Positions 1 through 64,000 of a stretch of 64,000 bases of DNA are shown here, in pieces. The first letter of the stretch is position 1. Each line of letters opens with the position of its first letter. Source of the stretch: Octopus vulgaris (lineage: Eukaryota); assembly GCA_951406725.2 (NCBI GenBank), contig OX597816.1:29574001-29638000 (forward strand). The letters are read 5' to 3'. The position numbers and the translations under genes were made by a program. Under the pieces are notes generated by a model. The model did no database searches. It worked only from the letters and a program-made list of their open reading frames with translations, and had not been told where the DNA came from.

Positions 1-991
1 AGCTCTCGGTGATCGCTGTAATAGTAAACATATTTGACCACCGTTGATCGTTGACCGCAAGGGTGCGACACTTCTTTTGTTTCTTGTTCGCGCAGGAATT
101 CAAAGCCCCATTGTTGATCTCCTTCACACCATCTGACGAACCTGTTTACAGATTTATGGAATTTTGCTGTCTATTCACCAAGTCACTTCCCTTCCACCTA
201 CTATCCCCTCCAATCCTCACGTATTTATGATCATCTCAAGTACAAGACAAAAGTCGAAACTAATCAACATTTAATAATACCACATAGTAGTAGGAGCAAA
301 TATGGCAGACTTAACAAAATAAAGGATATATTGTCGCCATGGCTACAAAGGTTAGCCACAACGATACTGATCAAAGTACTACTGGTGGTACCTAGCAATG
401 AACAATGCTGTAAGGGCAAGGTTAAAGTAATTGTAGCAGTATTAATGGTGAAGTTGACAACAATGGCAGACAAAACAACCGTCTCTACATCTGCCACACA
501 GGTCTCAATGCTAATGATTTTAATGTAATACAAATATGTCTTACGAAACATAGAGAAAAACTACAAAAGTTCATAAAATCGCTTGTGCTATGATTAATCT
601 GAAAGCGCGTCTCCCAGGAGGGAGCCAGCCTGGGGTCGAAATGTCCGCCACTGGCACAAACTCTTATCTGTATACGAACCTGGATGGTCTCTTGAAGAGG
701 ACCTGCTCCAGCCCCGCGCTCCAAGCTCACCATCACACCCACCACAGGAAAAAGAATGTAAGAGGATGATATGAACCCAAGAAGAGTATATAGAAGTAAT
801 ATACGCATATTGCTATGCATTAGGTAGGCTATCTAAAGAGAAACATACAGCACACTCTTATCAAATAGAGAGAACACGAAAATAAATTAGCAAATGCTAG
901 GAGGGATATCTTCAGAAATAAAAGACTCACAGATAATGAATAACCGCGATCAAGCACGCAGCGGAAAATGAACTAAATATACGACAGAAAG

Positions 992-1243
992 TTGAAGCGC
1001 GTGGCTTAGTGATTAGGGTGTCAGCACCATGATCGGAAGATAGTGGTTTCGATTTCTAGCCCGGGAGACGCGTTGTGTTCTTGAGCAAAACACTTCATTT
1101 CACGTTGCTCCAGTCCACTCAGCTGGCAAAAATGAGTAACGCTGCGATGGACTGGCGTCTCGTCCAGCAGGGGAACTCATACGCCATAGAAACTGGGAAG
1201 CCGGGCCCATGAGGCTGGCTAGAATTTAATATTTATTTATTAT
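992..1243 (+). mobile_element. tRNA-derived SINE (CORE-like central domain) with 14-bp target-site duplication
   Basis: A-box-like TGGCTTAGTGATTAG and B-box-like GGTTTCGATTTC, followed by TGTGTTCTTGAGCAAAACACTT. Direct repeat TATACGACAGAAAG at 978-991 and 1244-1257. Confidence 0.8.
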
Positions 1244-2822
1244 TATACGACAGAAAGGAAATGAAGAACAAGACGAAGAAAACAACTCTCCGGGAGTCTT
1301 TAATTAAAAGACTACCATCTGACGAGAACACGTAAACGTCTGAAGAAATAAATTGCAATGCACCTGATAAACATAGCGAGGTAAGTGCTAAAGTAACAAT
1401 ATTTGAAGACTACACTTTTACTGAAGAGCATAGAGAACCTATGATAGAACTGAAGTAGAAAATCCTGAATAAGCTTGAAGTTGTAAGATACGCTAATATG
1501 TATGATAGAGAAACAATTCATAAACTCTCAAATGCAATCCAAAATAGAAAACAAATTATAATTGTCTATTTAACAAAAGAAATTTACAAGAACTAAAACC
1601 AGATCTCATGCAGTTAACGAATTATTTATGCAGTTGCTAATACAATTGAAACCAGTTATATGCTTCTGAATAAACAAAGAAATACAAACCTGAGAAGAAT
1701 TCCAAACTGCAAAAGTAAAATTGAAAAAGAGATTGAAATAATGAGAGGTGAAATATCAACATTAAATGAGCTCATTTGTGAAAACTATGTAAAATCCAGA
1801 AAAGGAGAAAAGATGAAGGGAAAACACATTCTCACTAAGAGGAAGGCTTTCAATAAAGGAAACACTCCAACAAAAATCCAAACAAAAGATAAAAAAAATA
1901 CGAAGATTTGAGAAGAGAAATAAGTTTTACAAGCAAAATAAGCTGTTCATATCCAATGCGAAAACATTTTACACATTACTAGGGAAGGAGAATATAACAT
2001 TTGAAGGCCCTGTTCCCTTGGAAGAAGCTGAAAACTTATGGAAAAAATTTGGAGTGATGAAAGGAGATACAATGAAAATGCAGACTGTATTATATGCCCA
2101 GAAGGATTCTACAAACAATTGCCAGAACAAGCATGGGACGACATCTCAGTAATAGACCTAACACTTACGAAGGCTCATAAGAGGGAATCCTCTGGTAAAG
2201 ATAGGGTACCAAATTTCTGGCTCACATTGCTTTCATACGCACAGGAAATGTACGTACAGTTATTCAACGAAATTATGACAGATGCTGAGAAAAAAACCTG
2301 ATTCGTTAGCAAGTGGGATTGCCTATCTACCCCCGAAGAATAATGAAACCAAATTTCTCCAAAACTATCGAACCATAACATGTCTATCTACAGCAAGCAA
2401 ACAAGCTTGGCCCGTAGCAAACAAGTTGATGTTGACCAAAAGTACAAACATCAGTGGCTACGGAGCTCGGGGCTAAACGCAGAGTGAAGGCTTTATCTTC
2501 GCTGCTCAAGATCTGAGCTTATTGACCTGGAACTATCAAGTTAATGTGATGAATAATGGAGCAGACCCAAAGTGCCGTTACTGCAACGATGGAATTGAAA
2601 CAGTGGACTACCTAATCTCTGGGTTTAAGTTCTGGCACCTGTAAAGTAAAAATCAAGACATGGCGGTACTGGTGAATATCTACACTGGATTATAAAATTG
2701 GCATTATAAAATCAAAACTGCTGACAAACGTTACAAGCACCACCCTGAGGTTTTAACTGATGGAGAAAATGTAACGATTCTTAGGGACTTTCCAGTATGT
2801 ACAGACCGGACCATCAGAGGAA

Positions 2823-3480
2823 GGAATTACAACCGTGTTTCGTGGTCTGCTACCACAACATCTCCTTCATAGGATCCAGTTAGCTCAAGACATCATCAGG
2901 AGGAACCACGTCCGGTTTCGGCCTCTACTCCTCTACCGTTTTGACGTGGCAGGGCACCCCACTTTCGGAGGTGTCTTCAGCTCTGGTGTTGGGTGCATGT
3001 CTTCTTTCTTCTTTCTTCTGTTCCCTGGCCTCTTCGATATATCGACAGCGAGTGTCAGCCGGTGACTGACTTTCTTGTCAAATTTCTCCGTTTAAATACC
3101 TATTTCTTTATTACCCACAATGGGCTAAACACAGAGGGAAGAAACAAGGACAGACATAAGTATTAAGTCGATTACATCGACCCCAGTTCGTAACTGGTAC
3201 TTAATTTATCGACCCCGAAAGGATGAAAGGCAAAGTCGACCTCGGCGGGATTTGAACTCAGATCGTAAAGTAAATACCTGCCGCATAGGCTCCAGCAGGC
3301 AGCCCCAGCAAGTTGTCACGTGACACTGCCTCACCTTAACTGACTAGTGAAGGCGCGTAGTTTTAGCCCGCGCTTTTTCTAAACGACCGTCACCTGTCAG
3401 CAGGCAGCCCCAGTAAGTTGTCATGTGACACTGTCTCACCTTAACTGACTAGCGGAGGCGCATAGTTTTAGCTCGCGCTA
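2823..3480 (-). mobile_element. Unclassified GC-richer insertion, possibly the 5' UTR/ORF1 start of a retroelement, with a ~105-bp-period tandem duplication
   Basis: Interrupts the Dong/R4 endonuclease region. AGGCAGCCCCAG..GTTTTAGCYCGCGCT is repeated at ~3297-3374 and ~3401-3479. On the minus strand a basic reading frame (MRQVFKRRNLTRK...) appears once the SINE is removed. Confidence 0.35.
3102..3270 (-). mobile_element. 5'-truncated SINE of the dominant family (Tx1-like tail subfamily) with 9-bp TSD
   Basis: Body GAGTTCAAATCCCGCCGAGGTCGACTTTGCCTTTCATCCTTTCGGGGTCG and tail ...GTGGGTAATAAAGAAAT on minus. Flanked by TAAATACCT at 3093-3101 and 3271-3279. Confidence 0.85.
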
Positions 3481-4814
3481 AACGAGATATTGTTGCGAAA
3501 GACCAGAACGATAAAGAATACTCTGAGACCAGAATATCTCGACAAAAGAATATCTCAAGGTTTGAAAATATAAAGATTTGTTAATCGAAATCGAAAAGAT
3601 TCGCCATCTCAAGACGGTTACAATACCAGTGTTTGTAGGAGCACTTGGAATTATCAAAAAAGGAAAATAGAATAATTTGAGGATGATTTCTAGCTTATCA
3701 TCCATGCAGGAAGTGCGAAAGATAGTCTTAATGTGTACGTCACACGTACTGAGAAGTGTATTGTCGTTGTGATATTTTTATTCTGTACTGGCAATATCGC
3801 CCGGCGATGATCGGGTTTGATTCGACAATTTAGAATTGGAATTGTTGAAAAGTAGCTTGTTATTCTCTTTAATTGAACATTTTTCTGGTTGAAATACACC
3901 GAAAAATGGCGACACGGCAGTCAAAAAATCTTAAAAAATAGGGATTTTCATAGAAAAAAAAGCACCTGTTTGATGTAAATAATTCATGGTCTTAACATGG
4001 TCTGATTTGAATTTTTTCTTCTGCGAAAGGAAGAGCAAGCTTTCTTCTATCTTACTCTTAATTTTAGTCAACTTGCTCCGCAGAGTCTCGGAGAGGATAG
4101 TGTTAGTTGAAGGCTACCAAACCCGCCATACACAGACAACTTCAGCTTTATATATAGAGAGATTTACCTTTTTTTCGTTTTTTCCTTATTTTTGTCTTTC
4201 TTCCCACTTTCCTCTATCACATGACTTTGTAAATGACAATATGGAAAAAGAATTGAAAGAAGACGATAATAATTACAACAACAACAACAACAATAACAAT
4301 AATAATAATAATAATGCTTTCAAATTTGCCACAAGGCCTGAAATTTTGCCGAAGGTGATCAAACGATACGATCGATCCCAGTACGCAACTGGCACTTCAG
4401 TGCTGCTTTCTGCAGGTACCCCACCCTTATTTCTCAAGACGGTTTTTTTTCCTTTATATTTGGCTGCTACAATTAGGTTCTATGTTTCGTTTTTTAATTG
4501 CCCTTTTTAAACTAAGCCCAGAATTTTGTTCCAGATACGTCTTCATAGGCTCTCCAAAACTGGTCATGCGAGGGTTTCTCTTGAATCTGCCAGACGTGCT
4601 CTCTTTGTATTTCATTCTTGTCCTGTTCTCTTATTACGCGCTGCATCACCTCTTTTTATTTACTGCCATTAGTAGCTTCCCTGTGTTACTCTGTAAATAC
4701 TCTATTAGGATTTTTCTTTCCATCTCTCCATCTCGTAACCTATGTAACATGGAAATGCCCATTAAACTAACTCACTGGCAATGCCTATAGAATAGTATGT
4801 GTTCTGTTTCCACG

Positions 4815-5022
4815 CAAGCGCGCTGGGCGAAATGCTTAGCGATATTTCGTCTGTCGTTACGTTCTGAGTTCAAATTCCGCCGAGGTCGACTTTGCCTGTC
4901 ATCCTTTCGGGGTCGATAAATTAAGTACCAGTTACGCACTGGGGTTGATGTAATCAACTTAATCCCTTTCTCTGTCCTTGTTCGTCCCCTCTATGTTTAG
5001 CCCCTTGTGGGCAGTAAAGAAA
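4815..5022 (+). mobile_element. Dominant-family tRNA-derived SINE
   Basis: GGGCGAAATGCTTAGC..GAGTTCAAATTCCGCCGAGGTCGAC..CCTTTCGGGGTCGATAAATTAAGTACCAG..TTTAGCCCCTTGTGGGCAGTAAAGAAA; more than 10 homologous copies in the window. Confidence 0.85.
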
Positions 5023-5034
5023 ATATATATATTA

Positions 5035-5081
<47 letters not shown>

Positions 5082-5134
5082 GTTTAAATATTTGTTGTGC
5101 AAGATTTTTTATGTGAAGTCGTGTGTTGAAACAG

Positions 5135-6110
5135 ATATTGTTATATTTCGGAATGGTCATATTGCCAGTTTAGCCAATAAAAACACACGCACTATATATT
5201 TGGTGTTATTTTGCTTCAGTGATATTTATTTTTTACATTAATCTTAATCTTATTTCGGCCAAAGTTCTTTCGTCACACTCCTGTGACCGCATCAGTGGTC
5301 CTTTGTTTTCTTCTCACTTACTTGTGTCTCTCCTTACTAACCGTCAGCCATTTTGTATTTCTATTGTATGTCTTCATTTGCGCATGCTTATATCTCTATG
5401 TGCGTCTATGTTTATTTAGTGTGTGGGGGGGATGTCTGTAATATTTGTATCTTCTGGTTATATACATTCTTGTAATTTGTATTTTGTTTTTGTTGTTGTT
5501 GCTTTTGTTCTAATTTTGTTCATGTGTTTACATCCACCCATTATTATCATTACATATGCTTGTATGTATGTATAACAACAATATTAGTAATAATAATAAT
5601 AAATCTAATCGAGAAAAAAAAAAAAAAAAAAAAAAAAGAATATACATATACATATATATATATATATATACATACACATACATATACATATATATATATA
5701 CATATATACACACATATATACACATATACATACACATAGATATTCATTTCTATTTCTTTAATTACCTGTGTATTTATTATGTTTGCAGGATCCACTATTG
5801 TCATATGTTGTGGTGTGCGCTATTGCTCCATTCTAGTTTTCTATTCAGGCTAGGTTTATTTTCTATTATATGTGTAGCTTCTGTAATTTGTCTAATTGTT
5901 GCATCTGTTCTATGTGTGGACAATATCTTAATCTCTATGTTATTGATTGATCCCCCGTGTTCTTGTTCGGCGTGTTGGTACAGAATCGATGAGCTTTTAC
6001 CTTCCTTGAGTTGTCTCCAATGTTCATTCACCCGCTCACCAATGCTTCTTGCAGTTTCCCCTACGTATGTTACTGTCTTGTTACTGCATCGTCCCTCTAT
6101 ACATCTTATA
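5135..6110. repeat. Left arm of ~975-bp inverted repeat (Penelope 3' end)
   Basis: Reverse complement of 8400-9373. The differences I found are confined to the poly-A and poly-G tracts. Confidence 0.95.
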
Positions 6111-6412
6111 CTATAGACCACATTTCTGGCTTTACAGTTCGTTTGTGGGCTAAATCTACATACAGTGCAATAGTTATCCGTACAGAGAGTTCTACTAAAA
6201 GGATAGGTTCTACCAATTATAGATCTGATAGGGTTGCCTGGCTTTTCAACAACCTTAATTCTTAGTTTAAGTTTATCTAGGGTCCTTCTAAAGCGGTACG
6301 CTAGTTCACCTCCAGGGGTGGTGTCAACGAACATGACACTCTGGTATTTATGGCTATCATACCAAGAGTTGGCCTTCCTTATTTTCTTTTTGTCCTTTCT
6401 ATAGTGTTCCAT
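5801..6412 (-). CDS. Penelope-like Cys-rich linker + GIY-YIG endonuclease, in -1 frame relative to the RT
   Basis: [62 protein letters not shown]. Confidence 0.9.
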
Positions 6413-8499
6413 GACTTGTTCCTATAGAGTGGGCAAATCCCATTCCTATCATTACATAATATATTATCAAATTTCTTCATGGCTCCTTTGTATACTCTGA
6501 TCCTTTCTTTATGGCTGTAACCTGAGAACTGCATGCGGTGAATGAAATACTGTATGTGTCTCTTTAATTCTGTAGGCTCGCACATGCGTGACACATTTCT
6601 CATTATTCTGACGAGGTCTGCCATCAAAATATTGAATTTGGCATTGCCCGCAATGGCTGAGTTCCGGTGGATCAGGTATTTTGAGGCCATAGGTTTTGCA
6701 TAGTATGAATGAAGGATTTGGGTTTTATTTTTCACAATTTCTAGCCAGAGTTCAGTGTCTAGTACTGGTAGTCTATGGTTGGGGTGTTTAGTGGGGTAGT
6801 CTATTGTGACCTTAATACTCTGGTGGATGGAGTTAGCTATTTGCTGGATGCTCTCCATAGTATTAGTTTCTATTACTATATCAACCGTACTCTCTTGTGG
6901 GGGTGCCTTTACTACTATATTGATATCATCAACATAGCGAGAGTACATGTTTACGAGTATGGATTTCTGCAGTAGGCATTCTTTAAGCCTTCTGTCCCAC
7001 CATACCATGAAGAGGTTGGCCACATCACCAGCGATACTAACACCGATAGCTGCCCCCTCGTCCTGGGCATATATTTTATTATTAAATTTAAATGTGTGGC
7101 CTTTTAGGGTAACTCTTATACTAGCTCCTAGTGCATGTGCGATCATTTTCTTTACCTGATGGACATTTGCGGGGCTCCGTATGGCTCTGGTCCATCCGCG
7201 CCATCTTTCTATATGTGTCTTCCTAGCCATAGAAGTAATTGTAGGCGGTCTACCTCTTAAACATCTACTGGGGCAGAAACTACTAAGATTATGTTTATCT
7301 AAGTATTCACTATTATATGTCAGTCTAAGTAGGAGGCCCAGTTCTTCTGTGTCGACATTACAGAACTCCACCTGGCTCTCGTTGATCATCTCCACGCACT
7401 TCTCCACTGCAAAATCTACGTCAATCGATGGGTATAGGGATACCACATCCATGCTACCTACTATACATCCTGTCAAGTCACAAGTTTTGTTACAGTCACT
7501 GATCCTGCTTAGGAGATCTTCTGTGCTGTCACATACATCAGGTGACATCCTGATTATAGGGCGTATGATCATTGAGAGGAAGTAGGAGATTCTGTAATTG
7601 CTAGCGATATTCGCTCCACAGACTGGTCTTGTTGGTGGTCCTGCTATAGGGTCAGTAAAACCTTTATGGTCCTTGCGAAGTCCATACAGTGCCGGGATAT
7701 CATTGTTCCAGGCTTGGAAATTCTTTGCAGTACGTTTCTGAGGTCCCAGAACAATTGTCCACATCATCATGTGGGCATTGAGGACCTTTTCTCTCTCCTC
7801 ATGCACCTGTACAGTTGTTACTTTTGTATTGGCGATATGAGGTTGCATTGCCTGGATGTAGTTCGGTAAGCTGTCTATTGACATCCTGCCTGACTTATCC
7901 GTGGGAAGGCATATCACCTCTCCGTTCCTCGTGCGCTGAATGAGCTTCTGTAGGCCACATGCAGGTTTAATCCCTAGTTGTTGGGCATCTGTCTTATTCT
8001 GTCTCTGTCTCTTAATGTATAAACCTAAAATCTGTCTAAGTTTGGTCCTAGCTATAGTGAACTGTGCTTCCATGTGGTCATTAGTACGTCTTGGGATGTA
8101 TACCCTTTTGTTGAAGGGTAATGTTGTTGGATAAATTCGGTTCATGCAGTAAGTTTTGTCGCATACGTTGAAGAATTGAGTGTCAAAGGGATGGGTATAC
8201 ATGTCAATGGTCTCTCTAGGGTTATCTTCATTATCGTTACTGTTTCCAACATCAGCCTTCCTATTATTATTATCACCATTACCACTACTACTACTACTAC
8301 TAGTATTCCTATTACCACCACAACTATCACTACTATCCTCATTACTACTTCTACTGTTACCATCACCACTACTACTACCACTATTATTGTTATTACCTTT
8401 ATAAGATGTATAGAGGGACGATGCAGTAACAAGACAGTAACATACGTAGGGGAAACTGCAAGAAGCATTGGTGAGCGGGTGAATGAACATTGGAGACAA
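6379..8499 (-). CDS. Penelope-like reverse transcriptase (first ~33 aa are an artefact of the inverted arm; true element sequence starts at ~8399)
   Basis: Motifs LPTDKSG, LYGLRKDHK..PTRPVC, GSMDVVSLYPSI, QDEGAAIG..AGDVANLFM, YSRYVDD, LPVLDT and YYAKP, in a 706-aa stop-free frame. Confidence 0.92.
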   Translation of the reverse strand: MSPMFIHPLTNASCSFPYVCYCLVTASSLYTSYKGNNNNSGSSSGDGNSRSSNEDSSDSCGGNRNTSSSSSSGNGDNNNRKADVGNSNDNEDNPRETIDMYTHPFDTQFFNVCDKTYCMNRIYPTTLPFNKRVYIPRRTNDHMEAQFTIARTKLRQILGLYIKRQRQNKTDAQQLGIKPACGLQKLIQRTRNGEVICLPTDKSGRMSIDSLPNYIQAMQPHIANTKVTTVQVHEEREKVLNAHMMMWTIVLGPQKRTAKNFQAWNNDIPALYGLRKDHKGFTDPIAGPPTRPVCGANIASNYRISYFLSMIIRPIIRMSPDVCDSTEDLLSRISDCNKTCDLTGCIVGSMDVVSLYPSIDVDFAVEKCVEMINESQVEFCNVDTEELGLLLRLTYNSEYLDKHNLSSFCPSRCLRGRPPTITSMARKTHIERWRGWTRAIRSPANVHQVKKMIAHALGASIRVTLKGHTFKFNNKIYAQDEGAAIGVSIAGDVANLFMVWWDRRLKECLLQKSILVNMYSRYVDDINIVVKAPPQESTVDIVIETNTMESIQQIANSIHQSIKVTIDYPTKHPNHRLPVLDTELWLEIVKNKTQILHSYYAKPMASKYLIHRNSAIAGNAKFNILMADLVRIMRNVSRMCEPTELKRHIQYFIHRMQFSGYSHKERIRVYKGAMKKFDNILCNDRNGICPLYRNKSWNTIERTKRK

Positions 8500-9365
8500 C
8501 TCAAGGAAGGTAAAAGCTCATCGATTCTGTACCAACACGCCGAACAAGAACACGGGGGATCAATCAATAACATAGAGATTAAGATATTGTCCACACATAG
8601 AACAGATGCAACAATTAGACAAATTACAGAAGCTACACATATAATAGAAAATAAACCTAGCCTGAATAGAAAACTAGAATGGAGCAATAGCGCACACCAC
8701 AACATATGACAATAGTGGATCCTGCAAACATAATAAATACACAGGTAATTAAAGAAATAGAAATGAATATCTATGTGTATGTATATGTGTATATATGTGT
8801 GTATATATGTATATATATATATGTATATGTATGTGTATGTATATATATATATATATATGTATATGTATATTCTTTTTTTTTTTTTTTTTTTTTTTCGATT
8901 AGATTTATTATTATTATTACTAATATTGTTGTTATACATACATACAAGCATATGTAATGATAATAATGGGTGGATGTAAACACATGAACAAAATTAGAAC
9001 AAAAGCAACAACAACAAAAACAAAATACAAATTACAAGAATGTATATAACCAGAAGATACAAATATTACAGACATCCCCCCCCACACACTAAATAAACAT
9101 AGACGCACATAGAGATATAAGCATGCGCAAATGAAGACATACAATAGAAATACAAAATGGCTGACGGTTAGTAAGGAGAGACACAAGTAAGTGAGAAGAA
9201 AACAAAGGACCACTGATGCGGTCACAGGAGTGTGACGAAAGAACTTTGGCCGAAATAAGATTAAGATTAATGTAAAAAATAAATATCACTGAAGCAAAAT
9301 AACACCAAATATATAGTGCGTGTGTTTTTATTGGCTAAACTGGCAATATGACCATTCCGAAATAT

Positions 9366-9373
<8 letters not shown>
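8400..9373. repeat. Right arm of ~975-bp inverted repeat (inverted pseudo-LTR containing the endonuclease C-terminus and 3' UTR)
   Basis: ORF 8176..8709 reproduces 'IRCIEGRC...SAHHNI' of ORF 5801..6412 on the opposite strand. Confidence 0.95.
9207..9251 (+). ncRNA. Candidate minimal type I hammerhead ribozyme with variant core (mirror copy at 5257-5301, minus)
   Basis: CCA-CTGATGCG-GTCACA(GGAG)TGTGAC-GAAA-GAAC-TT-TGG: 6-bp stem II, CTGATG and GAAA boxes, sense orientation in the Penelope 3' UTR. A9 is replaced by C. Confidence 0.5.
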
Positions 9374-9410
<37 letters not shown>

Positions 9411-11379
9411 AATACATACATACATATATACATTCAGGCACAGACGCACAGATCCTATGACCGCGAGTCCGCTCCCCTAACCACTGGGCCATTGCGCCTC
9501 CACGCGTGCTCACCTACTCAAGTATTAATCCATAATAAGCATCAATTAACACTCACTTTAACTTTTATAAGCGATTCTGTTATTTATATTGTTATAGTCT
9601 AGGTTTTAGCAGTGCACTCACAGTATGAGTTTATTCAAAATTATTACTATTCTATAATCTAAAATCTCAAATTTCTATTGTTTTTCACTATTTTTCGCGT
9701 GCTTTAATGACTTTCATAATTTCATTTCCATAAGTTCCGTTTCGTGATCTTATAATTATATAATTTTATATCTAGATTTTTTAAGATATATTTTTCATGA
9801 TTATGGCTTTGCATGTTTCCTATAATTTCCACATTGACTCATTTTACAACCTACACAATCTTTGTAACTGTGTATGAAACAGCTTTCTTAAAATCTTTGA
9901 ATTGCTTTATACTTTTATTCTTTTAATACAATAGCCATTTTAACTTTTAATATCTTATGTTCGAAATTTTTAAAAAAACTTATAACGGCGGCTAATTTCT
10001 ATGTAATGCTTATTTTCCTTCAATTTCGAATATAAAACTGTTAAATTACTAACACCAGATGAAGGCTAGTTTTGGTTATTCTACACTGAAACATGAAATA
10101 GGATAAATAGACTCTGCATTATGAAATAGGCAGTAATCATTCCAGAAAAAACAGTCTTTCCGGTTAATAATTTTAATTAATGAATTGGTTATTTATTGGT
10201 TAATTTATCAATTGATTGATTTATGTATGTCTGAAAATTGAATTCATTTATATATCTATTTCATATTGCCCCACTCCATTCTGATCGAAATGAGTACCTT
10301 GCCAAGGACTGGGGTTGTGTTTAAGTGGATTGTTCGGATCTCGGTTATTATTATCGGCTGTATGAGTAATAGGATATTGACGGACTTTACATCCTTGAAA
10401 TTTAGGGAAAACAAAAATTACCAGCCCAGGAAGGTATGTTTTTAGTCACATGATTAATTCTTACAAGAACAATTAGAGATGGTTTGCGCCGTGCATCTAC
10501 AATATCTGGATGTAGTCAAAACAATAACTATATCAAATTACCTCTCCAGTTCTAGAACAAGGATTTATTTAAATTTTGTGTATAAATATGGCTACTTAAA
10601 ATTATAATACAATTTAGAATTGACAGCTTAATTTATATCGCAAATGAAACTCATATTAAATATGTTACCTTGAAATTAAGCTGTTATTCTTTTTTTTATG
10701 TTGAAACATTTTCTAGCAAGAGTGAAAGGAGTGAAGATATTTACAACATTGGCTGTTAAAATGTCACAGGCTTAAATGCGGACAATGCATTCATATCAAA
10801 AATAAACTAAAAATCGAAATAGACAAGTGAAAACGCAACCGATACACACACAATTTTATTGATTTCGCAATGTAATATTTCCTTAAGGGGAAAATTATTT
10901 TTAGTGCTCTTCAATTTTTCAACACAATCTATTACGAGTGCTAATATATCTTTAATATTTTATTGTTTAACGTTCTGTTATATCCTATGGCTGGGCACTT
11001 AACTCTACTTGTATTACAGAGCCGAAATACTTCATGTCTAATCGAGAAATATTACCTCATTGTTCTTGTACTGTATTCTTCTTCCTTTTAATCCGTTTCT
11101 ACGATCATGGCCATCATAGTTAACGTCATCGTCAGCACTATCGTTGTTGTTAGTGGTGGTATATTTTATATTGAGTGGACGTGCTCAAACATAGCTTCGT
11201 GGAAGATATGCCTGTACCACACTGCATTTAATGAAAGCATTGTATTCTTTTTTTTTATAATTTGCGACGAGAACGCTTTGGAATACTTGAATATCCACTT
11301 CAGGTTACTTTAGTGTTTGTGTTCGGAGATTTTTTAATATTTCTTATTTTGGTAAACATACGTTAAATTATATTTAAAT

Positions 11380-11930
11380 ATGGCTTTTTCAACTGGGATA
11401 ACGGTGAACTGTACTAGTTGCAAACAAGTCAGTTGGTGATTATTGGGCTCTTGAAAATCCGAAAGACCTGCTCGAAAGAACACTGCCTAGCCTAAAAGCG
11501 AGGGTCTGGTGTGTTGTTGGAAAAGCGCCGTCAGTGGTCCTTAATTTTTTGAAGATGATAATGGAAATACTGCTACTGTGATCTCCGGACGTTACCTAGA
11601 GATGATAAACAACGTATGTGTATCCGACGTGTGTGGTTTCAGCCAGAGCATCAATGGACGTTCTTCGCACTCTCTTCTGTGATTGCCTCATTTTCATGTT
11701 TGCTGATATTCCTTGGCCCCCTCGGTCCACTGATTTGACAATGTGTGATTATTTCTGGCAGGGAAACCTCAAGACGCGTGTGTATGCGCATAAGCCCCAT
11801 ACATATGGAAGTCGCCCCAATCGACAGATCAATGCTGGAGAGAGTGGAGGCCAAACTCCAACAACGCCTTTAAAAATGCATCAACGAATTCGGACACCAC
11901 ATGACGGATGTTGTTTCCCTTTTTGACAAA
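11380..11930 (+). pseudogene. Tc1/mariner-superfamily transposase relic
   Basis: 'YWALENP', 'RVWCVV..GP.FFEDDNGNTATVISGRYLEMI', 'VWFQ', 'WPPRSTDLTMCDYFWQGNLKTRVY'. Confidence 0.8.
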
Positions 11931-13254
11931 TGCTAATCCAATACGAACACGTTAATGATTTATAAGAAGCACTCCGATATCTAGAGAAGTCACGTCTGAT
12001 GGCGTACAAGTAGCTACTGAAACTGACACAGCAGCGGATACTCTTGGATTTCCCAACAATGAACAGCGGCTGCAGTTTGGTACAATATATCTTTCTGCAT
12101 ACCATCTCTTTGATCGAACACCGAACTAAATCAATCACTAAAAGAGACCGGGTGTTTAGTATCGAGAATGTTGAAGATTTTCCTGGCTTTCATTGCAATC
12201 AACTAACTTAATGTTTTTTACTTAAATTGATGTCTTTTACTTCACCTAACCGACATAAATTTGTATTATGTTGTCCTTCCCATGTAAATTAGATCTTTAC
12301 AGCCAATAAAATGAATCATCGTAATCAGCAGCATGTTGACAGGAAGTAGGACGCTGTTACGAGCGGTGCGGCCTGTTTCATCTAGAAATGGGCTGAAGGG
12401 AAGGTCTCAATTAATCGAGATGTCATATGCCTGTATCGCATCCTTCATAATTTACCGCCTGAGAACTATGCAAGACCCCATCAAACCAAATTAGGGCATC
12501 TGCTCTTCCGCGTCTTGTGAAAGAGTTGAGTTTTACAGGTCTATTGATACCGTCACGTAAAAAACGGAATTAGCATGTCCTTTCTGCCGAGGCAAAGTCT
12601 CTGCCAACTCCAAAGATTCCTAGTGTGTTCTCCCGTTCTAACGCTGCTTTCCCTTAGCTCGACCCGTTGGCGAAGCTGCAGTCTTATGTCAACAATTACC
12701 AAAACTGGGTGCCTAGCACCTAGAATGCCACCGAGGCGTTACCACCTTCTATCCATCGGCCAATGCGGTCGGTGGAAGTTCCACTTAAGCGGTATAATGA
12801 GCTCTAATGGTAGGTAAAGAAAAGGCGTCGATGAAGAAGTAAGGATGCATTTCGAAGGACTTTCGTTATGGGAACTATTTTGTATCGTTTCCAGAAATCG
12901 TAGCCCGCTAATGTCACCGAGAAGGACTAGTGGCCTGAGATGAAATCTATGGTTACGATAGTTCAACTACACGAAAATTTTCGAGACGCGTAGGGTGATG
13001 AAACCGCTCATTGCTGACTGAAGGAGTTTTACAGAACTGCGTGAAGGATGCAAGTAGAAAAAAGCTGGCTAGAGTTCGAGTTCTATTGTTTTCCTTTTAT
13101 AATGTTAGTCAGACGGTTTTCCTCCATCTATGAGGAAGTCAATCTCGTGACTATGTAAAGTCAACCTCATTCAGCACCCATTTAGCAAATAAAAGTACAC
13201 CCATTATCATAATCGTGGTCATCGTCGTTGTTGTTAATATTATTAATAAGCCCA

Positions 13255-13922
13255 CTAGCTGGCAGAATGGTTACCAGGCGGCGAGCTGGCAGAAACGTTA
13301 GCACACCGGGCGAAATGCTTAGTGGTGTTTCGTCTGCCGCTACGTTCTGAGTTCAAATTCCGCCGAGGTCGACTTTGCCTTTCATCCTTTCGGGGTCGAT
13401 TAAATAAGTACCAGTTACGCACTGGGGTCGATATAATCGACTTTATCCGTTTGTCTGTCCTTGTTCGTCCCCTTTGTGTTTAGCCCCTTGTGGGTAGTAA
13501 AGAAATAGGTATTTTGTCTGCTGCTACGTTCTGAGTTCAAATTCCGTCGAGGTCAACTTTGCCTTTCATCCTTTCGAGATCGATTAAATGTGTACAAGTT
13601 ACGCTCTGGGGTCGATATAATCGGCTTAATCCGTTTGTCTGTCCTTGCTTGTCACCCTCTGTGTGTAGCCTCTTGTGGGCAGTAAAGAAATAAGAATGGT
13701 TACCATGCCGAACAAGTTGTTTAGCGGCATTTCGTCCGTCTTTACGATCTGAATTCAAGTTCTGCCGAGGTCAACTTTGCCTTTCATCATTTCGAAGTTG
13801 ATGAAAAAAGTACCAGTTACGCACTGGGGTCGATGAAATAAGTACTAGTTAAGCACTAGAGACGATGTAATCACAAGACTTCTCCTCTAAAAGTTCAGGC
13901 CTTGTACCTATAGCAGAAAGCA
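13255..13922 (+). mobile_element. Nested SINE cluster: a young dimeric SINE (13277-13692) inserted in the head of an older SINE
   Basis: 13-bp TSD AGAATGGTTACCA at 13264-13276 and 13693-13705. Internal units 13324-13507 and 13508-13692. The older copy ends in a different tail (GGCCTTGTACCTATAGCAGAAAG). Confidence 0.88.
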
Positions 13923-14186
13923 TTATTATTAATATCAATATCGTCATTATCATCAACGGCATCTTTATAGTCGTCGTCTCGTTAATTCCCTGACAGCAGG
14001 TAATGGAACACTAAAACATACGAGGTTAGCACGTGCTTATTAGCCTGCGAGGTCATGTGAGTATGTTTTGAATATACGAAGCAGTGGCTTACTGAGTAGT
14101 TCTTCACATGGCTATACATACTTAATGTTTCTTTACCTGCCTCAACACAATTCATGAATATTTTCCTTTATACCCTCTTTTTTATT

Positions 14187-14263
<77 letters not shown>

Positions 14264-14469
14264 AAACAATTTATATCCATAAATTCTCTGAAACAATTTT
14301 TATCCATAAATTCTATTTTATTTTGGCACATATTGTCTAAAATTGAATCTGATTTATTCGCATTGATGGATTCGTGTAAATGTTATCCGCAGTTCCAATA
14401 CGGTTTTATCTTTTGTTGTTGTTTATTTATTTATTTATTTATTTATTATTATTATTATTATCATTATCA

Positions 14470-14843
14470 TCATTCACGTGATCACGTAACCGACCAGACC
14501 ATCAGATGTTTTTATTAATATCGGTATCATTCACCAGGCGAAATATGTGTACATATATACACTTACATATACAAATACACACATACAAGAATACGCACAC
14601 GTATCCATACATTTTAGCCTTCGAATGACGCCACCCCGCTGGCTAAGCGAGCAGGCTAAGAGAAGAAAGAGAGAAAGAGTGGTGAAAGAGTACAGCAGGG
14701 ATCACCACCCCCTGCCGGGGCCTTGTGGAGCTTTTTAGGTGTTTTCGCTCAATAAACACTCACAACGCCCGGTCTGGGAATCGAAACCGCGATCCTACGA
14801 CCGCGAGTCCGCTGCCCTAACAACTAGGTCATTGCGCCTCCAC
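14470..14843 (-). mobile_element. Second tRNA-derived SINE family (other copies at ~9450-9503 minus and ~58012-58200 plus)
   Basis: Minus-strand head GTGGAGGCGCAATGACCTAGTTGTTAGGGCAGCGGACTCGCGGTCGTAGGATCGCGGTTTCGATTCCC with A- and B-box-like motifs. Confidence 0.8.
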
Positions 14844-14846
14844 TTA

Positions 14847-14916
<70 letters not shown>

Positions 14917-14921
14917 CATCA

Positions 14922-14988
<67 letters not shown>

Positions 14989-15248
14989 ATTTGCTAGAGT
15001 TGTTCATCAAACAATTATATACTGCAACGCAATTTTTTGCTGTGCCTTGAATATTTCTTAGAGACGTTATACATACTATTGTAATATGTACATATATTCA
15101 TAGATATGTGTGCGCGTGTGTAATATTTGTGTGTATACAATATATATATTTATGTATGGATACGTGTGCGTATTCTTGTATGTGTGTATTTGTATATGTA
15201 AGTGTATATATGTACACATATTTCGCCTGGTGAATGATACCGATATTA
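14516..15248. repeat. Perfect 97-bp inverted repeat (14516-14612 / 15152-15248)
   Basis: TAATATCGGTATCATTCACCAGGCG...GTATCCATACAT and its exact reverse complement. Confidence 0.9.
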
Positions 15249-15659
15249 GTAAAATTTAAAAACCATTTCACAGGTAATCCTCTGCAATATTTGATTCTAC
15301 ACAAAGGTAGGGGTACTTCTATTTCCCTCTGCTCTCAGAAATATAGTAAAGAAGTCCTACCGTCACTGGAAAACTGTGACAACTGACGTTACTCTACACT
15401 AGTTGAGATAGAAATTTATTCTTGGATTACTTCTACACTCTACGATTTTGTCAGTGTCTTTTTTACTATCATTCATTTATATGCATACAAACATATATAC
15501 ATACACACACAGTAACAGACAGACAGACCTATACATATGCATTCACTTACACATATACATACGCGTGCGCGCGCCGCACACGAGCACGTATATTGTTACA
15601 GGATGTTTTTTACAGAATCTAAGTTATATAACATTTTTTTTGCTTTTATCTAAACCGTG

Positions 15660-16160
15660 ATACACTTAAGTCAATATATACTGTTTCGTTCTTATGCAGT
15701 ATATTTTTAGATTATACTATATTTCCTTCCATTTTCTCTCGCTTCTACGCCGTTTTCTTCCTCATTAGAATTCATTTTTCCCTTGACGCTCAGTATTTCC
15801 TCTTCAAATGCAATATTATCTTCTGTTATTCTCTTCCGTCACGCAGCAACCATATCACACACTGTACTCCTCATATAACCGAACACTTGATTTTTATTCC
15901 TATGTTTAAACCTCACTTATACTCTTGAGACCCTATTATTTCACCAAATTAGAAATAGCTTTTGAGGATTCCCTTATGGTTTCCTTTCGATTTAACACAT
16001 CGTTAATTCATCTAGTTACATTAACTATTCTGAGTCATATGTCTCTTGATAGATTACAACAAACTAACCAATGCTTAACACATCTTGATAAAGCAGCATG
16101 CATTATTGACTTTGTTAGCAAGTATTCAAATATCGTGGCTTTAATATCGTTGACTGCTTC
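15660..16160 (-). pseudogene. Highly degenerate LINE (RTE-like) RT C-terminal fragment
   Basis: Only weak motifs ('YGC', 'IAFEEEIL'). Confidence 0.3.
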
Positions 16161-16687
16161 CAGTTGAGTCACTTTCTTCACATGACATCATATTGTAAAT
16201 AAGCAGGGTGTGAATACTTAAGGTTATTTGTTCTCCTAAGGCGTGATCTTCCATCGTTATTTTCCAGAAGTAACAAGGTAATCAGTATTTGTCCCAAAGA
16301 AACCCCAAATAAAGTATGAAATTCTTCGTAGAGAAATATTAGCACAATTATGACAAAGCAAAAGGTTTGCTTTCTCAGTGTTGACAAAATCTTCTAATCC
16401 CTCTTATTTATCTAAATCAGTCCTACCGACACTGGGAAATACAGTCCTTCTGGGGACGCTAGGAAAATCTAGAGGGCTTTGAAGAAACACGAGGTGATAA
16501 TGGAGTGGTCAAATGGGGTTACTCGATTACAATGCTCAACTACGTACTTTTCTCAGGTTTACAAAATAGAGTTTAAAAGCTTGTCATAAAATTCCTAAGG
16601 GAATTGCATAGAAAGATATATTACCGACTAAAAGCAACCTCAGAAACAATATATTTGTGTCAAGTGTAGCAGCAGCAAAAAGATCAA

Positions 16688-16726
<39 letters not shown>

Positions 16727-17067
16727 TGTGTGTGTGTATGTGTGTGTGTGTGTGTGCGTGTTTGTGCGTGCGGGTCAATGTGTCTGAATGTATGTTAAGG
16801 ATGGGGGTTCTTCTTGTTCTAAAATTGTACCAGACTGTTGTATTCCCTAGACATCTGATATTGATACTACTGAATACCTTTCATACCAATGCCAAATACG
16901 TGTGTGTTATTTAAATTCAGTCTTTTTTTGAATCTTTGAATCCTCATAAAAAAAAATAATTACACTGAGGGGATTCTTAGACACAAACAATGAATTTTTA
17001 TAATTTTATTATGGGTAAGAATCAAAACAATTGTATGTCATTCGTCTTCAATATCTATTACTTATTA

Positions 17068-17991
17068 CTAGCAGAAAGATCACGCTCCCGGCGGTTTTCT
17101 GCTAGCCACTCTGTGACATGTCTATATTTGATTCCCAATTCTAATAATTTTTATAGTTTAAGTCTAATTATTTTCTCGTGTTTTTATGTTCACTTGCTTA
17201 GTAAATATTGATTTAATTATTTTATTACAGTCATAATCTCTCTTTTTTAATCAAGCATCAAGGTAGTCCAACTACGTTTGATGTGCCAAAAAACATCAGC
17301 GATCGCATAGAGGTATTTTAATACCTATAACGTATCAAATAGCCATAGGAATGAAATTCACTTGCTAGATAACGACGCAAAGGAAATAAATCACATGAGT
17401 TTGAAGCTTCAGTAAGTTTTAATAAGTTGTCCATTATGATTTATTTTCAGTATGTATAAATAATAAACTTAGTGCATTTATACGGCGAATTTAAGTCAAC
17501 AAAATACATGATTTCCTCATCTGAAATAATGAAATAAAACTTGAAGGGAAAACTTTATAACAAATATATATTAAGTAGATTATTATTAATGAAAAAAATT
17601 AGAGGCGGGGGAGAGAGGAAGTGAATGACTGTGTTGCAAATGAAAACGATGCATTTTGTCAGAACATATTAATATTGTATATCAAATGTCAAAGTCTGCA
17701 GTGAACGTAACGCTTGGCAAAAAATATTTAAATTTGTGATAGTAAATAATAAGATGCTTCGAAAGTGCCTTTTTTTCGATATATATTAACAGACGAATTT
17801 ATAAAAATTTTCCAGAGTCAAACCTATAATATGGTTATTATGGAGGGTGTGAGTAACTAACTAAGTGACAGCCCAGAAATTTACATGTAGATATATATCT
17901 GAGTCAATCTATTATATATATTTATCATTAATAATTGGTAGAACTTATATAGGTGTGCAAAGAGAGATAGGTAGATAGACGGATAGATAAG

Positions 17992-18056
<65 letters not shown>

Positions 18057-19670
18057 GGATGGATAAATGGATATACACACATACACACAAGTCTGGTGCT
18101 GCGAGGACACATGGTAATGCCGTTTCCTTACTTCTTCAAATGTACCCAAATTTAAAATGATCTAATATGGTATCATTGATCCGATATGTGTTGAAATATA
18201 CCAAAACAATTTTATTCCTTACAAATGTATGTCACCTTACTTATAACTTATATGTTAATTCTACTTACTGAAACTTGCTAAAAAGAATATTTTGCGTTAA
18301 AGTAGTATCTCCTTGTATATACAGTCATCAGTAATCATAGTGTTTCCATTTTTCTCAGCCAATATTTTTTCATTAGCCTTCTTTCGAACTCTAGTTAATG
18401 CAACATACAGCTGAACATGTGAGAAGAATTGTGTCGGAAGATATATTCCAATTCGATGAAAAATCTATTCCTGTGCCTTGTTGCAGGTCAAGGCAAAAGC
18501 TGGCTTGACAGGAAATTCTTTGCGTGTAAATATGAATGGAAATTCCATTTCTTAAAATGCATGTGGTATTCTTGGGATTAGCAGAGTTGATCTTGCATAA
18601 GGACCAGAAGCAACCTCAGCCTCCATAACATGATCATGCAAACTGACAATGATGTAGCGTGTGCCATTGCAATGTCCATTTGAAGCATCTAAATTTCACA
18701 GAAGTCTTATGCAGCATTTTCTTCAGTGTGAGAATGTCTGGTGGAAACCTTGATGGTATTTGTTGATGAACTCAATTAGGTACACAGTTTCTCTATAAAC
18801 TGTATATGAACTTCTGTATATTTTTAGATCACAAGGGATCCTGGTCAACAGAAAATCATTCACAAATTGTGTTGCTTCTTTTATTGGAGTAACGATTGTT
18901 TTATTTGCAAGCCACACAGGGTTTTTGAAGTTATTTGTGAGGTCAGCATATACAAAATCGCATAGAACTGAGAGAGTACTACGTTCAAGGAAAAGATCAT
19001 TAGGTAGTTTGATTTTGAATTTACCTAGGCTTTGTTCAACAGAGATGTTACCATTTCCTACATCAAGAAGTCAAGAAAGTAATTAGCAAACTCTCTTTCA
19101 TCAGAATGAGCTTTTGTAAGAAGTCTTAGATTGTTTTTTCACTCCACTACTTCCACATGATCCCAAAGAAAATATCTCTTTAGTATTACCTTAACAATTT
19201 GTGGTCTGACGCCATTATTTTGAAGTATGATATTCTCCTCTCAAGATACCCTAACCAGTCAGTCATGTGTAACGGAAACAGAATCGCGTCTACGTCTCCG
19301 TGCATATTTAGACATCTGTTTCATCTGATTCAGTCGTCCGCCTTCCTCTCTGCTGTTGTGTCTTTGTTGCTAAATTTTCTTTTTCAGTCGCATACTTTTT
19401 GGGACGGCCCATGTTGAATTGCAAAATTTCAAACGTGATATTTTTGTAATAACGAAATCAAACCTGGAGAGAAATTTTGAGTGTATTTGTGTGTGAGGGA
19501 GAAAAGAAGGGGCAGAGAACATTGCAAACATTGAATGAAAATAAATATGAAATGAAAGAAATCATTTAAGTGAAAGAGTGCAAGAAATAGCAGCGATCAC
19601 AAAGTTATTATTGTAAGACTTATAGCGTTTCGAGTACCCATACCAACAAAATCACTTCTTCATTAAAAGA
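17068..19670 (-). mobile_element. Helitron relic with PIF1-type helicase fragment (~18250-19200); 5' end uncertain
   Basis: Minus-strand peptides 'WLANKTIVTP..VNDFLL', 'YLIEFIN', 'NLDASNGHCNGTRYII', 'LLIPRIP', 'FTRKEFPVKPAFALTCNKAQG'. The 3' end has a short GC hairpin (CGC-CGGGA-GCG) followed by CTAG|T at 17071-17067. Confidence 0.8.
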
Positions 19671-20178
19671 ATATATATATATACCGGTATATTAAAGAAT
19701 TTTCATTTTATCAAAAATATTCATTTAACAAACTCCGGAAACATAATACTCTTGAAATTATGCCTCGTATCAAATATATATACCTATTATCAAATTATCA
19801 TTATCGCCTGCATCGAATTAATATTGTTTATCATTAAACATTAAAACCTATTACACAGTCAATGCTTCAATATTTAAATTTGAAAAGAACTGGGAGTTAC
19901 TAAAATTCAATAAACTTCAGAAAACGAAGTTGAAGTAGATTTCTTAGAACATAAATTTATAAAAATATATCCAGACGGCCTTTGATATCTTTCAGTACAT
20001 TTAGTAATTGTTAAATACCTAATTAATAAGCAACTTTCTCCATTATAGCATAGATATTCTGTTATATTATTATAAGAATATAACATAATATAGTATTATA
20101 CTAATAAATTTTAATTTTTGAATTGACAATTGTATATATTTCCATTTTCTATTCCTTGCATGTATCTCAATTTTCTCT

Positions 20179-20516
<338 letters not shown>

Positions 20517-20642
20517 TCGTTACAATATCATAAATCAAGAGAAGAGCATACCCTACAAAAAATATAGGGCAGTTTATTTTAGAATGTGTAACGTAACAGT
20601 TGAGGTAAAAAAATACATTGGTTTCATATCTAATGTGAACTA

Positions 20643-21843
20643 TTAGGTTCTCAAAGTTCTTGCAGAATTTTTTATTTTGGTTTTAAATGGTGTATTTTCA
20701 AATTAATGTTCGTTAAATGACTTTATATATCATTATAAAGCCCATTTTTTGGTCTATCGAATCGTGTTACTCTTTTTTTTTTTTGAATAAGTAAGCCATT
20801 TTCTCCGGAACGTTGACTATAACATGGACAAAAAGCTAATTCGTACACTTTTCTTATTTCACTTCAAGCTAGGTCGAAAGGCTGTTGAAATAGCTCGCGA
20901 TATCAACGATACGTTTGGCCCAGGAACCGCTAACGACGGTACAGCACAATGGTGGTTCAAGAAATTTCGTAGCGGTGACTAGAGTCTTGAAGCTGATAAG
21001 AGCCTTAGTGGAAGCCAATCTATGCACAACTATTCGAGACCTTGCTTCTGAATTAGACGTAACATATACGACAATTTCCAACCACTTGAAAGAGATTGGG
21101 AAAAAATACTTGAGAAACGATAACCAGAAAAAAAAAACGCCGTTTCGAAGTGTGGTCTTCCCTTCTTTTACGCAACAAGAACGATCCGTTTCTCGACCAG
21201 ATTATGACTTGCTATGAAAAGTGGATTATTTTACGACAACCGGCGATGCTCAGCTCAGTGGTTGGACGCCGACAAAAGCCCCACAGCACTTCCCGAAGCC
21301 ACAGTTGCACATATTGAAGGTCATGGTGACATTTTGGTGGTCTGCGGCCGGTCTCATCCATCACAGCTTTTTGGATCCAGGCGAAACCATTACGGCGAGG
21401 AAGTACTGTCAGCAAATGGATGAAATGCATAAGAAACTCCGACAACAGCCAGCATTAGTCTATAGAAAAGGACCAAATATTCTCCACGACAACGCTCAGC
21501 CGCACGTCACACAACTGACCCTGCACAAGTTGAAATGCGAAACTCTGCCTCATCCGCCATATTCACCAGACCTTGCCTACCGACTATCACTTTTTCAAGC
21601 ATCTCGACAACTTCCTGCGTGAGAAATGCTTCGAAAACCAAGACGATTCCAAATACGCCTTCAACGACTTCATCGCCACCAGAACGCAGGATTTTTACGC
21701 TACTGGCACAAACTTATTTCGCGTAGGCAAAAGTTGGTTGATTCTGATGGTGGTTATTTCGATTAATTAAGTTTTGTTTGAGCCGGGATATGTGCAGCTG
21801 AATTTAAAAGTCAAAAACCGCCAGAACATTCTTGACAACCTAG
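20643..21843 (+). mobile_element. Near full-length mariner (Hsmar1/cecropia-like) with disrupted transposase
   Basis: Imperfect TIRs TTAGGTTCTCAAAGTTCTTG / CAGAACATTCTTGACAACCTA with TA flanks. ATG at 20824 gives MDKKLIRTLFLFHFKLGRKAVEIARDINDTFGPGTANDGTAQWWFKKF. Later motifs HDNAQPH, HPPYSPDLA and PTDYHFFKHLDNFL; several stops and frameshifts. Confidence 0.93.
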
Positions 21844-22059
21844 ATATCTCTTCAGTTTCTCTAAACAATAACCGTTCTCTGCAAATAATGTTGTTTTTTT
21901 TTAAACACAAGAACGCAGGTGATAGTTCAAGAACTATTCCTCTTAAAATTACGATCGGGTAGTTGTCTTCCTCCGCTTCCTAAAATGTAGACAACACCCC
22001 AGGGCTTCCGTCCTGGAGTTTAGGGTCCCGGAGAGATGCAACACAACAACACTTGCAGC

Positions 22060-22495
22060 ATACGTATAGCGCCTAAAAGAAGATCATGTACACTTTAACA
22101 TCAGGTAGAAATTACTGGAAGCTTGTGGACTCTATCGCAAAGGAATAAGACTGTGTAAATTGTGTATGGCAGAAAGATATATAATCCTCATGAACTCACA
22201 TGACCTAGGAGGCTATGAGAGGTAATGGTGTCGGTGGGAACCAAAGGTGTCAGGTAATACTAAATAAGTGCTATGGATAGACATGTATGCCTTTCTCCAC
22301 AGCAGAATCTATGTCTGTAGATGGGTAGAGTGAAATCACATCCATACTACATACTACACAACCTGTGAGATCGTTGGTGTGGCTGCAAGTACTGATTTTA
22401 CTGAGGAGATATTCCGTGCTCACACAGACATCAGGAGACATCTCTATGAGAGGTCGTAACACCTGTGAGATGAAGTAGGACAGCATATAGTTGCT
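22060..22495. pseudogene. Penelope-like fragments: RT piece on minus (22271-22495) and a probable endonuclease C-terminus on plus (~22100-22200)
   Basis: 'LSYFISQVLRPLIEMSPDVC..SMDVISLYPS' aligns by eye with the RT at 6379-8499. 'YRKGIRLCKLCMAERYII' resembles the CxLCxxEK tail of some Penelope endonucleases. Confidence 0.7.
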
Positions 22496-23743
22496 GGAGA
22501 TATTCGGACAGACTCAAGACTATTGAAAAGTTTGCAAGAAGCTAAGAAAATTTTAGGAAAATAAAAATAAGAATTAAGTGGAAATTTTACCGATGGGTGT
22601 TTTAAATTATAAGGCTCAAAAAGAAAATGACTCTCCCCAGACACAACAGTATATATATATTGGTTCTTTATAGCATTGAAGATAACCTTAAGGACCAGCT
22701 TGTGTCTCCATGTATAACTATTCAACGTTAGTGAAAAATTGTTTCAGTGTTCCGACCTTTCTGCATTTGCATATATCTGAGACGTTCCATTTACTAGATT
22801 TGCAGATGATGGCAAATAGGATGAACGAATCAGAAAACTAAGCCGAGATGTGCTCTATTCCAACTTATTTTTCTCTCAACAACTTGTTCCTATCATCTCG
22901 TCATCTGTCCTTGTTAAGGGTATTCGATCAAAAGCTCTCTTCTCTCTGCTTTCCTCGTTTTGATGTTGCTAACAACAAATCTCCGTTCGCTCCGCATCAT
23001 ACTTGCAAACGGTTTGAACCGATCTGCGCCGACATTAAGTCCCTTTCGATGAATTTCCACCCACCATATTTCGGTGAGTAAGAGAAGACGGGATGTTACA
23101 GTCTCTGCTTCTGCTTTGACATCCTGTCTTCTCTTCTATCTCAACTTTGTAATTTTAAGGTAAATGCAGGAGAATCTACATACGTTCTGTTAACAAAATT
23201 TTGAACGTCATTCTAAGTAATGATTGGTTTACAAAAATTATATACATTTTTGTAAATCTATATACTTTACAGTTTGCCTTCGTATATATGTTTTAAATTT
23301 AAGCTTGCTGCGATGTACTCATATATTGGTAAAATAACAGGTATTGTAAATATAAATTGGTATAATTATTTCTTTTTAAAATTAGTTCAGTGTCAGTAAT
23401 CAGTACACAACATGTTTTTTCTCTTTTTTAAGCTTATATATTAGAACCTCTATCATTTAGGTTTTTTTTTTCTTAAAAAGGTATTTAATTATGTGTTTGT
23501 CGGATTTTCAGAATTGCTGCCTTACATAAAGCGGAATTTCTCGTATTTTTTCGGCATTTTTCCATAATTCACTGGCGTTCCACATTTCAAAATACTCACA
23601 AGCGGATTTTCTTCAAAAGAAAACTTTCAAAGTAAATATTTTTCAACGTCTAAACTCACCACCGCCGCCACCACAAACACACTCATCGTACCATTGAAAA
23701 ACAAACCATAGCTAATTTTTGTTTCTAATTTCTTTTTCGGTAA

Positions 23744-23850
23744 GTAGTATTCCACATTTTGAAACACTTAATTTTTACAGAAAAACTAAGTTGGCAAAGC
23801 TATAATGCATAAATTGAAATTTACGTGTTTCAAAATGTGGAATGCTATAA
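23744..23850. repeat. Short MITE-like inverted repeat
   Basis: TAGTATTCCACATTTTGAAACAC ... GTGTTTCAAAATGTGGAATGCTA. Confidence 0.55.
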
Positions 23851-23889
23851 TAGTTAAGGTATATTGTACAACATACACATAGCGACCAA

Positions 23890-25569
23890 ATTTACAATCA
23901 GATGAATGTCATTTGTTTCTTGCTTATGTTTGTTTCATAAAAGAGCTATTATTTGTAAGATAACTAGTAATAGATACAAAAATGTAGTAAGTATTTCATT
24001 TCTAAACAATAGATAGAACACCATAGATAGTAGTTTGTCATCCCTGCTTCATTCGTTTATTGAAAATGCTATACCTAGTGTGTTTGCACACGTTGCAAAT
24101 AACCTAAGTAGTAAACTTAAATCGTTGAACACTGTTATCACAGCCGTAAATGGCATCAAGTATCATACTCTCAATTCCCTACTGTTTCATCAGCTCTGCA
24201 ATGAGAAGGATAAAGATTTTGAACTATTGTTTCTGCATACGGAAGTTCGATGGATGCTGACGGGAAACTGCCTGAAAGTTTCTACTCTCTTTTTAAAACA
24301 GTTGGGGGCGGCAGTCCGATAAATTTCAGTACCACTTATCTAAATAGCATACTTAATTTTGTCGCAAAATTACTTCAGACTTGTGGCTATTTGATTTCAT
24401 ATCCCACATGAGATTGCGGTCGGAATGGTATTTCTTGTTTCTTAGACGACAATCTTGCCAATATCGAGTTATTTTAAAACTAATTCTTTATACTATTCAC
24501 ATTTTTCGGCTTTGGAAAGGCATTTCAACACCATGTGCTAATTAGGGATGGCATATGAATTATCATTCCAACTCCATTAATGCAGAACAAGATTTGGTAT
24601 TTTCTCAAAAAGAGATTAATGTATTACTCCAATAGTAATGAAATCTGAAATGCCATCAATACCACAATATTTCAGAGATTTGTTTTTAATTTTTTTTTTT
24701 GTAATACCCTAATTCTGTTTTTTGTGATGAACTAAGAAACATCAAGCAGGACTCACAAAGCTTAAAAGAAATAATTTGCAACCAGAAGAAAATGAAGTTG
24801 AATGTTATCAAGTTAAAATCACGCCTCTGTTCAAGTTAAAAGTTATTCAAATACAACCAAACCCGTTGTGAGAGCTTACAGTTTCAGAGCCTCCCTGACC
24901 TGGAGAAAGAAAAATGCATATCAGGAGATAATATTCAAGATATTGTTCACATATCGATGAGCTGCATAGAGACATGTCTGACAGACGTCAAGATATTTCC
25001 TTTTGCTTACAATACCAACCTGAGAGATTCCTAGATATCAATTTTGACGTTAAAATGATACTTAGCTGAGGCGAATGTTCGAAGAAAACATATCAGGATT
25101 TTTGATTGCATTTCTCATTGCTACCTTGCACTGCGGAATACAGAGATGACGTACTTTATTGCCCACCCAAAGTTATGTTCAGTAGACCGGACTTCGGGAC
25201 AGCTGCCCACTTTCTTTCTAAGCAAAGTAAAACCAGACTGAAAATTATTGAACCCAAGGATCAAAGAATACTTATTGGTGTCTCTCTTCCCGATGTCTGG
25301 AAGCTGATATCCTTGCACCAAGTACATTCATCGCAGTAAAAATATTAAAACAATTTAATGAGATGTAAATTTGTTCATTTATACTGTAAAAACAGCAAAA
25401 TAATGAGTTAACAAGGTTAATTATTAAAAGTAAGATACGACTGTTTTCATTTTTCGGCAAGAAGAGATCTATGTTTATGGTGAGGTAGTGTGTGTGTATG
25501 GGAGAGGAGCACTTGGGATTTGGGCTGATGGCCAAGATGGCGGCAATCCGAAAATGTTTGGGAACCACT
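23890..25569 (+). mobile_element. hAT (Buster/Charlie, ZBED5/SCAND3-like) transposon relic, interrupted at ~24330-24700
   Basis: 'SLNTVITAVNGIK..LNSLLFHQLCNEKDKDFELLFLHTEVRW..GNCL' and C-terminal 'LSKQ..RLKIIE..PDVWKLISLHQVHSS'. Right TIR-like GTTTGGGAACCACT at ~25556-25569. Confidence 0.8.
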
Positions 25570-26190
25570 TATCTAAAGTGAATCCAAGCTTTCGTTACAT
25601 ACTTGCTTCAGGCTTGTAGCTATATATTTTTTCCTATCCTGCATGAGATAGACAACTATCTTGCCAATCTCGAGTTGTTTTAAAACTCATTCTTTATACC
25701 ATTCACATTTTTCGTCAGTGGGAAGGCATTTCGACGCTATGTGCTAATTAGGGATGGCGTATGGATTATCATTCTAATTCCATTAATGCAAAGCAAGATT
25801 CAGTATTTTCCCAAAATGAGATTCATGTATTTCTCTAATAGTAGTGAATCTGAAATGCCATTAATACATAGCACAGATATATTTTTTCCATTGTTTTAAG
25901 AAAAATACCGAATGTCTTCGTCATCTATAGCTTTTAGTTTGCCTCAAAATCACTAAAACATTTCGCTGCATTGCTACTGCTGCTTAACATTTTCCCTGTA
26001 ATATTTCTGAACATTATTAATTTATTGTTCAAAATCATTTAATGACACTGTGTTTCAACAAAGTTTTTCTATTTGATATACAACAAATGACTCCACTGAT
26101 ATACACAGAGCTAATAGCAGTTTCAAACATTTCTTCAGGGTTCTACTGTTGCTCTCTGTTGGCTTAAAATTAACTTGTGGTTCGTCATAA
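25570..26190 (-). pseudogene. Probable pogo/Tigger-like transposase relic; a diverged partial copy lies at ~24335-24670
   Basis: 'MFRNITGKMLSSSSNAAKCF' and 'ILLCINGIRMIIHTPSLIS..RNAF' resemble pogo motifs. The duplicated segment is seen directly. Confidence 0.4.
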
Positions 26191-26235
26191 ATTTTACTTT
26201 TAATATGTAAATAAATGTGTGACACGTGCACGCGC

Positions 26236-26271
<36 letters not shown>

Positions 26272-26277
26272 AAAAGC

Positions 26278-26610
26278 GTATTCAAGGTGGAAAAAAGAAT
26301 TTCCCGGATTACTTGAGTCTAAGAAAAAATAACTTGTTTGCCGCCTTCGGAATAGTCACCTTGCGCAACTACACACTTGTCCCATTGTTCCTGCCACTTT
26401 TGGAATCCTACCTGGAAGTCTGTCCGAAAGCCAGTCGAGGATCTTCTGCGATTAGGTTTAGATCTTGACAACGGTGTTAAAACAGTGACATTTGAGCTGC
26501 ATTTTCACCCTTGGAAAGAGATTTCCAGTGCTAAATCGGGCGAATAAGGCGGGTGTGGAAGCGATACCACGTTGTTTTTGTCAAGAAACTCATTACTGAG
26601 GAGATCTCAG
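26278..26610 (-). pseudogene. Mariner 3' fragment
   Basis: Minus strand encodes PHPPYSPDLA-like and 'FQKWQEQWDKCVVAQGDY' sequence, followed by a TIR-like end. Confidence 0.7.
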
Positions 26611-27440
26611 TGAAGAATTGTCTACTCCTTATACAGAGTTTGACCACCTCCTGTGCATACACCTTAGCATGGCGTCTGATGTGGTTTTTTAAACCAGACA
26701 AGGTTCTGAAAAGGGATCCACATAAATTGCACTTCTGATTTAGATAAATTCCGCTTTTTGTGGATCTTAAAATGTTTTTTGAGGCCTCCGTTGGATTTGC
26801 AAACCTTATGGCATACACTGTATTCAAAGGTGTGCACAGACATACAGGCAGAATAGTTGGTGGAGGTTCGTTTTCCATGCTTTCGCACATGTGATTTGAT
26901 GTTAGCAAAAGACAGGCATCATCTGTCACAGACTGTGCCCACAAAAAGTTTGTCATTCACCTTCTCGATTGATACATTCCTCATTAGATCTTTTATGAGT
27001 TATCCTGGTTTCTTCAAATGCTTTCAGTCCTCTCCACACCTTTGTTAGCCATCTAACTCGATCCGAAGGAAGGGTTTCTATATCTTCTGGAGCCATTCGA
27101 TGTGACTTCATAGTAGTCCTTATGCTGCCCTTAAGTCTTTTTTTTTAGTTTTACAACGATAGCGTTTCCCTTCTGCAAGCTCACCATAAAACAGTTGTGT
27201 CAGCATGCGTTCATCTGCCATTCGAACAATATGACCATACCATCTCAGTTGGTTCCTCAAAATCATAGCTTTAATTGAGGTGATGCCCGCAGATGTAAGG
27301 ACATCTGTGTTTAGAGTAAAAGAACTCTATTTAATTTCTAAAATGCGATGAAGGCATTTTTGGCGGAATTGTTCTAACAGTTTAAAATGCGTTTCATAAC
27401 AAGTCCACATTTCACAGGAATACAATAGTAATGGTAAGAC
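26611..27440 (-). mobile_element. RTE-type LINE 3' fragment with C-terminal C2H2 zinc fingers
   Basis: 'LLYSCEMW..LEQFRQKCLHRILEIK', 'QLRWYGHIVRMADERM..QLFYGELAEGKR', 'CHKVCKSNGGLKKHFKIH', 'CNLCGSLFRTLSGLKNHIRRH'. Confidence 0.85.
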
Positions 27441-28983
27441 GAATGATAAAAATTATTTATCTATACATACAATAGCTACACTCTGATATAATGTATATAA
27501 TAACACGCAGACAAACAGGTATTATTTATATAATACATATCTATAAATCTATATTATATAATGATATGAAAGATGCTGCAAATATAAACGTTTTGTGACC
27601 ATAAAATGAGGGGTCACTCGTAAAAAGAGCTGGATAACAAAACCGTTCCCTAATCTAGTGTCCACCCATAATTATGACCCTACAGAGATGGAGTTTTGTG
27701 TGCGTTTTTCTTTCAATTTTTATGCTAATACATTTTTTCTTGTTGCTGTTATAAATGAATTAACTGCATATTTAATATATAAAGAACATAGATAATCTCA
27801 GGTGTTAACGTTATCCACGTTTATATTTATGTATCTGGCTAAGTTCTGTGTGTGCAGACATAGTAGATAGTATTAAATGAATTAGTTTCTTGTAATTTGA
27901 AGAATATATAACGTTTCAGGTGTTAAACATATGTGTATATATATACACCGCCGGAACTTCTTGTTGACAAACAACAGCAATAATTGTGTTCACCACAATA
28001 GACGTCATTGATTGGTTGAAATTGCCAAAATGCGAGAAATTCAACAACAAATAGCTTACAAACTACAGAATTTTCTCAATAACGCCAAGTGAAGAAGCTG
28101 TTTTATGTGACACATTCTACCAGTATACGAAGTTTAAAAGTGTTCAGTTACAAAAAATGAATTTTTAAATCAGCCGGTCAAAGTGAAACGATCCTAAATA
28201 TGGATCAATTCAACAAGTTAAATTAAATTTTTTTAATAAAAATATTTGAATAGTTAAATATGTAAATAGGTAAACATAAAGCCCTCAAAACCGGAAGTAG
28301 GTATTCATATACAGGTGAACGGCTAAAGTGAATCTAGGAACAATCAAATTTATGGACATGCCAAATCGATAACAAGTAGCACTAAATAAGTGTTATTTAC
28401 GGTGAGTTAGGAAATAGCTACAGGTTTGGTTCATAGAGTACAATTAATTCGATTTAGAGAAGAGCTTACTAAAAACTAGGAACAAGCTAAATGGAGGACA
28501 TACACAAAATACGAACCAGTGAATGCAAACATCCATATATGAAGATAAAAATATTTTTATACATATGATATTGACATGAGTTTAAATAGAGAGATGGGAA
28601 TATACAAGAATTATAAAAAGAGCTAAGTAAAATTACACTGTAATTATATTACATGTATATACGGGTTGGAGTTAGGATCAAATATAAAATCAATGGAAAA
28701 TGAACAGTCAAGGAGAAGAATTTAACAAAAATAAATGAGCATACCAAGTAAATAAATTGGACTAGATAGAAAATTTGCATATTATATATCCTTAAAGAGG
28801 TGTGCACGGTATGAAGTATAAAATACTAAATTAGATGACAAGTTAAATGGATTTATAACTAAAATATTAAAACATTCTACCAAAAATAGGAAAGAAAATG
28901 AAATATTTAATGGAATAGAGGGAATAATGCTTAATTTAAAGGTATGTAGGTATAAGAAAAACTGTAATTATAGTTTTATAACT

Positions 28984-29039
<56 letters not shown>

Positions 29040-30133
29040 GTGTGTGTGTGTGCGTGTATTTCTCACTGTGATTTTGTATCTTTGTTGGCCGCCCCCAACC
29101 ATCGCTTGACAACCGATGTTAGTGAGTTTACGTCCCCATAACTTAGTGATTCGGCAAAAGTGACCGATAGCATAAATACTAGGCTTATAACGAATAAGTG
29201 CGGAAGTCGGTTTCTTTGACTAAAACCCTTTAAGACACTGCTTCAGCATGACTACAGTCAAATGACTGATACAAGTATTAGAAAAAAGAAAATCATTTTT
29301 CCCGCCAAAACTATTCGAACTTGGCATCTCATATTTTTAAATTGAACCGCTTAACCGTACAGCTAAGATATTTCAAAATAATTCGCTTCGTCGTTGAGTT
29401 AGTATTTTATGCTTCTGACAGCTATAAAAAAATATTCCGTTACAGATTTTTATCAACCTTATTATTGATACGGAGACTTGCCTTGTTACATTTACCAGAC
29501 TGCTATATGTAATATATCCATTAGAATATATTTTCGCGTCAAAATTTTGAGTGCCTGGCAATTTATAAGAGGAATATGAAGAAATGTATTTTAATGAAAA
29601 TATGTGATATATGACATCTTATAATTCCTATATTTTATCTGAAAAATCTCAAAGAAATCAAACGATGAATCCATATTTTCTGTTCAACTATCGGTGTCGT
29701 GATGTTTTATATCAATTTGTCTAGCTCATAAAATAAAACATTGAATAAAGAACGAATCACTTTGGTATATCGAAAGAACACGAACATCCTCCACAACTAT
29801 TAATGTAACCTATTGTCCTGCCTGTCTATGAGGAGAACTTTTGAAAGCTTATCTAAAGTACGGTATGAAATGTGAATTGTGCTATTAGAACAAGTTATAT
29901 GAATTATCCCTACATGACTAGGCACACTAACCACAACCAATTGTAAATATTTGTAAAAACACTCACATACATCGCTGTGTCCACATAAATGTGAAAAAAA
30001 TACGGGGTGTTCTACTAACGTATTAATATTTAGGAATTACACACACAGAGACACACACACACGGACGCACACACACGGATGCACACACACACACACATAT
30101 ATATGCATTTATCTATCTATCTATCTATCTACC

Positions 30134-30165
<32 letters not shown>

Positions 30166-30288
30166 CATATGTGTGTGTGTGTGTGTGTGTATGTGTATAA
30201 TTTGAGGGAATATTATTCCTAACTTACAGGGAAAAATTCAATTTAGAAATACTAAATCAAATTTCATAAGATATAAAATATATACATA

Positions 30289-30685
30289 AATTAGAAAAAA
30301 AACACCTTTTATCAATTCAAAATGAAAAATTAAATTACACCATTTAGAAAATTACATATAATAGAAATATCAAATATGAGGAAAAAAATAATATAGCGAT
30401 GATTAAGTAATGTGCAAAATAATAAATATGACGTATATGTACGTTTTATTTACCTGTAATAGAAATACTAAATATAGGATAAAAAAATAATATACCGATG
30501 ATTAAGTAATGTGCAAAATAATAATAAAACGTATATATATGTTTTATTTATTATTTTGCACATTACTTAATCATCGGTATATTATTTTGTATCTTATATT
30601 AATATTTCTATTATATGTAATTTTCTAGATGGTGTGATTTAATTTTTTATTTTGAATTGATAAAAGGCGTTTTTTTTCTAATTTA
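30289..30685. repeat. AT-rich inverted repeat (~150-bp arms) with an internal tandem duplication
   Basis: 30289-30437 is reverse-complementary to ~30537-30683; 30459-30540 repeats ~30360-30437. Confidence 0.8.
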
Positions 30686-31019
30686 TATATATATACAAAA
30701 TTTAGAGGACTGACCACTAAAACAATGGACAGCCTGTATGTTAGATATAGACGTCAAAATCGCCATTTTCCACGAAGAATGTGTTCTCAAGAAAAAATTT
30801 CAGCAAAAAATTAAAGCAAGATAAATGAAAATATACGAAATAAAAAAACGATTACCTATGTACTTATTAGTTTCACTTGTTAATATTTATGTATATGCAT
30901 ACGCAAACATCTGCAAGATCATCAGCATAGTCTGTCGTTTACAAAACACAATTTCCAGAACTAGATACAGAACGCTCGATCGAAATCCAGCAGGTGTAAA
31001 GTCCAACAAATTATATTTA

Positions 31020-31142
31020 GCCGAAATAAGATTAAGATTAATGTAAAAAATAAATAACACTGAAGCAAAGTAACACCAAATATAGAGTGCGTGTGTTTTT
31101 ATTGGCTAAACTGGCAAAATGACCGTTCCGAAATACAAGAAT
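31020..31142 (+). mobile_element. Solo terminal fragment of the Penelope pseudo-LTR
   Basis: GCCGAAATAAGATTAAGATTAATG...CCGAAATACAAGAATA closely matches 9249-9372. Confidence 0.88.
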
Positions 31143-31196
31143 AATAAATATTTATCAATCAATCAATCAATCTATCTATATATCTATCTATCTATC

Positions 31197-31250
<54 letters not shown>

Positions 31251-32369
31251 CTTGCACACGCACACGCACACACACACATACATACACATACATGCACACA
31301 CACCTAGGAGATGCATTTGAAAAGTATGCAACTTTATTTTTGTCCGCCAAAACTAATTCCACTTAGGCAAAATCCTTTTGGTGTGATGTGACGACACTCC
31401 TCTTACGTATACGTGAATATTTTCGCATTGGTAGGCTGCATCAGTTATACCTAGATTACCGACGTGTTGACTTTGCCTTTAATTCTTACGGGGTCGATAA
31501 ATTAAGAACCAGTGACGCACTGTGGTCGGTGAATCGACTTAATCCCTATGTCTGTCCTTGTTTGTCCCCTCTGTGTTTAGCCCCTTGTTCCGCAATAAAG
31601 AAATAAGAAACTGACGTGTGTGTATGTGTGTGCGTGTGTGATTGGACGTTTATGCGTCACATTTATTTAAACACAGGGATTTCAGCACAGTAGATACTGG
31701 CATTAAACTCAATGAAATCAGTCTGACTAGTTTCAATAGCAGCCCATTTTACTGATCACCAAGAGAATATATCTATCCGTGCGATATTCAGACTGGAGTG
31801 TCAGACTGGGTTAACGAATGTTTTGGAACAGTGTTGGTGTAAATTACAAATCGTCAAAAGCCAGTATTCTGTTTGGGACCAGGAATTTAATGAATCGATT
31901 TCTGGTGAAGCAAAAATAAATGCTGAAGATTACAAATCTTTTTTACTACAGATATGAACATCTTGCATAGCATCTACTTTCATGGCGTCAGCAGAAACGT
32001 GTTTTTAATACAATCCCATGATCAGTAATTTGTATTGCTTCTCCGTTTCTTCTAGTATCATGTATTGATTTGATTCATGATTCATGAACGTTTCCAACCT
32101 TTGCACTGCGATGCAAATAGCGACAGACAAAGCTAGTTTATTTGAGTTTGTGCTTACTATAAATAGCTGCAAACTGCTATATTTTTGTGTGGTCGGGAAA
32201 GTGATAAAGCGTTATTAAATGATGAAACTAGTGACATTGGTCGCATGATGATTATAACGAGGAAAAAGATCTTCCACAGTATCTACTTTTCACAGTAAGA
32301 TAAAAAAAAATTGTAAATGCTTCTTATATCTCTGTCTTATGTTGTGTAGTTTTATTGATTATTTTTATG

Positions 32370-33210
32370 CACCTAGCTGCCAGAAACGTGAGCACACGTT
32401 GCAAAATGTTTAGTGACATTTCGTCCACTTTTACGTTCAGAGTTCAAATTCCGCTGATTTCGACTTTGCCTTTCTTCCCTCGGGTTCGATAAAATAAGTA
32501 TCGGTTGGACACTGGGCTAGATTTAATCGTTTTGGCTCTTCCCTTAAGTCTGTTTGCGTTCAGTTAAAATATCTATTGAATGTTAAAACTTATAAGTCGG
32601 TAAACTGGCAGAATTGTTAGCACGCCGGGCAAAATTCTTAGCGACATTTCGTTGATCTCCTGAGTTCAAATTCCACTGAGGTCGACTTTGCTTTTCATCC
32701 TTTCAGGATTGATAAAATAGGAACCATTTGAGTACTGTAAACGATGTAATCGACTTAACTCTCGATCGAAAATGCTGGCCTTGTGCCAAAAGTTAAGATC
32801 AATATTATGCACCTGGCCATCGCGGCGAGCGGGCCGGATCTTAAACTCACCGGGTAAAATGTCTCACTGCATTACATCCGTAATTATGTTCTAAGTTTGA
32901 ATTCCGCCGAGGTCAGCTTTGCTTTTCATCCTTTCATGGCCAATAAAATAAGTAAGATTTGAACACTTGGGTCAGTTTAATCGACTTATATCTCTCCAAA
33001 GAATTGCTGACCATGTCAGAAAATTTGAAAGAAATATTATGTATTCAGCGGACAAACCTCTAAGAAGCATTTCTTCGGGATTTTTCGGTTGTGCGGTCAG
33101 ATTCCACCGAAATAAATTTTGTATTTCATCCTTTTCGGAGTCGATAAAAAAAAACCCAGTTATGTAACTGAAAACCCTTTGCCTTCAAATTTGATGGCCT
33201 TCTGCCGAAA
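32370..33210 (+). mobile_element. Head-to-tail cluster of four diverged SINEs of the dominant family
   Basis: Repeated GAGTTCAAATTCC..GACTTTGCYTTTCATCCTTTC bodies at ~32440, 32660, 32895 and 33100. Confidence 0.8.
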
Positions 33211-33244
33211 TGACATAACAGGCTCAAGCTCATGTATGTTTGCA

Positions 33245-33883
33245 TATTGAAAACGTTAAGAATTGAAAGCGCTTGCACATTTATAAAATCAAAGCCTACA
33301 CGCATTTTGTGAAAACCCTTCTCAAATGTTAGTGTCTTTCGTTCTTTTTCAGTCTGTTCGTCTCTGCTATAAGACTGCCGCTACGCTTCCTCTTCGGATT
33401 ATAACATAGCGTTTTTCAGAAATCTCACACGAATTTATCTAAAATATCTCCACACAGCTTGATTCGCAATTACTATGAACTATATATGGACAAACGCATT
33501 TTCTGTGAGTACGATACTTCTCATCACATCTCCAAGATTCCAACTTTAGTCAATAAGGATATATTCACACCCTAACTTTTGTCTTCACTTTCTGGAAAAC
33601 TAAGAGGTTTTGAAAAGACTTTTTATAAACCTGATATATGACTATGTAATACTAACTGAAATCTTAGAAACCAATTTGTTATCTAAATTTTCCACTTTTA
33701 TAGAACTCTCCATGGTGTTTCATGATTGTAACATTACTCCCTTTGATGTTTGGAAATATCGGATGTTTTTTCGGCTGATGAGTACGAGCCATCTATATTT
33801 ACTGCAATTTCTGTAGCCTTATTAAAGATGTCTTCGTACGAAACAATTGTACCGATATTTTGATCCATTCTTGTTGCTTTTTT

Positions 33884-33926
<43 letters not shown>

Positions 33927-34800
33927 TTTTGGAAATTCCTTGATACACTTATAATATTGGTGGGAGAGATTTTTTCTCAAAGAGTTCGGATTGATAAAAG
34001 AACCCTTTTTAGAAAGTCGAAAGACACTAACATTTGAGAAGAGTTTTCACAAAATGCGTGTAGGCTTTGCTTTTATAAATGTGCAAGCACTTACAATTCT
34101 TAACGTTTTCAAGCACGTGTTATTAGACATAGTGGAAGTTATTTTCAGTAAGATTGCTGTTGACTATTTCCGGTTTAGTTTCGGACTCAGAAATCTTATG
34201 AAATATACTGCTTTTGCCTTCCGGAGAAGGCAAAAGCCTTCTCTGCATTTATTTTATGTTCTCTTCATTTGTTTTATGAAGAGGGAAAATTATGAATTTT
34301 CCTTGTGTACAGGTGTCCAATTGATCGCTACATGGTATGCATCTAAATGTAGTATGTTTTATTTAATGTCTATGGACATTTACACGGTTAATTAATTTCG
34401 TTTTAGTTTCCCCAATATAATATTCGTTTCATCGTAGGCATGTGATACAATATTTCAGGTTTTTGCTTTTGTAGTTCGTATTTGCCTTCACCTTTAATTC
34501 TTATATATTCTTAAATATGTGTCTGGTCCCTGTTCTATTAAATCACATGTATCACCTCCGGAGTCTTCGCATTTAGTAACTTGCCAGCCCCAAAAAATCA
34601 TGAATGGAAAAGATCGTCCAAAGAGTTGCAGATAATTCCGAAGTCATCTGGAGACCGTGGTTGAATGGGAGTTTTATGGAATAAATTTACATTTGTATTT
34701 CAAGATATGTCTTGTGTAGTTTTGGCAAATATATCTTTTAAAATGAGATGCCAGAGTTATTTTCATCTTTGCGTAAATTAGACGACTGTTTATTGAATGC
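33245..34800 (-). mobile_element. Old Penelope-like remnant (GIY-YIG + 3' UTR) with a ~100-bp inverted copy of its tail
   Basis: Minus-strand 'DTCDLI..NTNYKSKNLKYCITCLR.NEYYIGETKTKLINRVNVHRH'. 33247-33341 is reverse-complementary to ~34018-34112. Confidence 0.75.
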
Positions 34801-35046
34801 ACCCCGTATATATATATACTAGTGTACAAATAATTTACGTATTTATGAGAGTTTGTGTATGTATGTACATACATGTACATACATACATACATACATACAT
34901 ACATACATACATACATACATACATACATACACACATACATACACACATATATATATATGATAATATATATGCCTCTCTCTCTGTATCTATCTATCTATCT
35001 ATCTATCTTTATTAATCAAAATAAGCAACAAGGATATTCAGAAGTA

Positions 35047-35134
35047 ATGCAGTACGATCATTTCAAGCTACTCCATTTAATTGAACAATGCAATCGATAC
35101 ATCAATTTAAATGCAGAGCAGTCCTCAGCTGCAT
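35047..35134 (-). ncRNA. Minimal type I hammerhead ribozyme motif with long stem II
   Basis: ATGCAG-CTGAGGA-CTGCTC..CATTTAA..TTGA/TCAA..TTAAATG-GAGTAG-CTT-GAAA-TGATCG-TA-CTGCAT: 6-bp stem I and near-palindromic stem III, with an extra CTT before GAAA. Confidence 0.65.
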
Positions 35135-37392
35135 AAAGACATAGAATTTAATTAAATCAAAACAGATGGACACATTAGTATAATTTTACCTACAATCTCC
35201 AAGAACGTAAGGAGATAGACAGAGAACATGTTGTCTTCACTTCAGCATAGAAGCTACTAAAGTATCAGAAAGAAAGTCTTGTAGCTGATTTTCCTTGTCA
35301 CTGTTTTATGGGGTCAGTTTTAATTTATAGATTAGTTTATCAAATCTTTATATATTTAAGGTCAAAAGAGCAAGAAGCAAAAGAAGCAATGCCTGTAACG
35401 AAGTGGGCTGAGAGAGTCGACAGAAGTCATAGTGGGTATAGTCATAAAAAACTATCAGGATTTATTTGAAGGCATTATCATGAGATTTGGTAAAGGAAAT
35501 CTTAAATCAAGATGTCAGCTGACAATTAAAGGGGCAAGCCACTAGTAGACAATTGATAAGAAAACGGGGAAAATCATATCATATGGTACTATAGTTACAT
35601 ATTTTAAACAATATTGTCATATTGTATAAAGTTAAAATTTAGGGTTATTCAGAAAATTATTAAGAATATTATAACAAAAGGATAAAACGTTTTTGAACGC
35701 TTTGGAGTATATACAAAACGTTTACCACAATAGAAGTAGGAAAAGAAATAGTTTAAGAATTGTTTAATATTTATACACATTATATACTTAAATACTAACT
35801 TATCAGATGGTATCTATGACAATTGATCAATTGGTATATACTGGTATTTAATAAAGGTGTACTGCGGTAAAAAAAAAAATTATTCTAATTATATATTACT
35901 TAAACTATAATCTAAGCAGTTTATTTTAAGTAGCGAATATACCAGTATTGTTTTATATAAGCTAAGTATGAATTTCTAGAGGTAGAGAATTAGATTTATC
36001 TTATAAATAAATAAATAAATAAATTATAACATAATAAATAATAAATAATCAGGTAGTGCAGAATACCATAGAAAAGGAATAAAATAGCTTAATCATTTAA
36101 AACATGACAAAGTATATATAGCTTATTAACATCAGTAGAGAAGATTTATAGAAAATGTATAATAATTTAAGTATATTGAACTAGTATACATAAATGTCTT
36201 CTACTATAGGCTCAAACCGACTAAAGACAGCCAGACAGCCAGACACACACACAGATAGTTATAGGTATATTGCTAGAAAATCTCCATAGCGGATGAAAGC
36301 AGTAGCTGTACTGAGACCTAATGTTTATTGCCCATTAACATGTGTGCTCTATAGAAACAGACGTTAATGCTATTTTAAACTCTACAAGAATGCCTTCTCC
36401 AGGTGGCTATTGGATGCAGTCTGTTCCTGATATATGTTAGCAGCCGGGGATTGAACCCCTACACTCTTCCAGGCACGAGACCACTGGAGAATATGCTTTT
36501 GACCTCTTGCAACGAGGTTTCCTCCTAAACAGCCATTTTTATGTGGCAATAACTATTACTTTTTAGTATAGTTAGTTTTCATCTCCTATAAAGATTTTCT
36601 AACTAGCTAATTTGGTTCTTGTAAGATAGGTGACTGTGTTTCACTTGGTTTCTGTATATTACGGGCTAGAGTGGTAGGAACTCACTACCCTGCTTGAAAT
36701 ATATGTATTCCACCCTCTTTAATTCCTTCTCACTCGGTCTCTCTTTCTCTCTCTCTACCCTCTTGCGACCTGCTGCTTAACAAGCCATTTCGTTGGTGAC
36801 TGCGGCCCGCTCAACATCGTTTCCCCTCTGCCGAAAAGGCAATTTTCCAAACACGCCTGCTAGATAAGTTATATTTGTCTCATTTTGTCTAAAGTCGTAA
36901 GACACCTGCTGTTATCTGTTATTAACCATTCTTGTTTTTATTTTTGTTTTCGTTTTTTTGTATTTATATTCGTCCCTGTTGCGTTTACATTCGTTCCTTT
37001 TTCCAAGAAATCTAATGCTCACAGCTTAGTTTTTCCTTGGGGCTGGCCGCGTTGGAGCAAATATCCGAATTAATCAGCCGAAATTTGCTATGATGATCCG
37101 GTTTCTGACTGAAGATTAAAGGCTTCGAATAACCCGTCTGTTTTCTGTGTTACTCCCTTTGTGTATTTCACGTTCTTGTTTATTTATTTATAAATTTTAT
37201 TCCTATATATATATCAGGTGCAGATTGCATCGAATAACCAGCTGGAGGAGGCGTACTCCTGGGGTTAAAGATAGATGTAACGTCAGACGTTGGTTCCTAC
37301 TGAACTGCCATGTCTAAAGTGCCAATAAACATTACTTCTTTATGTATATATATATGTATGTATATATGTATGTATACACACACAAACTCACA

Positions 37393-37492
<100 letters not shown>

Positions 37493-37789
37493 TATGTATC
37501 TGTGTATTGTATGTATGTATAAATAGTCATGGTTTCTGGATTGGATGAGAATTTGGCTTTGCCAGAATGTTATTAATTCACGCTTAATTTCACTACATAG
37601 TACTCTAATTTCAAATGACATTTAATATATTTTAAATCAAACAAAGTCTTCTAAGAGAAATTGTTTGAAAGAAGCCCCTTAGAGGATATATTTTCCTGGT
37701 TTACACCCCCTCATTTGGCCCATAATTATTAGATTCAACTATGTAACAAACATTTAGCGAGGCCTGTGATCCGAAGTTCTGTTTCTTCA

Positions 37790-38230
37790 TGTACCAATCA
37801 CGGAGCACCACCAAAGGATATTCATCCTCAATGCTGCATCTCTCACAAACGCCAACCAGGCCTGGCGATTTGAGGTTAACGACCGTGTGTCTCCAACCCC
37901 ACCTTATTCCAGCGGCGAACGCCGTAGATATGGGGGCCTAGGGTGGGTTCCAGATCAGCCTTGACTGTCATCAGCCAGGTTTTTCGTTGTCCAGCATATC
38001 GCTCTCACCAACCCTGAAGGGGAGCTGGGGCAATTGCTTCGTAGATGAATTCTCCTGGTTGTCGACGGAGGGCATGACCCAGCCAACGCAGACGTCTCGT
38101 TAGGATGACTTGTCGGAGGGAGGTGATTCTGCACTGGCGTCGCACCAAATTGTTGGAGACAAAGTGATGCCATCGGACAAGAAGGATGCGGCGTAGACAG
38201 AAGTGATCGAAGGATTCACTGACTACCATA
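37790..38230 (-). mobile_element. RTE-like LINE 3' fragment
   Basis: 'FDHFCLRRILLVRWHHFVSNNLVR..RRLRWLGHALRR'. Confidence 0.8.
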
Positions 38231-38719
38231 TTGAAATTGCATCCAATATGAGCATAATTTGCGTCTACCCGTTTATAAAAGAGACTACATTATAGTAACG
38301 ATCATTTGTAAAATACGTTACATTATGGAACACTTTCTTCTAACTGCTAGCGGTCTTTAGTTGAGCATTTTCTCTAACAAGCATTGGAAACAGCTTCTAG
38401 TCTTCCAGATTTCGGGTTGAAAGATAACCTATTCCTTGTGTTTTACTCTTCAATGCGTATATAGCGTCTTGAGATAACCGTGGGAAAATGGTCACCGGTG
38501 CTGTTTCACCACCTCTGGCTATGCCACAACAAAACCCCTGATTTAATCACAGCTGAGTGGACCGTGTTGAAAATGTTCGTTCTCTCTGATAGCATAAAAT
38601 TAATTACAACATAATTATTATAAACAGTTTATAACTTCATGATATAATTAATGCACAATTCAAAGTCATTAACAGATAAATGTAACAGGTTATACGCACT
38701 AAGAAACGTAAAAGAAATT

Positions 38720-38768
<49 letters not shown>

Positions 38769-40101
38769 GGGTGTATGTGTGTGTTTGTATTTCTATATAT
38801 GCCTTGTGCGTGTGTGTGTGTGTGTGTGTGTGCGTTTATTTCTGTGCATATCCATGTTTATGTGTGGTTGTGTGTTTCATAGTGCGTGTGATTTTGTCTC
38901 ATCTATTAGAAAATCCTAATCAATAAACTCAAATAATTACGCATCTGTTCTCACGTAATTCGAAAGTTAATTATAATTTCTTTATGCATGCACATGTATG
39001 GTTATATATTCATTGACTCGGTTATATATATAATTTAATCAACACGTAATATAAATCAGCTTTGTCTCAGCTGGTAAGTGTGGGTGTACGTTAATGAAGA
39101 AAATTTGATAGGTTATCATATATGTGTGTATGCGCGAGTATATGAAAAATGTATGTGTGACTATACGCTCATACATACACAGAAATATATTGTTAATGAA
39201 AATAATTTCCTATAAGACACAATGCCAATTTCGCTTTTGTCTGTAGTAGGATTCTGGACTGAATGGATTTTAGTATTTGACAATTTTTTTTATCATGTGG
39301 AAATCGGAATCACAATAGTTAACTTTAACTATGTTGGGATTTGAAATCATCTAATGATATTGATAACGGCTTCTTCTTTAGGGTCAAAGCCAGAAACTCC
39401 AAAGTAAAAGAATCGATCTCATTGAACCTAGTACTTGGTATTAGAAATCGAAGTATAAAAAGGTGGAAAAGAATAACCTTCGAAACATAGGTACAAAGCC
39501 TGAAATATTAGAGGAAGGGCTAGTCGATCACATCGAGTCCAGGGCTCAGTTGGTACTTATTTTATGGAACCCGAAAGAATGAAAGACAAACTTGAACTCG
39601 TTTGAATTTTAACGAAGAAAGAAAAGACAGACGAAATGCTGCTAAGCATTTTAGAACAGCGAGACCAAATGAATGATCGTTTATAATGCTCGTGTCAAAA
39701 TTGTATTTTAGAAGTTAATAGTGACCGAGATTCGTGATGACAAGGGGAGGAAATAAATTTCCATATTAAACAATGAAACAAAATCGAAAATAAACAAAAG
39801 AAATATGCCATTTAAGACCATGATATTCAGTTTAATAAGAGAAAAGGTTGTCCAGCAAATAATGGACACCTAGTGACATTTCCCGTCAGGGAAATTTGAT
39901 TTTTTCGATTTTTATTCTGTACTTGCATCTTTTACTGATCAGTGATATGTGTGTGTATTTGTTGTATGTGTTTGCGTGTGACGGTGTGTCGGTGTGTGCA
40001 TGTGTTTGTGAGCGCACATGTATTCATACATGCATAAATTAATACATACGTACTTACACGCTTACACACACACACACACACATATATATTTATGTACATA
40101 C

Positions 40102-40149
<48 letters not shown>

Positions 40150-40154
<5 letters not shown>

Positions 40155-40315
40155 TATGTGACAATTATCAATAGTAAAACTGAGTGATGCGAAGTGGAAA
40201 TCAAACACCATCTCTTCGGTTATCTGGCCATCCGAAGAGATGGTGTTGTGGATTTCCACTCGGCATCCAAAACTCAGATTTTATCTTGGTTATTGAATAA
40301 TTGTCACATATTAAT
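40150..40315. repeat. ~165-bp imperfect palindrome (single long hairpin) next to (TA)n
   Basis: Nested arms ATTAATATGTGACAATTAT, AAAACTGAG, GATGC, AGTGGAAATC and AACACCATCTCTTCGG, each with its reverse complement in mirror order around a 12-nt loop. Confidence 0.85.
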
Positions 40316-40383
40316 TTACAGATAATTTCCCTATTTACGTAATATTGAGGTATCTTTCTTCTTTTGTTATCTTACCGTTTTTA

Positions 40384-40442
<59 letters not shown>

Positions 40443-40445
40443 TTT

Positions 40446-40503
40446 AGTCTTGTATCACCTGTGATGTACTCACGCAGTTGCGACCGTACTCATCAGCAAG
40501 ACT
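40446..40503 (-). ncRNA. Hammerhead-like motif lacking the GAA box
   Basis: AGTCTTG-CTGATGA-GTAC..GTAC-ATCAC(AG)GTGAT-A-CAAGACT: stems I, II and III are all present but G12-A14 are absent. Confidence 0.45.
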
Positions 40504-40892
40504 GATTCTGAACATATCATAAATAAACACAACAGCCATCTCTTCGAAGTTATCTGGCCTCTTCGAAGATTTCGTGGAAAAGTTTTTCGTAAAATTATTT
40601 AAAATTAAGGATTTCTTAACACTTTGAAAACCTCATAAGCATCATATTAATTTATATATAGAGGTACGTTTATTTATGATATGTTCAGAATCTTTGCTGA
40701 TCTTGCGTCTATTACAAGAATATTTTTTAAATGTCTTGCTTTGAAAAATATATTTAGTAATTTTTGGTACAGATAATTCCTCTTAGCGTGTGGCTATTTA
40801 CGTAATATTGATGTATTTTCTTTTTCTTTCTTTTTCACGTTATCTACCTGATAAATTCTTGTTTTTCCTTATTAAGAAGTTATCCTTAATTG

Positions 40893-40939
<47 letters not shown>

Positions 40940-40944
<5 letters not shown>

Positions 40945-41612
40945 CTAAAATGCTAAAATTTTATAAAACTCATTTCAGTACCGGTTCCATTTATTGAGAC
41001 TTTTCAACTGTAAGTATGGAAAACAATTAAATTTTCGAAAAATTAAAAGAAAAGTTTTCTAAAAGAATATTTGCATAGTGTTCAAATATAAGGAGCATTT
41101 TCTTTGTTTCCGCCTGTCTCTGTCTCTATTGTTTTACTCTTTTGGGTTCGAGGTGGTTGTGAATTCTTGGCAGAAAAGAAGAAGAAGAAGAAGAAGAAGA
41201 AGAAGAAGAAGAAGAAGAAGAAGAAGAAGAAGAAGAAGAAGAATGCCATGATAGTAGTAGGATGTTAAATGGTCAAGTGTCCTGAATATGACTTGTGGAC
41301 GGTAGTAGTGATTGAATTCTTGAGGAATCTCATTTGAATGTGTATTTTATAATATTTGCGTAGGTGTTATTCTAAACCGCAATAGAAGTAAAGTAATGAA
41401 GGGGGTGGCGGAGAGGAAGAAGTCGAAGAAGAAGAAGGTAAAAGAGAAGAGAGAATTATAATGAACGATGGAATATAGCCATCAACAACTTCTCTTCCTC
41501 GACATCCTCATTAAGAAATCTAACAACGTAATAGAAACAGATATATTCTATAAGCCCACGGACACCAAGCAAAATCTACCGTTCAACTCATGTCACTCCA
41601 GACACACCAGAA

Positions 41613-41657
<45 letters not shown>

Positions 41658-43030
41658 TATATAATGGCAAGCACCAGAGACAAACGACTGCATGAACTGG
41701 ATAAACTCATCACCAGGAACCATCCACCTTCACTAATTGACATATGCTTTCAACGTACCCTAGAACTCAACATCCACGAACTCAGACACCCAAGCTTAAA
41801 GACGGATTTACAACCAAAAGCCCTACCATACATCTCCACACACAGCCCTATACACAATGGAGCCTTCGACACCATCCTCCAAAATGTTCCCCTGCTAAAA
41901 ATGGTCCACAGAATGAACTTAATCCTCCAAACACACATCATCGTAAAAAGCAAGAGACAACCCAAATCTATGAAAAGTTTCCTAACACAAGCCAGAATAC
42001 GTTCAACAACAACACAGAAGACGTCAGTAAAAGAATTAGGAAGACTCAACTGTGGAATATGCGGTAATTTAATTGAATGATCAGACTTTTTCAAACAGGG
42101 ACAACGTTTCAGAATAAAAATCAGCTTCACATATGCTTCGGGGAACTTAATATACGCCCTAACATGCTCTGGGTATCAAGAGCAAAACATAGGTAAAAAA
42201 GAAAACAGTCTACGTCAAAGGATGGCTCTGCACAGATCCCAGATCAAAATTCCGAAAAACAGAAAAATAGCATTCAGCCAACTCATCGACATTTGCGCCA
42301 ATATCAAAAATCCATGCTTTAGAATGTTTCCCCCCCCCACCCCTACCAATTCAGGGACGATACAACCTGTAGTCAACGAAATAGTAAAGAGACACACTTT
42401 ATTACAAATTACAGACACCTTGTTAACGCATCTACCACAAAAGACATATCTACCACGGCCTCTGAATAACACAAGCACCCAAGTCTCAATTACAGCTATA
42501 ATCCACAGCGAGTCACTTTTAGTTCACTTGACAATTTAACATCTATCGTGCCCCCTACATTCCTTTATTCTTCCCTCTTCTCTTTCTCCTTCTTCTTCTT
42601 TGTGTTCTTCCTCTACGCCACCTCCTTCCTTACTTTACTACTCTTACTGTTTAGAATAACACCTACGTAAATATTATAAACAATACATTCAAAAGAGATA
42701 TCTCAAGAAATCAATCACTACTACCATCCACAACAAGTCACTTTCAGGTCACTTGACCATTTAACATCCTACTGCTATCATGGCACTCCCGTATTCTTCT
42801 TCTTCTTCTTCTTCTTCTTCTTCTTCTTCTTCTTCTTCTTCTTCTTCTTCTTCTTTTTCTCCTCCTCCCCTTCTTCCTCCTCTTCCTCTTCTTCTTCTTC
42901 TTATTATTATTCTACTTCTTTGCCAAGAATTCATAACCTCCTCGAACCCACAAGAATAAACAAGAGAGAAAGAGACAGGCAGAAACAAGGAAAATGCCAC
43001 TTGTATTTGAACACTATACAAACATTCTTT
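40940..43030 (+). mobile_element. Older Penelope-like element (RT thumb + GIY-YIG remnant) flanked by diverged inverted 3' UTR arms
   Basis: 'LLFLDILI..IETDIFYKPTDTKQNLPFNSCHSRHT', 'LPYISTHSP', 'CGIC', 'NLIYALTC'. ~41060-41450 is reverse-complementary to ~42570-43030. A degenerate hammerhead-like motif lies at 40976-41010 (minus). Confidence 0.85.
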
Positions 43031-43700
43031 TAATTTAGGAGATTTTCTGTTGGAAAGAGCACTCTAGTAGATCCATCCCACATTTGAATTTTACAAATTT
43101 GGAAAATTTACTGGCTTAAATTCTCCAAAAGAAATGGTTGTGTGAATCGTCAGAATAACAAGATCTCGAATATTCCAGTCAGGGACTTTGGTGATCTGAA
43201 TTTTATTGTTTAACCTAATCTAGAATTCAATTGACGTGTATGTGTGAGGAGTTGCTCCAGCTATATCATTCCACGCTATATAATAACGAATTCTCTCTGT
43301 GGCTTTATTTGAATGGATGAACATGTTTTATTCACTTCGAAATGTTTTAAGTTGGGTCACTTAGGGACTTTGAGCGTACCATTTCCACATTTTGTATCTT
43401 GCTCTGTATATTATATATGTGGATATTCCAAACTCTTCTGGTGTTACAAATTAGATTTCGGGCAAGGACGCCAGAATATATGAATCAGATTGTGGAGAGG
43501 AGATTGGGAATGGACTCTGGGAAGATAAAAATAGCACACTTCAAAACATTGATTCTGAAATAAGTGTAATATGTGTATATATAACGTTGAGGAATACGAT
43601 TGTAATAGAGACACTAGGTTCTTGGCAATTAAGAGTTACATTTATGCCTTTGGGTGAGTTGAAATAATCTTTACATACACAACGTATGCATACACTTATA

Positions 43701-43962
<262 letters not shown>

Positions 43963-45242
43963 TTGTGCGCATGTATATGTAAATATATCCTTATCAAAAT
44001 ACACACAAACGTATAGATATATATTTATGTGTGTATGTATATAGCTATACCTATATATTCTTTTCAAATTAAACTCATATGTAATAGCTCACAGATGTGT
44101 GTGTAAGTATGAAGTATAAGGTATGCTTACGTTATTGTAACGCCTACATAAATTATTTCAGAACATTAAAGAGATTGAGAGACACAGAGAGAAAGAGCAA
44201 GAGGAAGACAGAGATACACTTACACAAAGAAGGAAATGAGGTGAGTAACAGGAAAATTGAGGAGCCTATAAAAATATATTGATCCATATAATATATGAAT
44301 ATAGAATCACTAATTGAAGCAAATCAGGTAGTTTTCTTACATTTCCAATATTAACGTACGTGTTAAAAATATTATTGAATGTTGATTAAATTTATGTGTT
44401 CAATTCAGGATGATATCAATAAAACATCAAACATAAAGATATGTTTCTTTGAAAAAAAGAACGAATTTGCCTATGCATATAATGGTTATGTGACCCTGAA
44501 AAATGTTTATATAATTACTGCGCACATATTTCTTTTCTCACGGTATTCTCTTCATGTGCTAAACAAATATCTATAAACAAAATTAACTATCTTTATGTAA
44601 TGTTAAGTACACAATTATAGGAGTAAGTCTGTGTGACTGTTCCTGTTTGTATGTGTGTGCGTGTGTGTGTTTGTGTACCTGTGTGTGTTAAAAATGAAGA
44701 GAGGAGAGTCGATAGTAAGAAATAAAGAAATGTGATGAGAGCATGAACATTAACGCGAGCATGGAATTGTTAAATGGAATGTTAAATTTACAGGCCGCAA
44801 TATCTATCATAACTTGTTAATTCATATACATATGAACAAATAAAATGCTTTTATACATTTAAACACAAAATTATATATAAGGTAGTGGATGCCTGATTGA
44901 GGTATCATCGCTAGTTTGTAAAGTTCAAAGTAATTTCACAAAGCAGATAGCTTGCATGAAGAATTCATGAACTATTACATTCTGCCTTTCATTTATCTGA
45001 CTGGAAAGATAAGTTGTAAGGCTGCTGTCGACAGAATTTGAACTGAGAATATGGGTAGTCATAATTTATAACGCAAATCTTTGCTTTCAGTGCTCCAACG
45101 GTTTCTACCAATTCACTACTGAACACTTTAATTATTTATATAGTGGTATAATGAGATGGTTTTAAATATTTCAGTGTTTAAATGCAATAGGACAAAATTA
45201 GCTCCAATATCAAAACGAAAATTGTAAGCTGATAAACTCAAA

Positions 45243-46130
45243 TACAAGGTGTATTCTAAACATTCTCAGACTCTTTCGGGAAGACATTTACTAATTTCAA
45301 AGAAATACAAAACTCACATCACTTTCGAAGTAGGATCTTCTGGCTTCAATACTATTGGTGTAGCACTCCTGCCACTTCGTAAAGGGCCCATAGATGTCAC
45401 CAAAAGTGAAAGCGTCCTTGGCCTGTGTCACGGTTACCTTCATCTTTTCAATGTGTTCAAAACGATTGCTTCTGAGGTTCTCCTAAAGCTTGGGGAACAA
45501 CCAAAATACACAAGGTGCAGGTAATGATTATCGGATGGGTGGGGTCAGATTTGTTGCCATCTCTGTTAAGTAGTTGATTACCATGATAGAGTTACGGACT
45601 GGTTCATGTGTCATTGCCTCGAGTAGAACAGCACTGGCTATTTGCGATGAAATCTTTTGGTGAACCCCCTCAAAACTTTCACAAAGTACTTGTTGCTGAC
45701 TGTCTAAAAAGAAGTAGGTGTAGATGATGCTTTGCAATTAAAAAAGGAGAGCATCATGGTCCTCTCTGTGGATTTAGTTTACCTTGGCTGTATGGGTCTG
45801 TTTCTCCATCTCTGCATTGCAACATTTGATCCAACTTTTGGTACAAGTCACTAGAAACTCAAGAACTTTTGTACTGAAGGTAATGAGATCAACCTGCTAT
45901 TTCTAATGCTCTTTTCCTTCTGTTCGTCTCTGAGTGCCAGGGAAACAAACGTCACACAAATTTTGCACACGTTCATATCTTCAAACATAATACTGTGTAC
46001 AGTTGCCACACCAATTCCAAACTGTGTGCTTATTGTCTTCATAGACACACAAGTGAATTCATCAAGAGATCTGCGAATTTTTAAACCAGTTCTGATGTTT
46101 TAACTTTCCTATACCTTCCACGCTTCTCAT
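45243..46130 (-). pseudogene. Degenerate mariner transposase
   Basis: 'MSMKTISTQFGIGVATVHSIMFEDMNVCKICVTFVSLALRDEQKEK' (HTH and WVP-linker-like). TIR-like TACAAGGTGTATTCTAAACATTCTCAGACT at 45243. Confidence 0.7.
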
Positions 46131-46199
46131 TACTCCTCACCAGTTCTCTTCAGTCATCTTGCAAACAACTTGCACATGCAAGTGCTACCAGTTAAAAGC

Positions 46200-46720
46200 T
46201 CCGTATATCGGAAGCTAGCAAGTGTATGGGGTCATCAGGAGAGAATGCGTGCCGTTTCGGGGCCTACCTCTCGACGGCATCAATGCGCACCGGCCCCCCT
46301 CACTGATATGAGGCCCTGCTTGCTAGATCAGCTGGTTATGATGAACTCAATATACTTCTAGCCATCGCTCATCGTCTCTTTTTAACCAAATCCAGTGGCT
46401 AGCCTTCTCCACTGTAGATTGGATATCAGTCATGGTGGTATTGACTTTACGATGAGTTAGGCCTAAAACTCTTCTGCCAGCGAAAAACAGATACTCAGCT
46501 CACAAGTTAATCCATAAGCGGTTAAAACATTTCATAAGAAATCTGTAGTGTTTTTTCACAGTTTAACACAAAGATTTGTTGTATAGCGTGCTTCCGAATT
46601 CTTTTCTCTACCCAATTGCAAACTGCATCCTAGTCAGTCGTAGCAAGCAGTAATTACTAGCCTATTCTCAAAGCCCTGTTACAGCAGTTTCCTTCAAGTT
46701 GTCTGGTCCGCTTATTAGTA
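46200..46720 (-). mobile_element. HERO-like (restriction-like endonuclease) non-LTR element 3' fragment
   Basis: 'LGLTHRKVNTTMTDIQSTVEKASHWIWLKRDDERW' resembles the AEKASRWLWLKR C-terminus of this group. Confidence 0.55.
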
Positions 46721-47120
46721 TGTATAGTAATGATATAACGATAATCTTGGTCGGTTATAAATATCTCTTTTTAAAAAAAAATCTTCAACCTTCTGGAATG
46801 TCATTTGTATAAGAACGGTAGTATAGAAATGATAAAATAGTGAAATAAAAGAATATATGACATAGTGAAAGGAAGGCAGTAAGACAGAGAGGGAGAGAAA
46901 AGAATGTAAAGAGAGCAGACAGACTGACAGACAGGCAGACAAAAAGATAGACTGACATCCAGGCAAACAGAGAGACAGACTGATATACATACATAAATAC
47001 ATTCATGTACACATACATACATACATACATAAAGACAGACAGATATACATACATACATACATACATACATACAGACAGACAGACAGACAAGCAGGCAGAC
47101 AGACAGATTGATATATATAT

Positions 47121-47293
<173 letters not shown>

Positions 47294-48126
47294 CTGCAAA
47301 TATTGATAATTTGATTCGATGTAATTTGTAAGAGGAAATTGAATTTACATTGTGAAGGTTTGTTCCACATTTTACAAGGATGGCAAATTGTAGAATATAT
47401 CATAGAAGATATATATTCATAATCACAGAAAATATATGAAAAGGTAAAATGGTATAGATATATCTTATGTGTATATTTCTGTGTTTCGCCTGCGCATACG
47501 TAAGCGTATTTGTTTGTATAGAACTAACAGCAGGATTAATGTCCTCTACTGAATGTTGACGGAAATTACAAGTTGGAACATCGATAAAACAGAACGCTGT
47601 TTAGTAAAATGCTGAATTTAGTAGCAAGGATGAGAATTTGTTAATTGTTAGAGACGAAGTTATAAAATGAGAAAGTTAACTTATAGGAAAGAAAATCAAA
47701 TAAAAGTAAAATTAAATGCAATATAATAGTCTTGTAGGCTTGCGTTATTGTGCGAGAATATAATTAGTGTAAAGGGACATGTATCTCATAGGATTTATCC
47801 ATTTGGAAAAGTTGTTAGCCTTCAGAACCATAATAGGTGAAATTGCATGTGTTGACATACAGAAATCAACTGCGAATATTGCCCAAAAGACAATAACGAT
47901 TGAGAAGAAAGAGTTTAAAGAATAACATTCAGAAATACAAACTACGCGTGGTTTGTATTTACAGTTCGTAGAAAACTTGACGTATTCATTCATTCTTATG
48001 GGATCGTTGATTTACGTACATTGTGCATTAGTTTCAATGTAATCGACTAGCGACCCCCTCCAGCAATCTAAGGTTGTGACTATAGCAGAAAGGGTTCTAA
48101 TGATAATAATAATAATAATAATAATA

Positions 48127-48207
<81 letters not shown>

Positions 48208-48209
<2 letters not shown>

Positions 48210-48379
48210 GCATCCTACGCAGAACACTTTCCATACAATAACCATCAGAGCATCACAACAAATCACAGCACATACCTAAGGCACACAGAGCTTCGCTCGG
48301 TAGTGAAGTGAAAGCACGCTATAAAAATAAAACTACTGAATAATAAAACTACTGAATAATAATAATAATAATAATAATA

Positions 48380-48434
<55 letters not shown>

Positions 48435-48720
48435 TATGTTTGACTTTTGCTTTATATTTGTACAAGTTGGCTCCAAGTCTCACCCAGAGACCTCAAGAGA
48501 CAACAGGTTGGAAGTTCATGTTGTTGTTATGCCTAGTGTGCCATATATTTGGTTTTGTATTTAGTGTTGTACTAGTGAATGTCTAAAAAAAAACATACGA
48601 TAATTATGTTTGTTTTAAAACTTGAGATTACATAGAAAGTATTTTGCGTAGGATATGAGCAGTTCCCATGAGCACTATCTTTTGAATTTCTGCCATTTTG
48701 GGGTTTCGTGGTATCTGAGT
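48208..48720. mobile_element. Two tail-to-tail 5'-truncated Dong/R4-type 3' ends embedded in (TAA)n/(TTA)n
   Basis: 48208-48357 plus reads 'ILRRTLSIQ*' + UTR (copy at ~52600-52685 minus). 48434-48720 minus reads 'QIPRNPKMAEIQKIVLMGTAHILRKILSM*'. Confidence 0.75.
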
Positions 48721-48738
48721 TAGGTAGCAATCATATTG

Positions 48739-48837
<99 letters not shown>

Positions 48838-48909
48838 ATGCTATCATTATTTTGGATATTTTTCAACTGAGATTCCAAAATTTCAGGCCTTATACCTGTA
48901 GTAGAAAGA

Positions 48910-48992
<83 letters not shown>

Positions 48993-49009
48993 CATTATTA
49001 TTATTATTA

Positions 49010-49081
<72 letters not shown>

Positions 49082-49422
49082 GGAAGTAAGAGGGCGTGTG
49101 AGAGAGAGATAGAGACAGAGAAAGACAGAAAGAGTGAGAGAGAGAGAGAGGGAGAAGATTGATAGCACTGGGAAGTAAGAGAACTATAACGCGTTAAACG
49201 TAAGAGAACAGAGACAAGGAAACACATAGGAACGAAAGGGGAGGAAGGGGAAAAGAGGAAGACTTAGAGAAATAGAGTGCGTGAAGGAAGGGATGGATAG
49301 AGAATAATACTGAAAACTTTGGAAAACTTTTCGTTTTCGACGATATATAATAAAGCCGATATATGATAATTGCAAAAAGAAATGTTGCTATGTATGTATC
49401 TATCTACCTACCTACATATCTT

Positions 49423-49479
<57 letters not shown>

Positions 49480-50029
49480 ATATATATATATATCTATCTA
49501 TCTATCTTTCTATATGCGCTGTCTGTTTGCCTCTCTCTAACACACTCTCTCCCTCTCTGTCTGCCTCTCTCTCTCTATCTCAGCAAATACAGGTGGATGC
49601 TACTGTACTTTTCCTCAGTTAGACTGATGCATACACCGAAACAAAAGTAGATACACAAATCAAAAGAAAAGTAGATACATAGATACATACACACACTTTT
49701 AAATTAAAAGCGGAAGAGAGGAGGAACACAGACGAAGTGAGAAAGAATGTGAGAGAGACAGTAGATACTTATATCAAAAGAAAAGTTGATACATTGTTAC
49801 TACAGCAAATATTGGATGTCACTTTCACTTATCAGTACCACACGAGGGTAACATTAACTCGCAAGTGGTTGAGTACTCCACAGACGTGCATACCAATAAT
49901 GTAGCTCGCAGGGAGATCCAGCCTCACACAGAATTCGACTCGGCTGGCTCTGTTCAAATACAGTTACAACTCATTTTGGTCAGCTGAGTGGACCGGAGCA
50001 AGATAAACATTCAAGTGGTTGGAAGAAAA

Positions 50030-51211
50030 CGAAAAAGTTCCTATATAGGGGCAGGATAATACCTCTTGCTAACCACATGTTTTCGTAGGATCTCTTACTA
50101 TCTCATTTAATAACTGGACTAACTTTTCGTATTCGGACGGGAGTGATATGAGCCAGAAATTCGGCACCCTATCATTTCTTGGGGATTTCCTCTTATGAGC
50201 CTTCGTGATTGTCATTCTTAGGTCTGCTATTGTGATGTCTTCCCATGCATGTTTTGGCATGTTTTGGCAGGATCCTTTTGTGCGTCTAATCCAGTTTGCA
50301 TTTCCATTGTCTTTTCATCACTCCAGATATTTTTCCAGAAATTTTCCAACGGTTATTTTCTCCTTGCCTATTTCTCTATAGAATGTTTACGCGTTGGATG
50401 TGCACAGCTTATTTTCTTTGTAAAGCTTGTTTCGCTTCCCAATTCTTCGTATTCTTTGAGCGTTTGCTTGGACGTTTTGTCGCAGTGTTTCTTTTGCTGA
50501 AAGCAGTTTTTTGTAGGTGAGAATCTATGATTTCTCTTAATCTATTTTCTTTTTCTGGTTTTTACATCGTTTCCACAGATTAGTTCACTCAATATTGATA
50601 TTTCACCTCTCATTATTTCAATCTCCTTTTTGATTTTACGTTTCCAGTTTGGAATTCTTCTCAGATTTGTATTTTTTTTTTCAGAGGCATACAACTGATC
50701 TGAATTCTGTTAGCAAGTGCGTAAATAATTTTGTTTAATTTAGTAAGGTCTGGTTTATGTTCTCGTATATATTTTTTTTGTTACAAATTGCAAACTTCTT
50801 TTCGTCCAAATATAGTCTGCTGTCATGATTTCATGTTCTCGATATTTGATAAGAGTATGCGCTGAGTTTCTCTTCAGGTACCCACCTAATGCATAGTAAT
50901 AGGCATATATTACTTCTGTATGCTCTTCTCAAGTCCATTTGATCAACTTACGTTTTCCTTTCTGTGGTGGAGGACTTGGAGGGCTCGAGTTGGAGCACTT
51001 CCCGTTAAAGTGACTATCCAGGTTAGTATTCAGAGAAGGGCTTTTGTTAGTAAGCATGCCTTTTTCACCCCAGGTTGACTATCTCCTGGGGGATGCGCTT
51101 CGAGATAAAGCATAGGACAAGGGATTGTGTGTAATTTTTTAGTTTTCCTTTTTGTTTCGCAAGATATATTTGTGCTACATTAAATTCATTAGTATTGAGC
51201 CCCGTGTGGCA
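50030..51211 (-). mobile_element. Dong/R4-type element, 5' half; same family as 492-3770
   Basis: 'HAWEDITIADLRMTITKAHKRKSPRNDRVPNFWL'. The 5' end GCCACACGGGGCTCAATACTAATG follows TAA repeats and matches 492-520. Confidence 0.8.
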
Positions 51212-51232
51212 TTATTATTATCAATCTTATTA

Positions 51233-51753
51233 TCGAGTCAGAGAGCAATGCACGCCATCAAAGTGACTCTGGGGTAAAATATACGAAACACAGTACAATA
51301 TGATTGCCCGTATAATAAAGTTAGACCAAGCACATGCATCACAACAATATGTGCGCGACATGGTGATCTCATCTCAAGATGAATAGCACATGACCTTGCA
51401 GGTTGAGCCCAGTAAGAACTTTTTCTTCAGGTCGAGTAGCCCATCCCACTCAAAGGATCCCTGAATAAGGTTTGTTTAAGGATACTGAAAGAAAACACCC
51501 ATGTTTCCAGAGGTAATTTATCAAAACCCCAACGGATTCCTTTCAACACATGGCTATCTTGCTCGTCTACTACTTCAGGTTGTGATCAGAGATGCACATA
51601 TCGTCAGCCACCAAAGGACATTCTCAAGTGCTTAAGGTCAAACAGCTGGCAAGCAAATCTGTGGTATTGAGCAGCGTATTTGCTGTAGTCCATCTTTTTC
51701 GCCAAGTCATTATCATTATTATCATCATCATCATCATCATCATTATAATAATG

Positions 51754-51842
<89 letters not shown>

Positions 51843-52682
51843 CATTATTATAATTATTATCAACATCATCATCATTATTATTATTATTATCATTATTATT
51901 ATTATCAACAACATCATCATCATTATTATCATTATTATTATCAATTATCATCAACATCATCATCATTATTATTATTATTATTATTATTATCATTATTATT
52001 ATTTATTTATTTGTTTATTTATTGTCTTTGCACAGCTCCTGATACTGAGGATGTGCTGCGGTGCCAACTGTTCTCTACCACTGAACTAAAGAAACACAAC
52101 CTATTCTTCGACGACAATCCGGTTTATTCGTGGGGTTCCATGCAGTGTTGTTTTCTGCAAGTGCTCGACCCTTATTGCAGCCCTTGATTGTGCCATGTAG
52201 ATCTCAAGATTCTTAATCACTGTTTCCAGGGCTGCAACAATAATTGGTACCACTACCACTTTTTTCAGGCACCTCAACTGCTTACCTTCCCAACTAACCT
52301 GTTATATCTATCGACTTTTCTTTCTTCCTTATCGCATTCCTTGTTGTCAGATGGGAATGCTATATCTATGATCTAGCATCGTTTGCTTTTTTTTTTTTCA
52401 ATTATCTCTATGTCTGGTTTCCTATTCTCTATCTCATGGTCGCACTGAATCATAAATTCCCATAGGATATTTTCATTATCATTTTCAATAATGTGTTCGT
52501 TTTTATGCTCGTACCAATTTTTTGCTCTGTGAAGTGAAGATTATTATTATTATTATTATTATTATTGTTGTTGTTGTTGTTGTTATTATAATTATTACTA
52601 TTCAGTAGTTTTATTTTTATAGGGTGCTTTCACTTCACTACCGAGCGCAGCTCTGTGTGCCTTAGGTATGTGCTGTGATTTG

Positions 52683-52757
<75 letters not shown>

Positions 52758-53287
52758 GAGTGAGAGAGCAGTGCATGCCATCAAAGTGACACTGGAGTAA
52801 AATATACGAAACCCAGTACATACATCATGACTACATATCTGTTAAGGGTACACTAGGCACATGCATCACAACAATATGTGCGCGACATGGTAATCTCATA
52901 TCCAGATTAACAACGCATGTTCTGGCAGGTTGAGCGTAGTTAGAATTTTCTTCATGTCGAATAGCCCATCCCGCTCAAATGGTCCCTGAACGAAACACCC
53001 ATGTTTCCAGAGGTAAATTATCCAAGCCCCAACGACTTCCTTTCAGCACATGGCTATGATGCTCCCCCACTACTTCTGCTTGTGATCAAAGATGCACATA
53101 TCGTTGACCACAAAAGGACATGCTCAACTGTTTAAGGTCAAACAACTGACAAGCAAATCTGTGGTATTGAGCAGAAGATTTGCTGTAACCTATATTTTAT
53201 GCCAAGACAAAACAATATACATGATAACACTTCCAATCAATTAAGATGAGAAGCCACGAAAGCCCTGCCTGGTACAACATCAGGGTA

Positions 53288-53333
<46 letters not shown>

Positions 53334-53893
53334 ATTGAGTGAGAGAGCAGTTCATGCCATCAAAGTGACACTGAGGTAAAATATACGAAGCCCAATATAC
53401 CCATCATGACTACCCGTCTGGTAAGGGTACACCAGGCACATGCATCACAACCATATGTGCGCGACATGGTGATCTCATATCAAGATAAACAGCACATGAC
53501 CTTGCAGGTGGAGCGCAGTTAGAATTTTCTTCAGGTTGAGTAGCCCCTCCCGCTCAAACGGTCCCTGAATAAGGGTTGTTTAAGGATGTTGAAAGAACCA
53601 CCCATGTTTTCAGAGGTGAATTATTCAAACCCCAAAGAATCCCTCTCAACACACGGCTATGATGCTCCCCCACTACTACTTCTGCTCGTGATCAGAGATG
53701 CACATATCGTCAGCCACTAAGAGACATGCTCAACTGGTTAAGGTCAAACAACTGACAAGCAAATCTGTGGTATTGAGCAGAATATTTGCCGTAGCCCATC
53801 TTTTATACCAAGACAAAACAATGTACATGATAACACTTCCAATCAGTTAAGATCAGAAGTCATGAGAGCCCCTGCCTGTTACTGCATCAGGGC
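51233..53893. mobile_element. Three same-orientation copies of a non-coding ~555-bp element (51233-51707 partial, 52758-53286, 53337-53893), each bounded by (TTA)n
   Basis: All start GAGTSAGAGAGCA..GCCATCAAAGTGAC; the complete copies end CATCAGGG. Stops in the frames I translated. Confidence 0.85.
52020..52535 (-). pseudogene. Dong/R4-type restriction-like endonuclease 3' fragment
   Basis: 'AKNWYEHK..IIENDNENILWEFMIQCDHEIE.RKPDI', 'IDIAFPSD', 'LQKTTLHGT'. Confidence 0.75.
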
Positions 53894-53983
<90 letters not shown>

Positions 53984-54766
53984 TAATATTATTATGGATT
54001 AAGGCGGAATTTATGTCAGAATTGTTAGCACGCCGGACAAAAGGATTAGCAGTATTTCGTTAGTCTTCCAGTCTGTGTTCAACTTCTGCCGAGGTTGATT
54101 TTGCCTTTCATCCTTTCGGTGTCGATAAACTAAGTATCTGTGAAAAACTGAGACCGATGTGATCAACTGGTCCCCTCCTTCATATTTCATGTCTTGTGTA
54201 TTTAGTAGAAACGAAAGAACTTTTCAATCAGGAACCTTTCAGCACCTACCGTATTTACATTACTCTTCGCATATTTGATCTTTCCATCTGTTGTTGATTT
54301 TACCTCAGTAAAATTAACCATTTCTGAAATAATTATAAGCGAGCTTCTAGAATGGTGGGCACGCCGGACAATGTCCTTAGCAGCATTTAGTCCGTCTGTA
54401 CGTTCTGAGGCCAAATGCCAATGAGGCTGACTTTGCCGTTCGTCCTTTCGGGATCGATGTAGTTAGCACAAGGTGATCACTGGGGAAAATATCAGGTCTT
54501 GTACCTATTGTCAAGAGGATTATTATTATATATCGTAGTCATTGTAGTGGTAATGCTATCATTATCTATATTTAAGTTTGTATGAACCTCTCTTTCGCTC
54601 ACTTTCATTCTTTCTCTCTCTCTCTCTCTATTTTTCTTCTTCTCTCCACACACACACATATACAAATATATTGAACTTGCGTGCATGTATGTGCGTGTAA
54701 AAAATCTGTGTGCGTTGTATACATGTATGTATGTATGTATGTATGTATGTATGTATGTATGTATGT

Positions 54767-54856
<90 letters not shown>

Positions 54857-57160
54857 GAATCAATGATATTCCAAGGAAAACCATCATGGATGTGTCTATT
54901 TCTGGCTGTCGTAACTAAGTGTGGAATAGAAACTTTTTCTTCCTATGAAGCATTATTCTGAGATATTTTTGGTTCTCCATTGATTTTCTTTCTCGCTTGG
55001 CGCGGTGAAAATACGGTTTCCATGTATTAAATATAATTTTGTAAAGTAAATTAGCCACGCTTTTTGCTGGTAATATTTAGTTGCACAATTAGAATATTGA
55101 ATTAAAGTCAACATAGTTTGACATCACATAAAGCATTTTATGTCTATTGATGGTGTACATAATCTAGTTTCAGGCCTAAAAGATGTTGCTTATTTTTATG
55201 TGTGAGTACGTATGCACGTGGTATAGAGCAAACTGTAAAGTACACAAAATATAATGTGACGTGTGGGTATATTTATTCTGTCCAACCCACGTTATTTGCA
55301 ACGAACAAAAGCAGTGTGTACTTAGTACGTGATTTAGAGTATAGTCATATTCTTTCAGCTCTTACTCTCTATATCTACTATAATTTCCATGTATGTTCGA
55401 TCATTCATTGGGTCATTTAGGTTTATAATAATAAATTAACTGCATATGATCTGCATTAGATCATAAACTGTTGCATATGATCTGATTCCCTTAAAGGAAA
55501 ACAACTGTAATTTACTTAATATTAATTCCCTGTTTGACTTAACATCTTCCGCTATTTGCTTTGTGGGCTCTTGAACTTTTAAAACTTGTTGGGACATAGT
55601 GCTCACAAAATTCTCTTTCTTGCACTATCCTATGTAGCAAAGATCTCCAAAACTAGCCCCATTTCCATCTCTCGAGAATTTGTCAAAGTATGCTTAGATC
55701 CGGTGAAAGACAGAGAATCATTTAATTAGAAGTTATTCTTTGCTTTTAAATTAATTAATAAATTTACAATTTATTTAATCTCAAGTTCACGATTATAAAC
55801 AAATAAACATATAAGATGGGCATCCTGTACTTACGTTATGATGACTATCAAGCAATTGTGCATAACTTTATTGACTTCAAGAAAGTCTAAAAATAATTCT
55901 TAATGATTGAGTGGAAAAACGTACTCGGAAACCTAGAAGTAAATAAGTTTTAAGTTAATGGATAAAAAGAAAGTATTTATCTTTACAAGAAAAGGAAGAA
56001 AATTTAAATAAAAATATAATTCCTTGTTTACTTTTGATTACTAATTCATTAACTAAAGAAATTTTTCGTATTTCTCTAGCAAAATTTCTGATTTAATTGG
56101 CTAGTAATTATTTTGATATATGTTCTTGATTACGATGTTTAATCGTTTAATAATTAATGATTTCGGATCATTATCCATGATCGAATTGAAAAATAACTAT
56201 TTAGATAGACATAACCTTAAAATCTAAATAATTATTGAGGATTTAATGGTATAGTATTTACGCACATTATTATTTATGCATAATTTTAAATTTCAATCTA
56301 TTATCTACAATGATATTTCGTTAAGTACAATCTTTTTATTCTGAAACTCACGAATTGGTTGACATTCCTCACCTAACTATGCCATTATATCTCTCTCACA
56401 TATAGTCCTGACCTCTTATTTTACATTCAGTAACGACGTAGACTCTGCATCGTTATCGAATGTGTGGTAAAAAGAGAGTTCAAAAGTACTTATGAAGAGG
56501 TATAACGTTACAGTTATTGTTCTTTTATAGCTCTTCCTTCCGTCGCATTTTCACAAGAATTGGATATCCGGTCAACTTGCTGGCAAAATCAAAAGCTATT
56601 ACTTTCCTTTCCTTTATTGAAACCATAATCTCTCAGATATAACTTTTGGGTTTTCTCCATTCCCCGATCTAGCAGATATTTAAGAAATTCTGTAAAATTA
56701 GGTACAATACGTGTTTAATAAAGTCATTTTTTATGCACTAGTGCTGCATCTGTGAATTAAGTACTTTGTTTTCAACTGTTTTCGTCATTTTCTTTAAAGG
56801 TGAACATATATCATCAACTAGACATATGAATATGTACATATATATGTACACACACACACACATACAAACATGGAAACGTATATTTATACACAGGCAAAAA
56901 TATTTGTATATATATGTGTGTGTGTATGTGTGTTCCTGCCTAGCGGTTAAAACCTAAGCACACTGATAATAAGCTGTATTAAAACCGAGAGATAGTCTTT
57001 ATAACATCACCTACCTAGACGATTGCACCGAGAGATGCACCACAACCAGCTCTACAGCATCCCACAAACAAGGCATCGATGCAGGATGGAACGAAACTAT
57101 CGTTGTAAGCAATAAAGTTTCTCGTATATTCCTTTTTCCCACTATTATTTTTTATGTATA

Positions 57161-57788
57161 CGAGGTGGTATCAAAAAGTTCCAGGAATAATTATGTTTAT
57201 TATAAAAAGATCTTAGGTAAGTAAGTTTTAACATCATCTTCGAAATTGTCGACTTGTGCAGTAATACACCGGTCCCAGCGTTCCTGTCACTTTTGGAATC
57301 CTGTCTGGAAGTCGTTTTCTGTAACCCAGTCGCAGTAGAACTCTCGATAGACATTCTGGATCTGGAGGACTAATTCTCGATGCACAGTACAACATTTCTC
57401 TTGGTGACACTCGTGGCAGGTCTTTCATATCACACATCGTTTTCCAGGTATGCTCTTCTGCTTTTGAAGCGCCCATTCCACTCGAAACATTGAGTACGAA
57501 CAATTGCCTCGTCACCGTCATCTTGCCGAAGCATGCTCAATGTCTCTGTAGCAGACTTCGTAATTTTGGCGCAAAATTTCACATTGGCACTTTGTTCCAA
57601 TTTCCTGTCCATGACAAAATCGCAGAGTACAGCATACATGTGATCGCAAGATCACAAATTACCACACCTATGTCACTCGGCACACTTCCTTATGAAGGCC
57701 ACTGCAAGCTCTAAATGCGCACGCACCTACGTGCTCATATCTGTTGGCGCGTTACATAACTAATGCGGGGATTTTTTATATCACCTCG
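57161..57788 (-). mobile_element. Internally deleted mariner with TIRs and TA duplication
   Basis: TA-CGAGGTGGTATCAAAAAGTTCC ... GGGATTTTTTATATCACCTCG-TA. Peptide 'MDRKLEQSANVKFCAKITKSATETLSMLRQ..CFEWNGRFKS'. Confidence 0.88.
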
Positions 57789-57981
57789 TATACATATGCG
57801 TGTGTGTGCGTGTGCGCGTATGTGTGTGTGTGTTTATATTCATTCTACGTATACGTTTATATATTTGTATAATACATCTTAGAGAAAGTCCTGTCCTCCT
57901 CGGAAGAATTCGCGGAATTTAAAATGACATACACGCAAGCAATATATTTTTACCTGGCCCCTAATCCCTGTTATATATATT

Positions 57982-58013
<32 letters not shown>

Positions 58014-58235
58014 GATGTGCAATGGCCCAGTTGTTAGGGCGGTCATAAGATCGGATTTCGATTCCCAGACCTAGTGTTGTGAGTGTTTTTTTAAGCGAAA
58101 AGACCTAAAGCCCAATGAGGGTCCGGCAGAGTACGGTGGCGAACCCTGCTGTATTCTTTCACCACAAATTTCTCTTACTCTCTCTTTCTGTTTTCCTTGT
58201 TCTTTATCACCTCGTCTTTATATGTTAATCTAGGC

Positions 58236-58310
58236 TTTCCTGCTGACGAGAGTTTCGCCAAGTAATTTATTTTATTTACTAAAAATTGCTTGAAACCATG
58301 GTACAGGAAA
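58236..58310 (+). ncRNA. Minimal type I hammerhead ribozyme with canonical core
   Basis: TTTCCTG-CTGACGA-GAGT..GCTT-GAAA-CCATGG-TA-CAGGAAA: 7-bp stem I, palindromic stem III, predicted GUA cleavage after 58303. Confidence 0.8.
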
Positions 58311-58452
58311 TAGAGGGTAAATGTTTTTGTTTTTCATTCCCTTTTGAAATTACCCCTAATAGTGGTTTGGAGTTTAACTACTCTTTCTAGCGGTTCAGAT
58401 GTCCTGTTATGGCCATCTCTTATGTGTTTAAATGTACACTGTATTTTTATAT

Positions 58453-60813
58453 GCGGAGACTTGCGAAGGGCCGATCATGCCTGGGAAGGTGAAAGAGGCT
58501 ATGGTTGACTGTAAAGCAGGGAAGTCTCCGGGACTTGATGGTCATCCTTACAAGCTATATAAATGTATGCCAGACATGTTCAGGCACCTACTTGCTAGCA
58601 TATACGCGAACTAGCAACAGAATGGGTTTATCTCCAGATCTGTGTGCCGGGGAGTGGTGACGTTGATCAGAAAGGACCTGGACAAGGGGGGACGTTTTAG
58701 TTAATTTCAGGCCCATCACTCTGTTAAACGCCGAAGTAAAGATTTTGGCGAAGGTTTTAGCAAAAAGGTTGGCGCGTGTCGCGAATGGTATAGTCGGGGA
58801 GGCACAGACATGTGCCATCCCAGGCAGAACCATTCAGGATAATCTCCATCTTATTCCCTATACCATAGAGAGGGTTGATGATAACTCTGGCAAAGGTGGG
58901 GCATTGGTGCATTTAGACCAATCTGATGCTTTTGACAGTGTCGACCATCGATACCTGGAGAGTGTGCTTACTCGTTTTGGTCTGGGCCTTGGCTTCTTCA
59001 GGTGGTTCATCGCTCTGTATCACAACATTGACTCGATAGTTCGGGTGAACGGTTTCCTCTCGAAGCCGTTCTGCATCAGACGCTCGGTTCGTCAAGGATG
59101 CCCCCTCCCACCACTTCTGTATGTGGTGGCTCTTGAGCCCCTACTGCGAAAGTTGAGTGACATTGAGTGACATCCCAAGAGAACCAGGTTTAGAGGAGCT
59201 TGTTTCGGCTTGCGTGGGTGATATCACTATCAGCGTTACCACAGTAACACGCCTACGTGAAGTGGGTAAGGCTATTGAGGTTTACGAGACAGTGGCAGGA
59301 GCAAAGATCAACCGGGAAAACTCAGTCGGCTTGCAGCTCGGAACCTGGATTTGCAAGTCGGTGCCTTCAGACAGCATTGTTGGGCGCTGGACGGAGAGAC
59401 CGGATAAATTACTGTGAGTCTGGTTTGTAACAGGCCTCCAGTTCGAGCGGGGTTGCTGCAATAGTCAAGACCTGGTCTTGGCAGTGGCTATCACTGAAAG
59501 AGAGGGCGGATGTGACCAATGTGTTTATCTCATCGGTCATTACCTACCGCTTGACGTCGTGTCCTGTCCAGATTCGTGGGTGATCAGGCTGGAGAGGCAG
59601 CTCTTTCGATTATTGCGGAAGGGCAAATCGCTACTTGTGAAACGCTCTATCTGTTGTCACAAGCCGTTAAATGGAGGTTTAGGGATGCCTTGGTTAATGA
59701 TGCGCAGGCATGCGTTGAGGTTGAGGCACCTCTGGATTCTCCTCGATAGTGTCCAGACAATTGTTCCTCGATAGTGGCCAGACAATTGTTCCTCGATAGT
59801 GGCCAGACAATTGTTCCCCGAGTTCAAACGTTTTTGCGAACAAGAAGTCTGGTGTTCTCGTAGACCGAGGTCGAGTAAGTGGCATATGGAGTGTTGTAAG
59901 GCTCTCCTGCTATTCCGGTGCTCGGGCAACGCCAGCGATCGAGTTCTACATCTTTTTATATAGTAGGTTGGTAGAGTCTGAATGTGAAGATGGCCTGGGA
60001 GCGACCCTAGATATCGGGTATATTCAGCTTGACAACCTGTTCCGTCGTGCATTCGGGTTGAGAACGTTGGACAATTTCCAAAGGACCTTGATCTGGCACT
60101 GCTACAGGGGCGCCTTGCCTGTTTGGGATAAACTCCCAAGAGATGGAAAGTCACACTCTTCGATCTGTCTAAGATGCGGGCCGTTGATAGGGAAACCGTC
60201 CCTCACGCTATTGTCCAGTGCCCGGAGATATTTGAAATGTGGGTTTATGCTGAACACCTGTTGTCCGGCGAAGGAAGAGTACAGCTGTCGACTGGGTCAA
60301 TTATAAGAATTGACCCACCGGAATTTTTAACAAATGAAGGTAAGGATTGTTTTCTCACTGTTGATGCAATAGCGAAAGAGGCAGTATGGAAGACTAGGAT
60401 AAAAGGGATTAAGACGAGTAACTTTATCTCCGGCCACGTGTTAAGATCGTTTTTCACTTTTTACTTGAAAAGGTTAAGTGTGGCTGGAGAAGTGATGCCT
60501 GTTGGTGAGGGTGTTCAAAAGAAGATGGAGGCATGTTGCACAAGTGCTGTGCGTGCAAAGAACTATGGGAATATGCTATAGAAGAAAACAAGAGATGAAA
60601 GAAGTACCAGCGATAGATCGGGGCTGATGGGGTCGGAATGTGGCCTCATCATCGTTACATTTGTGTCATATTTGTATTGTGTATTTCATTCGATTCTTAT
60701 ATATTTTATATCATTTTTATGTTCATATTTATGTAATATCATAACGTGTTACTGGCCCTAATCAGTTGTTTTGTCCCATTCTTTGTGTAGCCCCCTGCAG
60801 GTAATAAAGAAAT
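58453..60813 (+). mobile_element. 5'-truncated Tx1-clade (L1 group) non-LTR retrotransposon, ORF2 pseudogene + 3' UTR
   Basis: 'GKSPGLDG', 'FRPITLLNAEVKILAKVLAKRL', 'QTCAIPGRTIQDNLHL', 'LDQSDAFDSVDH', 'SVRQGCPL', 'GGLGMP', and CCHC motif 'CLRC...ETVPHAIVQCP'. A 25-bp triplication lies at 59741-59815. Confidence 0.9.
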
Positions 60814-60814
60814 T

Positions 60815-60980
60815 GGTATTTAGTCTGTCTTTACGTTCTGAGTTCAAATTCCGCCGAGATCGACATTGCCTTTCATTGTTTCGGGATCGATATATTAAAT
60901 ACCAGATGCGAGCTGAGGTTGATCTAATCGACTGGCCCTTCTCCAAAAATTTGTGACCTTGTGCCTAGAGTAGAAAAGAA
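60815..60980 (+). mobile_element. 3' part of an older SINE beginning exactly at GGTATTT
   Basis: GGTATTTAGTCTGTCTTTACGTTCTGAGTTCAAATTCCGCCGAG...CCTTGTGCCTAGAGTAGAAAAG. Confidence 0.85.
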
Positions 60981-62074
60981 TAATTTATTCAAATATCAAA
61001 TCGTATTAAACCTTTGAAAAAAAGATTTATCTACGACTAAAAGGCAAACAACACTTGAGTTGAGTGCATAAGTTTAACATATATCGTATAAACACATTTT
61101 ATGAGGTAATAGTAGTCGATCTACTTGCCAGAAATAGTTATAACTCATACCACAATCATTCACAAGAATTCTAAAGTAGTGTAAACACATTAAATAACAC
61201 AGTCCTGAACATCAAAAGAAAATTATTATCAAGGCCAGAATTCTTTGATAAAAGATTTGTTGTATCGGATTTGACAATTTTTTCGGAAGAAAAAGCAGCA
61301 ATCGAAACTTGCTGAGAAGAAAATAATCTTTTTTCTTGGAGCGTTTCTAATCCAGTGTATTTTCTTCTCCTTTGGGTTATTGCGGTAATGCAGCGACATA
61401 CCATTTAATGGATCTTTTAATCAATTTCAATAGTTTGTTGGATATTTATTTCATCGTTTTTTAAATGTACGAAATATTAAGTCGATATTGACATAATGGG
61501 AAATAAATCTTTGGAACATAAAGGACAATCCTATTCGAATATACCTTCCCTCGTTCCACACTGCTGTAAATACATACACACATACACACAAAACAATACA
61601 CACAGGCGCAAGTATGCACACACATATTTGTTTGCATGTATTCATATTCACAGTGGAGCAATTCAATATTTATTAGTAAATTTAAATGAAAAAGTACACG
61701 CGAAATATTCACATGCCTATGGCTTGGCAAATCAGCCATCCATGGGAAAATACATTTATATATCGAAGAGACACAGCATTATTTGTATTTCAAGATGTAA
61801 CTGTAAGTGATATGTATATGATGTGTGTTTTTGTGGGTATGTTATGTGTGTTTTAGGTGTGTTTTTATGTGTGTGTTTTGTGTGCTTTTATGTGGGATTT
61901 TATGTAACAAGTATTCATAAAATTGAGGCTTTAGTAAGATATATTACTCCAAAATACTATGAAGTAAGAGTGAACCCAGATCAGATGGTTCCAAAGCACT
62001 CTATAATTACACACCATTTCCCTTCAGAAATGTGCAGTAAATAAAAATTGATCTTAAGATAGTTGCTCATGTAA

Positions 62075-62550
62075 GGCAGCGAGCTTGAAGAATCGTTAGC
62101 ACGTCGGGCGAAATGCTTAGTGGTATTTCGTCTGTCGTTACGTTTTGAGTTCAAATTCTGCCGAGGTCGACTTTGCCTTTCATCCTTTTGGGGTCGATTA
62201 AATAAGTACCAGTTATGCACAGGAGTCGTTATAATCGACTTAATCCGTTTGTCTGTCTTTGTTTGTCCTTTCTGTGTTTAGCCCCTTGTGGGTAGTAAAG
62301 AAATAGGTATTACGCACTGTAATCGACTTAATTCGTTTGTCTGTCCTTGTTTGTCCCCTCTATGTTTAGCCCCTTGTGGGTAATAAAGAAATAGGTATTT
62401 CGTCTGCCGCTACGTTCTGAGTTCAAAATCGTCCGAGGTCGACTTTGCTTTTCATTCATTCGGGATCGGTAAATTAAGTACCATTTGATCTCATCGACTG
62501 GTTCCCTCCGCCACAATTTTGGGCGTTGTGCCTAGTGTAGAAAAGAATAT
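62075..62550 (+). mobile_element. Nested SINE array (head, two Tx1-like tails, then old-type 3' end)
   Basis: Junctions GAAATA|GGTATT at 62306 and 62394; the final segment ends TTGTGCCTAGTGTAGAAAAG. Confidence 0.85.
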
Positions 62551-62752
62551 GCTTGTTCCCGTGTAACTATTATTTGTTCTTAATACATTTTTCATACACA
62601 AAATCATTTAATATATTTGGATATACAGATTCACCATTACCATTTTTCTTCGCAAGAAGAGACATGCTCAAAGTGGATCTAACTTTCCCAATAAAGCATC
62701 GTTTAATGCAAATCTTTGGTAACTACACACATGTCACGCGCACTCACACGCA

Positions 62753-62807
<55 letters not shown>

Positions 62808-62844
62808 CGTGTGTGTGTATGTGTATCATAGTTCTATATATCCG

Positions 62845-62875
<31 letters not shown>

Positions 62876-62876
62876 A

Positions 62877-62926
<50 letters not shown>

Positions 62927-62984
62927 CCATAATAGATCGGTAGCCACTACACACATTTTTTTCTCTCCTTGTTTTCTGTGTCCC

Positions 62985-63018
62985 TTTCTGTAGAAGAGCG
63001 TAGGCTCGAAACGTAAAA
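62985..63018 (+). ncRNA. Hammerhead-like motif in a ~200-bp (TA)n-flanked insert (62922-63118)
   Basis: TTT-CTGTAGAA-GAGC(GTAG)GCTC-GAAA-CG-TA-AAA; the core deviates from CTGANGA. Confidence 0.45.
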
Positions 63019-64000
63019 TACTTTTCCTATTCCTGAGCGTTATACTAATACATCTGTTTGTTTTGTACACCACCTGTCTTCATCTTTTGTTGTGTTATTT
63101 TCGTAAACTCTCCCTATAGATATATATATATATATATATATATATATTGAGTGTAGGCACAACAGTGGAGACAGCTAAATTAGTAGACAAATAGCTATAG
63201 GAGAAAGAGAAAATACACGGAGTGCTTAATTCGTGCTTAGAATGCTATTGACAAATAAAAAAAGTTCGTTTATGACTTTCACATATTTTCCACAGAGCCA
63301 ATGTAACATGTTCGCCGTTACAGGCTTCAATACTTGTTATAATAATTGTAATATCAATGTAGATCTTGTTTGGTTGGAAATAACTGAGAACATATTCTCT
63401 TTTTATTGTTTCTATTTGTAATACTAGTGTGACTTATTTGCTATAGAATATAAAAAGATTTAGTGTATTTGTGCACGTTCTCTCATATTTTCTTCAATAA
63501 GTTTATTGTTGCGCGATAAATAGATGCAAACAACCTCTCACAGAAATCCAATAATTTATCTGCAAACAAAGTTACGTCGAAAGAACTATGATATCAAAAT
63601 AGATAATTTGCCATATGCTTCAAGACAAAATCTGAATCATTACGTACACTTGAAGAGATACTGCTATACACACTTATCCATATGATATTTTTTTATAGTC
63701 GTCTCACTTTTGCTCCTCTTTTCAGGCGGCGGAGTTAGCAAAGATCGTAGGATACTTTATCAATACGTCTTCGAATAGTGTATGTTACTTTCTTTCGTTC
63801 AACTTTGAGTTCAAATCACACTTCGCTTTTTATCTCCTCATTCATACGTGGGTTCAAATTTAAATATTAAAGCCTTCCTCAACCACCTCGTACATACTCT
63901 TCTTGAACATGTGTCAATGAGAAAATCAAATACATTTATATGAGATATAAACGGTTGTGTTCCAGAACTGGACTTATCTATGGGTGAGATATGATTGAGA

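Follow-up and report, generated by a model that had tools for sequence, protein, structure and literature searches.

A Tx1-type LINE of Octopus vulgaris inserts at a single position of an abundant SINE's head, and its youngest subfamily uses a one-letter variant of that site

In Octopus vulgaris, copies of a Tx1-type LINE are lodged at a single, precise position in the head of a SINE that is itself abundant, with a duplication of 13-16 bp on either side, and the youngest clade of this LINE has switched its target from GGTATTT to CGTATTT. The window, by which we mean the whole 64-kb stretch of DNA that was analysed, holds on its plus strand a broken remnant of a Tx1-type ORF2 that reaches from the RT to the C-terminal zinc finger (58451..60581; RVT_1 E 1e-18), aligns to an intact relative in six tblastn pieces and is a SINE-homing copy of the older group at the G site. 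The 5' part of this copy (58451..60814) and the head of its host SINE are absent, and a search of the window found no further upstream piece. Its 3' UTR (60582..60814, plus) has an AATAAA 6 nt short of the end, lacks poly(A) and closes with about 65 nt of a tail that is common to the SINE and to sister Tx1 families; it ends AAAGAAATT, where the SINE tail ends AAAGAAATA. The first-pass annotation was right that this 3' UTR enters the tail without any SINE body, and one base short in placing the end at 60813 instead of 60814. The 3' part of the host SINE follows with its old tail (60815..60981, plus) and begins at head position 49 with GGTATTT, its initial 13-16 nt being the 3' copy of the target-site duplication.

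Other units in the window show the same junction in the SINE itself. A full-length SINE with the Tx1-type tail (62074..62305, plus) is followed by a second, internally deleted unit that runs from GGTATT to a Tx1-type tail (62306..62393, plus) and by a SINE body that starts at GGTATTT and ends with the old tail (62394..62548, plus). A two-unit array with Tx1-type tails (13264..13705, plus; 13276-13507 full, 13508-13692 from GGTATTT) lies in an older SINE at a second site, with the 13-bp repeat AGAATGGTTACCA on either side (13264-13276 and 13693-13705). Two 5'-short SINEs with the Tx1-type tail adjoin non-SINE DNA, one before GGTATTT (3094..3268, minus) and one before AGAAAC (31466..31605, plus), and another copy runs into a TA microsatellite away from the SINE site (4817..5022, plus); the tails that end at 5022, 13692 and 31604 are followed by TATATA, AGAATGG and AGAAAC respectively. 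GGTATT thus comes after 4 of the 7 SINE tails in the window, and 3 of these 4 lead into SINE sequence. The junctions with GGTATT(T) first listed at 60815, 62306, 62394, 13508 and 3100 (minus) all stand, except that at 3100 the DNA beyond the motif is not SINE.

All 40 Tx1 copies found through their 3' UTR end at SINE position 49 (GGTATTTCGTCTG), and by a motif test 37 of these loci run into SINE body. The 11 intact 5' ends among them are all at the site, as are 27 of 29, by strict match, from a separate search with the 5' UTR (30 loci, 7 of them already in the earlier set). Upstream of copies with an intact 5' end the same 13-16 bp recur as a target-site duplication, the host SINEs' own duplications surround the entire composites at L032, L042, L051 and L066, and poly(A) is absent at every junction. 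A LINE is counted as target-specific when one site makes up well over 20% of its flanks and duplications are present (PMC4494074, in the text accessible to us); here the site stands at 40/40 3' ends and at 27/29 and 16/16 5' ends. The 5' end is missing in 29 of the 40 copies, which are older, and most of these have no SINE head upstream, while 3 retain an upstream SINE joined through a deletion. Later deletion is the likely cause of these missing ends, because lengths among the 11 copies that retain both ends are 1.7-5.3 kb, compared with 5.3 kb. The homing family is small (153 and 116 candidates; a few hundred copies), and for the second old group a search with an exact 35-mer found 5 loci, all known already.

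LINEs of the Tx1 clade have a separate ORF1, often bearing a CCHC knuckle. A young copy has an ORF of 1134 aa with Exo_endo_phos, RVT_1 and zf-RVT matches, that is an N-terminal APE endonuclease, an RT and a C-terminal zinc finger, and upstream of ORF2 there is an ORF of 520 aa. A zf-CCHC match in an old copy was below the cut-off (E 0.0055), and the young copy gave none. An RT fragment scores 176 bits against a protein named TX1 149 kDa and 72 bits against human L1, and an identity of 33% extends over 708 aa; by these scores the element is closer to Tx1 than to L1.

The SINE is 232 nt long and, by an exact tail count, there are at least 86,814 copies with the Tx1-type tail. GGTAT is next in 39,027 of these (45%), compared with a background of 0.08% of positions in 600 kb sampled at even intervals across the genome, and with the full site after 40/40 Tx1 tails this upholds the predicted enrichment of GGTATTT. 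In the head there are A- and B-box-like words that fit the consensus, and a good fold is obtained for its first 90 nt (z -4.3); neither ARAGORN nor Rfam found a tRNA there. A flanking repeat of at least 9 nt is present in 37 of 51 full-length SINEs. The host SINE may be OR1, OR2, OK or a MetaSINE-like family. The first three are tRNA-derived SINEs of octopus (Ohshima and Okada 1994, as cited in the accessible parts of PMC4824008 and PMC4758252), abundant like the SINE here. The SINE has also a second site, AGAA at position 16; neither this site nor the G-to-C switch figured in the first-pass annotation. Tail variants differ in the motif that they meet outside SINEs (TAGT 28 GGT and 6 AGA, CAAT 2 GGT and 9 AGA; Fisher p 2e-4).

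Full-length SINEs have inserted into other SINEs at the site, with host-specific duplications. There are 48 exact doubled-head insertions, and of 30 doubled-head cases inspected 26 have the Tx1-type tail, 24 of which end at the site. Letters private to the host are repeated on both sides in about 10 cases, and in about 6 of the 24 the two copies carry unlike letters. The suggestion that the SINE inserts into its own relatives therefore holds as an event but not as a rule, since 23 of 39 random tails lie outside SINEs, at GGTA, AGAA or TATA motifs. It had also been proposed that the SINE arrays are nested insertions, and this is true of some only; that multimeric masters or local tandem duplication, and not repeated targeted insertion, account for most of them has close to an even chance of being correct. 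Adjacent units are 92.9% identical compared with 90.5% between arrays, 13 of 27 adjacent pairs being closer than 95% of unrelated pairs, the 48 exact doubled heads are few beside 30,052 exact tail-site joints, and tandems of the head alone and of the tail alone occur. The other 14 adjacent pairs are however no closer than unrelated units, joints enter old-tail and new-tail bodies alike, and doubled heads with host-private duplications require insertion. Arrays grow by local duplication as well as by nested insertion, and the result for the LINE is untouched by how they are divided.

The young Tx1 subfamily has three intact ORF2s. Its non-CpG divergence is 0.5-0.6%, compared with 6.1% (head) and 5.3% (body) across 15 host SINEs; the hosts are far more diverged than the LINE, and the insertions are therefore independent. 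With the 40 of 40 3' ends and the duplications, this roughly tenfold difference confirms the preference for the SINE head that had been proposed from the window. The site of this subfamily, CGTATTT, is a one-letter variant found in a newer SINE subfamily. All 16 intact young 5' ends are in C-type heads, which make up 45.6% of exact heads (19,546 C-type and 23,283 G-type; binomial p 3.5e-6), and 20 further loci that had been chosen for being C-type are excluded from this evidence. Among 71 tails of the clade CGTAT is next in 49, GGTAT in 14 and TGTAT in 2, and the 14 followed by GGTAT are all older, at 82-92% to the young copy. In trees the C clade falls within the G copies; the trees were built on 330-350 nt, one leaving out 4 split or short copies and the other giving short copies false long branches. 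The C site is almost never used by older Tx1 or by the SINE, after whose tails CGTAT is next in only 439. Old and young subfamilies are about 85% identical in the ORF2 C-terminus, their targets differ by one base, and the endonuclease changes that accompany the switch are F143S, D148A, a 2-residue insertion and S200T. The two copies of the site that flank a young element are sometimes unlike at positions 12-16, and part of the 5' one may therefore be the LINE's own sequence.

We think it probable that this site-specific Tx1 inserts by target-primed reverse transcription, guided by its endonuclease together with pairing of read-through RNA, and that the SINE with the Tx1-type tail borrows the machinery with a looser aim. 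The bottom strand would be nicked immediately before position 49 and the top strand cut 13-16 nt downstream. As AATAAA stands 6 nt before the end of the element, the mRNA would run into the host site. The base that switched would be the first of this read-through, and it would pair with the DNA primer at the primer's last position. Pairing between the RNA 3' end and the nicked target aids priming in the read-through of R1Bm and R2Ol and in the snap-velcro priming of L1; in the parts of these papers available, it raises R2Ol insertion (PMC6530143), and L1 depends most on the last 4 bases of the primer (PMC3649969). When a SINE enters a SINE, the overhang would be identical to its own positions 49-62 and the cDNA would therefore mostly join there, adding one unit of 184 nt (at the AGAA site, 217 nt) and no second head. 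The array may then be lengthened by unequal exchange or by read-through copies. RNA pairing is favoured by the lack of poly(A) at the junctions and by the differing motifs of the SINE tail variants. Of the 37 insertions with duplications, 4 have extra letters that match the usual read-through; in three insertions the extra letters are unlike it.

Since the endonuclease changed alongside the switch, the protein alone could explain it. The endonuclease would then read the site, amino-acid changes would have turned G to C, and the several motifs of the SINE would reflect several Tx1 partners; this is quite possible, although we lean against it. S200T, common to all C-site copies checked, aligns without gaps to L1 T200 in the minor-groove hairpin (PMC1950540, as far as its accessible text goes), and F143S, equally common to them, lies between two catalytic residues. 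The endonuclease is said to be the main determinant of target choice (PMC4494074, available part), and sister families with the same tail use other sites. On the other hand, a sister family that is 73% identical, with an almost identical endonuclease hairpin, hits an unrelated site, the CAAT-tail LINE group lands at GGTA while CAAT-tail SINEs favour AGAA, and the LINE takes the 13-mer almost every time whereas the SINE accepts short motifs. To carry the RNA pairing of our preferred mechanism further is somewhat more doubtful, if still quite possible: the whole Tx1 radiation would inherit its site through RNA, and one lineage, fixed on the head of the SINE that it mobilises, would have followed it from GGTATTT to CGTATTT. 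The read-through RNA pairs with the nicked DNA in this scheme, and each LINE or SINE master would therefore pass its landing site to its progeny. The targets of R1Bm, R2Ol and L1 are fixed (rDNA and T-tracts, in the accessible parts of the two papers on pairing), whereas in the octopus the site would be handed on from one subfamily to another through pairing.

Tx1 and the SINE do share a tail, though not over some 70 nt as first described; a core of 44 nt is 79-84% identical, and about 65 nt can be aligned once a gap of some 10 nt is allowed. The SINE tail scores above 300 shuffles against 13 of 13 Tx1 tails tried, and of 317 tails compared none is a LINE tail exactly like that of the SINE. 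A small GCCC/GGG(U/C) hairpin is found in 5 of 6 tails, single folds being mostly no better than shuffles (z +0.5 to -2.4). The tail belongs to the entire Tx1 radiation and is native to Tx1; it is present in sister families with other targets ((TTA)n, ACATGGAGG, AGAGCTAAC or GAAATTCGG), so that a SINE stub did not merely land in the window. That the SINE took the tail of this very family is not fully supported, as its tail aligns better to sister families (82, 80, 75 and 75, compared with 65-68 for the SINE-homing groups). The SINE tail ends in A and the homing tail in T, and two sisters, L295 and L307, end as the SINE does. Sister families might then be its main mobilisers, the homing family merely having the same target; the better tail match and the low copy number of the homing family speak for this, yet it seems unlikely, since the main motif and duplication length of the SINE equal those of the homing family, the sisters examined have other sites, and one SINE (L330) bears the homing family's tail variant. 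Very improbable is that a master composite of SINE head, Tx1 and SINE body was copied whole without target preference, for although a SINE lies on either side of every copy and most 5'-lacking copies have no upstream head, this is largely refuted by the tenfold greater divergence of the hosts, which carry either tail, by the lack of any duplication around 5'-lacking LINE plus SINE body above a shuffled-pair null (20 testable of 29), and by upstream unit identity that is independent of LINE identity (rho 0.03, 19 copies). Two further candidates were rejected: 3' transduction of LINE and SINE body, as the longest flank matches (2-10 nt) were close to the null (mean 6.3; 20 of the 29 copies testable), and a SINE-headed LINE master, as upstream units do not track LINE identity; about 20 of 29 5' ends follow a SINE tail because tail-site joints are as common as heads.

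The nearest known system is Tx1-Mar with SINEU in crocodilians, where a Tx1 and the SINEs that it likely mobilises share a target in another interspersed repeat, Mariner-N4_AMi, and where tandem insertions likewise enclose one duplication (PMC4494074, accessible part, also for what follows on other Tx1 elements). Its target is a DNA transposon hit in two broad regions, its SINE heads are of U1/U2 origin, and no matching LINE was found for the SINEU-1 3' end; here the target is one base in the SINE's own head, in which Rfam finds no snRNA, the tail is shared, and the target has switched by one base. The octopus pair works like Tx1-Mar and SINEU but is not a member of that system. Tx1L into Tx1D in Xenopus, Keno (U2), and Kibi and Koshi (microsatellites) are APE-type Tx1 elements with strict sites, as here, and one octopus sister family uses (TTA)n; none of the targets listed is a tRNA-type SINE. 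Tandem SINEs and SINE-derived satellites are also head-to-tail arrays of SINE parts that unequal exchange lengthens, but the unit boundary in octopus is a retrotransposon target site with duplications (compared with the available text of PMC10702118). The accessible part of PMC13282606 lists L1-Tx1 families without targets, those of PMC8967140, PMC4758252, PMC4824008 and PMC8869645 have nothing on this pair, and no description of it was found in the open literature searched; Repbase Reports and subscription papers were outside the search and may contain one. What is new here is the use of CGTATTT of the newer SINE subfamily by the youngest Tx1 subfamily.

The question of how site-specific LINEs change target, still open, is mostly studied by comparing distant families. 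In this case the targets differ by one base, the endonuclease changes are few and an RNA-pairing view competes with them, so direct swaps can separate the two. For a SINE of about 100,000 or more copies the finding provides a probable partner LINE and a rule of insertion, and it explains the tandem arrays of 184 and 217 nt genome-wide. An arms race between LINE and SINE is unlikely, because a few hundred LINE copies exert little selection on so many SINEs; the LINE finds in its own parasite a landing site that is continually renewed. Should RNA pairing determine the site, this would be relevant to programmable LINE-based insertion, and if the site is inherited through RNA, the supply of targets would feed itself and the octopus would have a site-specific LINE, intact in some copies, that is guided by RNA and has been reprogrammed in nature.

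The SINE of this window is 232 nt long and occurs with two 3' ends, an old one and a newer, Tx1-type one that resembles the end of a LINE 3' UTR. The broken ORF2 of such a LINE lies at 58451-60581, and its 3' UTR ends AAAGAAATT at 60814 and is followed by GGTATTT, which is position 49 of the SINE, and an old-tail SINE body. The junction described in the first-pass annotation is thus real. Pieces of two other high-copy repeats lie directly upstream (58020-58450), one of which also interrupts the LINE in the fetched locus L056. A LINE-like tail is present on seven SINE copies of the window, but the ~70 nt said to be shared come to 44 nt at 79-84%, or ~65 nt with one gap. GGTATT follows four of these seven tails, three of the four leading into SINE sequence, and the next letters of the remaining three are TATATA, AGAATGG and AGAAAC. 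Duplications starting AATATT or AATATA surround old-tail SINEs at 60957-60985, at 62524-62552 and in many other loci, and it is therefore likely that these SINEs were mobilised by another LINE with another preference. The window also contains a 712-aa RT frame on the minus strand (5514-8993), which we take to be Penelope-like and which has a GIY-YIG-like frame that recurs in inverted orientation, and, presumably, to judge from motifs, Mariner-like transposase remnants (21218-21622 and 57160-57790).

The LINE family is site-specific for position 49 of the SINE. When the 2.8-Gb assembly was searched with the 3' UTR only, 42 matches were obtained at 40 loci, which are the top 40 among 153 candidates, and all 40 of these 3' ends run on into the SINE site. 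The SINE body follows in 37 by a motif test; of the other three, one is degenerate, one is cut by another element and one runs into N. An intact 5' end is kept by 11 of the 40 older copies, and the site precedes each of them, once in degenerate form. In a separate 5'-UTR search (30 loci, 7 overlapping the 3' UTR set) the site stood before 27 of 29 LINE 5' ends by strict match, the other two fitting by eye. In several loci the whole SINE-LINE-SINE composite is flanked by the host SINE's own duplication. In most of the 29 copies that lack a 5' end, no SINE head stands upstream. Signs of 3' transduction are absent from these copies, and up to 3.6 kb of internal sequence is gone from end-complete old copies, which makes later deletion a likely explanation. 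One young copy of 39 nt lies directly behind a SINE head, and another copy, of 130 nt, missed the site and stands at GATATT, flanked by a duplication of 16 bp. Tandem copies were seen in locus L320, with a single site copy between them, and at G000:C3:153112101 and 153118551.

Young copies encode a 520-aa ORF1 and an 1134-aa ORF2 with APE endonuclease, RT and zf-RVT, and ORF2 is unbroken in 3 of the 20 fetched. Compared with the RT, a protein named TX1 scores far above L1, and among named relatives of the LINE protein the closest is that of Argonauta hians. Sister Tx1 families, 58-73% identical, carry the same kind of tail and have other targets, (TTA)n for one of them (29 of 30 loci read) and ACATGGAGGAAA, AGAGCTAACAA and GAAATTCGGCAAAG for others. 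The tail is thus native to Tx1, which removes the possibility that a SINE stub had merely landed at the LINE end. The (TTA)n family is young, with an ORF2 of 1145 aa that is open in many copies (L225-L274, on contigs C50, C47 and C4:93.80-93.83 Mb), and its copies are arrayed in tandem, with a repeat unit of 5.87 kb and ten such units on C50. Two or three more families (L295-L300, L306, L309-L314) have one repeat as target, with sites at ACATGGAGGAAA and, ~300 nt further on, AGAGCTAACAA; one of them has an ORF2 of 1132 aa and 5.27-kb tandems, behind another family's tail.

Among 86,814 exact SINE tails, GGTAT follows 45% and AGAA 7%, and a slightly different pattern gave 30,052 tail-plus-site joints. 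Homing of the SINE into its relatives, as first proposed, is seen in part: of 39 tails in an evenly spaced 600-kb sample of the genome, 14 were at the site (12 recognised by script and 2 by eye), 2 occupied another site of the head (AGAA, position 16) and 23 lay outside SINEs. A flanking repeat of at least 9 nt accompanies 37 of 51 full-length insertions; most of these repeats are 13-18 nt long, and many begin with GGTA, AGAA or TATA. True SINE-in-SINE insertion occurs, since heads are doubled in 48 exact cases. The Tx1-type tail was found in 26 of the 30 cases read, ending at the site in 24, and host-private letters are repeated on both sides in about 10 and not in about 6. Most arrays, however, have only one head, and neighbouring units resemble each other more than unrelated units do (0.929 vs 0.905, with 13 of 27 pairs beyond the 95th percentile); local duplication or multimers formed by read-through therefore have a share in the arrays. 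Other tandems consist of heads only (66 nt, five times; G000:C14:84691114-84691413) or tails only (78 nt, five times; L051:3821-4133). The SINE tail is of Tx1 type, as the first-pass annotation held, but aligns better to sister families than to the homing LINE groups; its donor would therefore be the Tx1 radiation, and not provably the homing family. One SINE (L330) carries in its tail three letters that characterise the young LINE clade, possibly from a template switch between SINE and LINE RNA.

Copying of a SINE-LINE composite can be ruled out because the hosts are far more diverged than the young LINE. Measured against the column-wise commonest letters at non-CpG sites, divergence is 0.5-0.6% in the LINE (15 young copies) and 6.1% in host heads and 5.3% in host bodies (14 copies), and the young copies are thus independent insertions. 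Their site is CGTATTT, not GGTATTT; CGTATTT is a variant of a newer SINE subfamily and is found in ~12 of 32 new-tail monomers and in 0 of 15 old-tail monomers. All 16 intact young 5' ends lie in C-type heads, against 19,546 C and 23,283 G among exact heads (p 3.5e-6). The next letters after 71 exact tails of the young clade are CGTAT in 49, GGTAT in 14, TGTAT in 2 and others in 6; all 14 G-followed copies are of older types, with the C copies a clade nested among them, and none of the 40 older LINE copies is at the C site. After SINE tails the counts are GGTAT 39,027 vs CGTAT 439. A C-type SINE is inserted into a G host in 4 of the 30 doubled-head cases read, and both must therefore have overlapped in time.

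Insertion would take place by target-primed reverse transcription, and the geometry suggests that one strand is nicked before position 49 and the other is cut 13-16 nt further along. Where one SINE inserts into another, the overhang would match the insert's own positions 49-62, and joining there would add one unit and no second head; single-head added units are the common array structure. As to what picks the site, we favour that RNA and protein both act, and that RNA pairing sharpens a looser nick preference. Read-through RNA may pair with the nicked target, as no poly(A) is present at any junction, although AATAAA lies 6 nt from the element end, the switched base would pair with the last base of the primer, and motif preference differs between SINE tail variants in insertions outside SINEs as well (197 tails classed; p 2e-4). 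Extra letters in SINE insertions are read-through-like in 4 of 37, but in 3 they are other letters. Pairing of read-through RNA is known to help R2Ol insertion (PMC6530143), and L1 priming is controlled by pairing at the terminus (PMC3649969). Changes in the endonuclease may instead set the site, and F143S, D148A, a two-residue insertion and S200T are common to the C-site copies checked; residue 200 aligns to T200 of L1, which belongs to the minor-groove hairpin (PMC1950540). However, a sister family with nearly the same hairpin uses an unrelated site, which speaks for pairing. The young endonuclease has GDSN (L280:3686-4420), as do 15 of 15 young copies, in place of the GDFN of older copies and L1.

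No description of the LINE/SINE pair was found in the literature searched, Repbase being outside its scope, or in the accessible part of a recent octopus repeat annotation (PMC13282606), including a term search of the supplement. The nearest known system is Tx1-Mar with SINEU in Mariner-N4, which, in the accessible part of PMC4494074, differs in its class of target, a SINE in the octopus, and has neither the tail that the octopus LINE and SINE share nor the target switch of the octopus LINE. It is this switch that raises the interest of the pair: judging from the sequences compared, the LINE has changed its target by one base, in an event that can be dated and with intact copies present.
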